Virus record (IMG/VR): IMGVR_UViG_3300014502_000006
Coordinates: 11,147 to 75,146 of that record
Length of the DNA stretch: 64,000 nt
Source of the DNA: a virus
Direction: 5' to 3' (one strand)
This document shows, piece after piece, positions 1-64,000 of the stretch. The notes beneath the pieces are model-generated. The model saw nothing but the letters and a program-made list of their open reading frames with translations, had not been told where the DNA came from and did not search any database. The stretch's first letter is position 1. Each line of letters begins with the position of its first letter. Made by a program: the position numbers and the translations under genes.

Positions 1-3000
1 GCAGGAGGAGGAGTTGCCGGAGTACTAGGCTTAGTACTAGGGACATAACTGCCCCCGCCACCCGTTCCGCTACCTACAGCGTTTTTATAATTGTTCCAAG
101 CAGCCTGTGCATCTTTCCATGCTTTTACAACATCGTTTTCAATTCCGCTGCCGTAAATGCCATTCCATTCAATCAGCTTGTTGTATAAATCCTGACCACC
201 GCTTTTTGCCATAGCAATAGCATCCTGCATCATCCTGCCGGGTTCTGCAAGGTATTTATCAATAGCATCAATCATTGGCTTGATAGTAGCAGTAAAGTCT
301 GCAAGTTCTTGGTCTAGAGCAGCTTTCTCTTCGGTGATTTGATGAGTTCTCTGTGTCTTGGCGATATCCGTCTTGCTCTTAGCCAAGTCGTCTTCCAGTT
401 TCACTCTCTTGGCTTTTGCTTCCGCACTGTTATCAAGCGCAAGCGCATCCAACTGCATCTGGATTTTTGATTGGTCTTTCTCTTTATTATTTAGCTCTTC
501 CTGATAAGTTATTTCCTGCTCTTTCAGGTCGATGGCTTTTTTCTCTGCATCGATGATGGTTTTCATTCCATCAATACGTGCTTGCAGAGCAGCCTTCTCA
601 TCATCCTTTTGTTTCTTGATGTAAGATTCAACCAGCTTATAATAAGCATCGGCTGTGGGCGCAGACCCACCTCCACCTCCGCTTGGTGCTTTCATTGTAA
701 ATCCACCCGCCGGTACTTTAGCAAGTGCTGCACCTATTGAGACAATAGCCTGATACTCTTCCCATAATGCCGCTGTTTCCTGCGAAAGCGGGTCAACAAC
801 CGCGGCTGCTGCCCATGCAACATACGCGGTTGATTGTGCTTTCATTATTTCTGCTGCGGCGCATGCTCTTGCAACCTCGGCGTTGAGGGTCATCTTTCCG
901 GTTACCGCATCGATGGATATTGCTGTTGCATAACCAGCATCAATTAATTTTAACAGGTTATCAATGGTAAGTCCACCGTCTTTTTGCTGTTGGGCATACG
1001 CGTCCGCAAGCAACTGCTGGTGAGTTTCGAATGCGGTTAGCATATCACCAACAGCTTTAGCTTGACCCGCGCTTGCTTCCGCAGAATCAATTTCTCCCTG
1101 AATATAGGCTTGCTGTTCCGTGGTTAAATCATATGTTGTGCTTAATTCGTCTTTTAAACCATCGACATATTTTTTTAAAGATGCTGCTGTTAGTTCATAT
1201 TGCCCGGTTTGTTGGTTAAGTACAACATCTAAACCTAAGTTTGCGGCTTTGGCAAGTTCAGCCTCTGTGACAGTTCCTGTCATCAAATCTTTTTGCAAAG
1301 ATGCTAAATCACTTATCTTTGCGTGTAATTCTGCGGCTTGCCTACCAAACGCACTGGCATCCAAGGTAACTTTGATACCGTGCAGTTTATTGAACTCAGC
1401 TTGAAGCTTTGCTACATTGGCTGCGGTTTCCGCAACCAACTGGTCATTAAGCATACCTTGAAATACTTTTCTCAGTGCAGGGTCGGTTAATGTTGATATA
1501 AACGCTTCCTGTGAATCATGTCCAGCCTTTTTGAAAGCTTCTTCCATTGTACTAAGAGAGTCTTGATATGATGTTTGAAATTCTGCTTTTTGTTTATCAG
1601 TATAGCCCCAAGACCATATTCCCTGCGACCCTTGCAGAACATTGAGTTGCTCTTGCAAATCTTTAGCGCCACCTTTTAATGAATTATCGGCAGCTTGCTT
1701 TGCGTCAGCAGCAGCCGCTTTCATATGGTCTAGCGTTGTCCCTGTTAAATCACCCATTGCGGCAGAGCTTTTGAGGATGGCGTTTCCAAGGTCATCATAT
1801 CCAACAACCAGTTCTGGTATAAGTGTTGCCAGTTGATTTGAAACATCGTAGAGTTTTTGAGTATCGTCTGCTGATAAACCCGCGGTATTCTGTTGTGTTA
1901 TTAGCGATTGGTATTGAGTCCCAAGGTCAGTGATTTGCTTCATGGAATTGGCAAGGTCTTGTACTTTTTGGGCAGCTTTATCGGCTGCTGCTGCTAAATC
2001 TTGTATATGCTGCGCGGGGGTTACACTTAAAAAGTGTATAGCTGCTGCGCCAAGAGCAACGAGTGCCATTATAAGCAAGTTCATTCCCATCGTTGCTCCG
2101 GTTTCCGAGCCGGTAATTAAAACAAGCAAATCGTTGAAACTCTCTAGCGCAATATCACCTGTTGCCAGTTCTGCTGGAAGATTCATAAGCATGCTTATAA
2201 ATCCTTCTATGGCAGTTCCAGCCATTAGAAGTTTTGTTTTTAAAAATTCCAGATTAAATAATATCAATCCTGTTACCACTACTGCAAGTATGGTAGGAAT
2301 TCCACCCATTGCATTAATGAATTTTAATATTGCACTTACAACATTTAGAACAGCAACATAAACAGGAACAAATTGCTCCGTTATGCTCATAGCAAGCCCT
2401 TGCGCGGATGCCTTCATTCTGTTCTGTGCTGCTTCAGCGCCTTGCAAATATATTGCATATCTTTCCTGTGCCAAGCCAGCCGAATCTGCTTCGGCAGTTT
2501 GGTCAGCCATAGCCTGACCCATGTTCTCCATAAGAACACGGAACATGTTCGCCTGACGTATACCGCCAATCATTTTGCCGATATAGGCTTGCGTAGCACT
2601 ATCCAGAGTACTCCATTTTCCAGCAACCTCCTGAAGAACATCGCCCATGTCCCTGAAGTTGCCGCTAGTGTCCCTGAGGGTTACATTAGCTCTTGCAAGA
2701 GCGGCTTCCACATTGTTGATGCCAATACCATCCGCATCAATCTTTCCTGCCTTGATATCTGCCATACGAGCCAGCATGGTCTTCATAGCCTGACCAACCT
2801 GCTCGGCGTGTTGCCTTGTTACAGATGAAATAACTCCGATGTAAGAAACCAGTTGGTCAAAACTTACACCAACAGCATATGCTTCAGCGGCTGAATATCT
2901 TAAAGCAGTCGCTAACTCGTTCGTTGTGGTTGCACTTCTGTTGCTTACGGCAACCAGCTTATCAACAACAGTTGCTGAATCCTCAACGCTCATATTAAAG

Positions 3001-4073
3001 GAATTTATGGTTGAGGTCAAAAGGTCTGTTGCCGTTGCCACATCCATAAGACCCAACTTGGCGAGGTAGGTTGATGCAGTGACCAGCTTTTCTGTTTCCT
3101 GAATACTATAGCCCTGCTTTAACCACTCTTGGCTTCCCTTTGCAATTTCGAGAGTGGTTGTGCCCAACGCCTGAGCCAGATTGTTATAATCCTGTGCAAG
3201 ACCGGCAATTTCAGAACCAGTTGTTAAACCTTTTATGCCCAATTCCTGAACCTGAATCATTTGCTTGTTTAGGTCAATGGCAAACTGCACAGCCTGATTT
3301 AGAAGCCTGAAAGCCTCCATAACCAGTTTTAAGGACATGGAGTAACTCAAAGTACGGGTGAATGCCTGACTGATTTGTTCGCCCCAATTTGCAAAAATGC
3401 TAGTGCTTTCCTTTGCAGCGTCTCCAACCTCTTTTACCGGCACAACCAAGCCACTAGCCATTTCATTCAATTTCTGAAGGCTTGCCTCGCCTCTTTGACC
3501 GAGCATGTCAAAACTTGTTGCTGTATCGAGCACGTTTTGCGCTACTGCTCTCTGCTCATCAATTTCTGCGCTTTCGCCCGCGGTTGTAGCATCCAAGTAT
3601 GCTTGTGCAGTTTCTCTTACCTGTGCATATCCTTCATTTACACTGTCTATCGCAGTTCTATATTTCCCAAAAGCGTCTGCGGTTTTAGTAATCGTTTGCT
3701 CATCTACAATTTTTGCTGTTCCACTGGCTAACTTTGCATTTACAGCAGCCACATCTTCATATTGGCTTACTACTTTGTCAAGTCCTTGCTGCCAATTGAC
3801 GGTTTGCTGAACAATATATTTTGTCTGGTCGCCGGTTTCCAAGTCTTCAAGGGTTTGCACCTTCATGGTTACTTGGTCAATTCCGTCCGCTTGCTGAAGG
3901 ATGAGATTGAGCTTTGTTTGGGCAAGTTGTAGACTACCCGCATCTGCGGTCTGCCCCTGAGCCAGAGGGATTTGTAAAGGCTGGCTTTTCAGTGATTCGG
4001 CAAAAGATTTAATATCAGAGTTTAAGCCGGTTGTATCTCCTTGAAAGCCTACCGTATAGGTAAAATCTGCCAT
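1..4073 (-). CDS. Tail tape measure protein (TP901-family core), truncated at the left window edge
   Basis: Absent from the ORF track, consistent with no stop inside the window. ATG at 4073 with GGAGG at 4080-4084. My translation of the N-terminal part gives MADFTYTVG...LAQALGTTTLEIAKGSQEWFKQGYS...VDKLVAVSNRSATTTNELATAL...VGQAMKTMLARM, a typical tape measure core. Ala-rich, downstream of the tail genes. Confidence 0.9.
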   Translation of the reverse strand, partial: MADFTYTVGFQGDTTGLNSDIKSFAESLKSQPLQIPLAQGQTADAGSLQLAQTKLNLILQQADGIDQVTMKVQTLEDLETGDQTKYIVQQTVNWQQGLDKVVSQYEDVAAVNAKLASGTAKIVDEQTITKTADAFGKYRTAIDSVNEGYAQVRETAQAYLDATTAGESAEIDEQRAVAQNVLDTATSFDMLGQRGEASLQKLNEMASGLVVPVKEVGDAAKESTSIFANWGEQISQAFTRTLSYSMSLKLVMEAFRLLNQAVQFAIDLNKQMIQVQELGIKGLTTGSEIAGLAQDYNNLAQALGTTTLEIAKGSQEWLKQGYSIQETEKLVTASTYLAKLGLMDVATATDLLTSTINSFNMSVEDSATVVDKLVAVSNRSATTTNELATALRYSAAEAYAVGVSFDQLVSYIGVISSVTRQHAEQVGQAMKTMLARMADIKAGKIDADGIGINNVEAALARANVTLRDTSGNFRDMGDVLQEVAGKWSTLDSATQAYIGKMIGGIRQANMFRVLMENMGQAMADQTAEADSAGLAQERYAIYLQGAEAAQNRMKASAQGLAMSITEQFVPVYVAVLNVVSAILKFINAMGGIPTILAVVVTGLILFNLEFLKTKLLMAGTAIEGFISMLMNLPAELATGDIALESFNDLLVLITGSETGATMGMNLLIMALVALGAAAIHFLSVTPAQHIQDLAAAADKAAQKVQDLANSMKQITDLGTQYQSLITQQNTAGLSADDTQKLYDVSNQLATLIPELVVGYDDLGNAILKSSAAMGDLTGTTLDHMKAAAADAKQAADNSLKGGAKDLQEQLNVLQGSQGIWSWGYTDKQKAEFQTSYQDSLSTMEEAFKKAGHDSQEAFISTLTDPALRKVFQGMLNDQLVAETAANVAKLQAEFNKLHGIKVTLDASAFGRQAAELHAKISDLASLQKDLMTGTVTEAELAKAANLGLDVVLNQQTGQYELTAASLKKYVDGLKDELSTTYDLTTEQQAYIQGEIDSAEASAGQAKAVGDMLTAFETHQQLLADAYAQQQKDGGLTIDNLLKLIDAGYATAISIDAVTGKMTLNAEVARACAAAEIMKAQSTAYVAWAAAAVVDPLSQETAALWEEYQAIVSIGAALAKVPAGGFTMKAPSGGGGGSAPTADAYYKLVESYIKKQKDDEKAALQARIDGMKTIIDAEKKAIDLKEQEITYQEELNNKEKDQSKIQMQLDALALDNSAEAKAKRVKLEDDLAKSKTDIAKTQRTHQITEEKAALDQELADFTATIKPMIDAIDKYLAEPGRMMQDAIAMAKSGGQDLYNKLIEWNGIYGSGIENDVVKAWKDAQAAWNNYKNAVGSGTGGGGSYVPSTKPSTPATPPP

Positions 4074-4118
4074 CTAAAACCTCCTTCAACAAAGCCCGAA
4101 AGAGGCTTTATTGCATCA

Positions 4119-5117
4119 TTACAATTTTAAGTTTTCCAACTCCTTGTATGTCCTGTCGCGCGCCGTGCTATCATCATAAAGCGTGACCATTTCCAAGCTG
4201 CTCCAACCGAATATTTCTTTTATCAATACTTGCGGAACATTCTTCTTGGATAGCAGTGTCGTCAAATAATGGCGCAGTGCGTGTGTATAAAATGGAACTT
4301 TTAAGTGGTCTTCAAACTCCTTTACCCAACCCCTGATGGTGGCTGGAGTTGCAGGAGTGCCATCCTGTTTTATGAAAAGAAACTTGTGGTCTAACTTCTT
4401 CTTCTTTAAAATCTTTGTACGTTCAATTAGCCAAACATTATAATAAGGCAAGAATTTCTCACGAACGATATACTTGTAAAGAAGTTTACCGGCTTTTCCC
4501 CTGCCTTTTGTCTTTAACTGTCGGGTCGTTTCCAAGAACAAATCCCCAAAAGCCATCCTATTTTCGTCTATCATATCTGTTTCAAAACTCAATAATTCTG
4601 TGAACCTAGCACCACTGGTAATAGCCAGTGCCACCCAACAGGCTTGCTGCTTGTTATGTTTGCTTAAATATGCCAGTAATTCTTCAACTTGTTCCACAGT
4701 TAAAATAGTTTTTTCCCTGCGTTGCTCTTTTGGTGAGGATTCCACAACCTTCAAAATAACGTTCCTGAAATCCGGGTATTCCTCATCATAAAATTTTTCA
4801 ATAAAGGCGGAAAAAGAGGACAAAACACTGCGCATATTGTTTAGTTTTGAAGAACCAACCTTTAGCTCATCCACCGCAAAGCTAAAGAAATCTGCGAATT
4901 CCAGTTTCTTTATATCTATAAAGAACTTATTGTTGTTATGCAATAAATTCCATGTAAAGAACATTGTCAGGTTCGAGTCATATACCACAATTGTTTTGTC
5001 GCTGGTGCGGGTTGATTTCTCCTTAAGAAATCTCTTCATCAGAGTTATATTTTCTGGATTTATTTGTGCTGTAAGTTCATCCGATGTTATCTTATTGCGA
5101 AAAGTTTTTCTTGGCAT
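4119..5117 (-). CDS. Tyrosine recombinase (phage integrase family)
   Basis: Catalytic motifs SGARFTEL (R), KTKG (K), HALRH (HxxR), FGW..LEMVTLY (W/Y). Start moved to MPRKTF (5117), which has GGAGG at 5123-5127. Confidence 0.9.
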   Translation of the reverse strand: MPRKTFRNKITSDELTAQINPENITLMKRFLKEKSTRTSDKTIVVYDSNLTMFFTWNLLHNNNKFFIDIKKLEFADFFSFAVDELKVGSSKLNNMRSVLSSFSAFIEKFYDEEYPDFRNVILKVVESSPKEQRREKTILTVEQVEELLAYLSKHNKQQACWVALAITSGARFTELLSFETDMIDENRMAFGDLFLETTRQLKTKGRGKAGKLLYKYIVREKFLPYYNVWLIERTKILKKKKLDHKFLFIKQDGTPATPATIRGWVKEFEDHLKVPFYTHALRHYLTTLLSKKNVPQVLIKEIFGWSSLEMVTLYDDSTARDRTYKELENLKL

Positions 5118-5580
5118 TGCTGCCTCCATGCTCAGCGAAATACGCCATAGCAAGTGCAAAAGCGTCTGATTCGTCAAGGCTGTTGAATTTCATCTTGGGA
5201 TATTTTTTTAAGATGATATCCCGTATCTCTTCTTTGGTCATGTTTCCTTTTCCACCGACTATTTTTTTTACGGTGGTAGCGGGATAGTATATTTGTTCAA
5301 ATTCACAAAAAATATAATTTGCAATTCCGTGAACTTTGAATATTGCCTGAGTGCTTTTATTGTACAGGGTAAATCCCTGCTCAATAATAACTACAGTAGG
5401 CATATATTCTCTCATTAGTTTTATGAATTCTTTTCCAATCATTTTAAGTTTCAGTTTGGATTCATCCAAGCTTTTCGTGTCTATGGTTACTGCTTTTACA
5501 AAAATACCATCATTGGTAAAGATACAAACTCCCGTGGAATTCAGGGATAGGTCGAGTGCGTAAACATATTTTTCTCTCAT
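5092..5580 (-). CDS. ruvC: RuvC-like Holliday junction resolvase
   Basis: ALDLSLNSTG, VIIEQ, PATTVKKIVGGKGNMTKEEI, DESDAFALA match the RuvC acidic tetrad layout. Confidence 0.85.
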   Translation of the reverse strand: MREKYVYALDLSLNSTGVCIFTNDGIFVKAVTIDTKSLDESKLKLKMIGKEFIKLMREYMPTVVIIEQGFTLYNKSTQAIFKVHGIANYIFCEFEQIYYPATTVKKIVGGKGNMTKEEIRDIILKKYPKMKFNSLDESDAFALAMAYFAEHGGSNAKKNFSQ

Positions 5581-5595
5581 AGTATTATAATTCCC

Positions 5596-5629
5596 AAAAA
5601 AGAGAGGCGGATGGTGAGTCCGCCTCTCT
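5596..5629 (-). terminator. Intrinsic terminator
   Basis: AGAGAGGCGGA-N7-TCCGCCTCTCT followed by a T-run on the minus strand. Confidence 0.75.
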
Positions 5630-5637
5630 CAATTGAA

Positions 5638-5943
5638 TTACTTCCCTTTAAATAGTGCTTCGTGAACAGCGACCAGTTTGTTGTATGCTTTCTGCAAAAA
5701 GATTGCTGCGAATGCTACTGCTGCAATTGCAAAATATGGTGCGATTACCGCTAGTGTTGCCTGAGGAACGTATGTTATAACCGCATATGCTCCACCGCCA
5801 ATCACCAGAGAAGCAGCAAAGAAAATCCATTGCCTAATATTCTCGGCTAGAGCCGCATAGCTAGGGATTTGTCCTAATAACCAAGATGCGACAATCATAA
5901 AGCCGCCTCCGGTTAACCAGATTAAGAAATCACTAATATTCAT
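5638..5943 (-). CDS. Small membrane protein, holin-like
   Basis: 101 aa, about three hydrophobic segments, basic C-terminus, RBS present. Confidence 0.45.
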   Translation of the reverse strand: MNISDFLIWLTGGGFMIVASWLLGQIPSYAALAENIRQWIFFAASLVIGGGAYAVITYVPQATLAVIAPYFAIAAVAFAAIFLQKAYNKLVAVHEALFKGK

Positions 5944-5953
5944 TTTTCTCCTT

Positions 5954-7171
5954 TTATTTTTTTAATTCTTTTGGATAATTAACAGCAAGAAGCTTATGCT
6001 GTTTTTGAAGATTTGCCATTGCCTCAAAGAATGCCAGCCTTGTTGATTCTGAAAATAAGTTATACTCTTCTTTATAAATACTTGTGTCAAGCCCAACATG
6101 AAGATTCTTTTTGATGTTTAACTCTATTTCAAGGTGCACATTTCCCATACTAAAAACGCCAGCCTTAAAATCACTAGCAGAGTTAGTAGTTATAGTTACT
6201 CTGGCACGTGGTTCGAACAGGGGTGCACTGGGATTATTTTTTACATCGAGCATTGCTAGTAATTTTGGTACATCTAATCTAAAAAATATCCATGCTGCAA
6301 GATATTCAAATAGAAACCATTCAACCCCTTGCCTTTTTCCTTTATCATATACTTCGGTTTCAATCAGCAACAATGCCATGAGCTTATGAAAAATCTCAGC
6401 CAGCCCTACGATAAGGCCAATAATAGGGTTAATAACAACATCTATGTCTATATCTAGCTTTTTCTTTAAGGCTGCTCCTCCCTCCTCTGCTGCTTTTTTC
6501 TCTTTTCTTTTAAGTCTTTCTTCTGCACTTACATGCCAATTAGGGCTTGTTGGCGTATAGCCTTGCCACGCCCCGGCTGCAATAGTTGCTTTACCAACAT
6601 TAAGGCTTCCACTGCTAATGGCTTTCATTTCAGGAGCTAAAGCTAAAACAAGTTGGTCTGTAATACCTTGTCTTTCAGCCTCCAGTCGCAAATCCGGGCC
6701 GGATATGTTGTTGATTGGAAATCCTAAAACCATGTTTTCAAAGAATGCCCCCATGTACCCACCACCACCACCACCCGAAAACATGGTGGCTTGTGTGTCA
6801 ATGTTCATGTTGACTTCTCTTTTCGCGCTTTTTCCTGTTCCTATGTTTAAGCTTACATCTCCGAGTTTTAAGTTTTTCGGATTGCTACCATGCGCAAAAA
6901 ACCATCCTTGCGGAAGCCCTGTTGATGTTTCGTAAGATTTATCTGTCATCGCAGTAATGGCTTGCGGAGTCAAACTTTCCGCCATTATCGTTGTAACAAC
7001 ATTTATCATGTTGTCAAGAGTATATCCAGCCATACCTTCAACTTGCATAACGTGACCAGATAAATCAGCAAGCAACACTTTAGCTGCTTCTGGAGTTATA
7101 TTCCCCTGCGCGTCTACGAGAGCCATTGCCTTTTCTCCCATAATCGTACCAATTTTCTCTTCAAATGGCAT
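5954..7171 (-). CDS. Hypothetical protein in tail module
   Basis: 405-aa ORF with GGAGG RBS; no family recognised. Confidence 0.55.
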   Translation of the reverse strand: MPFEEKIGTIMGEKAMALVDAQGNITPEAAKVLLADLSGHVMQVEGMAGYTLDNMINVVTTIMAESLTPQAITAMTDKSYETSTGLPQGWFFAHGSNPKNLKLGDVSLNIGTGKSAKREVNMNIDTQATMFSGGGGGGYMGAFFENMVLGFPINNISGPDLRLEAERQGITDQLVLALAPEMKAISSGSLNVGKATIAAGAWQGYTPTSPNWHVSAEERLKRKEKKAAEEGGAALKKKLDIDIDVVINPIIGLIVGLAEIFHKLMALLLIETEVYDKGKRQGVEWFLFEYLAAWIFFRLDVPKLLAMLDVKNNPSAPLFEPRARVTITTNSASDFKAGVFSMGNVHLEIELNIKKNLHVGLDTSIYKEEYNLFSESTRLAFFEAMANLQKQHKLLAVNYPKELKK

Positions 7172-7204
7172 AGATACCTCCTTTCTTACGAAAAATTAAG
7201 ATTT

Positions 7205-7420
7205 TTATAAAGTTAAATCATCTTCTTGTCTGCGCCTTCTTTTCTGTTCTACCTCTCGTTCATAGTCGCAATTTCTATTGGAACAAGCAATATATTCTTT
7301 TGGAACAATCACCTCGATTCCATTATTCATGGTTTTAACATCAATCACCCTTAGCTGGAGAACTTTCCCGCATTCGGGGCAGCGCTCTTTTAAGGAATGT
7401 TTAAGTCTGCCGAGCGTCAT
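7205..7420 (-). CDS. Small zinc-ribbon protein
   Basis: CPEC...CSNRNC; ATGA overlap with the upstream gene. Confidence 0.6.
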   Translation of the reverse strand: MTLGRLKHSLKERCPECGKVLQLRVIDVKTMNNGIEVIVPKEYIACSNRNCDYEREVEQKRRRRQEDDLTL

Positions 7421-7989
7421 TGCTGCGCTTTCACTTCCACTTGCTGCTTCAAAGCGTCTTCTCCCAAAACAGATGATTCCTTAAGCTTGTCAGCAAGTTC
7501 TAATCCTGCTTTTTTTGTGCTCTCAATCTGCTCCGGGGTTATCTCAGCAAGACTTTTCAATAACGGTTCTGCCCTGTTTACTAGGTCGCTAATAACCGTT
7601 CCAAGAGAATTTGCCAAAACAAGTTGTTCTTTTACTTCACCAACAATGTTTTCCAATCTATATCTAAAATCGTTATAGTTCACAATCTCAGATGTTATTC
7701 TTTCAACAAACTCCGGGTCAACATAAGCATCATTATTCAAAGTTTCCACATCTATATTTGTGCATCCTTGAAGGATGTAGTTGAACAGGTTGAACTCTGC
7801 CGGAATATAGTTGTAGTCTGAAAGAGGAATTAAGGGCTTATCACTCTTCCCAAAATAATCGCCCATATAACGGTTGATTAGAACCGCTTGGTGCGCCAGA
7901 GCCAGAAAGGGTATTATTTCAATGCTAACACCCTTATATACAATTGTTTTCTTTTCTGGAATTTTGAATTCCACTGTAACCTTATCCAT
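7417..7989 (-). CDS. Hypothetical protein, possible tail assembly chaperone
   Basis: Acidic 190-aa ORF between the major tail and tape measure genes; function inferred from position only. Confidence 0.45.
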   Translation of the reverse strand: MDKVTVEFKIPEKKTIVYKGVSIEIIPFLALAHQAVLINRYMGDYFGKSDKPLIPLSDYNYIPAEFNLFNYILQGCTNIDVETLNNDAYVDPEFVERITSEIVNYNDFRYRLENIVGEVKEQLVLANSLGTVISDLVNRAEPLLKSLAEITPEQIESTKKAGLELADKLKESSVLGEDALKQQVEVKAQQ

Positions 7990-8009
7990 TTAAATCTCCA
8001 TTTAGGATT

Positions 8010-8043
8010 AAAAATACACCGCTACTTTTCAGTAACGGTGTAT
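8010..8043 (-). terminator. Intrinsic terminator
   Basis: ATACACCGTTAC-loop-GTAGCGGTGTAT followed by TTTT. Confidence 0.65.
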
Positions 8044-8050
8044 CTGTATG

Positions 8051-8296
8051 TTATAGGGTAATAATATCCCCTACCTTGTATTTCTTATATTCTTCGGTTA
8101 TTGGAATTTTATAACCGTTTTCTTTGTCATCTTTCAGCATCAGGCAACCTTTTACAATCCCGGTAACTGTTGCTTTTACCTTGCCCTTTGAAGAATCTTT
8201 TTCTTTTGCTGTTTTTACTTCAGCTTCAAGAGGAATCTCAACCTTGGGAATTATAGGCTCTTCAAAAAGCTCTTTTTCCGTTTTATCTTTAACCAT
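8051..8296 (-). CDS. Small hypothetical protein
   Basis: 81-aa ORF with GGAGG RBS. Confidence 0.55.
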   Translation of the reverse strand: MVKDKTEKELFEEPIIPKVEIPLEAEVKTAKEKDSSKGKVKATVTGIVKGCLMLKDDKENGYKIPITEEYKKYKVGDIITL

Positions 8297-8351
8297 TATA
8301 CCTCCTCCAAAGGGAGGGGGCGGTTTATCCGCCCCTACTATTGTTCAAAAG

Positions 8352-9455
8352 TTACACGATGGTAATGGTAACGGTTGTATCGATTGGGTTAGTCCATCCG
8401 GTAGTATTGCTGATAAGAGCAGTAACAATGGCAGGCCCGGTCGCTGTTGCAGCAGTAACAACACCGCTATGCGCAGCAACACTTGCTCCCGCAGGAGAAC
8501 CGGCGAGCATTGAGAATAGTAAATCCGCAACCGGTGCTTTGAAGGCAGAGCCGGATGAAGGAACAGCCCAAACATTCAGGGTTGTAGTTGTGTTGTGGGT
8601 CATATTGAAATCTCCGCCAACAACAGTTAAACCAATTACGTTATCGTACCAGACAGCGGTATCGATGACTTCAATAATTTTTGCGTAATATGGCTCAATA
8701 GAGCACGGAGTGGTTGTTCCAATTGGGTCGGTATAAGCCAGAGCAGTACCGGTCAAAGGAGTATTGGAAACACCATCGCTCTTCATTGCAATGTTGAAAG
8801 CGCCAGACAAGGTAACGGTAGGTGCGATAATTTGTACAATACCAATCTTGTTGGAACTAACATCAGCAGAGTTCAACTGTGTTTCCATAACCAATCTTAC
8901 AACTTTTGGAACAATGTTTGCGTTAACAGTAACATAGTTAGCACCAGCATCGTTTTCAAAATATCTTACGCAGACATACTCTCCCATCGCTCCCAATATT
9001 TCGCCACCGGTGGTTACAAAACTCCACGGCGTACCTGTGGTAAAGGTAACCCTGTAGGTTGCGCTGCTATCAGCCTTGGTAGCCCAACCATAAATAGTTG
9101 TACCACCAATATCGGACAGCGGAACAACATCAGCAGCCATCAAGCCGCCGGTTGTGGAGGTCAACTGTACGTTTGCCTCCTTGTAAGTGCCTGTGCTGGT
9201 TTCAATATCGCTACCAACAGTAGAGCCAAGCAAACCAAGATTCCACTGAGTATCAGTCAAGGTGAATTTCATGATGCCTGTGTGGTAGTAGATGTACTGC
9301 AACTGAGCGCCACGTCCACCGTGTACGGGTGTAGAGCCGAGAGCTACATCTATAGAGCTATCTAGCAGGGTTTTGCTGGTGAAAATGATTTCATCAGTTT
9401 CGGTGTTATAGCCGTAAACGTCTGCAACGCTCGTTAAGAATTTTCTAATTGCCAT
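8352..9455 (-). CDS. Major tail (tube) protein with C-terminal Ig-like domain
   Basis: Beta-rich, Thr/Gly-rich; KFLTSVADV...TLLDSSI...GGRGAQLQYIYYH N-terminus recalls SPbeta-type tail tubes; followed by a hairpin at about 8315-8338. Confidence 0.7.
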   Translation of the reverse strand: MAIRKFLTSVADVYGYNTETDEIIFTSKTLLDSSIDVALGSTPVHGGRGAQLQYIYYHTGIMKFTLTDTQWNLGLLGSTVGSDIETSTGTYKEANVQLTSTTGGLMAADVVPLSDIGGTTIYGWATKADSSATYRVTFTTGTPWSFVTTGGEILGAMGEYVCVRYFENDAGANYVTVNANIVPKVVRLVMETQLNSADVSSNKIGIVQIIAPTVTLSGAFNIAMKSDGVSNTPLTGTALAYTDPIGTTTPCSIEPYYAKIIEVIDTAVWYDNVIGLTVVGGDFNMTHNTTTTLNVWAVPSSGSAFKAPVADLLFSMLAGSPAGASVAAHSGVVTAATATGPAIVTALISNTTGWTNPIDTTVTITIV

Positions 9456-9486
9456 TTTTCGAACCTCCTAATTTTGTAGTAAAGTG

Positions 9487-10263
9487 CTACTTTTTAGCAC
9501 TTTCCATAGAAATCGTGCTTTTAACCGCATCCAAACTTATAGAAACATCGGCATACTTATCTTCATCAAGATTGGTAAGCCAGTGCTTTATAATAGACTT
9601 ATCTTTAAATTCAGTAAAGCCAGCTATGGATGCAGCCAAATAAATCTTGTAATGTATTAAATTATCCAGTCTCCTTATGCTTTTTGTGAATTTCCTTACG
9701 CTCATCGCACGAATATAATCCAGATTCCAGCCAGTTGCCACAGAAAGAGAAACTATATAATCCTCAAAGGATGCTGGTTTCGCACCGTTCATTTTGTTTT
9801 TATATTCTCTTGCTTTTTCCAGAGAATCCCTGACCTCTTTTGACATGTTCTCATCTGGAAGGTCAATTAGATTCTGTTCAGAGATTATTTTCTTAATCTC
9901 ATCAAAATCCTGAGGAGTATATATTTCATTTTCAATGATAAAGAATGGTTTTCTCTTTTCATCGAACTTATAACGATTCATGCTCTCTTTTACATCTTCA
10001 AATGATTTTTCATCTCTCAAACATATGGAAAGCAATCTATCAAAGAATATCAAATAGGGTTTTCCTTCCTTTTCGGTTACATTATATAGATACTCTAATT
10101 CTGTCATTGAAATTATTTTTGGGTCTGGTATGCTGTTCTTATCCAGAAGAAAACATTGCGAATATGTATTGAAGAGCATATAGTCTTTTACTGTTGCTGG
10201 ATATATTTTTATGGTTTTGTAAGGAACTGGTAAATCAAATACGGTATACTGAGTAATGTCCAT
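9487..10263 (-). CDS. Morphogenesis protein (tail/neck region)
   Basis: 258-aa ORF in the structural operon; function from position only. Confidence 0.5.
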   Translation of the reverse strand: MDITQYTVFDLPVPYKTIKIYPATVKDYMLFNTYSQCFLLDKNSIPDPKIISMTELEYLYNVTEKEGKPYLIFFDRLLSICLRDEKSFEDVKESMNRYKFDEKRKPFFIIENEIYTPQDFDEIKKIISEQNLIDLPDENMSKEVRDSLEKAREYKNKMNGAKPASFEDYIVSLSVATGWNLDYIRAMSVRKFTKSIRRLDNLIHYKIYLAASIAGFTEFKDKSIIKHWLTNLDEDKYADVSISLDAVKSTISMESAKK

Positions 10264-10270
10264 GTTATCC

Positions 10271-10852
10271 TTATGATATGGGTGATGCTGCTGCCGAATA
10301 CGTGCTGAATATCAAGGATTTCCCGCCAAAAGGTATTTGACCAGATTCAAATAATCTCGAACTCTGGTCAGCCATTTTACTAAAGCTAAGTAATCCCAAA
10401 CCGCCAACATCTGCCCCATTGAATACGGTAAGCAACTCTTGTGCAATGCTATCAACACGGGTCTTATAATTTGTTAGATGGTTTATTTTATAATGCGCAT
10501 ATACCTCCATGCTTATTTCGATATAACCAACAGTTCTGTTTAAGCCAACGGCATAATGCGGCATTATTCTCAGCAAAGCTATCTCGTTCATTAAAACATC
10601 CGGCTGTTTTCCATCCATGAATACATGGTACTGAGATGTGTCCTGCTGACCTGAATATATCAGGTCGGCTTTTTCCTGATGTGTTAAATCAGGTTTGTTC
10701 CAAGCATCTGAAGAATTCCATTTTAATAGTTTCCAGATAAGTTCATTGTTATCCATTAAACAGCTTATGCAGTTATATGACAATTCTGAAAATCTCTCAA
10801 AACCGTTATAAGCAGTCGCCCCAATATTGGGAGTAATGTAAGGTGTTGTCAT
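10271..10852 (-). CDS. Putative tail terminator/completion protein
   Basis: 193 aa; position between head-tail adaptors and the tail tube gene. Confidence 0.45.
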   Translation of the reverse strand: MTTPYITPNIGATAYNGFERFSELSYNCISCLMDNNELIWKLLKWNSSDAWNKPDLTHQEKADLIYSGQQDTSQYHVFMDGKQPDVLMNEIALLRIMPHYAVGLNRTVGYIEISMEVYAHYKINHLTNYKTRVDSIAQELLTVFNGADVGGLGLLSFSKMADQSSRLFESGQIPFGGKSLIFSTYSAAASPIS

Positions 10853-10864
10853 TTTTTTTCTCCA

Positions 10865-12181
10865 CTATCCGGCATTGTCGTTCAGCCATGCACCGCGCAA
10901 ATAAACATCAAATGCTCTGATGCTCGAACCGCCATCGCAGCTTACCGTTAGCTTATCTGTAACACATCTTTTTTTGTTCCAGATGTGAAAATGATTATCG
11001 TCAACCTGTACAAAACCGTAACATTCAATAGGAACAGTATGAACATCACACGTGATAAGGAATGAGTCTGGTTGCTGAACATCATTCTCATACAAATATA
11101 CGCTGTATATCTGGTCTTCCTTTTCAAGAATATAGTTTCTATCAGGACTAATTATTATGCCAGTATTTGTTGCAGGAGAAGCAGTAACTGTTATAGTACA
11201 AGCAGCATGTACTGGATTTCCTTCAATGGTGGCTGTTATTGTGCAAGTCCCATTTCTTACAAGGGTAACAAGACCGGTATCATTAACCGTAGCAACACCA
11301 AAACTAGAAGTTTCCCATAGCACTTTTCTCATAGTGGTGTCTCCATTATAGGTGATACTTGGGATTAACTGTATAGTATCTCCAACCTTTCCCTCAGCGG
11401 TTGCCCTGTTCAAAGTAAGTGTATAAACATTTGTATTAACACTAGCAATTCCGTTTACAATATCGTCTAATTCCTCATTGACAAAATCAGCCGTTAGGTC
11501 AATCACCAATAATTTAGAACTTTCATTATCATCTGTGATATTGTTTCTAAAATCGTTCAAACCGCTACCGACCACTTTATAGCAAGTCCAGTGTTCAGGA
11601 TTACCAAACAAAAATCTTTGGTTTTGCCTTATCTTATTGGTGTTCTCGTTAAACTGCGTCCACATATGCATGAAACCACCCGGTGTTTCAAATGGAGAAC
11701 CGCCTGTAGAATAATCTCTAGGCTCTTTTAACTCATATTTAATAGTGCAAGGTTCTTCATAATATACACCCGTAGGTTCATCAATCCATCTTAACATGTT
11801 ATTGCATCTACGAATGGTGCAAGTGCCGGTAAGGTTCTTATAGAATTCGGTATTTACGGTAATCCACGTATTATTATCAAAAAGATAATGCTTACCCAAA
11901 TCTATCGGGTGGTTAACGTCTTTAAATAGCAAACCCTTCCAGTCATCGCCCAAATCCAAACCTGTCTCTGTATTAATAACATGGTTGATGCGTACATCAA
12001 GGTCTACATATTCCTTTGAACCAACATATGTTTCTTCCTGTATAGTCCACCAATCGGAAGAATTATAGAACTGATTGTTTAGGGTTTGCTGAAATAGTTC
12101 AATGTAATCGTCTTTTGGAGTTTTACCTCTTTTGCCCGTTATGAGCAACCCCGCGGGAACATATTTATATGTGTATGGCAT
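10865..12181 (-). CDS. Head-tail joining protein with Ig-like (Big_2) domain
   Basis: VGDTIQL...VLWETSSFGVATVNDTGLVTLVRNGTCTITAT is a Big_2 signature; neck position. Confidence 0.65.
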   Translation of the reverse strand: MPYTYKYVPAGLLITGKRGKTPKDDYIELFQQTLNNQFYNSSDWWTIQEETYVGSKEYVDLDVRINHVINTETGLDLGDDWKGLLFKDVNHPIDLGKHYLFDNNTWITVNTEFYKNLTGTCTIRRCNNMLRWIDEPTGVYYEEPCTIKYELKEPRDYSTGGSPFETPGGFMHMWTQFNENTNKIRQNQRFLFGNPEHWTCYKVVGSGLNDFRNNITDDNESSKLLVIDLTADFVNEELDDIVNGIASVNTNVYTLTLNRATAEGKVGDTIQLIPSITYNGDTTMRKVLWETSSFGVATVNDTGLVTLVRNGTCTITATIEGNPVHAACTITVTASPATNTGIIISPDRNYILEKEDQIYSVYLYENDVQQPDSFLITCDVHTVPIECYGFVQVDDNHFHIWNKKRCVTDKLTVSCDGGSSIRAFDVYLRGAWLNDNAG

Positions 12182-12183
12182 AG

Positions 12184-12639
12184 TTAACCCCTAAAATCTT
12201 GATTGAACCATCTCGCCCAATCAACTCTTCTATAGCTGTAATCCTGTAATAGTTGTGAACATTGCTCCTTTACGACATTCAACTGTGCGACCTTTTCCCT
12301 TATGTTTTGTGCCTCGGAAGCGGTCTTAAAATCTTTGTCGGTGATGTGCAAGTTCATTTGAGTTATATCGTTCACATTTTTTTGCATCCAGAATTTCATC
12401 ATTAAGGTTGCAAGGATGACTTTGTTATCCCTGCTTAGCGTTTCAGGAAATTCTTGTGTATACTCATCATAGTTCAAATTTTGGTCGCATACATAGAAAT
12501 CCGTGATTGCAAATTGCAACCATGCGCTTACAAAGTTTTCAAAGTCATCCTGCGATAGTTCGAATAGCTCGTTCAACCTATAATCGGTGACAGTCTGCAT
12601 AAAGAGGTCGTAAATCTCACTTAGAGTAGTATTTGCCAT
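12184..12639 (-). CDS. Head-tail adaptor/connector protein
   Basis: Helical 151-aa ORF (TTLSEIYDLF...ILATLM...W...DFKTASEAQN) two genes after the capsid gene. Confidence 0.55.
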   Translation of the reverse strand: MANTTLSEIYDLFMQTVTDYRLNELFELSQDDFENFVSAWLQFAITDFYVCDQNLNYDEYTQEFPETLSRDNKVILATLMMKFWMQKNVNDITQMNLHITDKDFKTASEAQNIREKVAQLNVVKEQCSQLLQDYSYRRVDWARWFNQDFRG

Positions 12640-12683
12640 AGACCTCCTTTTTGGCAGTTTAGTCCTGCCTATTTTCGTTTTAT

Positions 12684-13310
12684 TTATGCTCTTGGTTCAG
12701 CAGGTTTCATCAATTCTCTCATATCATCTGCCTTTTCAATAAACTTTATATTAGAAAGGCGAGATATTTTATCGACCAGATTAAGGTCAATACCCTTCGG
12801 GTCTTCTACCAATCTCTGTAAAATCATATCAGAGATAACCTGTTGCTGACCTTTACTTGCGGCAGCAAAAAGTGCAACTCCTTCGTCTGTGTTAGAAAAG
12901 ATATTCTCGATTTTTTCTTTGGTGAGAATTTTTTCATAAGCCTCATCGAGACCGTGCGCACGAACGACCCTTGGATTTAAAATAATGAAATAACCCTGCT
13001 CCAAAAACTCGTGGGCTACTTCCAAAATATCTACCAAATCGCTGTAGATTATTTTTTTAATCTGATAGAGCGTATCAAATCGATAGACCTTACCCTGTCC
13101 TTTTTCCTTGGTGCAGAGGTTCAGTCTATAGGGAAGTAAAGACATGACCTTAATATATTCACTTTGGTTAATAACGATTTCTTCTCCGCTATTTTCGTCA
13201 AGTTCTTTAGATTCATATCTTGCCACTTTGTCTTCCAATTCCTTTACGTAGGCGTTGTAGCCATCACTTGTGCCAGCCACCTTATTTTTAGAACCTTTAG
13301 TTCTAGCCAT
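12684..13310 (-). CDS. Hypothetical protein following the major capsid gene
   Basis: 208-aa ORF with RBS. Confidence 0.55.
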   Translation of the reverse strand: MARTKGSKNKVAGTSDGYNAYVKELEDKVARYESKELDENSGEEIVINQSEYIKVMSLLPYRLNLCTKEKGQGKVYRFDTLYQIKKIIYSDLVDILEVAHEFLEQGYFIILNPRVVRAHGLDEAYEKILTKEKIENIFSNTDEGVALFAAASKGQQQVISDMILQRLVEDPKGIDLNLVDKISRLSNIKFIEKADDMRELMKPAEPRA

Positions 13311-13381
13311 TTCAATTTCTCCTTGTTTTTATATAGTGGGAGGGGTTACCCCCTCCCTTTAAATTTTTAATTATGCCGTAA

Positions 13382-14518
13382 TTATACGGTCATAACTGCA
13401 CCAACTGCGTTAGTAGCAACACCAACACCCCAAGACTTAATCATAGTGCTAGTCTGAGTCAAATTGGCATTTGCATAAACGTCAGTTGTATAGGCAAGAG
13501 TATTGCCTTCCAAAACAACCTTTATCAACTTCTGAGCGGTAGGACTTACGAACCACAGATAGTTGTTGGAGATTGCTGTAGTGAAAGGTGTGCTCCAATC
13601 AGCAATCTGTGGGATGATAACAATATCAGTGCCCATGAAGTTGCGGATGTAGCCCAATTTCACATAGTCACTCTCGATGTCGTAACGATAGTTAGCATCG
13701 GCAGGGAAAATGTTTGCAAGAGCAAGCTGAGTGCCAAGAACAACGGGCTTAATACCACCGTTCCATGCGGTAACTTTCTGTGCAAGCGTTACGAAATCGG
13801 TTTGAGTATAACCAACAACCTTCAAACCATTAGCACCAGTTGAAAGACCAGCCATAGCGGGTACAAAAGCGTTGTAAACATCGATGGTAAGCTGAGTCTC
13901 GAAAGAGCGAGCTACCTTGGCTACGAAGTCAGCAAGGGATTCCTTGCCAGCAAGTACGCGGTAAAGAGAAACACCAACGGTCAATTCGCGCTGCTCAGGG
14001 TTGATAACAACCTGTCCTCTGAACTGCTTGTGAACTTCACTGGTTCTCTTAGCACGACCATTCTTAGAAACCACGAACAAATCACGTGGCTCGATATCGA
14101 AAGCAGCAGAATCGCCCCAACCAATCGTGCGAACATCGGAGTAAAGACCGATGCTGTCGATGATGGTCTCAGGGAGAATCATATCAACCATTGCAGAAAC
14201 AACGGCAAAGGTTGCCCAACGAAGGGTAGGATGTGTAGCCCAAGTTTCCAGAGGGAACGCATCGAAGTTTGCAACACCAGCAACACGCATAATCTCTTTC
14301 TTAAGAGCAGCGTTCATTGCGGCTTCTTTCTCATCGTAAGAGATGGATACAACCTCACCATCTTTATTAACGGTGGTTGTAGAGAATTCGAGACCCTCTA
14401 CGCCGGTGCGAGAACGATACTGATTCCAGTAATCGTGAAACATCTTGTAGACAGCCATGTTGTTCTCACCTGCGAACATAACAACCTGTGCAGGAATTTT
14501 TGTAGATGAAATAGTCAT
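13382..14518 (-). CDS. Major capsid protein
   Basis: 378 aa, strong GGAGG RBS, after protease and decoration genes, followed by hairpin 13338-13358; DVRTIGWGDSAAFDI..DLFVVSKNGRA segment. Confidence 0.8.
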   Translation of the reverse strand: MTISSTKIPAQVVMFAGENNMAVYKMFHDYWNQYRSRTGVEGLEFSTTTVNKDGEVVSISYDEKEAAMNAALKKEIMRVAGVANFDAFPLETWATHPTLRWATFAVVSAMVDMILPETIIDSIGLYSDVRTIGWGDSAAFDIEPRDLFVVSKNGRAKRTSEVHKQFRGQVVINPEQRELTVGVSLYRVLAGKESLADFVAKVARSFETQLTIDVYNAFVPAMAGLSTGANGLKVVGYTQTDFVTLAQKVTAWNGGIKPVVLGTQLALANIFPADANYRYDIESDYVKLGYIRNFMGTDIVIIPQIADWSTPFTTAISNNYLWFVSPTAQKLIKVVLEGNTLAYTTDVYANANLTQTSTMIKSWGVGVATNAVGAVMTV

Positions 14519-14548
14519 TTTTTCCTCCTATAAATATGATAGTTCAGA

Positions 14549-15085
14549 TTAGCTCTGAACAAGAACTTCCATTAGATAAGCGGTAACACGTCCAGTATCC
14601 CCAAATCCGCCCGTTCCGATACTGATGTACTGAGTAGCAATATACTTCAAGCTTAGAGCACCGGCTGTCTGAGTAGCACCCCAAACAAGCTGTACCTGAG
14701 AATCGGTAGCGTTAGCAAAAGTGTTCACGCCTTTTACACCGGTAAAGCAATCCTCATCCAGCAGAATCAAATCATAAGGCTGAGGCAGGAACGCACTAAA
14801 AACACGCCCTATCCCAACGTTAAAATTACGAACATCAGGGTCTAACCCACGATAGTTACCACTCCAAACCAGTTCGGGGTCATATACCATCCAGCATTTA
14901 CTGAGAGAAGCGGTAGCAGGAACTGTAGCAGTCCATACTTCTGCCTCACCCTGTGTAGTGGACTTTGCTAATAGATTCACTAAACCGCCGTTTTCCAAAA
15001 TATTTGTTGCGCAAATACCGGGGCGATTCCATGCGTCTACATTGGTCGCTGCAATAGCAGTCGGAATCATAACACCATAAGACAT
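14549..15085 (-). CDS. Putative capsid decoration/cement protein, paralog 2
   Basis: Directly upstream of the capsid gene; paralog of 15106-15645 (IP.AIAATN.D..NRP, PELVWSGNYRGLDPDVRN). Confidence 0.6.
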   Translation of the reverse strand: MSYGVMIPTAIAATNVDAWNRPGICATNILENGGLVNLLAKSTTQGEAEVWTATVPATASLSKCWMVYDPELVWSGNYRGLDPDVRNFNVGIGRVFSAFLPQPYDLILLDEDCFTGVKGVNTFANATDSQVQLVWGATQTAGALSLKYIATQYISIGTGGFGDTGRVTAYLMEVLVQS

Positions 15086-15105
15086 TTTATTTTCCTCCTA
15101 TAAGA

Positions 15106-15645
15106 TTAAGCGCTAACAACTTCAAATTGATAAGCGGTTATGCGCTGAGTATCCATCGCACCAGTAGCAAGACTGATGTATGTTAAAGCAATATATTTTG
15201 CACAAAATACAGTCAGGTCAACAGCATGAACCCATTCGGGTTGCACACCAGAACCGTTGGTTGCCTTGATGAATAAATCAGCAGGGCCTGTACCAGTGGC
15301 AAGACCATCTTCGGTAATTACAAAAAGGTCGCCAACTTGTGGCTTGAAGGCACTGAACACTCTTGTTGCCTTAGTGTAATAGTTACGAACATCAGGGTCT
15401 AACCCACGATAGTTACCACTCCAGACAAGTTCGGGTTCATAAGCCATCCAAAGACCAGAAAGACCAACACCGGCAGATGGTGCAACGGCAGTCCATACTT
15501 CTGACTCTCCGCTGGCAACACCATAGGTGGTCAGTTTAAGAAGATTACCGTTATCAACATCTGAAGCGCACACGCAAGGGCGGTTGTAGCTATCGATGTT
15601 AGTAGCAGCAATTGCACTAGGAATTAATATAGAATGAGTAGTCAT
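15106..15645 (-). CDS. Putative capsid decoration/cement protein, paralog 1
   Basis: Paralog of 14549-15085, between the protease and capsid genes. Confidence 0.6.
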   Translation of the reverse strand: MTTHSILIPSAIAATNIDSYNRPCVCASDVDNGNLLKLTTYGVASGESEVWTAVAPSAGVGLSGLWMAYEPELVWSGNYRGLDPDVRNYYTKATRVFSAFKPQVGDLFVITEDGLATGTGPADLFIKATNGSGVQPEWVHAVDLTVFCAKYIALTYISLATGAMDTQRITAYQFEVVSA

Positions 15646-15660
15646 TGTTTATTCTCCTAG

Positions 15661-18084
15661 TTATTTTGTGCCAGCCCAAACATCGCTGTTTGGTTTAAGT
15701 TTTCCGGTAGCCCAAGGATTGCCGAGTTTCTTTGGTTCATCCTTGCCGGTTTCTCTCATAGCAAAATCAAATGACTTTGCCTTTACATACTGCTTCCACT
15801 GTTCGAGGTCAGCATATGCAAATTCGTCAGCCTTTGCAGCCATTTCTTTCTTGGCTTCATCAGGAAGTACAACTTTTGCAGCCATTTCGTTCAAGGTTTT
15901 CTCAACTTCGAATTCCTTCTTCTCGGCTTCGACTGCGGCTTTGAACTTCTTGAGTTCCTCGTTCTCAGCCATCATGACCTTATCTTCCTCTTCCTTTTTG
16001 GCTAGTTTTGCTGCCATATCGCACATCTTGGAATACATGGCGTGCACAATAATTCCGGGTTCATAAGTTTCGCCCTTTTTTATTTTGGCGCATTCCTCTT
16101 TTGCCATTTTGAACATGTTGCCATCTTGACCGTCTTGACCGTCTTCGCCATCCTCGCCAACGATAATGACGGTGGTATCAAACATTTGGCTCATCTTGTC
16201 CCAATCAAAGTGCTTAGGAAACTCAAATTTCTTGTTTTCCTTGTCCACTTCCTGCTCCTTTTTCTCTTCTGCGCGAGTTTCTTTCTCCTCTTCCGCAGGA
16301 GAGCCTTCGGCGGGTTTTGCAGCCATTTCCTCTTCTTTCTTTTCTACTTCATCTGCCATTTTTTCTTCCTCCTTTTGGGGTTCAAGCCCTAATTTTTTTT
16401 GTATATTTGCTGCTTTACCCGCAGCGACAGATTGGTTTTGCCCCTTGGCTCTGCCAATTGCTGACGATAAAGCGCCAGAGTTATATACAAATTTCCCGCC
16501 TACTTCTTGCATTACGGGATATTTCAACGACTGTGAGGGATGGTCTTCCCATCCGTTTTCTACGATGAGATAAACATCATCGACCAAAGACTTATAATTA
16601 CTTGCACCCAATACTTTATGCATGAGTGCTGTCTTATCAACATCACCCCAAGCCGTATTGGACACAGCCTCTTTGGATTTGTCTGTTTCAATTGCTTCGC
16701 CTTTTCCCAAGTCTTCTTTTGCAAACTCTTTTTCTTCCTCTGTGGCATTTTCCACAATCTTTTCCGTTGCATTTTCTACAAGGTTTTCAGTTGCATTTTC
16801 TACAACTGCATTTTCTACAACTGCATTTTCTACAACTTTTTCAGGCTCAGCGTTTTCTACAATTTTTTCTTCTTCTGCCATACTTGCTGCATCCTTTTCT
16901 ACCCAATGTCCGTCCTCGACTTTATGGGTCTTTTTGAAAGAACTAATGGCAATAGCCCACCCGTTCTTTTTTTCGTCAGAACCAATTGCATCAGCCTGTT
17001 TTGCTATTGCGTTGGCTTGTGCAACACTAATAGGAGGTTCTATTCCTTTTAACGCAGGATTCGCATCTTTCATGGATTTATAAGGAAACGTTACAATCAG
17101 TTCTTTCATCCTATCGTTTTCCTTTTCGTTCAATTCATCTCCAATTGTTTCATCGGTGACTGACTCGGTAGGAAGCGTAGAAACCAATTTCTTCATTTTC
17201 TCGTCTTCTTTTTTACCCAACTCGTCTGCGATTGACTGCGCCCACACCATACCAGCAGTACCACCCCACAGCAACCAGTCAATATGCTCTGGAGAACTGC
17301 TCTCGGCTAAACCAGCGCTTTTATGCTCTGAAAAATATGCCGCCATCTGCTTTATCTTTTCTGGTTTTGCTTTGTTCTCGGTAGCTAGATATTTTGCAGT
17401 GGCTATACTAGCTGCCCTCCAGCGTCCGGTCATGCCGGGTTGCACTCTGAGCATCAAACCATTCTTTGCATTATCTTTTACATCAGCGGGTATAATCAAA
17501 GCAACATCAGGAAATTCTTCCTCTAGTGCTTTATTATATTCCTTTTTCACATCTGCAAAAGATAGAACGTTTGCAACTGCTCCCGGTATGGCAGGTGTTA
17601 CGAAAGTACCTAAAACGGTTATGGCATCATATTTAAAATTAATAAGTTCTGTCAAACCGTTTCCCATAGGCTTTGCATCAAAAACTTCTATTTCCACACT
17701 AACGGGTTTTATACCCCCATCGCGTTTAAAGAAATTGAGCAACTCTCCGGTGTATTTCTTCCACACATAGGCAATAACGGACAGCATTGTTCTGCCATCC
17801 TCCATTTTTTTGCTTTTTATTTCAGAACTTTCTGGCACAAACCCGCATGGAACTTCCTGAATATCGTGCGTACCAATATCGTCCAGTTCAGGGTCATATT
17901 CCCATACGATAGGGCAGTTCTTGATTGTACCTGCGGTCTTTGCCAACGTATCTTCTGAAACATACATTTCGTGAAGATTCTTTCCAGAAGCAAAAAAGTC
18001 TAAATCCAAGATGGCAAAATTAGAATTGGGATTCTCGTCTATCATCTTGGCATCTTCAATTGTAAAACTTAGTTTTTTTGTCAA
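15661..18084 (-). CDS. Prohead protease-scaffold fusion with inserted domains
   Basis: N-terminal protease-like region (GKNLH..., VPCGFV, AYVWKKY, VSVEI, ITVLG..VTPAIPGA) and acidic coiled-coil C-terminal scaffold; position between portal and capsid. Confidence 0.7.
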   Translation of the reverse strand: MTKKLSFTIEDAKMIDENPNSNFAILDLDFFASGKNLHEMYVSEDTLAKTAGTIKNCPIVWEYDPELDDIGTHDIQEVPCGFVPESSEIKSKKMEDGRTMLSVIAYVWKKYTGELLNFFKRDGGIKPVSVEIEVFDAKPMGNGLTELINFKYDAITVLGTFVTPAIPGAVANVLSFADVKKEYNKALEEEFPDVALIIPADVKDNAKNGLMLRVQPGMTGRWRAASIATAKYLATENKAKPEKIKQMAAYFSEHKSAGLAESSSPEHIDWLLWGGTAGMVWAQSIADELGKKEDEKMKKLVSTLPTESVTDETIGDELNEKENDRMKELIVTFPYKSMKDANPALKGIEPPISVAQANAIAKQADAIGSDEKKNGWAIAISSFKKTHKVEDGHWVEKDAASMAEEEKIVENAEPEKVVENAVVENAVVENATENLVENATEKIVENATEEEKEFAKEDLGKGEAIETDKSKEAVSNTAWGDVDKTALMHKVLGASNYKSLVDDVYLIVENGWEDHPSQSLKYPVMQEVGGKFVYNSGALSSAIGRAKGQNQSVAAGKAANIQKKLGLEPQKEEEKMADEVEKKEEEMAAKPAEGSPAEEEKETRAEEKKEQEVDKENKKFEFPKHFDWDKMSQMFDTTVIIVGEDGEDGQDGQDGNMFKMAKEECAKIKKGETYEPGIIVHAMYSKMCDMAAKLAKKEEEDKVMMAENEELKKFKAAVEAEKKEFEVEKTLNEMAAKVVLPDEAKKEMAAKADEFAYADLEQWKQYVKAKSFDFAMRETGKDEPKKLGNPWATGKLKPNSDVWAGTK
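16745..16862 (-). repeat. Intragenic VENA repeats
   Basis: Repeated gcattttctacaa units encoding (V/I/L)VENA about six times. Confidence 0.7.
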
Positions 18085-18125
18085 TTTTTACCTCCTTCCT
18101 GTGGGACTTGTATCTCACTAGGATG

Positions 18126-18329
18126 TTATTTTGCCAAACCAGCCAATATTTTTAAGCGCAAAGGCATTTTCTTTAAAGCTGCGTTTAGCCTTTCGGTTTT
18201 GGCGAAATAATAGGAATCTCCGTCAAGACCAAGTACAGGCAAAGAACATTTATATACAAGATACCTCATAACAGGTTTTTTGCATTTATACTTGTTTTCA
18301 ATGACTGAGCTATTAACTATCATAATCAC
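18126..18329 (-). CDS. Small basic hypothetical protein
   Basis: 67-aa ORF packed tightly between ferritin and protease. Confidence 0.5.
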   Translation of the reverse strand: MIMIVNSSVIENKYKCKKPVMRYLVYKCSLPVLGLDGDSYYFAKTERLNAALKKMPLRLKILAGLAK

Positions 18330-18331
18330 CT

Positions 18332-18829
18332 CTAATCGACTTCTGTAGAATCATTCCATACTTTGACCCTATACCAGTCACTACCGCAAAGTTCTGCGTT
18401 ATCGAAAAACGTTGTTGCTTCCTCATACTCGTTTTGCTGCTTTGTAATCATTTCACGCATTTTTTCCTCAACCACCGGGTTATTTTCTGAAATCGCCATC
18501 TTTTTAATTTCATCGATACTGGTTGTAGTAAGAATTTCGCGGTCTACATAAGCTTGCGCAATATCAACAACAGAATTAAACTTAATGTCTATTGCGTCAA
18601 TTTCTGGAATGATTATGTCTGCGTTAATATCGGTAAGCAAGTTGAAGAATTCTAGCGAATGTCCTGTTTCCTCTTCGTGCTGTTGTTCAAAATGTTTGGA
18701 GAGATTGTCAAAACCCTTGTTTCTCAAAAATCCACATATGAACAGGTAGAGATTCGCATTGTATTTTTCATGCCCTATTTGTTCACAAATAGCACTACGC
18801 AACGCTTCACTTATTAGTGAATATCCCAT
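18332..18829 (-). CDS. Ferritin (non-haem, FtnA-like)
   Basis: EQIGHE..NANLYL, EEETGH, REILTT.SI, QQNEYEE correspond to ferroxidase-centre residues; 165-aa size fits. Confidence 0.85.
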   Translation of the reverse strand: MGYSLISEALRSAICEQIGHEKYNANLYLFICGFLRNKGFDNLSKHFEQQHEEETGHSLEFFNLLTDINADIIIPEIDAIDIKFNSVVDIAQAYVDREILTTTSIDEIKKMAISENNPVVEEKMREMITKQQNEYEEATTFFDNAELCGSDWYRVKVWNDSTEVD

Positions 18830-18831
18830 TT

Positions 18832-20574
18832 TTACCTTGCCTTTCCGCCACGTCCAATATTAGTTCCCTGAGCACGGGTTTGTTCACCTTCATCAGATAT
18901 TTTCGAATCGCTCTTTGTTGGTCTACCTCTTTGGGCTGGCATTCCTGTATCCGGTTTCCCGGTTGTTGGTGCTGTTGGTACTTTCGGCACTGGTGGTGCT
19001 TTTGCTGTACTCGGTGCTGGCTTTGGATTTAACTTTGCTGTTGTTTTAACAAGGTCTTGTTGGTCTTTAGCCGTTTCTCCAAGAATCGCTTCTTGGTTCA
19101 GAACAGATGGAACGGTAAGCATACTCATAAAGTCCATTGATTTTGCTTCCGCCATGTGCTTAATAAGGTCTGCTGGTTTCATGCCCATTGCAGCCGCAAT
19201 CTTCTGCGGCAGGACAATACCCTGCGAGAATAAAGTCATTGCGTTCTCAAGTCTTGCAGCCCTGTTCAGATAGAAATCAGTGCCCTCAAAGACAAATCTA
19301 AAATGGTATGTCTTTGTAAACTTATTCACCCAATAATTCATGAAGTCATTAAACTGGTCATAAAGTATTGTCATCATCTGCTCATCAACATTCAAACTTA
19401 GTTGAGTTTCAATAGCATTTGGTTTAATATTGCTGGTGAATATAAGATTGGTATTAATACCACTCATCCCCAAGGTAGTTCTTACATAGCTGTCATACAT
19501 ACTATTGTCCGCATCAAAACTAATAGCCTTTATGTTCTGTAGTGGCGCGGATGCTACCCGGATAGAATCTGAAATAGCACTTCTTACCAAAGCCATGAAC
19601 TTGCCAAGTAAATCAGGACTAATCCCAATCGTATCTTTTACCGTAGATTTTGCGTCTTTATTGAGCATGGGAACTTCGCCCATAATTAACCTGCTTGCAG
19701 CAGCCATGTTGCTATTTTTTTGGAGATTACGCATCAATCCTTGTAAAATTAAATCGCTGAACAGAGGGGTAAAGTAAGGCAATCTGGTTGCCAATTCAGG
19801 TGTGAATTTAAAACAAACCCCAATGGTTGTAGGTACATCCACCCAATAAATCCAAGAACTTTTATCCCTTTTTTCGGGAGGCAAAGCGGGGTCATAACTT
19901 CGTGTAATATTTGCATTTTTCCATATTTCATTGAATTTCTTTTTAAAGAAATCTGGATACATATCAATATCGACACCGGGCTGAATGAACCAATACATGT
20001 TGAAACTGAATAAGAAACCACCGTCCCATCTGCCTGTTATTTTGCAATACTCAGAAGGTAATTCCTGTAAAACAAATTTATCACCTGTATCGACAAAACA
20101 GGCAAAGAAGGCATCGTTTCTCAACATCTCTTTTACAGCGCTTCGAAATTCTTTTCTATATTCGAAACGGTTCAGGAATTTTTCTACAGCGGCAAGGTCT
20201 TTCTTGTATTTCGGTGCATCATAATCATCCGCTTCTGCGGTTGATGTATAGGTTATATCAAAAGAAAGCATATCCCCTAAATAAGAAAGCAAGCGCTTAT
20301 AAACCATGCTTGTCAGTTCGAAAGACTGTGAGAATTCCTGTATTTGCCTTTCACTTTCCTTGGGGTTTCTCATTGCCGCATCGAGCATATCCTGTGTGGC
20401 TTGCATCGGGTTGAGAGTAACATCTCTCATTCTGCCGCTTACCAAATCAGGATTTAGGTATACATTACCATACATCCCGCTCATAGACCGTGCAAATTCT
20501 ATAACTGACCAAGTTTCTTTCTCAGTTAGCAAGGGTTCTTCTGAGTTGTTTTTTATTTCATCATTTTCTGCCAT
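18832..20574 (-). CDS. Portal protein
   Basis: 580 aa immediately after the terminase; QELPSEYCKITG motif; C-terminal Pro-rich tail with GRP.K. Confidence 0.8.
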   Translation of the reverse strand: MAENDEIKNNSEEPLLTEKETWSVIEFARSMSGMYGNVYLNPDLVSGRMRDVTLNPMQATQDMLDAAMRNPKESERQIQEFSQSFELTSMVYKRLLSYLGDMLSFDITYTSTAEADDYDAPKYKKDLAAVEKFLNRFEYRKEFRSAVKEMLRNDAFFACFVDTGDKFVLQELPSEYCKITGRWDGGFLFSFNMYWFIQPGVDIDMYPDFFKKKFNEIWKNANITRSYDPALPPEKRDKSSWIYWVDVPTTIGVCFKFTPELATRLPYFTPLFSDLILQGLMRNLQKNSNMAAASRLIMGEVPMLNKDAKSTVKDTIGISPDLLGKFMALVRSAISDSIRVASAPLQNIKAISFDADNSMYDSYVRTTLGMSGINTNLIFTSNIKPNAIETQLSLNVDEQMMTILYDQFNDFMNYWVNKFTKTYHFRFVFEGTDFYLNRAARLENAMTLFSQGIVLPQKIAAAMGMKPADLIKHMAEAKSMDFMSMLTVPSVLNQEAILGETAKDQQDLVKTTAKLNPKPAPSTAKAPPVPKVPTAPTTGKPDTGMPAQRGRPTKSDSKISDEGEQTRAQGTNIGRGGKAR

Positions 20575-20585
20575 TATGCTCCTTT

Positions 20586-22409
20586 CTAGGATACAGTAAA
20601 CGCTGCCAAGAACGCTTCTTCATCAGTTCCTGTATTCCTGTCTTTCAATAGCTCTGTATCCATTAAGGACACGTAATAATTAAGATAACTGCACGAGGTA
20701 TAACGGTCTTTTCTAGCCCCGGCAGGTTCAATCAAACGAACTAATCCATTCGCTAATGCCATTTCCAATGCAATCGATTCGTTTATCAGTAAGGTTGTTT
20801 GTAAATGTGCTTGCAGCAAATATGCTCTGATACCAGTATTATCTTGGTCTAAGATATCTTTGTTGCCAGATTTTATCAAAAAGTCCTCCTCGGTATTATC
20901 ATCAACTAAAAACGTCAATAATTTTTTCTTTAGCCTTTCCCTGAATTTAACTGCTATCATCGAGTTTAACTGTGCGGTAGCAGAGATTGGGAAGATACAA
21001 CCCTTTGCTTCTTTCCCAAGAGTTCTGGCTATCAGTTCTTCATAAACCTTGTCGTCAACATTTTCGGAATTCATCGCCGTATAAGGCGGATACTCAATAT
21101 TTCTTGTCTCATCCTTGGTTACAGATGAAAGCGCATCGAACACACTAATACCCGCATTTGCCAAGTCTAATACAAGAATATCTCCCTGAAACTCCTCATA
21201 TATTTGTTTTATACGCAAAGCTTGTAAACTTGTATTTTTGCCATTATGGGATTCCATATAGCATATTTCTGTCATCCAACCTTTCCTGCTTGGGAATAAT
21301 CTTCCGCAAGTTATAATCGTATTATCGTTCGTAGACCCGGCACGCATAGCCACGTCTACAGAAACAATACGCATTTCGTCTCCTGTTTTTGGTATATCGT
21401 AAGGGTTTTTTCTTGTGGTTATATACATCTCATCGGTTATTGGTCTCCAACTTCTTTTTATGGAACGATTGAACAAGCCAAGCTTATAAAAAGAATTTGT
21501 TGAAGAGCCATACGGGATATTGCCATATTCCATCAAGAAAGTAATTGGGTCGAGGTCTCTTTTCTCCTTTGCCATCTGCTTTTTGGTTTTTATGCCATGA
21601 TGTAAAGATATCCAGTAATCAAAGAAAATTCCCTTGATATCCGGGTCATCGTTTGCCATCATCTTTATGAATTTCTTGGCTTCCGCCCACCATTCATAGG
21701 ATTTATAATATACGCTCGAAATAATGATTTCCAAAGGTTCTTCCCGTAGCTCTTCTGTTTCCGCATATTCTGCCTTTTTCAGATATGGAGGTTGACGAGC
21801 AACCAAGAAAGGGCGTATGATTGAATCAATGATAACAGTTGGAATTAAACGCCTTTCCTCCAGCACGGTTACATGACTTCTGTGCCCACGTCCACCTTCA
21901 CCCGATACCACCACGTTTATTTTTGAACCGTTTACAAAGGTCATTTCCCATTTGTTCTGGTTGGTGACAATGCTTACGGTTTCTCTTGCAATATTAGGGT
22001 GTTCGTTATGCAGACTGACACATTTTTCAGAGATAATTAAGCCAGCCTGTGCTTTTGTAGAAGAAGCCAAAGCCACGATTGTACCCGGATAAAGAATGCA
22101 ACGCGCAATTGCATATACAGCGATAAGCCAACTTTTTGCACTGGCGCGAGACGCATATCCAATAAATTCAGTAGAACGGGAAATAAGATTAATCCAAAAA
22201 CGCTGATAAGGATATAGTTTTACATCCATGTAATGTTCCACAAAATAGCTAGGGTTTTTTCTGTAGAAAGTAATCCAAGATTTTAACCTGTCTATTTTCT
22301 GTCTGGTCATTCCCTTGTCTGTCACCATTTTAACAGGCTCGCCCTGTCTAGAATAAGGTTTCATGTTTCTCAGAAAAGGGGAATCGGTTCTCTGTATTTT
22401 TTTTGGCAT
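20586..22409 (-). CDS. terL: Terminase large subunit
   Basis: LYPYQ (Q motif), ASRASAKS (Walker A variant), RGHRSHVTVLEE (Walker B), IISS, FLMEY, VSVDVA and KDRYTS nuclease motifs. Confidence 0.9.
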   Translation of the reverse strand: MPKKIQRTDSPFLRNMKPYSRQGEPVKMVTDKGMTRQKIDRLKSWITFYRKNPSYFVEHYMDVKLYPYQRFWINLISRSTEFIGYASRASAKSWLIAVYAIARCILYPGTIVALASSTKAQAGLIISEKCVSLHNEHPNIARETVSIVTNQNKWEMTFVNGSKINVVVSGEGGRGHRSHVTVLEERRLIPTVIIDSIIRPFLVARQPPYLKKAEYAETEELREEPLEIIISSVYYKSYEWWAEAKKFIKMMANDDPDIKGIFFDYWISLHHGIKTKKQMAKEKRDLDPITFLMEYGNIPYGSSTNSFYKLGLFNRSIKRSWRPITDEMYITTRKNPYDIPKTGDEMRIVSVDVAMRAGSTNDNTIITCGRLFPSRKGWMTEICYMESHNGKNTSLQALRIKQIYEEFQGDILVLDLANAGISVFDALSSVTKDETRNIEYPPYTAMNSENVDDKVYEELIARTLGKEAKGCIFPISATAQLNSMIAVKFRERLKKKLLTFLVDDNTEEDFLIKSGNKDILDQDNTGIRAYLLQAHLQTTLLINESIALEMALANGLVRLIEPAGARKDRYTSCSYLNYYVSLMDTELLKDRNTGTDEEAFLAAFTVS

Positions 22410-22413
22410 GGCG

Positions 22414-23424
22414 TTATTCCTCGTCTACCGTTCCATCGTCAATGCCTTCAAATTTAGCGGTTTCCTCATCGGTTAATGCAAACTCGTCTTCGTCCTTATC
22501 TCCTTCTTCTACGTTAAAATCTTTACTGTTTGTGATAAAATTTTTTAAAGGTCTTACCACGTATTTTTGAAAATATTCTTCCACATTGCCTACATCTCTA
22601 TACATATCTCCGCGCGGGTCGGTGGATAGCCATTGCGCTGGCTCTTCTTTTTCTATATCCTCTATCCATAGCCCAAATGTTTCCAAGCCTTTATCGGCGT
22701 TGGCTGCATTAACAGCGTTTGGAGAGATAGCCAGATGTATCATTAACTCCTGCAACTCTTTTACCAACTTGGAAGTATCGTTCGGTGGGGTGTTTGCCCT
22801 TGCAGATTTAATATCCAGCATGGTATAACATACCTGCTTGAGTAAAACAATTTCTGCATAGGTATCTGCTTTATGGGTTTGCTTGAAATTTGCATATTGC
22901 TGTTCCAAAAACTCAATATCGTCTCTTTTTAAATCCTTACCCCAAAATGTAACAACATCCTGCGGAATAGGTATCTCTTTGGTATTGATTGCTTCGGTAG
23001 TGAAAATAGTACCTACATCTTCATAGGTCTGGTCTTCCATACCTTGTTTATCCATGCTCTTTTTAGTAGCGGTCAATTTCATTTTAAAAATACTAAAGAT
23101 GGCGTTGACTTTCTTTCCACTTTCCAGCAGAGTATTGATGTGAGCCTTTGTTGCAGAAACAGCCTCATTGGAAAATTGCACGTTCAAAGACGTGCATAGT
23201 TTATGTATCGTCTTTTCCATGCTGTTACTTTCTGCATACAATTTATCATACATCAATTGGATGCAATCTTTGCAAACGCTCATCAAACCGTTCGCATCAA
23301 TAAAGCCAGCATCCACGCAATCATAGAATTCCGAAGCAGGGCGCATTTGCATACACTTTCTGCAATAGGATTCTTTGATAACAACACCTGTCTTGGTGGT
23401 TATTTCTTTCAATTCTCTTGGCAT
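22414..23424 (-). CDS. Putative terminase small subunit (N-terminal Cys4 Zn finger)
   Basis: Directly upstream of terL; CRKC...CKDC. Start moved to MPRELK (23424) with GGAGG RBS. Confidence 0.55.
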   Translation of the reverse strand: MPRELKEITTKTGVVIKESYCRKCMQMRPASEFYDCVDAGFIDANGLMSVCKDCIQLMYDKLYAESNSMEKTIHKLCTSLNVQFSNEAVSATKAHINTLLESGKKVNAIFSIFKMKLTATKKSMDKQGMEDQTYEDVGTIFTTEAINTKEIPIPQDVVTFWGKDLKRDDIEFLEQQYANFKQTHKADTYAEIVLLKQVCYTMLDIKSARANTPPNDTSKLVKELQELMIHLAISPNAVNAANADKGLETFGLWIEDIEKEEPAQWLSTDPRGDMYRDVGNVEEYFQKYVVRPLKNFITNSKDFNVEEGDKDEDEFALTDEETAKFEGIDDGTVDEE

Positions 23425-23461
23425 TTCGCCCTCCAGACAAACATAAAATCTGAATTTTATT

Positions 23462-23503
23462 TGGTGCGGAAGGAATCGAACCTTCCTAAACAGCCAGTGC
23501 ACC
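23462..23503 (-). ncRNA. tRNA minihelix-like element (acceptor-like stem plus T-arm only)
   Basis: GGTGC-ACTGGCTGTTTA-GGAAGG-TTCGATT-CCTTCC-GCACC-A; canonical T-loop, no D or anticodon arm. Confidence 0.5.
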
Positions 23504-23514
23504 GGTTTTTATAA

Positions 23515-23781
23515 TTAACCCTGTGGGACTTCTGAAGCAGGGATGGGTTCAGGAGCAGGTGGAACAACTGGAGCAGGGGCAACTTTATCTATCTCAGCTT
23601 GTATTCCTGCTACTACTGTGGTGATTTGCTGTGCATTGACAGCAATAGCAGCCAAAAGTTTGCTCTCTATATCGTTGGCTAATTCTTCTATCTTGGCAGT
23701 AGCAAGATTACCCTGTACAACAAGGTCAGCCAGAGCCGCATTTACAATATCAACACTAACCATTTCTATTCTCCTTTCCAA
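23515..23781 (-). CDS. Small coiled-coil protein with Pro-rich tail
   Basis: Ala/Ile heptads then PAPVVPPAP; true start may be the second Met (RBS AAGGAG). Architecture similar to 53474-53821. Confidence 0.5.
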   Translation of the reverse strand: MERRIEMVSVDIVNAALADLVVQGNLATAKIEELANDIESKLLAAIAVNAQQITTVVAGIQAEIDKVAPAPVVPPAPEPIPASEVPQG

Positions 23782-23785
23782 ATAC

Positions 23786-24529
23786 TTACTTTTTACTTTT
23801 AGGAAATAAGTTTGTTATAAAAGCTTCAATCAAACCACTACAGCTTCCGTTTACGGGGCTTGGGTTTGGGCTTGGGTTTTCTAAAGGGAGTTCGACTGCG
23901 GTGACAGCTTCTCCTCCATTTCTAAGTAATAGAGTAAGGTCTGCTTCCGAAATATAAGCCTTGCCGTTTATACCCCATCCGCCATCCCAAGAATTCTGAA
24001 TGCCGTATAGATTGTTCTCGGTAACCTCGTTTATTAAATAAGCATGCCCACCTGCCACATCTCCTGTGGCGTGCACAATGTTATCCGCATCCGGGGTGAA
24101 CATGTTATTTGTCCATGTCGTACCCATGATAACTGGGCCTTGAGTGAGCAACCAGTATTTTAGTTCTGCAACAGATGCAGCAAACGCATAAGCGTTCATT
24201 CTACCTGCGCTTTTTAGCACCTTTGCGATAGAGCGTACACTTGAACCGTTTTCTTGATTTGGTTCTCCATCAATTATTTTACATTTATAATAGAAATTAT
24301 GCCCATCCTGATTAGTATAATTATCCTGCACAGGATTGCAGATACCCCAATCCGCACCGCTAAAGCCCACGCAGTGTGGGGTTTCTCCTTGGTTTAAAGG
24401 CTCAGCAAGAAAATCCCACTTCATGCTTTTAGGGACTGGAAGGTTATAATAATCCTTTGCCATAAACGCAGAGAGAGCCATATCTCTTGCATCGAACGCG
24501 GAAGGATTTCTACCAAGATAAAATTTCAT
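23786..24529 (-). CDS. Papain-like (C1A) cysteine peptidase
   Basis: NQG..PHCVGFS (Gln, Cys), GGHAY (His), QNSW (Asn), WG..G..YIS. Start moved to MKFYLG (24529) with GGAG RBS. Confidence 0.85.
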   Translation of the reverse strand: MKFYLGRNPSAFDARDMALSAFMAKDYYNLPVPKSMKWDFLAEPLNQGETPHCVGFSGADWGICNPVQDNYTNQDGHNFYYKCKIIDGEPNQENGSSVRSIAKVLKSAGRMNAYAFAASVAELKYWLLTQGPVIMGTTWTNNMFTPDADNIVHATGDVAGGHAYLINEVTENNLYGIQNSWDGGWGINGKAYISEADLTLLLRNGGEAVTAVELPLENPSPNPSPVNGSCSGLIEAFITNLFPKSKK

Positions 24530-24544
24530 ATGCTCTCCAATATA

Positions 24545-24572
24545 TATGGGCGGGGGATTCACCCCGCCCATA
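24545..24572. terminator. GC-rich hairpin, possible terminator
   Basis: tatgggcgggg-N-ccccgcccata in the intergenic gap. Confidence 0.5.
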
Positions 24573-24584
24573 CTCTAATTGATA

Positions 24585-25229
24585 TTAACTAACAAAGTAA
24601 AGGTCTAGTTTTTTAACGCCGTTCATTGTACCGGCGACAGACCAAACACACAGGCTGAGCGTAGCACTAGCGGTAAACGAACCAGCATCATTTGTGCCAT
24701 TGAAATCATGTGCAAGCAAAAGAGCAGCATCGTTTAGGGCAACCGGCAAGCCGATTTTAACACCACGACCAAGGGATACCGTATCACCCGGAGCGCTTCT
24801 GGCAGGAAAATCAATGGAAGTAATTGTTGCGAAAGCCACAACACCATTTGTAGTGGTAGCATTCCCTTCAGCAATCGTATCGCTGACAACATTACCGGCA
24901 TAATCCGTACCATGCACAACTACGTTGCCAACTTGGTTGGCGGACGTAGTGATGCTAACTGTTCTTGGTACATCCGGGCTGGTGATACCGGTGATAACAC
25001 CGGGTTGTGCTAGTCCGGTCAAAGTAAGGGCTGCGTGTACAGAAACCAAATCGTCCACGAGAGGGGCAGTGGTATATTTTACCTCAGCAACCGCAGAAAA
25101 AATACCCGTAGAAGAAGATGGTGGAGTAATTCCACCCGTGAGAATTGTGCCAAGACCACCGGCACGCTGTGAAGCAACGTTCATATGGTCTAAATCATAA
25201 ATCATTTTCGCAGTTAAGGCTTTTGACAT
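24585..25229 (-). CDS. Putative virion protein, paralog A2
   Basis: First 28 aa identical to 25247-25897 and similar throughout; beta-rich. Confidence 0.55.
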   Translation of the reverse strand: MSKALTAKMIYDLDHMNVASQRAGGLGTILTGGITPPSSSTGIFSAVAEVKYTTAPLVDDLVSVHAALTLTGLAQPGVITGITSPDVPRTVSITTSANQVGNVVVHGTDYAGNVVSDTIAEGNATTTNGVVAFATITSIDFPARSAPGDTVSLGRGVKIGLPVALNDAALLLAHDFNGTNDAGSFTASATLSLCVWSVAGTMNGVKKLDLYFVS

Positions 25230-25246
25230 TTTAAATTATCCTTATA

Positions 25247-25897
25247 TTAATTGACAAAGTAAAGGTCAACTTTTTTAACGCCATCCATTGTTCCGCTGAT
25301 AGCGCAGACGCATAGGCTGAGAGTTGCACTAGGAGTAAACGCACCGCCATCGGCTGCACCATCGAAATCATGTGCAAGCAGAAGTGCGGCATCTGCCAGA
25401 GCTACCGGCAAACCAATCTTAGCACCACGCCCAATAGAAACCGTATCTGTACCAGCATGCGTCTGTACAGGGAAGTCAATTGACGTAATCGTTGCGAAAG
25501 CAACCACACCCAAAACTTCTACAGCAGCATTCAAAGCAATCGTATCGCTGACAACTGTGCCAGCATAATCTGTGCCGTGAATTACAACGTTACCGCCGAT
25601 ACCAGCCGCATTACCCTTGATGGTAACATTTCTTGGCACATCTGGCTGAATGATACCAGCGGTATAACCAGTCTGTGCAAGAGCAGTCAGCGGAATTGCT
25701 GCGAGTGTACCGGTTGCGCTTTTAACAGAAGGAGCGGTAGTATATTTTATACGTGAAACCGCAGAAAAAGTACCCGTAGATGAAGATGGCGGAGTAATTC
25801 CACCTGAGAGAATCGTACCGAGACCACCAGCACGCTGTGAAGCGACATTCATGTGGTCTAAATCATAAATCATTTTTGCAGTTAAAGCTTTTGACAT
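25247..25897 (-). CDS. Putative virion protein, paralog A1
   Basis: Start moved to MSKALT (25897), supported by GGAGG and by the paralog alignment. Confidence 0.55.
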   Translation of the reverse strand: MSKALTAKMIYDLDHMNVASQRAGGLGTILSGGITPPSSSTGTFSAVSRIKYTTAPSVKSATGTLAAIPLTALAQTGYTAGIIQPDVPRNVTIKGNAAGIGGNVVIHGTDYAGTVVSDTIALNAAVEVLGVVAFATITSIDFPVQTHAGTDTVSIGRGAKIGLPVALADAALLLAHDFDGAADGGAFTPSATLSLCVCAISGTMDGVKKVDLYFVN

Positions 25898-25972
25898 TTT
25901 GTATCCTCCTTGATTGGATTGATTAAATTGTTCGTCAGGCAAGCATCGAAGTCTTGAGTGGCGAGATGAATG

Positions 25973-25995
25973 AAAAACATCGCATGTGTGCGATG
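25973..25995 (-). terminator. Intrinsic terminator
   Basis: CATCGCA-CACA-TGCGATG-TTTTT. Confidence 0.65.
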
Positions 25996-26016
25996 GTATA
26001 ACTTATAAAATTTTGC

Positions 26017-26349
26017 CTAACCCTCAGCGTCTACTTCTGCCCAATCAGTACCAGTCCATCTTTTTAATTTTTTTGAGGTGAACGTAGCTCCATCATAAAC
26101 TTCTAGTTTTGCTTTTACCCAAGCAGTACCCGTCCATCTTTTTAAAATACCATAATATGTAGTAAGTAGTTCGAAATTAACTCTATGAAAAGTTGGTAGG
26201 GTATAGGCGACTTCATCAAAATCTATCGCATCTAAAGATGGTTCACTATACGAAGATAGTATGGATTGATATGTGCTTATGTCTGGTTTGATATAGGCAG
26301 ATGTAAGGGAAAAATTTACAGCATCAAGTGCGGGTTTATTGTATATCAT
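26017..26349 (-). CDS. Small fibre-associated protein with LKRWTG..W repeats
   Basis: LKRWTGTAW / LEVYDGATF / LKRWTGTDW beta-hairpin repeats. Confidence 0.5.
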   Translation of the reverse strand: MIYNKPALDAVNFSLTSAYIKPDISTYQSILSSYSEPSLDAIDFDEVAYTLPTFHRVNFELLTTYYGILKRWTGTAWVKAKLEVYDGATFTSKKLKRWTGTDWAEVDAEG

Positions 26350-26358
26350 ATTTTACCT

Positions 26359-27147
26359 CTATTGAGATAAAAACGGGCTTCCGGGTGCAGTGTAATAAAC
26401 ACCTCCGGTTGTATACTGAACAAATGCCGCACCTACCTTGCCGGATACAATTGATGAACTCCATGTTCCATCAGTTGGTGTTGTAATTACTTCAACAAGG
26501 ATTGGATTGGTTAGTAAGTTGTCGTCTGCTTGAATCACAATAACTTTTGCACCTACAACCGGAGAAGCGTTCAGTGTAACCGTACCGCTGATTGAAAATG
26601 TTGATAATGCCTCTTCTTCAAACATAACTTCAACAAAGTAGTTATTAGCTATAGCAGAATTACTTGTTCCTGCTGCCGCAATTACTTGAACCAGAATCTC
26701 ATCACTTGGACGAAGTTTAAATTCCATACCTGCGTTGCCGACTATACCGGGCAACAGATTTTTTCCAATATTAGGTCTCTGTTGTTCAACTGCTGTATGC
26801 ATCCTGTTATCAAATTTTTCCCATATAGTAATTCCGGGGGTAGCAGTAATACGAGCCATTTCTAGTAATGCTGCCCTGAATACCACATTGGGGTCAGATG
26901 ACTGTGTGGTATCAAATCCGGTTTTTTCCACAAGTTGTCCGCCGCTTATTGCTGTAGCCCTGCTTGCTCTTAACAAAGGGGTCACTACTGCAAGAACTAC
27001 TGTATCATCTACTGAAATGTTTATTGAACGAATATTTACATTTACGCGCGATGCAGATTGGTTTTCAATAGAAAACAGGTTCTGAGTGACAGCATCGTTC
27101 CCCAAAATAACATGGGTTCTAGCCATCCCTCTATACGTTATGGTCAT
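26359..27147 (-). CDS. Putative virion protein, paralog B2, with C-terminal prealbumin/Ig-like domain
   Basis: N-terminal domain paralogous to 27148-27681 (QNLFSIEN, SRAT..GG, FDT..SS); C-terminal ISGTVTLN..PV.GAKV. Confidence 0.5.
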   Translation of the reverse strand: MTITYRGMARTHVILGNDAVTQNLFSIENQSASRVNVNIRSINISVDDTVVLAVVTPLLRASRATAISGGQLVEKTGFDTTQSSDPNVVFRAALLEMARITATPGITIWEKFDNRMHTAVEQQRPNIGKNLLPGIVGNAGMEFKLRPSDEILVQVIAAAGTSNSAIANNYFVEVMFEEEALSTFSISGTVTLNASPVVGAKVIVIQADDNLLTNPILVEVITTPTDGTWSSSIVSGKVGAAFVQYTTGGVYYTAPGSPFLSQ

Positions 27148-27681
27148 TTACACCTCTTCCCAAGCACATGCCACAATATAATGGTTGGTTGCAGGGTTAG
27201 AACCACCTGCTGGAGCAACAACCTGAACCAGCATAGCTTGATTCTGACGAAGAATAAAATCTTGTGTATCAACAATATAAGGCAATAACTCACTATCGGG
27301 CATGAGTATCTGTCCAACAGCGGTATGCACGCGCATCACGAACTGTTCCCATATAGCATCACCTGCCGTGGCGGTAGGGCCGGAGTTTGCACCACCATCA
27401 GATGATGTTGAGCATCGGCAGATAGTATTGGCATTAGATGAATTGTTGGTGTCAAACTGAGCCTTGTTAAGAGTAGTACCACCAGTGGGTACGCCTGTTG
27501 CTCTTGACACACGATAAATAGGTGTAACGGTTGCAAGTGCAACTGTTTCATCTGCCATCACAATTAAACGCCTTATCTTTACCAAGTTCGACCCGTCTAT
27601 GTTCTCAATTGAGAAAAGGTTTTGAGGCGTAGCTGCTGTACCTACCATACGCCATGTAGCGACTGAAAAATATCCTGCCAT
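27148..27681 (-). CDS. Putative virion protein, paralog B1
   Basis: Paralog of the N-terminal domain of 26359-27147. Confidence 0.5.
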   Translation of the reverse strand: MAGYFSVATWRMVGTAATPQNLFSIENIDGSNLVKIRRLIVMADETVALATVTPIYRVSRATGVPTGGTTLNKAQFDTNNSSNANTICRCSTSSDGGANSGPTATAGDAIWEQFVMRVHTAVGQILMPDSELLPYIVDTQDFILRQNQAMLVQVVAPAGGSNPATNHYIVACAWEEV

Positions 27682-27693
27682 TTTTATCTCCTT

Positions 27694-28023
27694 TTAATTT
27701 GTATCAACCCATAGGTCTCCGGCAACAGCACCTATAGGGCTTACCGTATCAACCGTTATTGTTGTTAATCCATTTCCGGTTATACCTGGGCCGGTTACAC
27801 CAGTATCTCCTATACCAGTCACACCAGTATCGCCAGCAACAGTAGAAGCTGCTCCGGTAACGCCCGTAGCACCTATACCGGTAACACCTGTAGCACCGGT
27901 AATTCCGCCCATGCCGGTTACACCGGTATCACCCGGATTACCCAAGCCGGTTACTCCCTGTATTCCTTGGGAAACATATTTCCATGTAGCCGTCACCGGG
28001 TCATAATATTTTAATTGTGACAT
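27694..28023 (-). CDS. Short Gly-X-Thr collagen-like fibre protein
   Basis: MSQLKYYD...WKYVSQG, GVT repeats, C-terminal GDLWVDTN. Confidence 0.7.
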
Positions 28024-28050
28024 GCGCTATGCTCCTTCTTGCTGATTAAT

Positions 28051-28899
<849 letters not shown>

Positions 28900-28912
28900 T
28901 TTCTGCCTCCTG

Positions 28913-29284
28913 CTATTTAACACGCAATACCAGTACACCCGCTAGAACAGTTTGAACATAACTGTCAGGTGCTGGTGTTGTCCAGTTCATATACCAACCA
29001 TGCTTTGCCGGTAACAAGTTTATCAAATCATTTTCTGTTATTATTATATTCATCTGTCCTAGCGAATAATTGGTCACATCAACAGTAACTTCAATTTCGC
29101 TGCTGCCATCTTCAGGAATGACGTAGGCATTAAAAGTATAATCTGTTAAATCCATATTAAAAACGTTATCCTGATAAGTATATTGCCATTCGATTGAAAA
29201 AACGAGGTCGTTGCCTTTGACCATTTCAATGTTTAATTCGCCCGGAACTTGAGTAACATAATTACTTACTGTCGAATTTGTCAT
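28913..29284 (-). CDS. BppU-N-like adaptor domain protein
   Basis: LNIE..KGND..F...DLTDYTF...VLAG.L.L pattern; paralog of 48338-48658. Confidence 0.55.
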   Translation of the reverse strand: MTNSTVSNYVTQVPGELNIEMVKGNDLVFSIEWQYTYQDNVFNMDLTDYTFNAYVIPEDGSSEIEVTVDVTNYSLGQMNIIITENDLINLLPAKHGWYMNWTTPAPDSYVQTVLAGVLVLRVK

Positions 29285-29313
29285 ATATCGACCTCCTTTT
29301 TAAAATCATTATT

Positions 29314-30426
29314 TTATTTCAAACGTTCTATGCAAACCTCACAAACCTGCCATGTATCATATTTAGCATTATCTTCTGCAAAAGCAAGGTACAGGTTTTG
29401 CGCACCTGAGGTAACCGCTGTGCTTGCCGGGGTTAGAACTGTTATTTCCGCATTTGAATCCGTACCCTCTGCGGTGGTAATATGATTCTGGCAAACTCCT
29501 GTTGTCCAGATATGAGTAGTATCTACACCGGTTAGAATGAATTCAACAGCCCAATATGTTGTTTGGGTTGTACTTGTTGCTATTGGTATAAAAAAATATG
29601 GCGATAATTGAGTAGCACCCCAAAAACATGCCATCTCAGCGTTTCTTGCACTACTGCTAGAAGCTTGAAAGTTACCAATTGCTTTTACTCTCCAAACACT
29701 ACCAGCAGCCGCCGTACTCGACAATACAGGCGATGGATTATTATAGCTGGTTGTTGACATGGTGTATGTCCAGTCAGCGGTTAAACCAACCGATATACCG
29801 AGATACACACCCATTGCACCGGTTTGCCCTGTTACCCCGGTTGCACCCGATGTGAGTCCGGTTACACCTATTCTTGTAGCACCGGTTATGCCTATTGCAC
29901 CGGTCACACCTGTTTGACCCTTCAAACCGGTAACTCCTGTATTGCCTATTAGATTTACACCTGTTATGCCGGTTAACCCCTGCGAGCCGGTTACTCCGGT
30001 TGCACCCGTAGTTCCGGTTGCACCGGGTTTTCCCAAACCGGTAACTCCAATCGCACCGGTTACACCCGTGCTACCCACTTTTCCTGTTTGCCCGGTTATT
30101 TGTAAACCGGTAACGCCTGTTTTGCCCTGCAAACCGGTGACTCCTGTCGCACTACCCTGTAAGCCGGTAACGCCGGTACTGGTTATTCCGGTAACACCCA
30201 CCAAGCCAGTAACACCGGTATTGCCCCCTGCACCGGTTACTCCGGTTGCACCCGCACCGCCTAAACCTGTAATTCCCTGTAAGCCGGTAACTCCGGTATT
30301 AGTACCCGGTAAACCGGTTACGCCAATAGCGCTTCCTAAACCAGTTACACCGGTATTACCTAATACTCCTACGGAAACATATTTCCAACTAGAAGTGCCA
30401 GCATCCCAAATTTTTAATTGTGACAT
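29314..30426 (-). CDS. Gly-X-Thr collagen-like fibre protein with beta-rich head, paralog C3
   Basis: [12 protein letters not shown] start, GVT repeats, head ending IERLK. Confidence 0.75.
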
Positions 30427-30438
30427 ATGGCTCTCCTT

Positions 30439-31569
<1,131 letters not shown>

Positions 31570-31584
31570 ATGCGCCTCTTTTCC

Positions 31585-32691
31585 TTATTCCAGACGTTCT
31601 ATGGAAATTTGGTCAATAGTAAAAACATCGCCAGTACGCGGTAAAAACAAAAATTGGAAATCAATAGTTTGTGCGCCACTGCTAACCGTAGTGCTGGCTG
31701 TTTGCATTAAAATTATCTCGCCAATAGTATCTGTACCATCTGGTTTTGCAAGATGGTTGAAAAGGACTGCCTTAGTATATACGGTAGTCGTATCACCGCC
31801 GATTATATAATAATCGCACTCCCAACCCGCTGTGAAAGCACTGCCGGAGGCTGATAGTGCCCCCGATATGGCAGGTAAGGCAGTTGCACCCCAAAACGCT
31901 TTCATATAAACAGTATTTGCTGATACCGAAGTTCCAGTTATAAGCTTGCCGTTTGCGCGAATTCTCCATGATGATGTTGCTGTTGCTGTTTGACTTGTTA
32001 AAGTAACGCCGCCAGTAATATAACTTGCACTGTTAATAGTTGCGGGGCTGAGTAAAGCACCGGAATATGACAGGAACGCCCCGGTTACGCCAGTTGCTCC
32101 AGCATTTCCTCCGAGACCAGTAACACCTGTTGCACCGCCAGCGTCGGTTTGTCCTGTTACTCCGGTTGCTCCGGTTGTGCCGGTTATTCCCTGCAAACCG
32201 GTGACTCCTGTACCGCCCAAGCCGGTTACTCCTGTAGCGCCTTTAACCCCGGTTACTCCTGTAGCACTCGCTATACCGGTTACACCAGTGCTGCCAGCCA
32301 ATCCTGTTACACCGGTGCTGTTACTTAATCCTGTTACCCCTGTAGCTCCTGTAACACCTGTTGCCCCCACTAAGCCGGTTACACCTGTTAAACCAGTTAA
32401 TCCGGTTACACCAGTATTGCCGGTTAAACCGGTAACCCCGGTAGCTCCTAGACCTGTAACTCCTGTATTACCTGCTAATCCGGTTACACCCTGCGTACCG
32501 GTTACACCAGTTGCACCCACGCTTCCACTATTTGCTCCAGTATAACCTTGTATACCGGTTACACCAGTATTACCGTCCAAACCAGTAACTCCCGTATTTC
32601 CTGTACCTGCAACTCCTGTATTGCCGGGTGACCCTTGAGAGACGTATTTCCAACTGGTATCGCCCAAATTATATGCTTTTAAGTTTGGCAT
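31585..32691 (-). CDS. Gly-X-Thr collagen-like fibre protein with beta-rich head, paralog C1
   Basis: Same architecture; head ending IERLE. Confidence 0.75.
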
Positions 32692-32729
32692 GATACGTTT
32701 CTCCTTTCCAATAAAACTCTTCTTTTATG

Positions 32730-34109
32730 TTATGCAGGATAGATGCGAGCAAAAGAATATGCAAGGGTTATACCACCCGCATTAGCCCACTTTAGGGTTA
32801 CATCTCCTCCAGTTCCCCATCCGCCTGTTGTATAAACACATCTTCTATAAGTACAAGCCTGTTTCCAAGAACCATCTGGCGATTGTCCACCCCACCAGCT
32901 TGTGGAATAAGGGGATACTATCTCTTGATTTGCGACATCTGCGATATAGTTATTCCCTGAATTATTCCAACCACCAACAACTCCCCACAACATTTCATCC
33001 GCACCCAATGTGATTGTTGTAGTGATTGGGTCTGACGCTCCTGTACTACCAGAACCGGTGGCAGCAGTCGTTTGGTTAACCCCGAACATGCTCACGCACC
33101 AATATGAACCCCACATATCACTAGCACCTACGGTTTGGAAATCAACTGTATTTGCTCCTGTAGATGGATTTTTTTTATAAAAAATATAACTATATGTACT
33201 ACCGGTGACACGTGTATCTAGTTGTGTCATTGCAGCACCGTTATAGGTAGCCGTGATAGTATCATTACCACCAACTCCATATGATACAAATAAAAACAGT
33301 GCCCTGTTACCGAATTCAGTACCCACTGTATGCGTCCAACTTACATCATTAGCTCCAGATGTTGTTCCATAAGTTATATTGTCCAATAGGATTGGAGGAG
33401 GAGCGGGATTTGCATATTGTTTCAGCATTAATCCAACATGAACATTTGGGGTACTAGGATAACCCCAAGTTATTGCTTCCGTGTTAGTTCCGGTAAGAAG
33501 GCTACATTCTGCTACTGAGAGGTTGCCGGTAACGCCGTTAGCGTCTATTACCATTGTTGAAGGTGAGTTAGCAAAAAGAGGGTCGGTTTGTCCTAGTGTT
33601 GCAAAAAAACTCACACACACATCACCGGGTACGGGTTTGAACTTTATTGTTGAACTAACCCTAGTATAATAATCTTTGACACATTCACCAATACTACCTA
33701 CATTATCCCAAGAACTGGCAACAAAAGCCATATCTTGTGCAACCGCAGTGGTTACCACTACGTTGTGTGCCCCTGATGCCGGGAGATTCGTTTCCAATAA
33801 ATACCATATTTGAATGGCTATATCTCCTTGCAAGTTATCGGTAATACAGCATGTCATTGATGTAGCATTATATGTAACTCCTGTGGCATAACCACTAGAA
33901 CGATACGCTGTAGCTACAAGAAGGCATCTGCTGAAATTTCCATCGATTGTATGGCTGAACGTGGAAGTTGTTTCTCCGCCCACATATGTTACATACTTAG
34001 TTACAGCATCCAAAGTAGGACTAAGAACTACTGTTTTTTGATTATCGGGTAGCCCAAAACTATCAAGTTGCCCGACATTGTATCTCATTCTTTCGTGTGT
34101 TATTGCCAT
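32730..34109 (-). CDS. Putative virion/fibre-tip protein with two tandem beta-sandwich repeats
   Basis: Internal duplication SHT.....R.L.V...Y......TYN...MT......I.Y...P..GA..V. Confidence 0.55.
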   Translation of the reverse strand: MAITHERMRYNVGQLDSFGLPDNQKTVVLSPTLDAVTKYVTYVGGETTSTFSHTIDGNFSRCLLVATAYRSSGYATGVTYNATSMTCCITDNLQGDIAIQIWYLLETNLPASGAHNVVVTTAVAQDMAFVASSWDNVGSIGECVKDYYTRVSSTIKFKPVPGDVCVSFFATLGQTDPLFANSPSTMVIDANGVTGNLSVAECSLLTGTNTEAITWGYPSTPNVHVGLMLKQYANPAPPPILLDNITYGTTSGANDVSWTHTVGTEFGNRALFLFVSYGVGGNDTITATYNGAAMTQLDTRVTGSTYSYIFYKKNPSTGANTVDFQTVGASDMWGSYWCVSMFGVNQTTAATGSGSTGASDPITTTITLGADEMLWGVVGGWNNSGNNYIADVANQEIVSPYSTSWWGGQSPDGSWKQACTYRRCVYTTGGWGTGGDVTLKWANAGGITLAYSFARIYPA

Positions 34110-34110
34110 A

Positions 34111-34461
34111 TTACGTTATCCTATTTACAAAACCGTGTATCACCATTTTGTTTGCAACAGATGCAAACGCTGTGACAACCAGAGAATTTTGTAATACCAA
34201 TCCGGGTACAACAAGCATCAAGCCGTTATTGGCTTCAACATAATTAATGATGTTGCCGTTTGGCACGGTAGTTTCACCCCACTCGATAGTTAATTTACCT
34301 CTTTGAGTATCGCTGTTAAAACAATACAACCATATTTCGTCCCAACTTGAAGTGCCAGTTACCGCTGTATGAATGGTAGTACCGGTGGTAGCCGTAGCTA
34401 CCACCTTTATGCCTTTTCCGTTTGTACTACCTGATAGAATTACTTTAGCAAAAGTTGACAT
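34111..34461 (-). CDS. Small virion protein following the giant fibre
   Basis: MSTFAKVILSGSTNGKGIKVVATAT.GTTIHT...DEIWLY; resembles small proteins I recall following fibres that end in QVQIFS. Confidence 0.55.
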   Translation of the reverse strand: MSTFAKVILSGSTNGKGIKVVATATTGTTIHTAVTGTSSWDEIWLYCFNSDTQRGKLTIEWGETTVPNGNIINYVEANNGLMLVVPGLVLQNSLVVTAFASVANKMVIHGFVNRIT

Positions 34462-34472
34462 TTAGGTAACTC

Positions 34473-48658
<14,186 letters not shown>

Positions 48659-48698
48659 GTTTTCCTCCTTTCCCGCCATTTTGAGACGAAATTAAAAA

Positions 48699-49193
48699 TC
48701 AGCCCAACCCTACGGGGGTTGTTGGATTCGTGTTTGTGGTTGTTGTGGTGCTACCGCCAGTATTATCAGAAGGATTGGTAGTAGTTGTTATAGTGCTACC
48801 GCTGCCTGTATTATCGGAAGGGCTGGTGGTAGTCGTTGTGGTAGTATTTGAATCATCGGATAAAGATAAAACTTCTGCTTCGATATAAGCAGAAAGAATA
48901 TCTTGGCCTATTATGATTTTTCTACCCGTAAGTATCTTGGTAGCCGTATCCATCGCATATTGTTTTCTATCGGTTATTTTTTTGGCATTGTATAATTGTT
49001 GTGCCGCACTCACCGCCATATTAGCAACAAATTTTATTTGTTCTCCCCTATCACCTGTTAGTTTTAATCTTGCTATATTGGTGTTTGCAGCAGCCAGTTG
49101 TATTCTTTTCGTAAGCAATATTCCAACCGCAGCAGCGATGGGGAGTAAAAGTGCAGATGCAATTGATGCAAGAACAGGCCAGAATGCTTCCAT
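48699..49193 (-). CDS. Putative holin (LLH-like) with Thr-rich tail
   Basis: Single N-terminal TM segment, AVSAAQQLY...RKQYA...IEAEV pattern. Confidence 0.55.
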   Translation of the reverse strand: MEAFWPVLASIASALLLPIAAAVGILLTKRIQLAAANTNIARLKLTGDRGEQIKFVANMAVSAAQQLYNAKKITDRKQYAMDTATKILTGRKIIIGQDILSAYIEAEVLSLSDDSNTTTTTTTSPSDNTGSGSTITTTTNPSDNTGGSTTTTTNTNPTTPVGLG

Positions 49194-49216
49194 AATAACC
49201 TCCTTCTTTGGATAAC

Positions 49217-49247
49217 AAAAAACTCCTACTAAAAAGTAGGAGTTTTT
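49217..49247. terminator. Bidirectional intrinsic terminator
   Basis: AAAAAA-CTCCTACT-AAAA-AGTAGGAG-TTTTT. Confidence 0.75.
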
Positions 49248-49260
49248 AAAAATTTTATAG

Positions 49261-49332
49261 AGCCGAATAGTGGAATTGCACCACTTACATTCTCTTTACA
49301 AGGGAGACGTTCTACTGGTGAACTAATCCGGC
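49261..49332 (-). tRNA. tRNA-Thr(UGU), atypical D- and T-loops
   Basis: GCCGGAT/ATTCGGC acceptor, GTTC/GAAC D stem, loop CTTGTAA, AGTGG-TGCAATT-CCACT T arm; CCA not encoded. Confidence 0.8.
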
Positions 49333-49372
49333 ATTTTGGGGGAAGTAAATTTCCCCCTTTATTGCGAGTACC

Positions 49373-49597
49373 CTAGCCTCGACAGCTACAATCTTTTCTT
49401 TCAATTTCGGTAAGGTCAAGCGGATAGCTGCATAGTATTTCACATACTACGTCTTGCCATGCGTGCCTTACTTCTTCAGATAATTCGTCAAATGGGATGG
49501 TTTCACCCATCCCATTTTTCCCAACCATTTCGTCCAAATATCTATGATAGGCTTCATAAGCCTTACGTGCTAAGATTTCTCTAGCCCACTTTTCCAA
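49373..49597 (-). CDS. Small hypothetical protein
   Basis: 74-aa ORF with TTG start and GGAGG RBS. Confidence 0.5.
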   Translation of the reverse strand: MEKWAREILARKAYEAYHRYLDEMVGKNGMGETIPFDELSEEVRHAWQDVVCEILCSYPLDLTEIERKDCSCRG

Positions 49598-49762
49598 TGA
49601 AACCTCCTTCTATTCGTCAAAACAGGTACGGCAGGGGTCTGACCAAAACCACATCCTCCTATAAAACTTCACCCCAATAAACCTAACTGGAATAAAACTC
49701 GATAAAAGAATGCCGCTTTACCGCTGGTTGGGCTGACCTGATATGCCCCCGAAGGGACTGCA

Positions 49763-51244
49763 CTACACTGCAATGCAGTCGTACTTCGGGTCGCTCAAAG
49801 TTTCTACCATCATGTCGTATGGGGTCAAGCCAACACCCTTCAAGATTGCCTTGAAAACGCTAGGTGACTGACCGGAAGCCAACTGGACACCGTGCTCGTC
49901 CATTTCGGCATGGAATACATTTCTGTTGCGTGAGTCTACCTGCCAGTAGACCATGTTAGGCAACTCGTAACCTGCACGAGCAAACTTCTCCTTCATCGCC
50001 TTGTTGAAAGTCTTTCCTCTGCTGTTTTCAGCAGAATCAATTTCCATATCGGAAATGATGATGATAGACTTTGGCATATCCGCCTGTGGCACACTGTACT
50101 TTACAGCAGTATCCAGAACTAGCTCGAATACAGCCTGTAGGTTGGTGTTCGCCACAATGGATGGCACGCACTTAATCTTGTCCTTAAGCGTCTTACCGGT
50201 CAAGGTAACGAAGCTAGGACTCTCGGAGAAGGTAATGAACTGGTTCTTGAACTGACCGGTGTTGCGCTCAGCAAAGTAGACAGCCAAGCCAACAGAGGTG
50301 CAGATAGGGCGACCTTCCATAGAGCCGGAAGTATCAGCAACGATAAGTACATTGTCGCCATCTTCCACATAGTTAGGAAGTGCCTTCCACTGCTCTTCAA
50401 GAACTTCATCCCAACTGCTCATGTTGAACTTTCCACCATAGCCGTAGCCAAAACCGAACCCCATCTTCTCGAAGAGGTCGTATGGATACAGGGTAGCAGA
50501 GTGAATAACTGCTTCACCCTTCTGTACCTTGGTGATGAATGAAGTGAAGCCCTCAGGGTCGTGGCGACCAAAAGCCTTGCGATAGTTCGCCATAGCCTTG
50601 CTAGGTACTGCGGAGTAGTTAATCTTATCCCATGCCTTTGCAGACATGAAAACTTCGGTCAACTTCAACCAGCCACGAAGCATAGCCAGATGCTTACGGT
50701 AATCGCGCTCGCTGTAGCCAATGTGCTTGGCGGTCAACTTACCAAGCTTGCGAGATTCCGGGCTACTGGTATTAATGGACTTCAACCACTTAGCCATTAA
50801 AGAGATAGGCTGTCCATGCTCGTAAGCGTTAATATCCTTGCTCCACTGCTCGGCAATCAAACCCCAAGCAATGCCCTCGGCTTCTGTTCCGATGAACGAA
50901 TAGATATCATCCCAACGTCCGAACTCAGGGATGTGTGCCATGTTTCGAATCATAGTGTCACGATGGGTACTGGCAAGCCAAGCCCACATGCGGCGTGCAA
51001 CTTCACGCTCGCCCAAACCACCACGCACGTTACGCGCGTAGAAAGAAAGCTTGGTGGCAAGCAACGGATTTTCGTTGTATGCCTTCTCGAACATGGAGTC
51101 CACATCATGTGGGCGGGTGCGCAATGCGCCTACCACGCCGAACAAGTCCAGTAAAGGACTTCCGGTAGAGCCAATGGCATCCGCACCATTCTCAGTGCGA
51201 GTCCAACTGGAGTTAGTAGCAAGTCGCTGTGCAAAAGTATTCAT
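49763..51244 (-). CDS. DUF2828-family TROVE/Ro60-like protein with C-terminal vWA domain
   Basis: TENG, LDLF, ARNVRGGLGER, PEFGRWDD, AKWLKS, YRK.L..LR, YSAVPSKAM motifs; vWA MIDAS ADTSGSM...NTN...ISDME.D. ATG at 51244 with GGAG RBS. Confidence 0.85.
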   Translation of the reverse strand: MNTFAQRLATNSSWTRTENGADAIGSTGSPLLDLFGVVGALRTRPHDVDSMFEKAYNENPLLATKLSFYARNVRGGLGEREVARRMWAWLASTHRDTMIRNMAHIPEFGRWDDIYSFIGTEAEGIAWGLIAEQWSKDINAYEHGQPISLMAKWLKSINTSSPESRKLGKLTAKHIGYSERDYRKHLAMLRGWLKLTEVFMSAKAWDKINYSAVPSKAMANYRKAFGRHDPEGFTSFITKVQKGEAVIHSATLYPYDLFEKMGFGFGYGYGGKFNMSSWDEVLEEQWKALPNYVEDGDNVLIVADTSGSMEGRPICTSVGLAVYFAERNTGQFKNQFITFSESPSFVTLTGKTLKDKIKCVPSIVANTNLQAVFELVLDTAVKYSVPQADMPKSIIIISDMEIDSAENSRGKTFNKAMKEKFARAGYELPNMVYWQVDSRNRNVFHAEMDEHGVQLASGQSPSVFKAILKGVGLTPYDMMVETLSDPKYDCIAV

Positions 51245-51274
51245 TTTCAAAAGTCTCCTTTAAAGAATTTTACT

Positions 51275-51332
51275 AGACGCATATAAACGAGTCAAATTTG
51301 CGGTTTGATTGGTTGGGTTGCTGTTAGCGTCT
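51275..51332 (-). ncRNA. CAGCAA-scaffold small RNA unit 6 of array (cargo: anticodon-arm-like hairpin, loop CCGCAAA)
   Basis: AGACGC-TAA-CAGCAACCC...TCAAA-CCGCAAA-TTTGA...GCGTCT. Confidence 0.7.
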
Positions 51333-51350
51333 TAATAATTTAAATTTGTC

Positions 51351-51483
51351 ACGACAGTTTTCCCACTTTTTGTTTTACAAGAGAAGCTGGAAACTCTTTT
51401 TTTCTGAGAGTAGGCTTTCGCCCCTCTTTCAGAATCATGAGTTGTGACGTGTTAGGTCTGTTTTGGGTTGCTGAGCCTGTCGT
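51351..51483 (-). ncRNA. CAGCAA-scaffold small RNA unit 5 of array (long cargo, GAAA tetraloop hairpin)
   Basis: ACGACAG-GCT-CAGCAACCC...GGGC-GAAA-GCCT...CTGTCGT-GA. Confidence 0.7.
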
Positions 51484-51504
51484 TAGTACTTTTTTTAATA
51501 TATC

Positions 51505-51602
51505 ACGGCGGTTCTTTTTTTCCCCGCCTACGGGGAGTAAAATCCCGTTGGGATTTTATTGGATTCGAACCAATCAGTATTTTGGGTTGCTGCACCCGCC
51601 GT
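51505..51602 (-). ncRNA. CAGCAA-scaffold small RNA unit 4 of array (cargo: canonical T-arm plus two hairpins)
   Basis: ACGGCGG-GTG-CAGCAACCC...ATTGG-TTCGAAT-CCAAT...CCGCCGT-GA. Confidence 0.75.
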
Positions 51603-51617
51603 TCTTTATAATTCCTC

Positions 51618-51672
51618 AAGACCCTTATTTATCAATTAACAGTTGATTTATTTTGGTTGCTGTCCGGGTCTT
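51618..51672 (-). ncRNA. CAGCAA-scaffold small RNA unit 3 of array (cargo: tRNA-Asn-like anticodon arm)
   Basis: AAGACCC-GGA-CAGCAACC...ATCAA-CTGTTAA-TTGAT...GGGTCTT-GA. Confidence 0.75.
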
Positions 51673-51690
51673 CTTACTTTATAATTCATC

Positions 51691-51747
51691 ACGACCCATT
51701 TAAGATTCTTCTGATAGAATTTTTTATTGGGTTGCTGTTAGGGTCGT
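51691..51747 (-). ncRNA. CAGCAA-scaffold small RNA unit 2 of array
   Basis: ACGACCC-TAA-CAGCAACCC...ATTCT-ATCAGA-AGAAT...GGGTCGT-GA. Confidence 0.75.
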
Positions 51748-51762
51748 ATTTTATAATTTCTC

Positions 51763-51819
51763 AAGGCTCTATTTTTTTCCAGTTTTCATATTGGTTTTTT
51801 GGGTTGCTGTATGAGCCTT
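51763..51819 (-). ncRNA. CAGCAA-scaffold small RNA unit 1 of array
   Basis: AAGGCTC-ATA-CAGCAACCC...CCAAT-ATGAAA-ACTGG...GAGCCTT-GA. Confidence 0.75.
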
Positions 51820-51834
51820 TCAAATCATATTACT

Positions 51835-51863
51835 ATTATACCACACTTTTCGATTTTTGTCAA
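51835..51863 (-). promoter_or_regulatory. Consensus sigma70/sigmaA promoter for the RNA array and DUF2828 gene
   Basis: TTGACA-17 bp-TATAAT with TG extended -10. Confidence 0.85.
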
Positions 51864-51917
51864 GGGTAAAAAGCATTTTCCATTGGCATAAAAGTAAGAT
51901 TTTAAATTACAATATAT

Positions 51918-52076
51918 TTATAGCAGTCCAAGTAAATGTAGTATTACCAAAATGATTATGATAACAATCAGAGTGTGAATCCAATTACCGGTTGCAGGAA
52001 AGTTGGGAAATATATTTCCACCAAACGCACCAAGCAACCAAAGAATAAGTAAAATTATAATAATTGTCCACAACAT
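51918..52076 (-). CDS. Small membrane protein, lmo0937/DUF5670-like (52 aa)
   Basis: Translated by hand: MLWTIIIILLILWLLGAFGGNIFPNFPATGNWIHTLIVIIIILVILHLLGLL; below the ORF-track length cutoff. Confidence 0.7.
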   Translation of the reverse strand: MLWTIIIILLILWLLGAFGGNIFPNFPATGNWIHTLIVIIIILVILHLLGLL

Positions 52077-52088
52077 GATATTACCTGT

Positions 52089-52232
52089 TTACCAAGGGAT
52101 AAAGGCAGCAACAACAAAAGCAAAACCTAAATTCATAAAATCAATCGGGACATTTTTAGGAACTCCAAATGCTTTCAAGACAAAACAAATAAGTGCTATA
52201 ATCAAAAAAACAATCGAAAGACTAAGCTTCAT
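52089..52232 (-). CDS. Small two-TM membrane protein (47 aa)
   Basis: MKLSLSIVFLIIALICFVLKAFGVPKNVPIDFMNLGFAFVVAAFIPW with AGGAG RBS. Confidence 0.6.
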   Translation of the reverse strand: MKLSLSIVFLIIALICFVLKAFGVPKNVPIDFMNLGFAFVVAAFIPW

Positions 52233-52347
52233 TTTTTATCTCCTCTCTTAAACCAAGAATACTCATCTTATCGGTATATCGCTTGCATATCGTCTAGATG
52301 TGACAGTGTAATTCGCTTTTATTATAATAAAACTTATATTTTATGCT

Positions 52348-52414
52348 AGACACATTTTAGGGGTTGAACCTATCTGCCCGAAGGCATTTAACCTAGAGAT
52401 TGCTGTATGTGTCT
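52348..52414 (-). ncRNA. Orphan CAGCAA-scaffold small RNA (unit 7) with UUCG hairpin and T-arm
   Basis: AGACAC-ATA-CAGCAAT...TGCC-TTCG-GGCA-GA-TAGG-TTCAACC-CCTA...GTGTCT. Confidence 0.65.
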
Positions 52415-52418
52415 GAGG

Positions 52419-52489
52419 CAGGTAGTGAGAGACTTGAACTCCCATCAAGAGTTTTGGAGACAATTATCCTTCCATTAGACGAACCACCT
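52419..52489 (-). tRNA. tRNA-Trp(CCA), anticodon stem with two mismatches (possibly degenerate)
   Basis: AGGTGGT/ACTACCT acceptor, loop CTCCAAA, T-loop TTCAAGT; anticodon stem ATTGT/ACTCT. Confidence 0.6.
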
Positions 52490-52645
52490 GAGTAGAGGCT
52501 TTAAACCCTATTTAGAATACGGGCCTCTGGTATATACTTTTTTAGCCGCGGGGCGGCGAGTTTTAGGCCATGAAAGGCGAGTGCTTTTCCTGCCCCAAGT
52601 TTTACTGTTTCCGTGTACTATTCGCATTTTATTTTCCTTTGTTGA

Positions 52646-52828
52646 CTATGTTTAGAACTGGTAAACTGCTGGCTTACATGGGATACGCTGAATCGGGTAT
52701 CGTCCTCACAGCCGTTCGATATTAAGGCGATTTTTATTATCGCCTGTCCTTATGTCCAATATGCAGTTTTTCGAGACTACCTTGTTCCGATACTCATCCT
52801 CCCCATTGAAGGAGGCATCTAAACATAG
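52646..52828 (-). ncRNA. Candidate ~183-nt structured RNA
   Basis: Perfect 11-bp terminal stem CTATGTTTAGA/TCTAAACATAG enclosing several hairpins; no ORF. Confidence 0.4.
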
Positions 52829-52830
52829 AG

Positions 52831-52904
52831 TGGAGTAGATGGGACTTGAACCCACAACCTTCTCAATGCCATTGAGACGCGCTCGCCAATTGCGCTACAA
52901 CCCC
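52831..52904 (-). tRNA. tRNA-Ala(GGC)
   Basis: GGGGTTG/CTACTCC-A acceptor with G3:U70, GCGC D stem, TCTCA-ATGGCAT-TGAGA, GTGGG-TTCAAGT-CCCAT. Confidence 0.9.
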
Positions 52905-53048
52905 ATGCCCTGCGTTTTGAACAGTCGCAGGAACTGTGGAGAGATGAGGCAAGACCTCATGCTCTCTCCGCCACTTGCATTTGATAGATACAAGAAACTA
53001 TGCTCTCTCGGCCACCAACATTTTAAAAATGCTGGAAACTTTGTTCAG

Positions 53049-53122
53049 TGGACACGGCGAGATTTGAACTCGCAACTCTTTCTTGCAAAGGAAGTGTTTT
53101 CCCGGTTGGCTACTACGCGCCC
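53049..53122 (-). tRNA. tRNA-Ala(UGC), weak D arm
   Basis: GGGCGCG/CGTGTCC-A with G3:U70, loop TTTGCAA, GCGAG-TTCAAAT-CTCGC. Confidence 0.8.
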
Positions 53123-53375
53123 ATGTCGCTCTCCTTACCCATTTTACTCTCAATCGAAACCTCAGCCTCTACGCCAACTACACGTAGCCTAGCTGTGGTG
53201 CTATCCCTTGTAAGGTAGGGTCTGAACGGCTTTCGTCAGTTTTACTAACAGAGCGTTTATTAAAATTAAAGCAGATTTTTATCCCATCATCCCAATGCTC
53301 CCCGGCAACTGCCAGAGCGGTCATAGCGATGACTGAAATCTGCGAAACAGTCAGTCACGGTCTTGCGATGAATAT

Positions 53376-53404
53376 ATTATACCACGTTCTTGCACTATTG
53401 TCAA
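53376..53404 (-). promoter_or_regulatory. Consensus sigma70/sigmaA promoter (downstream of tandem pair)
   Basis: TTGACA-17 bp-TATAAT with TG extension. Confidence 0.85.
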
Positions 53405-53435
53405 GCGGGAACATTCTATCGCTAACCTTATATTT

Positions 53436-53464
53436 ATTATACCACAGAATCCTTAGTTTGTCAA
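53436..53464 (-). promoter_or_regulatory. Consensus sigma70/sigmaA promoter (upstream of tandem pair)
   Basis: TTGACA-17 bp-TATAAT with TG extension, exactly 60 bp from the other. Confidence 0.85.
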
Positions 53465-53473
53465 GGGTTCAGT

Positions 53474-53821
53474 TTAGGGAACAGGAGGAGTAGGAGGAGT
53501 AGTGACTGCAACTGCGGCGGCAAGTGCTGCGGTCTTTGCATCCAACTCTGCGGCTAAATCCACCAACTTCTGATTATCAATTCCGTCTGCGGCTAGTTCT
53601 GCGGAGATGGCGGTAATCTGTGCTGACAAACCTTCCAAAAGGGCAATTGCTGAATCCTCAACACCTTCCGTATTCTGTACCTCAACGATTAAAGCGTCTA
53701 ATTGTGCTGACATTTTTATTTCCTCCTTATTTATTGAACCTAAAAGATTAATTATTTTATCCAGTTTATTTAAAAGCAATTCTTTAAAACGATATTCATT
53801 TCCTTCATACATATCCATCAC
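53474..53821 (-). CDS. Ala-rich coiled-coil protein
   Basis: MSAQLDALIVEV....VEDSAIALL...LAAAVA pattern; an internal AAGGAGG precedes MSAQ, so a second start is likely. Confidence 0.55.
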   Translation of the reverse strand: MMDMYEGNEYRFKELLLNKLDKIINLLGSINKEEIKMSAQLDALIVEVQNTEGVEDSAIALLEGLSAQITAISAELAADGIDNQKLVDLAAELDAKTAALAAAVAVTTPPTPPVP

Positions 53822-53836
53822 ATAAGCCCTCCTTTT

Positions 53837-54418
53837 CTACTTGTCAGGATTAATATTCTTATAAGCTTTTATATTGTCTCCGTCTACCTGACAAACAAAA
53901 CCCTTATCCGTCAAACGCTGTATTTCCCCATTCGTATTCTCCAACGGACAATTTCTCCATTCGAACATAATTCTTTCTATATTGGATATATCGAACTGCG
54001 ATAATATATCGCAATCCATTCCTTCTGCATCTATTTTTAAATAATCTATTTGCCGAATATTATATTTATCCAATAATTCTTTCACGGTTATCATCGGGAC
54101 TTTTATTTTTTCTACAAGCCCTTGGAATTTGACTTCAAAATGATTGATATCTATAGAACCCAAACCTCTTACCCATTCTCCAAAACCATAAGCATACATT
54201 GTGTTTTGTGGAATATAGAAAAAGGTTACTGCTTTTGATTCAAGTCCGATAGCCGAGTTCTCGTAGAAAACGCCCGGAACTCTTTCAATCATATTGAAAT
54301 ATTCTGGAACGGGTTCTACGAGCAGACCTTTCCAACCCGCTTCTTTTGCGAGAGGGAGAAGAGTTTCATAATAGTTCGAACCGATTTCTACAAAAAATTT
54401 ATTGTTCATGTCGCTCAT
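53837..54418 (-). CDS. FkbM-family methyltransferase
   Basis: FVEIGSN, WKGLLVEPVP, IDYLKIDAEGMD..IL, FE. Confidence 0.85.
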   Translation of the reverse strand: MSDMNNKFFVEIGSNYYETLLPLAKEAGWKGLLVEPVPEYFNMIERVPGVFYENSAIGLESKAVTFFYIPQNTMYAYGFGEWVRGLGSIDINHFEVKFQGLVEKIKVPMITVKELLDKYNIRQIDYLKIDAEGMDCDILSQFDISNIERIMFEWRNCPLENTNGEIQRLTDKGFVCQVDGDNIKAYKNINPDK

Positions 54419-54458
54419 GTTGGTTTTTTAAGAATGGCTTGTGCTATTAAATCACCTT

Positions 54459-55388
54459 TTATGCACCGCCCGTACCTGTTAAACCGCCTTTCAGCCACCA
54501 AGTATCCGTATCTTGTTTGTGAAGCGTTACACCGGCAAACTCACCAGCCAAATATATATCAGAACGCAAACTCTGGATGGTAACACCTGTATCTCCTACA
54601 ACCGTTACTTGACCCACATTTCCTTGCTCCAAATCAATGAGCGTGCCAATAGGAAAGTCGGTAGTTGTACTAACCGGTATAACCGCGGTAATAGGTGCTA
54701 TGTTGGAAAGAACAACCAGTTTTCCAGCATCTGCCAAGCCAAGGGTATATGATGTACCGGTATCGCCTTGTATACTTTCAAAGCCGAATGCGCCAGTAAC
54801 GCCGGTTGAACCAACAGCGCCTAAGCCAGTAACACCAGTTTCACCGATAACGCCTAAGCCTGTAACACCCGTAGCGCCAGCGCCACCTAAACCGGTAACG
54901 CCAGTCTCGCCAATAATGCCTGAGCCGGTTACACCAGTATCACCAGAACCACCTAATCCGGTAACACCTGTAGCACCAACACCACCTAAACCAGTTACAC
55001 CAGTATTGCCAACACTACCCAAGCCGGTAACACCTGTAGCACCAACGCTACCTAAACCAGTAACGCCGGTATTGCCAACACTACCTAAACCAGTAATTCC
55101 TGTAGCACCACCAATACCTAAACCGGTCACTCCAGTAGAGCCACGCACACCGGTTACCCCGGTATTACCTGCGCCGCCCCCACCTCCGCCACTGATGGGC
55201 AGATAATAATCGCTTAGATATTCGTTGTCGGCTACTATTCTCCATTCCATAGTGTCGGTTAGATATATCGTAGAGCCAAGAATGCTTGCACCGGAAATGG
55301 TTTCGTTCCCATCTATATCGGTTGCTATATCTGTTGATAGTGCCGTATAGTTCGGCACATTAAGTCTTCCAATAAATTTTAGAGCCAT
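54459..55388 (-). CDS. Gly-X-Thr collagen-like protein with C-terminal fibre-associated domain
   Basis: 11-aa repeats G(N/A/E)TGVTGLG(S/G)V; C-terminal SYTL.LADAGKLV...FPIGT.I...Q...GQVT...DTW. Confidence 0.75.
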   Translation of the reverse strand: MALKFIGRLNVPNYTALSTDIATDIDGNETISGASILGSTIYLTDTMEWRIVADNEYLSDYYLPISGGGGGGAGNTGVTGVRGSTGVTGLGIGGATGITGLGSVGNTGVTGLGSVGATGVTGLGSVGNTGVTGLGGVGATGVTGLGGSGDTGVTGSGIIGETGVTGLGGAGATGVTGLGVIGETGVTGLGAVGSTGVTGAFGFESIQGDTGTSYTLGLADAGKLVVLSNIAPITAVIPVSTTTDFPIGTLIDLEQGNVGQVTVVGDTGVTIQSLRSDIYLAGEFAGVTLHKQDTDTWWLKGGLTGTGGA

Positions 55389-55456
55389 CTATAATCCTCC
55401 TTTGCCCCCTCATCGGGGAAAAAACATAAGAGGAACTATTATAAATTATAGAACCT

Positions 55457-56692
55457 CTATTTATTATATTTATCTTTTGGCAACCAGTGCCAGCCGGGTT
55501 GAGTGGTATCTATTGCACTCTCGTATAAATGATACAAATCCTCGAACCACTTCTGATATTCTAATTTGACATTATCCATCAGGTAACGTTCTCCGTACTC
55601 CCGTATCTTTTTATGATTGACGGTTTTGGCTTTCAATGCGGCTTCTACAAAGTCCTCCAGTGTATTACAACGGAAACCGATAGTCCCGTTCACGCAGTCC
55701 GGTATCGTACCGGGAAAAACACCGAAGTTAGTTGTGATTGGAGGCGTGCCAGAGAGCATCGCCTCAATATGAGTGCCGCCGAATATTTCCATGTATTCGG
55801 TTGGTACGAACATAGCAGTTGCGTTCGCCATTAAAGGCTTGCGTTCTTCCACTCCCTTGTAGCCGACATATTCCCAAGTCATCGGTTCTAGGTCGAAGTC
55901 CAAATCACCCGTTGGCTGTAAATGCCCATTGGACAATACCCTGCCACCCTGTCCGGCGATAATAAGTTTTGCACCGATGGCACGGCAAGCCAGAGCCGCC
56001 GTGATAATTCCCTTGCGCTTAATCATGCGCCCGATGTAAAGATAATAATCTTCTTTTTTATTGCTGAACTCGAAATCATCGGGGTCAAAGAAATTAGGGA
56101 TAACGCGGTCATAATAAGAACCGTTTATATCCCCTCCGGGGTGCTCACTACCGTAGGTAAAGTTTTGCATGGAAGAACTTTCAAAAGCGCGGAAATGGTT
56201 TTGTTTAGGGAAAGAGCCACGATAGCCGATACCCGATTCGCAGGAGAGGAACATGTTCAGTTCGTCCTCGATGCATTTGAAATAGTAACCCATTGAGTTC
56301 AAAAGAAAATCATCAGGTTTGCCTATTTCTCGGATATGCTCGACCACGTTTCTATAAAATTTGAGCGTGGCTGGTTTCTTGTCAGTATTGAAGTCGTGGC
56401 GGAACTCGCCACCGTGCCAGTTATAACCAACTTCAAACCGGTTGTCGCCATCGCCCCATGAATCGCAAATATCTTTCAAAGTGTGAGTTTGCACAAAGTG
56501 CAGTTTATCAGAGTTGCAGTATTCTTCCACATCACTGCCCTCACTACCATAGAAGAAGACCTCGTTCCCTAAAGAGGTAAGCATTTTTGCCAATTTGCGA
56601 TTTTTCTGTGTAAAAGCACAGGACATATATTCCTTGCTTTGTGGAAGATGAACCAGTGACAGCAAGTGAAATCTAAAAGTTTTATTTTCCAT
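55457..56692 (-). CDS. GT4 (GT-B) glycosyltransferase
   Basis: YIGRMIKRKG, E.FGGTHIEAMLSGTP (E-x7-E). Start moved to MENKTF (56692), overlapping the upstream gene end. Confidence 0.85.
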   Translation of the reverse strand: MENKTFRFHLLSLVHLPQSKEYMSCAFTQKNRKLAKMLTSLGNEVFFYGSEGSDVEEYCNSDKLHFVQTHTLKDICDSWGDGDNRFEVGYNWHGGEFRHDFNTDKKPATLKFYRNVVEHIREIGKPDDFLLNSMGYYFKCIEDELNMFLSCESGIGYRGSFPKQNHFRAFESSSMQNFTYGSEHPGGDINGSYYDRVIPNFFDPDDFEFSNKKEDYYLYIGRMIKRKGIITAALACRAIGAKLIIAGQGGRVLSNGHLQPTGDLDFDLEPMTWEYVGYKGVEERKPLMANATAMFVPTEYMEIFGGTHIEAMLSGTPPITTNFGVFPGTIPDCVNGTIGFRCNTLEDFVEAALKAKTVNHKKIREYGERYLMDNVKLEYQKWFEDLYHLYESAIDTTQPGWHWLPKDKYNK

Positions 56693-57290
56693 ATTGACTT
56701 CCCATAAAGATACCGTAATAGGCATGCCCGACACAACCGCTTTCGTTGAGCAGTTCTGTTTTGCCATAACCACCCAACCAGCTATTCATTTTGTTCTCGG
56801 TAAGAACGTGCAAATGCCCATCGGTTTCAGGTATATCCAGCCATTCAAAAACACGAATTATTGTAGAGTAAGCGCGTGCAATTTTGATGACCTCGGCAGG
56901 GTCAATAACATGCTGTAAGCAATTGTACAGCCATACCTCGTCATAGCACTTGTCCAGTTTCAGCCCTTCGGCTGGCTGTACAATATATTTTATTCCTGCC
57001 GCAGCATAGCGCGCATAAACCCAATCAGGAAATTTGCAGGGGTCAACCACCACTGCTTCACTGAATCCGCTGGATTTTAACAACAAAGAATATGCACCGC
57101 CCCCAATATCCAGTATACTTGCGTTTTGCAAGATAATATTATAAGGTGTCCTTACATCATTGTAAAAGGACAGCCCCATTCTTTTTGCATAGACAATCTG
57201 TTTTAATTCCTCGTTTAAAGAATTAACGCAGTTGCCATGCCATAGGCGTTCCCATTCTTGTGCTTCCTTCCATTCGTTACTTGCTGACAT
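56682..57290 (-). CDS. Class I SAM-dependent methyltransferase
   Basis: ILDIGGG, VVDP, YD.V..YNCLQHV.DP. Confidence 0.8.
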   Translation of the reverse strand: MSASNEWKEAQEWERLWHGNCVNSLNEELKQIVYAKRMGLSFYNDVRTPYNIILQNASILDIGGGAYSLLLKSSGFSEAVVVDPCKFPDWVYARYAAAGIKYIVQPAEGLKLDKCYDEVWLYNCLQHVIDPAEVIKIARAYSTIIRVFEWLDIPETDGHLHVLTENKMNSWLGGYGKTELLNESGCVGHAYYGIFMGSQYGK

Positions 57291-57355
57291 GATTCACTAA
57301 TCCTCTTTATTTTTTATTGTGATATGCTGCCAGAGAGCAGCGTTTGAAAACCTTC

Positions 57356-57805
57356 TTACTTAACAAACTTTTGTGGGTCTAATGAAAATCTTACAGCGGT
57401 AGCGACAGCACTCTTTACGAAGATACCATAATATTTCCAAGACAGGTTCTTTATTTCGAACTCTTCTGCCACACCCGCGGCGAGGGCTGTTTCACCCTTT
57501 ACCGGCTGTACCAAAACAAGTTCCTTTTCGCTGTTACCACCCAAAATTTTGTAGGTCAATTCTTCCTTGCCGGTGTTCTCAATCTTTACGATAAAATCTG
57601 CAAAATTAATGCAATCAAACACTTTGGCTAGTACGAATTCTCCGGGTACAATGTCTATCGGTTTGATGGCTGAATCTATTACCACCTTTTCGGGCTTCTC
57701 CACTTTTTCGGGCTTCTCCACCTTTTCGGGCTTCTCCACCTTTTCGGGCTTCTCTGCCTTTACGGGCTTCTCTACAACGGGTTTTTCTTCAATTATTTCT
57801 GCCAT
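57356..57805 (-). CDS. Hypothetical protein, paralog D2, with KVEKPE repeats
   Basis: Paralog of 58780-59154 (ENT....LTYKI.GGN, NLSWKY.G). Confidence 0.6.
   Translation of the reverse strand: MAEIIEEKPVVEKPVKAEKPEKVEKPEKVEKPEKVEKPEKVVIDSAIKPIDIVPGEFVLAKVFDCINFADFIVKIENTGKEELTYKILGGNSEKELVLVQPVKGETALAAGVAEEFEIKNLSWKYYGIFVKSAVATAVRFSLDPQKFVK
57682..57771. repeat. 18-bp tandem repeat, five copies (last degenerate)
   Basis: ccaccttttcgggcttct units encoding EKPEKV. Confidence 0.85.
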
Positions 57806-57863
57806 TTTTATTCTCCTTTTCTAGTTTTTGTTAAATCAGATTGTCAAATGATTGACTTATTTT

Positions 57864-58694
57864 TTATTGTAATAATGCCGCCAACGCAGCGGTTTCAGAG
57901 CGTTCTGTTTTTATCAGATGAACACTCCCATATAGTTTATTACCTGTCAATCTGTCGCTCAGTCTTTCCAAGCCTGAGTTCTCTTCGAACACAACCTTGT
58001 CGGATTGTGCTGTGTCACCCAAGAACATAATAACCGAGTTCTTGCCAATACGAGAAACAAGCAGTGTAACGTGTTCTCCTGTCAGGTTCTCTGACTCATC
58101 CACGATGACAATGCTGTTCTCGAAACTGCGCCCACGGGCAAAGCCCAAGTGGAGCAGTTCTATCCTTTCGTCTTCCAACAGGCGGAACAGTTCCGCCTGA
58201 CTACCAAGAAGGTCAACCGCTGGCATTGCAAACGGTAAGAGTTTTTCGTTGATACCAGCCGGTAATGCACCCAAAGGGCAGGAGTTCTTTACTTCGATAT
58301 TATTGCGTATCATCACTATCTTTTTGTAAATGCTTTTGCCCTTCCCCCAATTATCAATTGCTTCCAGTGCATAAGTGAAAGCGCAGTAGTTTTTGCCGCT
58401 ACCGGCAACCCCTGTGATTTGTTTTACAGTGATGCTCTCATCCTGCAATAAATCGAACAGCGCCTGTTGCTCGTCATTCACAGGTTTTATCTTACCAATC
58501 CTGTGACTATCAATTGGTTTGAATTTCAGTGGTACGAGCGAATTGCCATCCCATTTCCTTTTCTCTATAATTTGGTCTCTTTCGTCCTTTATGAAAAGGT
58601 ACTGATTGGTTTCCAAATCCGTTTTGTATTTCCCCTCATAGAGTGCTGCAATATCAACATCTGTTAACGTTACGGTTCTTATTCCTGTATTCAA
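57864..58694 (-). CDS. phoH: PhoH-family ATPase
   Basis: N.EQ, GVAGSGKN, LPAGINEKL.P, RGRSF, DESENL, SRIGKNS, GD..QSD, ERS. Confidence 0.9.
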   Translation of the reverse strand: MNTGIRTVTLTDVDIAALYEGKYKTDLETNQYLFIKDERDQIIEKRKWDGNSLVPLKFKPIDSHRIGKIKPVNDEQQALFDLLQDESITVKQITGVAGSGKNYCAFTYALEAIDNWGKGKSIYKKIVMIRNNIEVKNSCPLGALPAGINEKLLPFAMPAVDLLGSQAELFRLLEDERIELLHLGFARGRSFENSIVIVDESENLTGEHVTLLVSRIGKNSVIMFLGDTAQSDKVVFEENSGLERLSDRLTGNKLYGSVHLIKTERSETAALAALLQ

Positions 58695-58779
58695 AATGTT
58701 GCCCTCCTCTTCGCTGTGAAATGGATGCTACTACGTATTAGCCTGAAACTCCTTTCTGTTTTTAATTTATATGGATTAA

Positions 58780-59154
58780 TTAATAAGCTTTGTTTTGTTC
58801 TGCCGTTAAGCGAATACTTGCGCCATCCCCCTTGGCATATACACCAACATACTTCCAAGAAAGATTATCCAGCACGAAGTCTTCGTCTGCACCGGCTTCA
58901 AGACCGGTATCTTTTTTAATAAGTTCTATCAATTCCACACTGTTATCGTTACCACCCACGATTTTATAGGTCAATGGTTTTTCACTGGTATTTTCCAGCT
59001 TTACCCACAAAGCCGCAAACCGTGTACAGTTTATCGTCTTCCCAACCAAACTGAATTCTTCCGTTATCTCCGCTTCGACAGGAGGGGTAAAGATGACCGG
59101 TTTAGGCTGTTTTGCGGCTGCTTCCGCTGGTACAGGTTTAATTATTTTTTCCAT
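58780..59154 (-). CDS. Hypothetical protein, paralog D1
   Basis: Paralog of 57356-57805. Confidence 0.6.
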   Translation of the reverse strand: MEKIIKPVPAEAAAKQPKPVIFTPPVEAEITEEFSLVGKTINCTRFAALWVKLENTSEKPLTYKIVGGNDNSVELIELIKKDTGLEAGADEDFVLDNLSWKYVGVYAKGDGASIRLTAEQNKAY

Positions 59155-59174
59155 TTTATCCTCCTTTAACTTTC

Positions 59175-60137
59175 CTAAATTTTTATAAGATATGTGCTAT
59201 AAATCCATCCAGTAGGATTAGGAGATATAGTATGAGAACGCGTGCCGCTTGTAGTGTCTACTTCTACAATCGTATTTCTATACAGCACCCCAATAACCGG
59301 GTCTGTATCTGCCGCACCACTGCGCACATTTACGTTCACCGCTGTTTTATATTTTGGATAGGCTGGCGCAGGTGGGGTAGGCGGAACAGGCGGTGGCACA
59401 CTGCCGAATGATGGATAGACCGCGTTGTAATCCGCTGCTTTCTTGATGCCCACATAACCCGGTATTGCGCTTGGACTTACGCGGGAAGTGAACTGCCAAA
59501 TAGCCGGGGTTTTCCAAGGCAATAATTGCATCGGAAGCAATGCCCCGCTGTTTATTTGTGCCTTGAGCGTAGCCAGAGAGTTTGAATAAAACAGGTTGAG
59601 AGGTTGATTTGCAATATACCAGTCTTTTATCCAGTATGCCTCTGCAAGTTTATATCTTGCTGCCCACGGTGCGTTCCTGTTGCCACCTATTGAATTCCAG
59701 AAAGAAGGATAGGTATAAATCAGCATACGAGAAGCGGGCATGACTTTTTCTACCCTTGTCATAAAGGCGTTAGCCCGTGTAAGGCATGTATTAGCGTCTT
59801 GCCCATCTTGCGTCTCGAAGTCCAACATTATAAAATCATTAGGAGTAAAACCGTTTGAAGCCAGTATGCTCACGAAATAATCTGCCTGTTGAGTGCCCAA
59901 TAGGTTACTGCGGAAGAAGTGATAAGCCACACGAACTTCACCACCGGCTTTTGCAGCCGCCCATTGCATAGCAAAAGATGGGTCTGTCCAGCCTGTGCCT
60001 TCGCTTGCTTTGATAATGGCTGTACCAATACCGCCCTGAGTACGCGCCGTTGTCCAATCCATAGCCTTATAACTTCCATTGGCTTGTTTTGCATCATAGG
60101 AACTTACGTCAACGCTCCAATCTGATATTAGATTCAT
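59175..60137 (-). CDS. Endolysin, GH25 muramidase with Pro linker and SH3b domain
   Basis: DVSSY, IKASEG...DP.F, AYHFF, LDFE, IYT, WQFT; C-terminal VNVRSG...PVIG.L...GWI. Confidence 0.9.
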   Translation of the reverse strand: MNLISDWSVDVSSYDAKQANGSYKAMDWTTARTQGGIGTAIIKASEGTGWTDPSFAMQWAAAKAGGEVRVAYHFFRSNLLGTQQADYFVSILASNGFTPNDFIMLDFETQDGQDANTCLTRANAFMTRVEKVMPASRMLIYTYPSFWNSIGGNRNAPWAARYKLAEAYWIKDWYIANQPLNLFYSNSLATLKAQINSGALLPMQLLPWKTPAIWQFTSRVSPSAIPGYVGIKKAADYNAVYPSFGSVPPPVPPTPPAPAYPKYKTAVNVNVRSGAADTDPVIGVLYRNTIVEVDTTSGTRSHTISPNPTGWIYSTYLIKI

Positions 60138-60232
60138 GGTTTACCATCCTTTCATCTCAAAGAAAGACTATTTCGTGTAGTTCTACTTCATTATATTATA
60201 AAACCACTCCTATTTTCGAACAAATATTCTGG

Positions 60233-61033
60233 TTATGATTTTGCCCTTTTTAACTTCATGCGAATTTTATCCTGCTCGTTCTTATGCTTGAATGCACACA
60301 CTTTGCAGTATATTTGTTTGTTGTTATTCTTTATCATTTCCCGCCCACAATCCGCGCAGTGAGTGATGGATACGTTCTTGCCAAAGAGAGTATCGTAAAT
60401 CTCCAATGTATTATTCAGATTATCAATAACAGCCCCGTTCTCGGAACGCTTGTCAATAAAGTTAATCTTGATAAGTTCCTTCTCGGCGTGGTAGAAAATA
60501 AAATGTTCGCTGTATTTGGAATAGATATCTGCAAGGTCTATCTCACTGATATTTCTCAAGCCAGAAAGCCTTATAATATCCAAGAAGTTATTATAGTGGA
60601 TATAATAATTGTCGGATACTTTTAAGTCCGTTTTCTTACGGCGTGTGCCCCTGTATTTCAATGCTTTGCTCAAGACCAGCGTCATGAAAAGCAGTTTTCT
60701 GTCCTTGGAACTATCAATCATTCTCAGGAAGTCTATCTCCTGTTGTGAGATGGTAATACTCTCAATCTTGCGCAGGTCGTAATTCATCGCAGAAGTTACC
60801 CATTTTTGTATCGACTCGGCATCCACTACCGGGTTGAAGTTCTTGTCCTGCTCTTTACAGAAACGAATAAGCTCCCGCTCAAGGCGTATCGCACCATATT
60901 TCAATGTTTGCCGCAGATATTTTGCCACAAGATACATGGCGCTATAATCAATCGCGCCATCGGGAAAGCCGTTGGCAATAATCGCCTTGGCATCCTTCTC
61001 TTCATCGAACGAAAAGACCTTTTTATTTCTCAT
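60233..61033 (-). CDS. Hypothetical protein with C-terminal Cys4 Zn finger, overlapping the RNAP gene end
   Basis: CADCG...YCKVC; 11-bp overlap with the RNAP gene. Confidence 0.6.
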   Translation of the reverse strand: MRNKKVFSFDEEKDAKAIIANGFPDGAIDYSAMYLVAKYLRQTLKYGAIRLERELIRFCKEQDKNFNPVVDAESIQKWVTSAMNYDLRKIESITISQQEIDFLRMIDSSKDRKLLFMTLVLSKALKYRGTRRKKTDLKVSDNYYIHYNNFLDIIRLSGLRNISEIDLADIYSKYSEHFIFYHAEKELIKINFIDKRSENGAVIDNLNNTLEIYDTLFGKNVSITHCADCGREMIKNNNKQIYCKVCAFKHKNEQDKIRMKLKRAKS

Positions 61034-63773
61034 CGTACAACTCCTCGACAGAAAACTCCTTCATGGAGTACGTGTTCCACAGGTAATGGATATTGCCGCT
61101 GTCGTCCTGCAATGGGAACTGTACCGTTCCGGTGGGGTTATTTTTCATAATGTTCTGGAGCATGCCCTGTGGGAACATCCTCCAAGGGAACTCGACCATT
61201 GAAATCTCATCCCCATAGGTTATCTCCACTGCATAGTCTGCCAGTTCCGCATCGTTGGAGGTCAGGTTCATAGCGCATTCTTTGCGCAGATGAGCCACAA
61301 AAGCATCCATGTTATCATAGGAATTGGAGAGGTCGTGGCGCAAACCGCGTTTGAAGGATTTGTATTCCTGCAAGTATAACTTCATTTGAATTATACCGGC
61401 AGTTTCTAGATTGTGTGTTTCATCCTGCAATACCTTGTAGTCAAAGTCCTGCGCTAACTTGTTGGAATACTTGCTGACCAAGCCAAGGTTGGCGCGCATA
61501 TAGCGGCTGATACGGTTCATGACCGAATTGTTGTCAAGAAAGAAAGAGTGCCAGTAATATTCAGAAACCATCTTCTCTTCATCTGCCGTTCTGTTCTTGG
61601 CTTTGACAATCTCATCAAAAGACTTGTGGAACATGAGATGGCTAAACGTATTATATTTCTTTAGTTCTTTGTTATAGCGGGTCATGTAATGTGGATACAA
61701 GAAGCGGAAGAAAGCAGGTCTGACTTCACAGACAATCTTGTTGTTAAATTCCCATTTGGCTTTCTCTTCGCTGGTCATATCATCGGCTATCTTTTTCCAT
61801 TTCGTCCAGTGATTGCGGAAGGGTGGTACTTTTAAACCCTTGACACCATCAATGATTTCGCCCTGAATGACACGCCCAATTTTCAAACGTTTCATGATGG
61901 CAAACCATTCAGGAGTGCCTTTCTGAAATTTCTCTGCCAGTGTATAAAGGGAACTGGATATGTTCGTGGCAAAGCCAACCTTGCTGTTGTGCCCGTTCAG
62001 TTGCCCTTCCACCTGTTTCTTATCATCACGGCTATCCACAACAACCTTCTCCGCCTTCTGGCTTTCGTAGATTATCGGGATACCATCCAGTTTGCCCTTT
62101 ATCATAGCCGGGTTGTTGATGGTACAAACAAGGTCACCATCAAAATCAGCACCGCCATGAATGGCACAGTCCATACCAACGCCATTAGCCGGGAAGATGA
62201 TACCACTATGAATATGCTGATACCACTCTCTTGTCTCATCCGTATTTTTAAGACTTAAGATGTTTAATTCGGAGTGATGCACTATCGGGCTGCGGATGGC
62301 GGCAATCTTGTCAATTCCTCGTTTGAGCCAGTACTCGGAATAATGCTCACCGTCTTGCAAGATAGGAACGCATTGCAAACCGAACATATGGCAAGCCTGA
62401 TAATAAGGGTCACCAATCATGAACTGATAGTTGGCATTCACCAAGATACTGCCCATGTAGGATTCTTTCTTTTTCTTTTCAATCGTCTTGATGAATTTTT
62501 CCTGAATATATTTATCCCTTGAAAGGGACGGGTTCAGCAATATTGCCTTTACGCTGATATCCAGCTTTCTGAAATCTTCTGGAGCAAATGGGTTCTCGCC
62601 GGTTGCGTATAGCAGCATGTCTTCGGGTGAGCGTCCGCTGATATTCCTGAACCAGTTGATGGTTGGTTCGCAGAGTTCGGCAATATCCGCATTATCCAGA
62701 TTGAGTACTTGTAAGAATTGGTAACTTGTGCGGGATGATGCGTTCTCACGTTTTGGGTTAACCTTTGCGATTGCAAAACCAAGCTGACTGTTGTGGCATT
62801 TCTGCACATAGTCTGCTGTGTTTTTGTATGAGTTCCAGAGTTTAAACATGGACTCGCTTATAATCAAGTCGATGTTGTGAATGTCTTGTGTTTCACCATA
62901 TACGTCTTTGAACTCAAAAGTTTTGGCAACCTCGGTTGAGAACCTGTCCAAGTCGAAGACGGTCAGCAAGCCTTTTAAGAATGGGGCACGCACGATGGCA
63001 CAACTGAATGTGTAATCCAGTTCCAGTTCGTGACTCCATTGCTCTGCCAGTTTGGGAGATATCAAACCTTGCCCATCCCAAGCGTTGAGTTTGAGCGGGA
63101 TGGTTCTTTCCTCCACATCATCGTCTTCGTCAACGCCACGATAGGTAACGAAATCAACCTTACGGATAGTCTCAATTTCTTTGTCCGGTATAACCGCGAA
63201 TTTAGGGAAAGATACCGGCAGGGTTGAAGAACAATATAACGAAAAATACGCACCGAATTTAGCTGCCACCATTGGGGTAGTTTCGTTGCGTCCATTTTCA
63301 AGTATGTCCATCAGGGGATGCTTTAAATTGTTGTTGATAAACATGGCTGTGTTGCGGCGTATCATGCCAGCGGTAGCCATGAACGGCACAAAGCGGATGC
63401 CGTTTACATAAAAGCCATTTCTTTTTAGGATTGCAAGGTAGTGGGCTTTATGTTTGAACTCGACACTTATCAAATCTTCGACAAAAAGTATTTTTTCTAG
63501 TTTTTCGATAATGTCTGCGAGTTTTTTTTGATTTTCTTCATTATTTTCTGCCTTTTTCAGTTTTTTCTGAACTTTTAGCAGATTGTCAACGTTACTCTGG
63601 CTGAATTCGATGTTTTTGTAGCGAAATAACGTTCTTAGGAGTTCGGAATTGTTTATTGTGATTAATTCTGAGTTTATTCTGGCATTATCGAGGCTAATAT
63701 CGATATTATAATTAGATTTTTTTAGCCTCTCGGATGAAAACTTCAATGTGTAAAACTGTTGCAGTTTACGCAA
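61023..63773 (-). CDS. YonO-like single-subunit (double-psi barrel, RdRP-like fold) phage RNA polymerase
   Basis: GADFDGD catalytic DxDGD, WDGQGLISP, VRAPFLKG, RSP; TTG start with GGAGG at 63781-63785. Confidence 0.85.
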   Translation of the reverse strand: MRKLQQFYTLKFSSERLKKSNYNIDISLDNARINSELITINNSELLRTLFRYKNIEFSQSNVDNLLKVQKKLKKAENNEENQKKLADIIEKLEKILFVEDLISVEFKHKAHYLAILKRNGFYVNGIRFVPFMATAGMIRRNTAMFINNNLKHPLMDILENGRNETTPMVAAKFGAYFSLYCSSTLPVSFPKFAVIPDKEIETIRKVDFVTYRGVDEDDDVEERTIPLKLNAWDGQGLISPKLAEQWSHELELDYTFSCAIVRAPFLKGLLTVFDLDRFSTEVAKTFEFKDVYGETQDIHNIDLIISESMFKLWNSYKNTADYVQKCHNSQLGFAIAKVNPKRENASSRTSYQFLQVLNLDNADIAELCEPTINWFRNISGRSPEDMLLYATGENPFAPEDFRKLDISVKAILLNPSLSRDKYIQEKFIKTIEKKKKESYMGSILVNANYQFMIGDPYYQACHMFGLQCVPILQDGEHYSEYWLKRGIDKIAAIRSPIVHHSELNILSLKNTDETREWYQHIHSGIIFPANGVGMDCAIHGGADFDGDLVCTINNPAMIKGKLDGIPIIYESQKAEKVVVDSRDDKKQVEGQLNGHNSKVGFATNISSSLYTLAEKFQKGTPEWFAIMKRLKIGRVIQGEIIDGVKGLKVPPFRNHWTKWKKIADDMTSEEKAKWEFNNKIVCEVRPAFFRFLYPHYMTRYNKELKKYNTFSHLMFHKSFDEIVKAKNRTADEEKMVSEYYWHSFFLDNNSVMNRISRYMRANLGLVSKYSNKLAQDFDYKVLQDETHNLETAGIIQMKLYLQEYKSFKRGLRHDLSNSYDNMDAFVAHLRKECAMNLTSNDAELADYAVEITYGDEISMVEFPWRMFPQGMLQNIMKNNPTGTVQFPLQDDSGNIHYLWNTYSMKEFSVEELYDEK

Positions 63774-63981
63774 AAAGAAACCTCCATTATCTTCAATGAT
63801 TTTAAGTCGCTATCGCAAGGCGATGTAGCGTTAAAAGATACGCTGTACTAAAACAACGTATCAATATCCGAGATATTGTTCTCCTTTCTTCTCTCCTTTT
63901 CCCTATTCAATTCCCATATACCAACGAAGGGTGAATACCAACAGGGCGTGCCTGATGCACGCTTATCTAATTGCACTTATA

Positions 63982-64000
63982 ATTATACCACACTTTCTCA
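63982..64000 (-). promoter_or_regulatory. Probable promoter (-10 element; the -35 would lie outside the window)
   Basis: AAAGTGTGG-TATAAT, the same context as the 51835 promoter, upstream of the RNAP gene. Confidence 0.5.

What the first reader, a model, noticed from the sequence alone, without database searches (positions are those of the whole stretch)
51292..51800. Array cargos look like isolated tRNA arms: a possible decoy library against tRNA-targeting defences
Seen: 6-9 nt after the CAGCAACC(C) motif, five of six units carry a 16-17-nt hairpin, the size of a tRNA arm. ATCAA-CTGTTAA-TTGAT (51631-51647) is a canonical Asn(GUU) anticodon arm. TCAAA-CCGCAAA-TTTGA (51292-51308) is Cys(GCA)-like with C at 33. 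ATTGG-TTCGAAT-CCAAT (51558-51574) is a canonical T-arm. Two imperfect arms have 6-nt loops AT-CAG-A (Leu-like) and AT-GAA-A (Phe-like), and the long unit contains CTCATGA and CTTGTAA loop-like sequences. Known: anti-phage systems such as PrrC, PARIS AriB and several toxin-antitoxin toxins cleave specific tRNAs. Inference: the RNP displays swappable tRNA-arm mimics that titrate such nucleases or recruit tRNA-binding enzymes.
Basis: partly seen in the sequence, partly recalled or inferred. Interest (0 to 1): 0.8.

Follow-up and report, generated by a model that had tools for sequence, protein, structure and literature searches.

The report
tRNA-arm mimics on phage Ro60-like RNAs
A peat-soil phage encodes a row of small RNAs that share one docking "handle", probably for a Ro60-like ring protein, and several carry copies of tRNA arms; related phages do the same far above chance, which points to a role in the conflict over tRNA cutting, though no experiment shows this.

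Summary
The hairpins are real, at the stated coordinates, and exceed chance. They lie on the minus strand. Six units, plus one orphan unit behind tRNA-Trp, each have a covarying 7-bp closing stem, the motif NUA-CAGCAA and a variable insert. A perfect sigma-70 promoter drives the array, which sits upstream of a DUF2828/DUF7788 gene. That protein's model folds like Ro60.

In this phage only one insert is a canonical anticodon arm (Asn, CUGUUAA) and one is a canonical T-arm. Two more are degenerate (C33, or a 6-nt loop). The "loops" claimed in the long unit are not supported.

Across 241 related loci, inserts carry the anticodon-loop frame with a variable triplet in 99 cases, against about 3 in shuffles. 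T-arms occur in 96 of 453 units, against 0.1. Mimicked anticodons favour Asn(GUU) and Lys(UUU). RtcB RNA ligase is the commonest neighbour of the gene (14 of 111 lineages).

So tRNA-arm mimicry is supported, while the decoy function remains an inference. Rfam has no family scoring above threshold, and the papers I searched describe no such pairing. This scan has already met the same RNA-protein pairing, and the anticodon-arm reading, on other genomes. I rate it a new variant of the Ro60/Y-RNA kind.

The parts
51835..51863 (-). Sigma-70 promoter, TTGACA-17 nt-TATAAT with TG before the -10 element. It reads into the array and the gene.
   Evidence: 12 of 12 consensus matches in the scan. The same promoter stands upstream of the array in L001 and a similar one in L014. 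No terminator-like site lies on the minus strand between it and the gene.
51762..51819 (-). Unit 1: 7-bp closing stem, AUA-CAGCAA, and an insert with only a weak 3-bp hairpin (51779-51794).
   Evidence: The best relaxed Rfam match is RF01414 Class I RNA at 18.6 bits, E=1, below threshold.
51690..51747 (-). Unit 2: closing stem, UAA-CAGCAA, and a 5-bp hairpin with the 6-nt loop AUCAGA (51705-51720). This is a degenerate anticodon-arm shape.
   Evidence: The orthologous unit in L001 has the 7-nt loop CUAUCAC.
51617..51672 (-). Unit 3: closing stem, GGA-CAGCAA, and a canonical anticodon-arm mimic ATCAA-CUGUUAA-UUGAU (51631-51647; Asn GUU).
   Evidence: The L001 orthologue has ATCAT-CUGCUAA-ATGAT, so both stem and triplet changed while the frame was kept. 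The helices covary in alignment A2.
51504..51602 (-). Unit 4: closing stem, GUG-CAGCAA, a canonical T-arm ATTGG-UUCGAAU-CCAAU (51558-51574), then two G+C-rich hairpins. No D-arm.
   Evidence: T-arms occur in 96 of 453 distinct units of relatives, against 0.1 in shuffles.
51350..51483 (-). Unit 5: long unit with a 113-nt insert. It holds a GCGAAAGC tetraloop hairpin and other stems, and no tRNA arm was recognised.
   Evidence: It is conserved in L001 and, in part, L082.
51273..51333 (-). Unit 6: closing stem, UAA-CAGCAA, and the hairpin TCAAA-CCGCAAA-UUUGA (51292-51308). It has the anticodon-arm shape but C at position 33.
   Evidence: At the same position L082 has ATCAA-CUGCUAA-UUGAU and L083 has a CUUGUAA loop. 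A promoter-like TTGACT-17-TAAAAT (51295-51267) overlaps the unit.
52346..52415 (-). Orphan unit directly behind tRNA-Trp, upstream of the array promoter. It has a closing stem, AUA-CAGCAA, a cUUCGg hairpin and a T-arm-like UAGG-UUCAACC-CCUA.
   Evidence: tRNA-Trp lies at 52417-52489.
49763..51244 (-). Gene for a Ro60-like protein (DUF2828 + DUF7788/vWA), 493 aa from the ATG at 51244, preceded by AAGGAG.
   Evidence: Pfam PF11443 (6.6e-43) and PF25043 (1.3e-36), phrog_850 'RNA-binding protein' (3.6e-128). The AlphaFold model has pLDDT 91.2. The top 12 listed Foldseek PDB hits are all Ro60/TROVE, with TM about 0.5-0.6. D306, S308, S310 and D401 are invariant, a MIDAS-like pattern.

Best explanation
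The array encodes small 'CAGCAA-handle' RNAs. Each has a 7-bp closing stem of free sequence, then NUA-CAGCAA, then a variable insert. They are most likely the partner RNAs of the Ro60-like DUF2828 protein encoded just downstream, as Y RNAs are for Ro60. The inserts present pieces of tRNA: in this phage one exact Asn anticodon arm, one exact T-arm and two degenerate anticodon arms. The particle would thereby offer tRNA-like surfaces to proteins that read tRNA arms. The setting is the conflict over tRNA cleavage and repair, where the mimic either occupies anticodon nucleases or works beside repair. Shown here: the RNA structure and its covariation, the pairing of RNA family and gene, the Ro60 fold of the model, the tRNA-arm enrichment, and the RtcB linkage in relatives. 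Inferred: that the protein binds the handle, that the units are released as separate RNAs, and what the arms bind.
For: Handle and strand: units of this build number 208 on the gene strand, 1 on the opposite strand and about 5 in shuffles, within the 1.5 kb upstream of 67 distinct viral loci. Over 241 loci the counts are 717 against 62, and 205 of 231 loci with enough upstream sequence hold at least one. An extra base pair that the detection rule did not use is paired in 377 of 409 units, against 191 expected, with all four Watson-Crick types. On alignment A2, 95.4% of cells pair and 129 cells change on both sides, against 36 in shuffles (0 of 500 reach it); slid controls give 32-48%. Protein: the model folds like Ro60. 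tRNA arms: 92 of 296 short inserts have a 7-nt loop (14 in shuffles), and 61 of those fit YUNNNRN (1.2 in shuffles, 11 on the reverse complement). The strict CUNNNA[A/C] pattern occurs 99 times against 2.9, with 5-bp stems the mode. In 77 loops chosen only by folding, C32 is 65%, U33 78%, A37 78% and A38 70%, while positions 34-36 vary. T-arms occur in 96 of 453 units against 0.1. Close relatives keep the frame but change the triplet. Context: Asn GUU and Lys UUU are 5-6 times commoner among mimics than among real tRNA genes of the same loci (p about 1e-4 and 5e-5). RtcB lies beside the gene on the same strand in 17 loci, 14 of 111 lineages. This echoes the Salmonella rsr-yrlBA-rtcBA operon, for which a competitive-inhibitor role of YrlA was proposed (PMC7790460).
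Against: No binding, processing or function was measured. In this window only 2 of 7 inserts are canonical tRNA arms, so constraint on the others is weak or of another kind. ASL inserts were found in only 20 of 62 protein lineages, and T-arms in 21, within the flanks held. The statistics use distinct sequences that are still related to one another. The units in A2 were chosen for having hairpins. The held record (53% complete) has no RtcB or P-loop kinase. The protein is not a Pfam TROVE member.
Confidence: 0.6

Rival explanations
1. Strict decoy library. The displayed anticodon arms titrate or trap specific anticodon nucleases such as PrrC, PARIS AriB or colicin-E5-like enzymes. Each triplet answers one nuclease.
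For: The anticodon frame is kept while the triplet varies. Asn GUU and Lys UUU are over-represented, and these are targets of AriB and PrrC. The closing pair is A31-U39 in 41 of 77 loops, which gives the UAAU that AriB targets share. A very strong host-type promoter drives the array. The same idea was published for YrlA.
Against: AriB also needs D-loop contacts and other distal features, so the cleavage site alone is not enough. A decoy must compete with abundant host tRNA. Simple titration does not explain a ring protein with an intact MIDAS-like site. T-arm inserts, tRNA-body inserts and non-tRNA inserts do not fit an anticodon-nuclease bait. This phage has a single canonical arm.
Confidence: 0.25
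2. Adaptor for host RNA enzymes that is not aimed at defence. As in Ro60-Y RNA-PNPase particles, the arms tether the ring to tRNA-processing, tRNA-modifying or RNA-decay enzymes in order to remodel host RNA metabolism or to stabilise the RNAs.
For: Ro60-like fold. Thermus phage phiLo Ro60 with two Y-like RNAs recruits host PNPase (PMC12135203). YrlA is modified by tRNA enzymes (PMC4201824). T-arms are as common as anticodon arms.
Against: It does not explain the turnover of the triplet among near relatives or the skew toward Asn and Lys.
Confidence: 0.2
3. Relics. The RNAs descend from tRNA genes, and the arms are leftovers or neutral stabilising hairpins without a mimicry function.
For: The gene often lies in tRNA clusters: 122 of 242 loci hold tRNA genes in the flanks. 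Some handles sit inside whole tRNA-like bodies. Units 1, 2 and 6 here are degenerate.
Against: The loop frame (C32, U33, A37, A38) and the 5-bp stem are kept across lineages while stems covary and triplets change. Neutral relics should decay evenly.
Confidence: 0.1
4. Purely cis-acting leader that controls translation or stability of the DUF2828 mRNA.
For: The array lies between the promoter and the gene with no terminator. A promoter-like site overlaps unit 6.
Against: An orphan unit lies outside the transcript, behind tRNA-Trp. In relatives 86 units lie downstream of the gene. In L001 a separate open reading frame sits between array and gene.
Confidence: 0.04

Closest known systems
Bacterial and phage Ro60 (Rsr) with Y RNAs YrlA/YrlB, including the Salmonella rsr-yrlBA-rtcBA operon (PMC4201824, PMC7790460)
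   Same: A ring protein with a vWA domain has partner RNA genes beside it. Each RNA has a closing stem plus a module that mimics tRNA. The locus is linked to RtcB and to tRNA damage. A competitive-inhibitor role has been proposed for the tRNA-like module. One relative's unit (L083) has the YrlA layout of T-arm, closed stem and D-arm, and scores 34 bits on RF02553.
   Different: The protein is Pfam DUF2828/DUF7788, not TROVE. The handle is a free-sequence stem plus CAGCAA, not the Ro-binding bulged helix. No unit here matches RF02553. Many inserts are a bare anticodon arm, the one tRNA part that YrlA lacks. Up to six units are chained in one leader.
Thermus phage phiLo Ro60 with Yrl1/Yrl2 (PMC12135203; PDB 9kop, 9l5y)
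   Same: A phage-encoded Ro60-type ring has two partner RNA genes just upstream of its gene, and the authors suggest a counter-defence role. It is among the top structural matches of the model.
   Different: That protein is a true Ro60 homologue whose RNAs have a CGAA motif. Its documented partner is host PNPase, not a tRNA-arm reader.
Class I RNAs of dictyostelid social amoebae (Rfam RF01414; PMC7919456)
   Same: They share the build: about 60 nt, a short covarying stem joining the two ends, a conserved 5' G, an 11-nt motif next to the 5' stem with T3, C6, C9, A10 and A11 (here xxUAACAGCAA), a variable remainder, an AAG start and a YUG-type end. RF01414 is the best relaxed Rfam match to unit 1, and it also matches an anticodon-arm unit of L025.
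   Different: The scores (18.6 and 26.8 bits) are below the 41.5-bit threshold. Class I RNAs are reported only from amoebae, with an RRM protein partner. No tRNA-arm inserts are described for them.
Phage tRNAs that bypass tRNA-cutting defences (T5 tRNAs against PARIS and retron Eco7; PMC11464382, PMC11555353, PMC10264068, bioRxiv 10.1101/2025.02.04.636281)
   Same: These are phage-encoded RNAs centred on the anticodon arm, and they involve the same tRNA species (Lys UUU, Asn GUU, Thr UGU, Tyr GUA).
   Different: Those are whole, functional tRNAs that replace cleaved host tRNAs. The units here cannot be aminoacylated or decode.

Membership tests
Ro60/TROVE ribonucleoprotein (protein part) | HEAT-repeat ring plus vWA domain fold | tested here: met
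   The model has pLDDT 91.2. The top 12 listed Foldseek PDB hits are Ro60/TROVE chains, with E from 4e-8 to 1.5e-4 and TM 0.41-0.59.
Ro60/TROVE ribonucleoprotein (protein part) | Sequence membership in the Pfam TROVE family | tested here: not met
   Pfam gives only PF11443 and PF25043. The profile search of PDB sequences finds no Ro60. NCBIfam gives nothing.
Ro60/TROVE ribonucleoprotein (protein part) | MIDAS-type DxSxS motif in the vWA domain | tested here: met
   D306, S308 and S310 are invariant, as is D401, in 30 homologues.
Y RNA / YrlA (Rfam RF02553) | Match to the YrlA covariance model | tested here: not met
   No match in the window at E up to 10. One relative's unit (L083) scores 34 bits against the 69-bit threshold.
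Y RNA / YrlA (Rfam RF02553) | RNA genes beside the ring-protein gene, each with a closing stem and a tRNA-like module | tested here: met
Y RNA / YrlA (Rfam RF02553) | Physical binding of the RNA by the protein | not testable with these tools
   Needs pull-down or gel-shift experiments.
Dictyostelid Class I RNA (Rfam RF01414) | Short covarying stem joining the ends, plus the 11-nt motif next to the 5' stem | tested here: met
   The motif positions T3, C6, C9, A10 and A11 fit xxUAACAGCAA.
Dictyostelid Class I RNA (Rfam RF01414) | Score at or above Rfam's gathering threshold | tested here: not met
   18.6 bits and 26.8 bits, against 41.5.
tRNA anticodon-arm mimic | 5-bp stem, 7-nt loop, U33 and purine 37 | tested here: met
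   Unit 3 meets all four features. Unit 6 fails U33 (it has C). Unit 2 fails loop size (6 nt).
tRNA anticodon-arm mimic | Enrichment of this shape in inserts of homologous arrays | tested here: met
   99 against 2.9 for the strict pattern. Position profile. Found in 20 of 62 protein lineages.
tRNA T-arm mimic | G-UUCRANY-C loop on a 5-bp stem | tested here: met
   Unit 4 has ATTGG-UUCGAAU-CCAAT. In relatives, 96 of 453 units against 0.1 in shuffles. RNAfold of unit 4 alone prefers another pairing.
Decoy or inhibitor of anticodon nucleases | Binding to, or protection from, a tRNA-cutting enzyme | not testable with these tools
   Only indirect evidence: the Asn/Lys skew and the RtcB neighbourhood in relatives.
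Decoy or inhibitor of anticodon nucleases | RNA-repair genes in the same phage | tested here: inconclusive
   No RtcB or AAA_33 kinase in the held 75-kb record, which is only 53% complete.

The most novel reading that the evidence does not exclude
A phage ribonucleoprotein in which a Ro60-like ring holds exchangeable RNA baits. Each bait shows a bare anticodon arm whose triplet is retuned, lineage by lineage, to neutralise the tRNA-cutting defence enzymes of the current host. This would be an RNA-based, modular anti-defence system. It would work beside replacement tRNAs and RtcB repair, and would be related to the unexplained Class I RNAs of amoebae.
Probability: 0.25. Interest if true: 0.85.

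Novelty: new variant of a known kind. Interest (0 to 1): 0.68.

Why it matters
tRNA cleavage is now recognised as a common anti-phage strategy. The known phage answers are replacement tRNAs and ligase repair. A small RNA that shows only the anticodon arm, mounted on a protein-bound handle, would be a third answer. It would also give a testable function to the tRNA-like side of Ro60/Y-RNA particles, which has been open since 2014. The handle-plus-insert design is simple enough to reprogram in the laboratory. The family also gives a possible protein partner and a prokaryotic or viral counterpart for the Class I RNAs of social amoebae.

Tried and rejected
- Plus-strand reading as tandem promoters (TTGCTG-14 nt-TATAAT): rejected. 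The spacing is wrong, the promoter scan finds none on that strand, relatives lack the TATAAT, and units are almost absent on the opposite strand.
- K-turn or C/D-box reading of the GTGATGA-like tails: rejected by reading. The flanking G-A positions are not conserved between units.
- Known ribozymes or other Rfam families: no match in the array at E up to 10 except sub-threshold RF01414 and chance-level hits.
- PADLOC and NCBIfam give nothing for the protein.
The arrays of the closest protein relatives P0002-P0009 could therefore be read only where other searches returned them (L001, L082, L083).
- Metatranscriptome contigs from four peat studies cover the array at full identity, but they cover neighbouring genes about as well. 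Contigs show no strand or ends, and DNA carry-over cannot be excluded. This is not used as evidence of expression or processing. The uncovered tRNA stretches are not a finding.
- RtcB and AAA_33 kinase were not found in the held record, which is about half complete, so no conclusion follows.
- A tRNA-guanine transglycosylase substrate reading (U33-G34-U35) fits only about 30% of the mimics.
- A t6A-substrate reading (U36-A37-A38) cannot be separated from A+T-rich composition.

Full report
**What is there**

The finding lies in a 600-nt stretch that must be read on the minus strand. A perfect sigma-70 promoter, TTGACA-17-TATAAT with an upstream TG, stands at 51863-51835. Six repeat units follow it (51819-51273). 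After them come a Shine-Dalgarno sequence and the gene 49763-51244.

Each unit has three parts:
- a closing stem whose two strands differ from unit to unit but stay complementary (GGCTC/GAGCC, GACCC/GGGTC twice, GGCGG/CCGCC, GACAG/CTGTC, GACGC/GCGTC);
- two or three bases and then CAGCAA(CC) directly after the 5' strand;
- a variable insert.

A seventh unit of the same build lies outside the array, directly behind tRNA-Trp at 52346-52415.

**The observation**

- Unit 3 carries ATCAA-CUGUUAA-UUGAU, an exact Asn(GUU) anticodon arm.
- Unit 4 carries ATTGG-UUCGAAU-CCAAU, an exact T-arm.
- Unit 6 carries the same shape with C at position 33.
- Unit 2 has a perfect 5-bp stem but a 6-nt loop.
- Unit 1 has only three pairs.

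RNAfold recovers the closing stems and the hairpins of units 2, 3 and 6. For unit 4 taken alone it prefers another pairing. Three of the four short inserts hold a perfect 5-bp stem with a 6-7-nt loop, and shuffling gives P about 1e-4 for that. The "loop-like" CTCATGA and CTTGTAA of the long unit are not loops in any fold I obtained.

**The gene**

The product matches Pfam DUF2828 and DUF7788 and PHROG 850, 'RNA-binding protein'. It has thousands of homologues. An AlphaFold model built on 30 homologues is confident, with pLDDT 91. Its best PDB matches are all Ro60: Xenopus, human, Deinococcus and Thermus phage phiLo. A DxSxS MIDAS-like motif is invariant. By sequence it is not a TROVE family member.

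**The RNA family**

I fetched 241 loci encoding relatives of the protein, from viral, metagenome and genome collections.
- A simple rule (5-bp stem, 1-4 nt, CAGC[AG]A, insert, complementary strand, NWG) finds 208 units on the gene strand in the 1.5 kb upstream of 67 distinct viral loci. It finds 1 on the other strand and about 5 in shuffles.
- Over all loci the counts are 717 against 62. At least one unit lies upstream of the gene in 205 of the 231 loci that have enough upstream sequence.
- The base pair just outside the five that the rule required is paired in 377 of 409 distinct units, against 191 expected, with all four Watson-Crick types. The real stem is therefore 7 bp, followed by an invariant G.
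- On a MAFFT alignment of 37 diverse units, both the closing stem and the inner hairpin covary. 95% of cells pair and 129 cells change on both sides, against 36 in shuffles. Sliding the partner columns drops pairing to 32-48%.

These units were chosen for having a hairpin, so the percentage paired is partly built in. The variety of pair types is not.

- Among 296 distinct short inserts, the dominant hairpin has a 7-nt loop in 92 (14 in dinucleotide shuffles). Of these, 61 fit Y-U-NNN-R-N (1.2 in shuffles, 11 on the reverse complement).
- The strict frame C-U-NNN-A-[A/C] on a stem of at least 4 bp occurs 99 times, against 2.9 (maximum 6) in shuffles. The stem length peaks at 5 bp. The arm sits 8-10 nt after the motif and 6-10 nt before the 3' strand.
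- In the 77 distinct 7-nt loops chosen by folding alone, the frame is conserved: C32 65%, U33 78%, A37 78%, A38 70%. Positions 34-36 are the most variable, and the closing pair is A-U in 41.
- Loops reproduce real tRNA loops, including CUGUCAC for Asp.
- T-arms (G-UUCRANY-C) occur in 96 of 453 distinct units, against 0.1 in shuffles. Only 5 of these overlap a real tRNA call.
- Some units are whole tRNA-like bodies in the YrlA order. One (L083) scores 34 bits on the YrlA model, below threshold.
- In other loci the handle is inserted, circularly permuted, into the anticodon region of a tRNA-like gene.

**Turnover in near relatives**

At 78% protein identity (L001), the orthologue of unit 3 reads CUGCUAA on a changed stem, and the orthologue of unit 2 has a 7-nt CUAUCAC loop. 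At 80% (L082), the position of unit 6 holds CUGCUAA. At 67% (L083), it holds CUUGUAA. In a gut-phage group above 85% identity, the same stem carries CUGUUAA or CUGCUAA, and the same loop sits on two different stems.

**Function**

Three observations bear on it.
1. Mimicked triplets are not a random draw from phage tRNAs. Asn GUU makes up 13 of 69 and Lys UUU 12 of 69 distinct arms. They account for 4% and 3% of the 375 real tRNA genes in the same loci (odds ratios 5 and 6). They recur in 9 and 7 of 62 protein lineages. Lys UUU is the target of PrrC. Lys UUU, Thr UGU and Asn GUU are the targets of PARIS AriB.
2. The commonest conserved neighbour of the gene is RtcB RNA ligase. It lies on the same strand, usually about 50 nt downstream, in 17 loci and 14 of 111 lineages. 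A P-loop kinase of the AAA_33 type occurs in four lineages. Array-ring gene-RtcB repeats the Salmonella rsr-yrlBA-rtcBA operon. That operon is switched on by tRNA halves, and its authors suggested that the tRNA-like part of YrlA may inhibit the anticodon nuclease.
3. Half of the loci hold tRNA genes in their flanks.

Together these place the system in the tRNA damage and repair conflict. They do not show a decoy.

Several points count against a simple decoy:
- AriB needs D-loop contacts.
- T-arm and non-tRNA inserts are as common as anticodon arms.
- A ring protein with a ligand-binding site is unnecessary for titration.
- This phage has one canonical anticodon arm only.
- The held record is about half complete and shows no repair gene.

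**Comparison and novelty**

The system works like Ro60 with Y RNAs and resembles YrlA in mimicking tRNA. However, the protein is a different Pfam family, the handle is different, and the bare anticodon arm is the one tRNA part that YrlA lacks.

The handle has the build of the dictyostelid Class I RNAs: stem, 11-nt motif with T3, C6, C9, A10 and A11, an AAG start and a YUG end. RF01414 is the best relaxed Rfam match, but it stays below threshold. I took that lead from earlier notes of this scan and checked it only in this way.

My paper searches found no description of DUF2828-associated RNAs or of phage RNAs displaying anticodon arms.

Earlier notes of this scan report the same RNA-protein pairing in at least 187 other genomes, and the anticodon-arm reading in several followed-up cases. 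This window is therefore a further instance, with its own independent statistics plus the Asn/Lys skew and the RtcB tally.

**Limits**

- Sequences counted as distinct are still related to one another.
- Hosts are unknown.
- Metatranscriptome contigs cover the array but prove neither strand nor processing.

Noticed in passing
L175:3464-4669 and 16 other loci (for example L186, L183, L174, L226): An RtcB RNA ligase gene lies on the same strand beside the DUF2828 gene, usually about 50 nt downstream. This gives the order RNA array - ring protein - RtcB, like the Salmonella rsr-yrlBA-rtcBA operon.
   Followed up: partly
window 49261-49332 (-): Rfam calls a tRNA here at 51.7 bits, but ARAGORN does not. 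It lies about 430 nt downstream of the DUF2828 gene, and its anticodon region reads CUUGUAA (Thr UGU-like) with a mismatched closing pair.
   Followed up: no
window 51267-51295 (-): A promoter-like TTGACT-17-TAAAAT (10 of 12 matches) overlaps the hairpin of unit 6. It could give a second, array-free transcript of the gene.
   Followed up: no
window 52959-53122 (-): A near-threshold Rfam match to wcaG RNA (39 bits against 42) is followed by a weak tmRNA-like match (E 9e-5), next to tRNA-Ala.
   Followed up: no
window 34473-48341 (-): A single 4622-aa open reading frame lies among genes with tail-fibre and collagen-like PHROG matches. Metatranscriptome contigs show repeat-type joints inside it.
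   Followed up: no
L001:786-1500: In the closest viral relative, an open reading frame whose start reads like a GIY-YIG homing endonuclease sits between the array and the DUF2828 gene, replacing the last unit. This was not checked against a family library.
   Followed up: no
L010, L043, L045, L025, L053, L102, L109 (for example L045:2216-2333): tRNA-like genes of 110-120 nt score as tRNA in Rfam. They carry the handle in circularly permuted form (3' strand, small loop, 5' strand, CAGCAA) in place of the anticodon arm.
   Followed up: partly
L004:870-2031: The whole five-unit array is present twice in tandem upstream of the gene.
   Followed up: no
window 48699-49193, 57864-58694, 59175-60137, 53837-56773: Neighbouring genes are a holin, a PhoH-like protein, an endolysin, an FkbM-type methyltransferase and a GT4 glycosyltransferase. 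The ring-protein cassette therefore sits among late and lysis genes with its own host-type promoter.
   Followed up: partly
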